Shown here: piece after piece, positions 1 through 9,423 of the stretch | Layout: each line of letters begins with the position of its first letter | Numbering within the stretch: position 1 is the first letter of the stretch | The notes under the pieces: model-generated | Told to the model about the DNA's origin: nothing | Databases searched by the model: none | Seen by the model: the letters and a program-made list of their open reading frames with translations, nothing else | Program-made: the position numbers and the translations under genes | Source of the DNA: Candidatus Wukongarchaeum yapensis | GTDB taxonomy: Archaea; Asgardarchaeota; Wukongarchaeia; Wukongarchaeales; Wukongarchaeaceae | DNA length: 9,423 bases | Direction of reading: 5' to 3' | Assembly (NCBI GenBank): GCA_016840425.1 | Contig: JAEOSI010000075.1 | Location: 1 to 9,423 of the forward strand

Positions 1-5
1 TGTTT

Positions 6-995
6 TTGTCTAAGATTTCTAAGTTGTGTAAGCGTAGGAAGAGAGCTGTTTCTCCTGTTGTTGCCACAGTACTACTCATCGCTATAACTGTTGCCGCAGC
101 CGCCATGGTATTCCTCGTCGTAATGCCCATGATAAGCGGTTCACCAGAACCAGTAGTACAAAGCGTAGATTCATGGCAAGACGCTAATACTAACGGTCTT
201 TGTGATAAAGTTACTGTAACTGTCCGTAATATGGGTACTGCGGATACGAGTGTTAAAAGCGCTGATCTGTTAAAAGACAATGTAAAAGTGGATTCATGGG
301 CACTGGAAGAGGAAAAAAGTCTTGATTCTGCAAGTAAGGTAGCTATAACTCTCAGCACAGACACTGCAGCAGATGAATTAGAGGCAGGCGACACTATAAA
401 GGTCCGTGTAACTACGGATGACGACACAGCAACAAGCCTAGAGTATACCACTCCGGGTCAATTTACTGGCGATACGACCACAATGCGCTTGGTAATTAAA
501 GCATGGAGCTATCAAGACGAAGGAACAGGAGACACCCAAAAATATGATGATACTACTAAAATACAATCGCTTGACGGTGATTGGGGTCCCTCCCTAGCTG
601 GTCAAGTTACTCACCTCTACTATGCAACCGGTACGAGTGATCGATATTATGATGGTGTATTCGTACAATTCGACGGATATAATACTGGCACCTATGACCC
701 GACAATCCACATCTACATAAAAGACGGTCATTATAGCAACAGTTGGCACCACTATGACGTGTTTTTTGCCGGTACAGGTACTGATCCTGATTGGACTGTT
801 GATCAAACTCACCAGGATCAAGGGCCTTGGGCTGGTGCTACTGCCTGGGATGATGCTCAAGATGAAACTGGTTTAGAGCTTACAAAAGCTTTAGATGATT
901 CTGGTTGGTCAGGTGTTACCGCTTCAGGTGATTTTTGGCTTTTCATAAGGATCTGGGACGCTTCGGTAGACAGTATTTCGCTAACTTTAAGCTAA
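6..995 (+). CDS. Archaeal type IV pilin (Pilin_N/DUF1628-type N-terminus) with an additional C-terminal beta-rich domain; candidate major or adhesive pilin
   Basis: Basic leader and class III cleavage site KRRKRA|VSPVVATVLLIAITVAAAAMVFLVV (mature V15 at nt 48). Pilin-type strands follow (VTVTVRNMG, LEAGDTIKVRVTT), then about 170 extra residues. The window opens TG-TTT-TTG in frame, so the true start may be an xTG codon split by the window edge. Confidence 0.9.
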   Translation: MSKISKLCKRRKRAVSPVVATVLLIAITVAAAAMVFLVVMPMISGSPEPVVQSVDSWQDANTNGLCDKVTVTVRNMGTADTSVKSADLLKDNVKVDSWALEEEKSLDSASKVAITLSTDTAADELEAGDTIKVRVTTDDDTATSLEYTTPGQFTGDTTTMRLVIKAWSYQDEGTGDTQKYDDTTKIQSLDGDWGPSLAGQVTHLYYATGTSDRYYDGVFVQFDGYNTGTYDPTIHIYIKDGHYSNSWHHYDVFFAGTGTDPDWTVDQTHQDQGPWAGATAWDDAQDETGLELTKALDDSGWSGVTASGDFWLFIRIWDASVDSISLTLS

Positions 996-1001
996 GGTTT
1001 T

Positions 1002-1080
1002 AAGAAGGAGAAAGAAAATTAAATATTTTTTAGATTAAAATTTTTCTTTCTTCTTTTTCTTCCTATTTTTTCTTTCACTT
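1002..1080 (+). terminator. Terminator-like hairpin plus oligo-T tract after the pilin gene
   Basis: 1002-1018 (AAGAAGGAGAAAGAAAA) can pair with 1042-1058 (TTTTCTTTCTTCTTTTT), giving 17 bp with two G-U pairs. A T/C tract continues to 1080. It starts 6 nt after the stop codon. Archaeal terminators are typically oligo-U rich. Confidence 0.6.
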
Positions 1081-1199
1081 AAATTGGGTGTAAAAAGAAG
1101 AGAAAGGCTTAGTAATAATGTTAGTTTCGTGATTTAAGTAATTTTAATCCGTTTTTGGTCTTTAGGTGGTATATTTTATCTTTGTTTTTCTCCGTGATC

Positions 1200-1207
1200 T
1201 TTATAAC
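1200..1207 (+). promoter_or_regulatory. Possible TATA box for the downstream genes
   Basis: TTTATAAC resembles the archaeal TATA consensus and lies in the 399-nt gap before the next gene. There is no clear BRE and the region is very T-rich, so this is weak. Confidence 0.2.
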
Positions 1208-1394
1208 TTTCTTAAACGTATATTTAATCTGATAATTACTGATTGCTGGGTTTAAGTTTTTTCTTTGTTCGATTTTAGCTCAGTTTTCAGATTGAATTAC
1301 GGGTTTTTTCGCTATCCTTCAGAGTAAATACGGGTAAACGTTGTTTTATGAGGAGAGAAAGGTTGGAGTTTCTTTTAAGGAAGTGTGTGTTTTC

Positions 1395-2276
1395 ATGCTG
1401 TTGATTCGGTGTTTTAAGCCTTTTAAGAAAGGTAGACGAGGAGTTAGCCCTATTGTGGCCACTATGTTAATTTTCTCCATTATTATTATCGGAGTTGCTG
1501 CTGGAGTGGTTTTGATTTTACCCCTTGTTGATCGTATGAACGATGAATCCACCCTACGATCTATGGAAAACTATCTTCTGGATTTTGATGGAGGAGTTTT
1601 AAGTGTTAGCCGTCAAGGAGTTAATGCGAAAACAGTAATTGATGTTTATATGGATGATGGCCGCTTATTATTTTCGGATGGAGCTTCAATCAGCTTAATT
1701 ATGAGCTTGGAGGATACAGGTCTTCCTAATCAGACAATTCTAGGCACTACGAGTTTAGGTTCTCTAGATTATAGATTAGATGTTAGTCGTAATTTGCTTG
1801 GTTTGGATCCGGGAGAGTCGAGATATGTGAATGGACCTGACAGATCTGTTCCCCGTAGTTTCGTGATTGGTAGCAACCCTAAGTATCCGTTTATGTCCAA
1901 TGTGACAGAATCCAGAGACCCTGATGGTGTGGGTTACCAAGTAAGTTTAAACTATAGAGTTGGGGTTGAGGTATTTAATGATACGACTAGCGGTATTATG
2001 TATGTTACAGTTTATATGATCAGGTTGGTGGAGGCGAGAACTAGTCTTCTCTCCGCTGGCGGTGTTGTAAGGGAAAGTTATAGTTTAGTTGCTATGAACA
2101 ATGGTACAACTCAAACTACTCAAAAGTTTACCACTACGGGACTAACTCGTCTTGTGATTAGCGCGTCTATTAACGGTGTGGACGATTCTGAAGTTCCTTA
2201 TGATTTTGCCACAACTAATAGTGAGGTGGTAGTTAAAACGATTGTGACGGAAGTTTTCGCCTCTTACACTACGTAG
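1395..2276 (+). CDS. Minor pilin-like protein with class III signal peptide (resembles DUF7289-type minor pilins)
   Basis: KKGRRG|VSPIVATMLIFSIIIIGVAAGVVLILP, then a long amphipathic helix (MNDESTLRSMENYLLDFDGGVLSV) and a beta-rich body with 4 N-x-S/T sequons. ATG 1395 is preferred over TTG 1341 because GGAAGTG lies at 1379-1385 and it gives a normal-length leader. Confidence 0.8.
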   Translation: MLLIRCFKPFKKGRRGVSPIVATMLIFSIIIIGVAAGVVLILPLVDRMNDESTLRSMENYLLDFDGGVLSVSRQGVNAKTVIDVYMDDGRLLFSDGASISLIMSLEDTGLPNQTILGTTSLGSLDYRLDVSRNLLGLDPGESRYVNGPDRSVPRSFVIGSNPKYPFMSNVTESRDPDGVGYQVSLNYRVGVEVFNDTTSGIMYVTVYMIRLVEARTSLLSAGGVVRESYSLVAMNNGTTQTTQKFTTTGLTRLVISASINGVDDSEVPYDFATTNSEVVVKTIVTEVFASYTT

Positions 2277-2346
2277 CACTTCTTACATAGGATTAAGACA
2301 GGAGTTGGTTTAGTAGGATAATCTTGGTTTGGGTGACGTGATAGAT

Positions 2347-2817
2347 ATGGTGCATGTTGTAATCACATATATGTTCATGTTTTTGATTGGGCTTTCTTTG
2401 GTTGTAGCGGTTAATGAAACTTTTAGCGATTTGTCAGATAACATTAGTGAGGAGGGTTTGGAACAGGGGTTGGGAAAAATTGCTAATAGTGTTGCTGATT
2501 CTGTTTATAACGTGTATATTTTAGGGTCTCATTCTCAAGGAAGTGATGGCTCTGTTTTAGCCCAGTTTAAGATTGATTTGCCCAACTATCTTTATGGAGA
2601 AAGGATTTTTGTAAACTTTGCTTTAGTGGACGGTAATGTTGAAGTTTTAGCTTTTACCAATAAGACTATTTCCCTCAGCGTATCCGCACTCCTTACAGGT
2701 ATTAGTGTTTCCAGCATAGACTTTGAAGGAGAATTGTCTAGCGAGCTGCCAAACCACTACGTCAAGTATATAGAAAATGGATCAGTAGATATTATCAGGT
2801 TAGTGTCATCGCTTTGA
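2347..2817 (+). CDS. Minor pilin-like protein with no basic leader (resembles DUF7266-type minor pilins)
   Basis: N-terminal hydrophobic helix VHVVITYMFMFLIGLSLVVAV, a pilin-like alpha-1 continuation (EEGLEQGLGKIANSVADSVYNVY), an FKIDLPNYLYG motif and 4 sequons. ATG 2347 follows GGTGA/GTGAT at 2332-2342. The alternative start is TTG 2329. Confidence 0.7.
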   Translation: MVHVVITYMFMFLIGLSLVVAVNETFSDLSDNISEEGLEQGLGKIANSVADSVYNVYILGSHSQGSDGSVLAQFKIDLPNYLYGERIFVNFALVDGNVEVLAFTNKTISLSVSALLTGISVSSIDFEGELSSELPNHYVKYIENGSVDIIRLVSSL

Positions 2818-2887
2818 AAGGTAAAACGGTTTCGTTTAAGGTTTATAGTTTTTGCACAGTAAATCGTTAAAAATGAGGCAAAAACGG

Positions 2888-4582
2888 ATGAAAATTAAAA
2901 GAAAAAATAAGAATAAGGAAGAAGCTGCAGAAATGAAGGAAAAAGAGGAAAAAACTGGCGAACCTAGTCTTGAATCGTTATTGAGGGAAGATTTTGATGA
3001 AGAGTTTGATATGGAAGGCTTTAAAGCTTCTTTCGCCGAGGCAGGAGGAGATGTTGATCTTTCTATACCTGTTTCTGACATAGAGAAGCACCCTCTTCTT
3101 GAAGAGACTTATCCTCTAATAGATCCTTTTGCCTATTGTTTGATTCAAACAGATCCGCAGACGAAACAGACAAGATATATTGTTGTTGAGACGCCTCTTA
3201 GTTCGAAAGAAGAAGAGATCTTGAGAATGGTTAGAGAAATCATGGTTGAAGAGCTTGACATCGATTTTTCCGTCCTTAAGGATAAGAAAAAAGCTTCAGA
3301 ATACCTAAGAAAGAAGTTGATAGAAATCGTTAAGGATTATAGTATTAATGTTAGTGATGAAGGCTTTGACAAGATATTTTACTATATAACGCGAGATTTT
3401 GTGGGCATGGGTTCAATAGAACCCTTGTTAAAAGATCACATGATAGAAGATATTAGCTGTGACGGGGTAGGCATACCTATCTATATTTGGCACAGAAAAT
3501 ACGAGTCTATCCCCACTAACGTAGCGTTTAATGAAGCTGAAGAGCTTGACTCTTTAATAATTAAGATGGCTCAAAGATCCGGAAGGCACATAAGCGTGGC
3601 AAGCCCCCTCTTAGACGCTTCACTCCCTGATGGTAGTCGTATACAACTAACATTCGGGAAAGAAGTAACCCAGAGAGGAAGCACCTTTACTATAAGAAAG
3701 TTCAGGGCAGATCCGCTAACCATAAGCGATCTCCTAGCTTTTAACACGTTAGACCCTATGTTGGCTGCCTTTTTCTGGTTCACTATAGAGCACCGTATCA
3801 GCGTCCTCGTAGCAGGCGGAGTAGCTTCAGGAAAAACCACCATATTAAACTGTTTGAGCATGTTCATAAAACCTGACCTAAAAATAATCTCGATAGAAGA
3901 CACAGCCGAGCTAAACATACCCCATCAGAACTGGATTCCAAGCGTTGCTAGAACAGGGTTTGGCGGAGCAGGACAGCCCGGTGGCAGGAAGAGGGGAGAG
4001 ATCACGATGTTTGACCTGCTCAAAGCAGCTTTAAGACAGCGCCCTGACTACATAGTAGTCGGCGAAATCAGGGGTGAAGAATCTTACACCCTATTTCAGG
4101 CTTTAAGCGTTGGTCATGGCGGCTTGTCAACAATGCACTCTGATAGTGTTGAAGGTGTTATTCGCCGTCTTGAAAGCGAACCTATGAACATTCCAAGGGC
4201 CATGTTACAAGCCCTTGACTTGGTAGCTATTCAAAGAAAGGTGAGGTATAGAGGTCGCCATATTCGTAGAGCTATTGTTGTTCAGGAAATTGTTGGTACA
4301 GATCCCGTGACTAATGAGCTGATAACCAATAAGCTTTTTGCATGGAACCCTAAGGAGGATACCTTTACTTTCTTTGGGCGTAGTTACACTTTGGAAGAGA
4401 TTTCGGAAAATACTGGGATGAGTGAGAAGGATATTTGGGATGAAATTGAGAGGCGTAAAACCGTTCTCAGATGGATGGTTAAGAAAAGAATCTCAAACTA
4501 TCTCGATGTAGGGGGGCTGATAAGGGAGTATTATAGTAATCCTGAAGAGATGCATGCAAGGGCGGTTCGTGAGTTGATCTAA
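2888..4582 (+). CDS. pilB: Type IV pilus assembly ATPase (archaeal PilB; FlaI/TadA/VirB11 family)
   Basis: Walker A GGVASGKT (nt 3815-3838), Asp box ISIEDTAEL, Walker B RQRPDYIVVGEIRGEE, His box GHGGLSTMHS and the family motif EDISCDG. ATG 2888 has GAGG at 2875-2878; alternative starts are 2852 and 2873. Confidence 0.95.
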   Translation: MKIKRKNKNKEEAAEMKEKEEKTGEPSLESLLREDFDEEFDMEGFKASFAEAGGDVDLSIPVSDIEKHPLLEETYPLIDPFAYCLIQTDPQTKQTRYIVVETPLSSKEEEILRMVREIMVEELDIDFSVLKDKKKASEYLRKKLIEIVKDYSINVSDEGFDKIFYYITRDFVGMGSIEPLLKDHMIEDISCDGVGIPIYIWHRKYESIPTNVAFNEAEELDSLIIKMAQRSGRHISVASPLLDASLPDGSRIQLTFGKEVTQRGSTFTIRKFRADPLTISDLLAFNTLDPMLAAFFWFTIEHRISVLVAGGVASGKTTILNCLSMFIKPDLKIISIEDTAELNIPHQNWIPSVARTGFGGAGQPGGRKRGEITMFDLLKAALRQRPDYIVVGEIRGEESYTLFQALSVGHGGLSTMHSDSVEGVIRRLESEPMNIPRAMLQALDLVAIQRKVRYRGRHIRRAIVVQEIVGTDPVTNELITNKLFAWNPKEDTFTFFGRSYTLEEISENTGMSEKDIWDEIERRKTVLRWMVKKRISNYLDVGGLIREYYSNPEEMHARAVRELI

Positions 4583-4637
4583 AATTGTTTCCTTCCTTTA
4601 ATATCGGTTTTATATGGGTTTTCGTGAGGCGATAATT

Positions 4638-5504
4638 ATGAGTAAAACTATTCGTAGATTTGCTTATCTCCGAATTGGTAAATATTTAGAGCCCCATTTG
4701 GATAAGTTTTCTGACCTTGGTTTAGCCCTACGTAAAGCAGGACTAGACGTTTCTTTGAGGACTTATTTAAGCCTAACCATATTTTCAACAATACTTGCAG
4801 GCCTTTTAGGTTTCCTTATTCCTCTTATCTTAACTTTCCTAATTTTGGGACATTTTATGTGGTTGTTAGCCATCATTCTTTCCCCCTTATGTGCGCTAAT
4901 AACCTTTGGAGCCTTCCTTATTTACCCAAACAGTAAAGCTGGTGCAAGGAAAAGAAAGATAGAGACCGCTCTCCCGTCTACGGCAAGTTACATGGCCGCC
5001 ATGACAAGCGCCGGAGTCCCTCCTGACCGCGTGATAATGAGCCTCGCTAACGAAGAGATCGATGAAGAGATAAGGGAAGAAGCAAAAAACATAGCAAGAG
5101 ACCTCGAAATGCTTGGATACGACATTTTAAAGGCTTTAAAGGAAGCAGCTAAAAGAGCTCCTTCTGCAAAGTATTCAGCATTTCTTGAGGGAATCATCGC
5201 GACAATAGTTTCTGGAGGCGACTTGAAAGATTACATGAGTACTGAAGCTAAAAGCCTGATGCGGTTAAAAGAACAAGAAACAAGGGAATTTATAAGCCAG
5301 TTAGGTGTAGTAGCGGAGCTTTTCCTCACAGGAGCAGTGGTAGCTCCCCTCTTCTTCGTGGTTATGCTATCTGTTATGAGCGCTGTGGGTGGAGGCGGAG
5401 GCGAATCAAGCGCCGTAGGATTATACGCCATTGTTTATGGCCTAATACCCTTGATAATGGTCGCAATAGTAATAATCACGGAATCAATGACACCCCTTGA
5501 ATAA
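4638..5504 (+). CDS. pilC: Type IV pilus membrane platform protein (PilC/TadC-like, T2SSF domain), copy 1
   Basis: Two N-terminal hydrophobic helices, a T2SSF-like segment (RKRKIETALPSTASYMAAMTSAGVP ... GYDILKALKEAAKRAPS) and two C-terminal hydrophobic helices. It directly follows the ATPase. ATG 4638 has GAGGCGAT just upstream; the ORF track start is 4614. Confidence 0.88.
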   Translation: MSKTIRRFAYLRIGKYLEPHLDKFSDLGLALRKAGLDVSLRTYLSLTIFSTILAGLLGFLIPLILTFLILGHFMWLLAIILSPLCALITFGAFLIYPNSKAGARKRKIETALPSTASYMAAMTSAGVPPDRVIMSLANEEIDEEIREEAKNIARDLEMLGYDILKALKEAAKRAPSAKYSAFLEGIIATIVSGGDLKDYMSTEAKSLMRLKEQETREFISQLGVVAELFLTGAVVAPLFFVVMLSVMSAVGGGGGESSAVGLYAIVYGLIPLIMVAIVIITESMTPLE

Positions 5505-5530
5505 GTTGATTAGAACGGAGTTGGTTTAAT

Positions 5531-6403
5531 ATGCCAAAAGTTTCTAAGAAAAAAATCCAGTGGACTTGGATAATTTCAGGAGTTATAGCCTTAATATTTT
5601 TCACTTTAAACCTCATAGCTTACGCTAGTTCCAGAGACGCTGATGATTCAATAATTCCAGGTCTCGGTCTTCAAGACGCCTATATACTAACGATAATAAT
5701 CTTTCTTTTCCCCCCAACCATCGTACAAACTATTGACGCTCGATGGCGTAGTAAAATAGACGAAAACCTGCCTAACCTACTACGAGATGTCTCTGATGCC
5801 CAAAAAACAGGGTTAACTCTCCCAAAAGCGATCTCTGAAAGCTCGAAAAGAAACTATGGACCCTTGACTGACGAGCTGAAAAAAATGAGTAGCAAGATAT
5901 CATGGGGAGTGCCCTTTGATAAAGCAATGATTGCTTTTGCCGAAAGCTGTGACACATCCCTTGTAAAACGTGCTGCTTTATTGATTTTAGAAGCGGAGAA
6001 AAGCGGGGGTTTAATCGAAGATATTTTTGACGCTAGCTACGAACATGTGAACAAGATCTTAGACCTACGCAGGGAAAGACTAGGCCAAATGAAACCCTAT
6101 ACTTGGATCATCTATGCTTCCTACTTTGTTTTCCTAATTGTTGCCATTGTCCTGCTTCAAACTTTCTTTCAAGAACTTGGAGGCGCCACTACAGGCGAAG
6201 GCGGTCTTATACGTAACGTAGATGCCGACAAATATGAATGGGCCTTTCTTGATATGCTCATGATTGAAGCCATTTTCGCAGGACTTGTTGCAGGGAAAAT
6301 GGGCGAAGGATCACTAGTAAGAGGGTTGAAACACAGCGTTATACTGATTACTACAGGCTGGATCCTTTTCAGGATACTTATGGGCATAGAATTAGTAGGT
6401 TAA
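5531..6403 (+). CDS. pilC: Type IV pilus membrane platform protein (PilC/TadC-like, T2SSF domain), copy 2
   Basis: Typical T2SSF segment KIDENLPNLLRDVSDAQKTGLTLPKAI ... YGPLTDEL ... ISWGVPFDKAM, C-terminal IFAGLVAGKMGEGSLVRGLKHS and several TM helices. GGAG lies at 5517-5520. Confidence 0.9.
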   Translation: MPKVSKKKIQWTWIISGVIALIFFTLNLIAYASSRDADDSIIPGLGLQDAYILTIIIFLFPPTIVQTIDARWRSKIDENLPNLLRDVSDAQKTGLTLPKAISESSKRNYGPLTDELKKMSSKISWGVPFDKAMIAFAESCDTSLVKRAALLILEAEKSGGLIEDIFDASYEHVNKILDLRRERLGQMKPYTWIIYASYFVFLIVAIVLLQTFFQELGGATTGEGGLIRNVDADKYEWAFLDMLMIEAIFAGLVAGKMGEGSLVRGLKHSVILITTGWILFRILMGIELVG

Positions 6404-6478
6404 TCATTTAATCTAATTACTCAATAACCATCAATCGATTCATTTTTATCTAGTTTGAATGTTTATTGGAAACTTTTA

Positions 6479-6484
6479 GGAGGT
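6479..6484 (+). promoter_or_regulatory. Shine-Dalgarno site of the coiled-coil gene
   Basis: GGAGGT lies 7 nt upstream of ATG 6492. Confidence 0.75.
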
Positions 6485-6491
6485 CTTTAAT

Positions 6492-6926
6492 ATGGGTAAA
6501 ACAGAGGAGATGTTAGAACAAATTTTAGAAAAAATTGACGAGATGGCAGGCTCGATACAAAAGTTTGGCTTTGTATTAGTTCAAATAGCAAGCAAACTTG
6601 ATGAAGTGGCCAAGGGAGGAGGTTTCGGCGTTAAGACTTCTGTTCAAACGGTTGATGTAGATCTAAGCCCTATCGAGGAGCGTCTTGAAGAGATCGCTAA
6701 AGAGACTGTTAAAAAACAAGATTTTGAAGAGTTGCGAAGCGAAGTTGATAAACTGGTAGGTGGAAAGGTTAAGGAGGCAGAAGAAACCGTTAAAAAAGCA
6801 ACCTCCCTTCTAGAACGAGGCCTTGAACTTGTAGACCTTGAATCAAGCCTATTTGACGTTAAAACCTACCTAGAAGAAATGATTTTGGAAAAAAAGGCTT
6901 TAGAAGAAATTGAAGAAAAAGAATGA
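6492..6926 (+). CDS. Hypothetical acidic cytoplasmic coiled-coil protein
   Basis: 144 aa with a strong SD, Glu/Lys-rich, with no signal peptide or TM segment. Continuous heptad pattern L8/I11/I15/M18/I22/F25/L29/I32/L36/V39. Confidence 0.8.
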   Translation: MGKTEEMLEQILEKIDEMAGSIQKFGFVLVQIASKLDEVAKGGGFGVKTSVQTVDVDLSPIEERLEEIAKETVKKQDFEELRSEVDKLVGGKVKEAEETVKKATSLLERGLELVDLESSLFDVKTYLEEMILEKKALEEIEEKE

Positions 6927-6933
6927 CGACTCT

Positions 6934-6941
6934 TTTAAATA
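6934..6941 (+). promoter_or_regulatory. Possible internal TATA box for the distal minor-pilin genes
   Basis: TTTAAATA matches the archaeal TATA consensus about 30 nt upstream of TTG 6972. No convincing BRE, and the context is AT-rich. Confidence 0.25.
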
Positions 6942-6960
6942 AAACACTTAACAAAAAGAC

Positions 6961-6968
6961 GAGGTGAT
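6961..6968 (+). promoter_or_regulatory. Shine-Dalgarno site supporting TTG start at 6972
   Basis: GAGGTGAT followed by TAT and TTG, a typical archaeal GGTGA-N4-start spacing. Confidence 0.75.
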
Positions 6969-6971
6969 TAT

Positions 6972-8141
6972 TTGTTTTTTAAACGAGGAAAACGCGGACA
7001 AGCCAGAGCCATAGATTTTGTCGTATCAATAAGCCTCTTCCTTCTCGTAACAAGCCAACTCTTCCTCATAATAATCACCTCGACAAGTCCCTTTACAACA
7101 ACATCAGAAAAACAAACCCTAGAAGAAAAAGCAGAACTCCTCGCAAACAACCTAATAACAAGCCCTGGAACACCCCAGGACTGGGGATTCAACCTCTCCT
7201 CTCAAACTCCTTTCACAATTTTCGGCTTAGGTAAAGCCTCAAACACCCCAGAAATACAAGTTCTTGACGCTTCAAAAATCGCTAGACTAGACCCAAGGCT
7301 TGCAACAAACCCGCTAGCGACTGCCCTAAATATCTACCATATTGATTATAGCCAAGCTCACTCCTCCCTCGGCTTGGACATATCTTTCAAACTACAAATA
7401 CTCCCCCTAATCAATCTCAATATCGCATCATCAACCAACACATCTTTCATAGCAAAGGTTACTGATTACAATAACAACCCCCTCGAAAACATCACCCTTG
7501 AAAACTACATAGTACACCCAAATGGCTCAGTAACAAGTAACTGGCAAAGTAATACAAACTCGAGCGGTATAAATGAAACTCTCATAAACTTGCCCGATGA
7601 TGGAGCCTACGTTTACGCCTCTATAGCCCAGTATGCAGGCTTTGCAGACCTTGCTACAAAGATCATACTCCACAACACCGAAGACCAAGCAATAACCCAA
7701 GAAATCCTCCCCTCCTTCGCCACAGAAGCCAATAAAACAAACGAATGTTACGTCGCACTTGCAGTACCTTCGGAAGCTTCTTCCATCACAGCAAACACCA
7801 CAATCCTCCCCCTAAAACCCGGTGACACTTCCTCACCCCCTATAACTCTAAATCAAAAAGCAGGCTCACCAGAGATCTATGAAGCAAAAACCCAATATCT
7901 CTCAGTAGACACTCCTTCAATGATTATCAGTCGAGCTTCTTACCAAAAAGATGGCTCTTATGAGTACCGTTTATCAATAACCACCATGCCCCTTACCCTA
8001 AGACAAAACAGCCCTGAAAACGCGCCTTATGCGCCCCCATATAACGATGTTGTTGAGCCTGAAACACAGACTGTAACAATAGAAAGAACAGTCATCATTA
8101 GAAACACCATATATAAGCTGGTTCTAACCTGCTGGCAATAA
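6972..8141 (+). CDS. Minor pilin-like protein, RG|Q class III signal, with internal beta-sandwich insertion (resembles DUF7287-type minor pilins)
   Basis: KRGKRG|QARAIDFVVSISLFLLVTSQLFLIII, then LEEKAELLANNLITSPGTPQDW, and C-terminal strands ERTVII ... KLVLTCWQ. Contains 8 N-x-S/T sequons. Confidence 0.82.
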   Translation: MFFKRGKRGQARAIDFVVSISLFLLVTSQLFLIIITSTSPFTTTSEKQTLEEKAELLANNLITSPGTPQDWGFNLSSQTPFTIFGLGKASNTPEIQVLDASKIARLDPRLATNPLATALNIYHIDYSQAHSSLGLDISFKLQILPLINLNIASSTNTSFIAKVTDYNNNPLENITLENYIVHPNGSVTSNWQSNTNSSGINETLINLPDDGAYVYASIAQYAGFADLATKIILHNTEDQAITQEILPSFATEANKTNECYVALAVPSEASSITANTTILPLKPGDTSSPPITLNQKAGSPEIYEAKTQYLSVDTPSMIISRASYQKDGSYEYRLSITTMPLTLRQNSPENAPYAPPYNDVVEPETQTVTIERTVIIRNTIYKLVLTCWQ

Positions 8142-8224
8142 AAAAGAATCATATCCATTAAAAAAACCAGAAACCTGAGGAAAAACCTGAAAAATACGTT
8201 TTAAGCGAGTAAGGTGTAACAAGA

Positions 8225-8701
8225 TTGTTAATAAAACCGTTAAAAGTTTTTGGAAAACATGGTCAAAGTAAAGGCAAACGCGGCCAACTTCATATCATAG
8301 AAACCCTTGTAGCAATAGCCATAATACTCGCTTTAACTGTCACCCTATACCAGATTGAACTCCAACCCTCGGAAGAAAACCCCGTAGAAGAACTCCAAGA
8401 GAAAGGATTGGAATCATTAAGCGCTGCAGATAACGTAGGAATTCTAAGACCAGCAGTATACACCACCACCGATGAAAACCTAGAAACCCTAAAAGTTTTC
8501 CTAGACCAATCCCTACCCCCCACAGTACTTTACACGTTAAGCGTACAACCAATAAATGATACGGGAGAGCCCACACTCTTGATACAAAAAGGAGAACCCC
8601 CAACCAGATCTGACGTGGCTGTAGCAACCTACCTCCTTTACGGTTATAATAACGTGTATAACCCCCAAATAGTGAGCTTAACTTTATGGTACCTCTCATA
8701 A
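8225..8701 (+). CDS. Minor pilin-like protein, RG|Q class III signal (resembles DUF7288-type minor pilins)
   Basis: KGKRG|QLHIIETLVAIAIILALTVTLY, helix EELQEKGLESLSAADNVGILR and terminal strand IVSLTLWY. AGGTG lies at 8212-8216 before the TTG start. Confidence 0.82.
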   Translation: MLIKPLKVFGKHGQSKGKRGQLHIIETLVAIAIILALTVTLYQIELQPSEENPVEELQEKGLESLSAADNVGILRPAVYTTTDENLETLKVFLDQSLPPTVLYTLSVQPINDTGEPTLLIQKGEPPTRSDVAVATYLLYGYNNVYNPQIVSLTLWYLS

Positions 8702-8744
8702 TCGCCAAACAGGAAGAATTCAAGCCAAAAGAGGTAAAAGCTTC

Positions 8745-9423
8745 ATGAGAAATCCTGGGAATAAAAAAGGTTCAAAAAAGAAGCGCAAGAAAAGAAGGGC
8801 ACAAGTCTTCATAATGAGCACACTAGTAATCGCCATATACCTCCTTTTAATCGCCGAAGTCTACCTCGAAACAAACCGCGTAAACATTGAAGAAATAACG
8901 CCAGAAGAATCCATAATATACGTTCATTCCAACGCGAAAAAAGAATGTTTCAACATTTTAGAAGCATACCTTGCAAACTACACCCAAAACCTCTCATCAA
9001 AACCTGTTTTAGAACAATCCTTCCTAGAATTCTTACCCCTCATGGCTTGGTATCTAGGACAAAAAGGATACATTACCACAATAAAAAATGTAACAAGCCT
9101 TCACTTCGAGAACAGCACAACAATCCCCGGAACCAACCACACATACTCTCTAGCAAACGTCAGCATAAACATGCACATTAAAAGTCAAAATGTAGAAATA
9201 AATGACACCTTTGAAGCCTACGTAGCTGTTCACATGAATGTCACAGATTACCTAACTCCGGATTACGAAGTAGCCTTATGGAAAACCTACTCCCCCAACG
9301 GAACCATAATCCCCATAACCAACGCCATAGTAAACATGACAGTAAACGGAACACCCTCCCTAGCAACTTTAAACGGTGATGGCACATACACCCTAACTAC
9401 AACCGACACCCCCCTAGACTCTG
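8745..9423 (+). CDS. Minor pilin-like protein, RA|Q class III signal, partial at the 3' end (resembles DUF7261-type minor pilins); not in the supplied ORF track
   Basis: Translated by hand from ATG 8745 (GAGGT at 8731-8735): MRNPGNKKGSKKKRKKRRA|QVFIMSTLVIAIYLLLIAEVYLETNRV ... PITNAIVNMTVNGTPSLATLNGDGTYTLTTTDTPLDS. Open for 226 codons to the window end, with 11 N-x-S/T sequons. Confidence 0.88.
   Translation, partial: MRNPGNKKGSKKKRKKRRAQVFIMSTLVIAIYLLLIAEVYLETNRVNIEEITPEESIIYVHSNAKKECFNILEAYLANYTQNLSSKPVLEQSFLEFLPLMAWYLGQKGYITTIKNVTSLHFENSTTIPGTNHTYSLANVSINMHIKSQNVEINDTFEAYVAVHMNVTDYLTPDYEVALWKTYSPNGTIIPITNAIVNMTVNGTPSLATLNGDGTYTLTTTDTPLDS

Follow-up and report, generated by a model that had tools for sequence, protein, structure and literature searches.

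A modular type IV pilin with a candidate ligand-binding jelly-roll module in the Asgard archaeon Candidatus Wukongarchaeum yapensis

Modular pilins carrying vWA and lectin modules have been described in bacteria (PMC8179133, PMC9934059). In Streptococcus sanguinis, PilC has a concanavalin-A-like lectin module and PilB a vWA module, and for PilC both the tip location and the binding of glycans have been shown (PMC9934059, PMC8179133). In the archaeon H. volcanii, the pilins PilA1-6 share a conserved H-domain and each of them can build a pilus (Esquivel et al. 2013, PMC4371748). These six pilins are assembled by PilB3/PilC3, and the paralogs differ in adhesive behaviour (PMC4371748). The DNA analysed here (the window; 9,423 nucleotides of contig JAEOSI010000075.1 from Candidatus Wukongarchaeum yapensis) opens with a pilin gene that has features of both systems. 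The features of the window, with the coordinates, the strand and the basis of each assignment, are as follows.

1..995, + strand: modular type IV pilin gene, cut at its 5' end by the contig edge; stop codon at 993-995
1..167, + strand: 5' module (leader, H-domain and first globular residues) repeated in paralogs; DNA identity
3..47, + strand: positively charged class III signal peptide leader, with KRA at its end before VS; read from the sequence
48..134, + strand: H-domain and N-terminal alpha-helix, residues 15-43, the polymerisation core; AlphaFold, dN/dS and paralog identity
150..449, + strand: Ig-like beta-sandwich of the pilin proper, residues 49-148; AlphaFold strands and Foldseek
450..494, + strand: flexible linker, residues 149-163, including PGQFTGDTTT; AlphaFold
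495..992, + strand: C-terminal beta-jelly-roll module of an unclassified family, residues 164-329; AlphaFold, structural matches and alignment
996..1340, + strand: AT-rich intergenic region (GC 0.31) with several T5-T6 tracts right after the stop codon; sequence and composition
1341..2276, + strand: second pilin-like gene, class III leader GRRG before VSPIVAT, weak DUF7289 match
2852..4582, + strand: assembly ATPase of the PilB3 type (T2SSE and PilB3_C); PF00437 and PF23989
4614-5504 and 5531-6403, + strand: two platform-protein genes (T2SSF, PilC/TadC type); PF00482, E 1.2e-16 and 1.1e-14
6972-8141, 8225-8701 and 8745-9422, + strand: three pilin-like genes, namely DUF7287, DUF7288 and an open-ended one of 226 aa

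With moderate confidence, we read the first gene as a PilA-type archaeal adhesion pilin that has turned into a modular pilin, its jelly-roll being a ligand-binding module displayed outside the filament. It makes a credible archaeal counterpart to the 'modular pilin' adhesins of bacteria. With S. sanguinis PilC and PilB it has in common a small pilin module with a class III signal, a short flexible linker and a bulky, independently folding module that the filament presents or, in the Asgard case, would present; the PilC module is a beta-sandwich lectin preceded by an Ig-like fold. However, the Asgard pilin is archaeal and of the PilA type, its module comes from a different, unclassified family, and its gene belongs to a cassette whose paralogs share one helix, not to a set of distinct minor pilins. 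With H. volcanii PilA1-6 the locus shares the near-identical H-domain, the RAVS-type site, the PilB3_C ATPase and the differing outer parts. The H. volcanii pilins are small, single-domain proteins scattered over the genome, whereas the three Asgard pilins are encoded in tandem beside the machinery, two of the three carry large extra domains, and the platform protein is split into two genes. Other archaeal pilin fusions, mentioned in passing in a survey, also join a pilin-type N-terminus to an added outer or adhesive domain, but they differ from the present case in pilus system, host phylum and domain family. The jelly-roll fold is common to the module, the chondroitin-sulfate-binding 8wab, the alginate-binding 7vbo, CBM32, CBM35, CBM6 and CBM15, although the module stands at 11-13% identity, without a profile match and with no enzyme attachment found. 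PEP-CTERM proteins carry the same domain, but between a Sec signal and a C-terminal PEP-CTERM tail instead of behind an N-terminal pilin anchor. The modular-pilin principle is known; the Asgard host and the undescribed module family are new.

The open reading frame visible in the window runs over 6..995 (+), in which nucleotides 474-992 are codons 157-329. The GTG start codon begins 1 nt before the window, which opens with its last two bases, and the true length of the pilin is 331 aa, with MF at the N-terminus. The same pilin is complete at positions 4268-5263 of L025, a more complete assembly from this species at 99.7% identity. It scored 31.6 bits with Pilin_N (PF07790; cut-off 25.2) and 32.5 bits with TIGR02537 (cut-off 20). 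The charged leader ends in KRA and is followed by VSPVVATVLLIAI, which is the class III arrangement: a charged leader with G/A in position -1 and a charged residue in position -2, then a hydrophobic H-domain. Prepilin peptidase is predicted to cut between A14 and V15 (RA/VS), and a RAVS processing site is listed for H. volcanii PilA4-6 (PMC4371748). A candidate for this peptidase, a Peptidase_A24 gene, was found on contig C118 of the same genome (29.3 bits, above the cut-off), so that window and contig C118 together hold an assembly ATPase, platform proteins and a prepilin peptidase candidate. Helix 17-43 was modelled by AlphaFold at pLDDT >90, and dN/dS in the H-domain/helix region was 0.11 against the ortholog. 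In Foldseek, the front half matched a Pyrobaculum type IV pilin (8fk7_A; E 1.1e-6, TM by target 0.59), the Aap pilin 8q30 (TM by target 0.55) and the S. solfataricus pilin 6w8x (TM by target 0.52), and its Ig-like region gave a weak CARDB match (E 0.0024). The helix followed by a beta-sandwich, as in archaeal type IV pilins, was thus recovered by both AlphaFold and Foldseek, and in the model the helix and Ig-like domain of the front half are a complete pilin. The C-terminus of the protein is SISLTLS, with neither a PEP motif nor a basic tail.

An earlier sequence-only reading of this DNA had proposed that the pilin domain ends near residue 150 and is followed by a separate domain. The AlphaFold model, the division of the database matches and the existence of short, complete relatives all agree with this boundary. 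In the model, the last strand of the first sandwich covers 142-148 and the next strand begins at 165, while linker residues 154-160 have pLDDT <50; along the chain, TSLEYTTPG begins at residue 143, GHYSNSWHHYD at 241 and GDFWLFIRIWDASVDSISLTLS at 308. Two sandwiches split by a linker were seen, not a single continuous pilin fold. The pTM was 0.57 for the whole protein compared to 0.87 for the C-terminal domain alone, and since both halves are confident, the relative orientation of the halves is undefined. Database matches fell into two disjoint sets, covering either residues 1 to about 156 or about 164-328, and many front-half relatives are complete pilins of 140-172 aa. The rule that archaeal pilins mostly have a single globular domain, to which the same reading had appealed, holds only in part: in the front-half family it breaks down, about half of the 111 listed relatives being longer than 250 aa and bearing other extra domains. 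The anticipated swapping of the C-terminal domain among pilins with the same front half was found, in P0004 and P0005 as well as in a Pfam tally of front-half relatives, where sister pilins bear F5/8 type C, LamG-like or Ig-like domains instead. A short loop joined to an independently folding, non-pilus module, as in modular pilins, is indicated by the disordered linker, the pTM of 0.87 and the copies of the module that occur without a pilin.

For the module, AlphaFold returned pLDDT 90.4 and pTM 0.87 when the domain was folded by itself, and in the full-length protein it placed a confident jelly-roll at 165-328. In VIA-align, the best neighbour was 8wab_B with Z 10.0 (141 residues aligned, 3.5 A), a score that is just modestly above the 7-8 typical of models without a clear match, followed by 7vbo_A (Z 9.0) and the CBM32 9vak_B (Z 8.6); these three superpositions covered 126-141 residues at 3.1-3.5 A rmsd and 11-13% sequence identity. 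Most of the top 50 neighbours were CBM6, CBM32 or CBM35, and Foldseek returned CBM15 1gny (E 2.7e-4) and 8wab (E 4.7e-4), so that the beta-jelly-roll fold of carbohydrate-binding modules was found by both programs. A separately folding jelly-roll beta-sandwich of the CBM type, flexibly linked to a complete pilin, is therefore upheld by the models and Z scores. So is the expected ending in alternating strands, located by AlphaFold at 310-317 and 319-328; these last two strands hold the most conserved motif of the family (R315, W317, D322). The alignment of 46 family members showed the conserved motifs SFQDEG, DGxWxP, YYATG, YFD, WHHY and LRLW(D/N)AxVD, together with conserved Asp, Trp and Tyr in loops (D190, W193, Y205, D216, Y243, W247, D271), and many insertions and deletions in region 255-306. 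The dN/dS of the module was 0.33, indicating that the gene is under purifying selection.

The module matched no Pfam family at E up to 1, none of the trimmed domains matched an NCBIfam family, and no sequence membership in a described CBM or lectin family was found. A PDB profile search with the module returned only WD40 proteins through an LRLWD-like motif and was considered spurious. The partial NCBIfam match of full-length P0006 to the PEP-CTERM model EDSAP-1 (E 8.7e-11, below the cut-off) was traced to the tail region of that protein because 0 of 46 tail-trimmed domains matched. In the ESM Atlas, the best score of the feature search was 0.81, within noise, and the shape search gave fold-level rows only (TM 0.5-0.6), among them CBM96/F5_F8 proteins, phage proteins and the DUF642 PEP-CTERM family; no family link was drawn from them.

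The module domain recurs in bacterial PEP-CTERM surface proteins, which are exosortase-sorted and about 200-250 aa long and in which it directly follows a Sec signal peptide, as in P0043 ('PEP-CTERM sorting domain-containing protein [Gammaproteobacteria bacterium]'). These members are 28-38% identical to the pilin module over about 90% of its length, with profile E values down to 7e-57, and PF07589 was found in the bacterial homologs only, not in the pilin. The domain is also C-terminal in two other archaeal pilin classes, Q-type and DUF7288, and one of the Q-type pilins bearing it is named as Nanoarchaeota. Gammaproteobacteria, Eisenbacteria, Nanoarchaeota and Asgard archaea are the hosts of the family. 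In the tree of the domain, the pilin fusions formed separate clades (supports 97/88 and 100/99) and the PEP-CTERM members a separate group. The partners found were pilins, PEP-CTERM tails, Ig-like domains, TPR repeats and, in one member, a C-type lectin domain; all the contexts found are those of surface display. Two bacterial homologs, in two cases only, are stand-alone genes near GGDEF/EAL/PilZ genes. Within the phylum the domain is rare, being present in 2 of the 301 genomes searched, and it was not found in a genome of the same genus (87% complete), which makes it an accessory trait.

Analysis of L025 showed that the module-bearing gene is the third of three tandem pilin genes encoding 376, 172 and 331 aa. 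The window contig opens inside a repeat, and the two further pilin genes lie directly upstream in L025. Positions 1..167 of the window are 98.2% identical to L025:2208-2374 and 97% identical to L025:3503-3636, and a 243-nt direct repeat occurs in three copies in L025. At positions 134 and 167, contigs of other sequencing runs diverge into the two paralogs, and the 5' repeat probably explains why the assembly broke off where the window begins. Codons 1-45 of the three genes have 97-99% DNA identity; the promoter-like region and the helix-coding DNA are near-identical, and the outer parts are different. Paralogs with a near-identical H-domain beside a machine of the PilB3/PilC3 type were thus found here as in H. 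volcanii. The cassette was found in L025, L026 and L021, with contig branch points in three more metagenomes, and in L025, L026 and L021 the plain 172-aa paralog is directly upstream of the 331-aa pilin. The extra domain (residues about 156-376) of the 376-aa paralog, whose gene lies at L025:2207-3337, had an Atlas feature score of 0.85 toward PA14, with no Pfam match at E up to 1 and no PDB sequence match; its PA14-like identity is a lead only.

Downstream of the pilin gene, the AT-rich region at 996..1340 may plausibly be an archaeal terminator followed by the next promoter, judging from its letters. Oligo-T tracts terminate archaeal transcription. The pilin-like gene at 1341..2276 encodes a probable minor pilin. 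The ATPase matched PF00437 at E 7.5e-39 and PF23989 at 29.2 bits (cut-off 27), and the pilin-like genes within 6972..9422 all have K/R-G/A-Q leaders. Counted together, the pilin-like genes of the locus number six or more; none of its genes encodes a transporter.

The cassette bears on the claim, made in the sequence-only reading, that this pilin is abundant and decorates the whole filament. That claim rested on the gene being the first and only pilin of its locus, and this premise fails because the contig starts in the repeat and two paralogs are upstream in L025, one of them the plain 172-aa pilin. It is somewhat unlikely, in our judgement, that the 331-aa pilin is nevertheless the major, abundant subunit, in which case every subunit would display the module and the pilus would be a multivalent lectin-like rod. 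Its gene has its own promoter-like region and T-rich tracts after the stop codon, its helix is identical to that of the paralogs, and in the model the linker would be long and flexible enough for display along the shaft. Furthermore, each of the six H. volcanii pilins with a shared H-domain can be the major pilin (PMC4371748). It was also the sole protein of its own assembly above the Pilin_N cut-off, although this is partly an artefact, the upstream paralogs not having been assembled. However, the plain 172-aa paralog upstream has the same promoter-like region and helix and would be an equally good shaft subunit, and the characterised bacterial modular pilins are minor and tip-located (PMC9934059, PMC8179133).

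The binding role that we favour for the module follows from its best structural neighbours, which are polysaccharide-binding modules, from its surface-display contexts, from the C-type lectin domain of one member and from the F5/8 type C, LamG-like and Ig-like domains on sister pilins. Glycan binding is plausible on the evidence of the model; against it counts that no sequence link of the module to any CBM or lectin family was found in Pfam, NCBIfam or the PDB. The same fold class also mediates protein-protein contacts, and the module might bind a protein of a partner-cell or kin surface, serving cell-cell recognition, which we regard as improbable. The neighbour list includes PAPP-A (Z 8.9), IFT25 (7.9), XRCC1 (7.2) and DOC (7.1) domains, all within Z 7-9, as well as Eph receptor ligand-binding domains. 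Neither the scan of multi-domain members nor a search of longer proteins yielded a fusion to a carbohydrate-active enzyme, which is weak evidence in the same direction. The module also occurs on pilins of Nanoarchaeota-type archaea, and such archaea live attached to hosts. On the other hand, polysaccharide-binding modules make up three of the four top neighbours and the majority of the top 50, and conservation across very different hosts is easier to reconcile with a common ligand, for instance a polysaccharide, than with a species-specific protein.

The aromatic content of the module was the reason that a special binding surface had been suspected. The count itself was correct: residues 157-329 hold 9 of the 11 Trp, 11 of the 12 Tyr and all 6 His, i.e. 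26 such positions in 173 residues compared to 3 in the 156 residues of the front half (Fisher p = 1.9e-5), and the share of Asp in the C-terminal domain is 13.9%. However, 16 of the 26 W/Y/H positions are aromatic in >80% of the family sequences, bacterial members included. As the flagged aromatics are mostly conserved across the whole domain family, they give no evidence for a special binding face in this pilin, and the proposal of exposed aromatics as such a face was not sustained. The aromatic richness appears, from the alignment, to be largely a hallmark of the family and fold. The same observation is consistent with a structural role, in which the module would form an outer coat and thicken, stabilise or shield the filament, for example from proteases or from viruses with pili as their receptors, without a specific ligand. 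Most of the conserved residues, including most aromatics, look fold-defining and are in or next to strands, region 255-306 is rich in insertions and deletions across the family, and archaeal viruses attach to pili (PMC13705601). We consider this role decidedly improbable, since the stand-alone, PEP-CTERM-anchored copies of bacteria have no filament to coat and the conserved Asp, Trp and Tyr of the loops would be needless in a pure spacer.

Archaeal class III signals are also found on substrate-binding proteins, and the bindosome is mentioned in this connection (PMC4371748, PMC13705601). With a module fold of the sugar-binding type, the protein might accordingly be no pilus subunit at all and be held in the membrane or in a short pseudopilus, capturing polysaccharide to be taken up, in the manner of the Sulfolobus bindosome. 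This is very unlikely, as the front half makes up an entire pilin whose Ig-like domain resembles those of solved pilus subunits, and not a solute-binding protein, the locus has its six or more pilin-like genes without a transporter, and the leader, H-domain and PilB3_C ATPase are of the adhesion-pilus type. Finally, a metal-binding adhesin, in which the His/Asp-rich stretch (GHYSNSWHHYD and neighbours) would chelate a transition metal or bind mineral surfaces, is extremely unlikely and was rejected as the main function of the module despite its 6 His and high Asp content, because only 2 of the 6 His are conserved (H249 in 37 of 46 members and H248 in 26 of 45, but not H203, H235, H242 and H269), the WHHY motif opens a beta-strand and is surrounded by core-type aromatics, no match to a metal-binding family was obtained, and a structural Ca2+ site, such as many CBMs have, might exist without making the domain such an adhesin.

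For the modular adhesion pilin that we favour, assembly would proceed as follows. The class III signal peptide would be cut at the predicted RA/VS site, and the PilB3-like ATPase, together with the two PilC-like platform proteins of the downstream genes, would incorporate the helix into a type IV pilus. Outside the filament, the jelly-roll (about 165 residues, 18 kDa) would hang on its linker of about 15 residues and act as a ligand-binding module, the ligand being most likely a polysaccharide or other glycan. One machine is probably able to use all three pilins, alone or mixed, as shown for H. volcanii PilA1-6.

A 2026 survey describes ordered type IV filament loci as rare among Asgard archaea (PMC13705601). 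The present locus is a complete, ordered pilus system in which a candidate adhesive part can be named and separated. Its module represents a family of about 165 residues without a Pfam entry, displayed on the surface in both Bacteria and Archaea through three unrelated anchoring routes, i.e. two or three pilin types and PEP-CTERM. Finding the ligand of one family member would provide an annotation for hundreds of hypothetical proteins. The cassette of three genes, in which one helix is homogenised and the outer domains can be swapped, suggests that archaea may have a simple means of retargeting one pilus machine, and if the ligand is a bacterial exopolysaccharide, the module bears on the attachment of Asgard archaea to their partners. 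It is even conceivable, although we hold it to be clearly unlikely, that the three pilins are interchangeable, that gene conversion keeps their helix identical, and that by displaying no module, a PA14-like one or the jelly-roll they coat filaments lengthwise with different lectin-like modules, the jelly-roll taking hold of exopolysaccharide. If true, such a grip on exopolysaccharide made by bacterial partners would give the archaeon a concrete means of attachment for the syntrophic lifestyle that is thought to underlie eukaryogenesis.

The 9.4-kb window was filled by a type IV pilus locus in which every gene lies on the + strand:

3-995 (ORF 3..995), +, modular pilin gene under study, a pilin with a C-terminal module
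1341-2276, +, second pilin-like gene (weak DUF7289 and Pilin_N matches)
2329-2817, +, small membrane protein gene
2852-4582, +, PilB3-type ATPase gene (T2SSE, E 7.5e-39; PilB3_C, 29.2 bits)
4614-5504 and 5531-6403, +, two PilC-type platform genes
6492-6926, +, gene for a 144-aa Glu/Lys-rich protein, located after the platform genes and before the last three pilin-like genes
3' of the 144-aa protein gene, +, three further pilin-like genes (DUF7287, DUF7288 and one open-ended)

With its pilins, minor pilins, ATPase and pair of platform genes, the window is a type IV filament locus that is both complete and ordered, in an Asgard genome; ordered loci are rare among Asgard archaea (2026 survey, PMC13705601). 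The 144-aa protein, for which neither a signal peptide nor a family match was found, is probably a coiled coil; its gene is conserved in contig L025 and in L027. At about position 7000 the GC skew changed from about +0.26 to -0.45, yet all genes of the 7001-9423 stretch remained on the + strand. A clearly different composition, rich in C and A, set the three pilin-like genes at the 3' end apart from the rest of the locus. The window spans an entire contig (C49); the draft genome containing it was 2.16 Mb in size and 92% complete, and a prepilin peptidase gene was present in it. It also had a true actin gene (PF00022, 444.6 bits), a model with no matches in 14 control prokaryotes. In two actin-family genes of this genome, at C97:541-1704 and C20:3187-4386 (minus strand), the order of the Pfam Actin model was permuted, positions 63/69-409 being encoded ahead of positions 5-70.

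A GTG start codon is cut by the window edge, its last two bases being the first two of the window; the true protein is therefore two residues (MF) longer, at 331 aa. The sequence-only reading had described its C-terminal half as an additional domain rich in aromatic residues, and its counts were exact: residues 157-329 contained 9 of the 11 Trp, 11 of the 12 Tyr and all six His, and the motifs it quoted were found where it had placed them. Trp, Tyr and His occupied 26 of these 173 residues compared to 3 of 156 in the front half (p = 1.9e-5). The full-length AlphaFold model, for which the input alignment was checked for correct fragment placement, was divided as follows:

residues 17-43, predicted helix
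residues 49-148, predicted beta-sandwich
residues 154-160, predicted linker stretch (pLDDT <50)
residues 165-328, predicted second all-beta domain

The mean pLDDT of this model was 86.9 and the pTM only 0.57, while the second domain modelled alone reached 90.4 and 0.87, respectively. At E <=0.001, 228 matches were obtained from 1.84 billion representatives by exhaustive HMMER search, and 150 of them were listed. Those listed covered one half only (residues 1 to about 156, or about 164-328), except for two relatives, P0003 and P0007, in which both halves occurred together. Many of the listed front-half relatives were complete pilins of 140-172 aa, and about half were longer and carried other domains, including CarboxypepD_reg, Big_1 and F5/8 type C; another extension had a LamG-like 3-keto-disaccharide hydrolase fold. 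The closest named relative of the front half was from a Candidatus Heimdallarchaeota MAG. Superposition matched the front half to solved archaeal pilus subunits:

8fk7_A, Pyrobaculum calidifontis pilus subunit, E 1.1e-6, TM by target 0.59
8q30, Aap pilin, TM by target 0.55
6w8x, S. solfataricus pilus subunit, TM by target 0.52

The short complete relatives and these matches indicated that the pilin part stops at about residue 148, close to the end proposed from the sequence. The guess that a separate beta-jelly-roll follows was also borne out by the AlphaFold model and structural comparison.

No relative of the module sequence was identified in Pfam (E up to 1), NCBIfam or the PDB. Its fold is by predicted shape a beta-jelly-roll. 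In an exhaustive structural comparison, of which the best 50 neighbours were considered, the leading matches were:

8wab_B, chondroitin-sulfate-binding module, Z 10.0 (141 residues, 3.5 A)
7vbo_A, alginate-binding module, Z 9.0
PAPP-A domain, Z 8.9
9vak_B, CBM32, Z 8.6

The rest of the best 50 were mostly CBM6, CBM32 and CBM35, and Foldseek was concordant (CBM15 1gny, 8wab). Since identity to these neighbours was 11-13%, Z 10 was little above background and the protein-binding folds IFT25, XRCC1, DOC and Eph receptors scored almost as high, the comparison gives the fold class and not the ligand.

An alignment of 46 module copies contained the conserved motifs SFQDEG, DGxWxP, YYATG, YFD, WHHY and a terminal LRLW(D/N)AxVDxxxL, with near-invariant positions D190, P195, G209, D216, F222, G241, Y243, D271, R315, W317 and D322. 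Sixteen of the 26 W/Y/H positions were aromatic in >80% of family members (including 169, 193, 205, 206, 214, 215, 237, 243, 247, 249, 250 and 317), indicating that aromatic richness is a trait of the fold family; at 14.4% W/Y/H, the module of the window was at the upper end of it (mean 10.7 +/- 2.3%). Conserved residues in predicted loops (D190, W193, Y205, Y214, D216, Y243, W247, H248 and D271) could form a site common to the family. Metal binding, which the sequence-only reading had also suggested, was not supported; only H248 and H249 of the six His were conserved, which argues against a His-based metal site.

The majority of module copies belonged to bacterial proteins of 200-250 aa consisting of a Sec signal, the module and a PEP-CTERM tail, one of them annotated from a Gammaproteobacteria MAG. 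Tandem double copies occurred in some proteins (e.g. one from Candidatus Eisenbacteria), and the module was also combined with Ig-like domains, TPR repeats or a C-type lectin domain. Among the multi-domain members scanned and in a search of longer proteins, it was not seen joined to any carbohydrate-active enzyme. A second archaeal pilin class, with Q-type leaders, also carried the module at its C-terminus; one member was annotated from a Nanoarchaeota MAG, and the contig of another also encoded an Rpb5-type RNA polymerase subunit. In the homolog P0047 it was found inside a DUF7288-type pilin. In a maximum-likelihood tree, the Pilin_N-linked copies formed a clade of their own (97/88), as did five of the six Q-type copies (100/99), and the PEP-CTERM copies grouped separately (90/86). 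The separate pilin-linked clades indicate that the module was grafted onto pilins more than once. Two bacterial PEP-CTERM homologs (L029/L030:4217-7699; L031/L032:1275-2366, 9165-13017) were stand-alone genes; their neighbours were c-di-GMP signalling genes (GGDEF/EAL, PilZ) or a hybrid histidine kinase gene together with a GGDEF gene, a faint hint of a biofilm link.

Within the phylum, the module is rare: in a profile search of 301 genomes, only two carried it, the genome of the window and one from another family. The search did not find it in the same-genus genome (87% complete). The second bearer encoded a 325-aa modular pilin as a stand-alone gene outside any pilus locus (L003:1024-2001). 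This gene was flanked by genes for a zinc-ribbon protein and a 396-aa protein resembling Xaa-Pro aminopeptidase by eye.

Because the contig started exactly at the pilin start codon, fuller assemblies were sought. The 172-aa cluster representative P0009 led to NCBI contig L025 (GCA_030587675.2), which aligned to the whole window without gaps at 99.7% identity and carried two extra pilin genes, preceded by an ATPase gene, upstream of the 331-aa gene:

L025:1224-1991 and L021:8251-9018, gene for a 255-aa KaiC/RecA-like ATPase (PF06745, weak DUF7125)
L025:2207-3337, 376-aa pilin gene (P0004 type), first of the cassette, same front half but another extra domain (about 220 residues)
L025, upstream of the 331-aa gene, 172-aa pilin gene with no extra domain

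The extra domain of the 376-aa paralog was rich in Gly, Asp, Phe and Trp and matched nothing in Pfam or, by sequence, in the PDB; in the ESM Atlas, a feature search (score 0.85) weakly suggested a PA14-like domain, which we treat as a lead only. The KaiC-like ATPase gene, immediately 5' of the cassette in both related assemblies, is reminiscent of ArlH of archaella, and its product may be a regulator or a component of the pilus machine.

A 243-nt direct repeat in L025 took in codons 1-56 of each of the three pilin genes plus about 75 nt of sequence upstream; this upstream part contained a AAAGTTTATTTTATTTTTT box and GGGAGTG right before GTG. Codons 1-45 were 97-99% identical among the three genes, but only 83-90% identical to their orthologs in the related contig L021, which has 172- and 329-aa pilin genes. 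The paralogs being closer to each other than to these orthologs, the 5' modules have been homogenised within the lineage. The repeat explains why the draft assembly broke at the window start and why its genome seemed to encode a single Pilin_N protein. Four other metagenomes, from sediment, mangrove and marsh, were compared with the window; in three of them, contigs diverged at window position 134 or 167 into the sequence of the other two paralogs. With two more pilin genes of near-identical helix upstream, one of them the plain 172-aa pilin, the proposal that the modular pilin is abundant was left unsupported.

The 331-aa pilin has a class III leader with a predicted RA|VS cut site, identical to that of H. 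volcanii PilA4-6 (PMC4371748), and in its predicted build a flexible linker joins the complete pilin fold to an autonomous jelly-roll. The gene is under purifying selection; against a 74%-identical ortholog, dN/dS was 0.11 for the helix, 0.52 for the Ig domain and 0.33 for the module. The helix would be built into the filament by the neighbouring ATPase and platform proteins, and the module would hang off the shaft exterior and bind a ligand, most likely a polysaccharide. All three paralogs could be used by one machine because the helix is common to them, as in the six PilA pilins of H. volcanii. The 331-aa pilin may form the shaft, be mixed in or sit at the tip; in the bacterium S. sanguinis, the modular pilins PilB and PilC are tip-located (PMC8179133, PMC9934059).

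Bacterial pilins with a grafted binding module are well described (PMC8179133), and a pilin set with a common H-domain is known from H. volcanii (PMC4371748). The 2021 survey of modular pilins used a bacterial pilin signature, and archaea are absent from its text (PMC8179133). New here are an unclassified domain family that archaea and bacteria display via pilins and PEP-CTERM anchors, a tandem pilin cassette combining a homogenised helix with alternative outer domains, and an Asgard host for a modular pilin.
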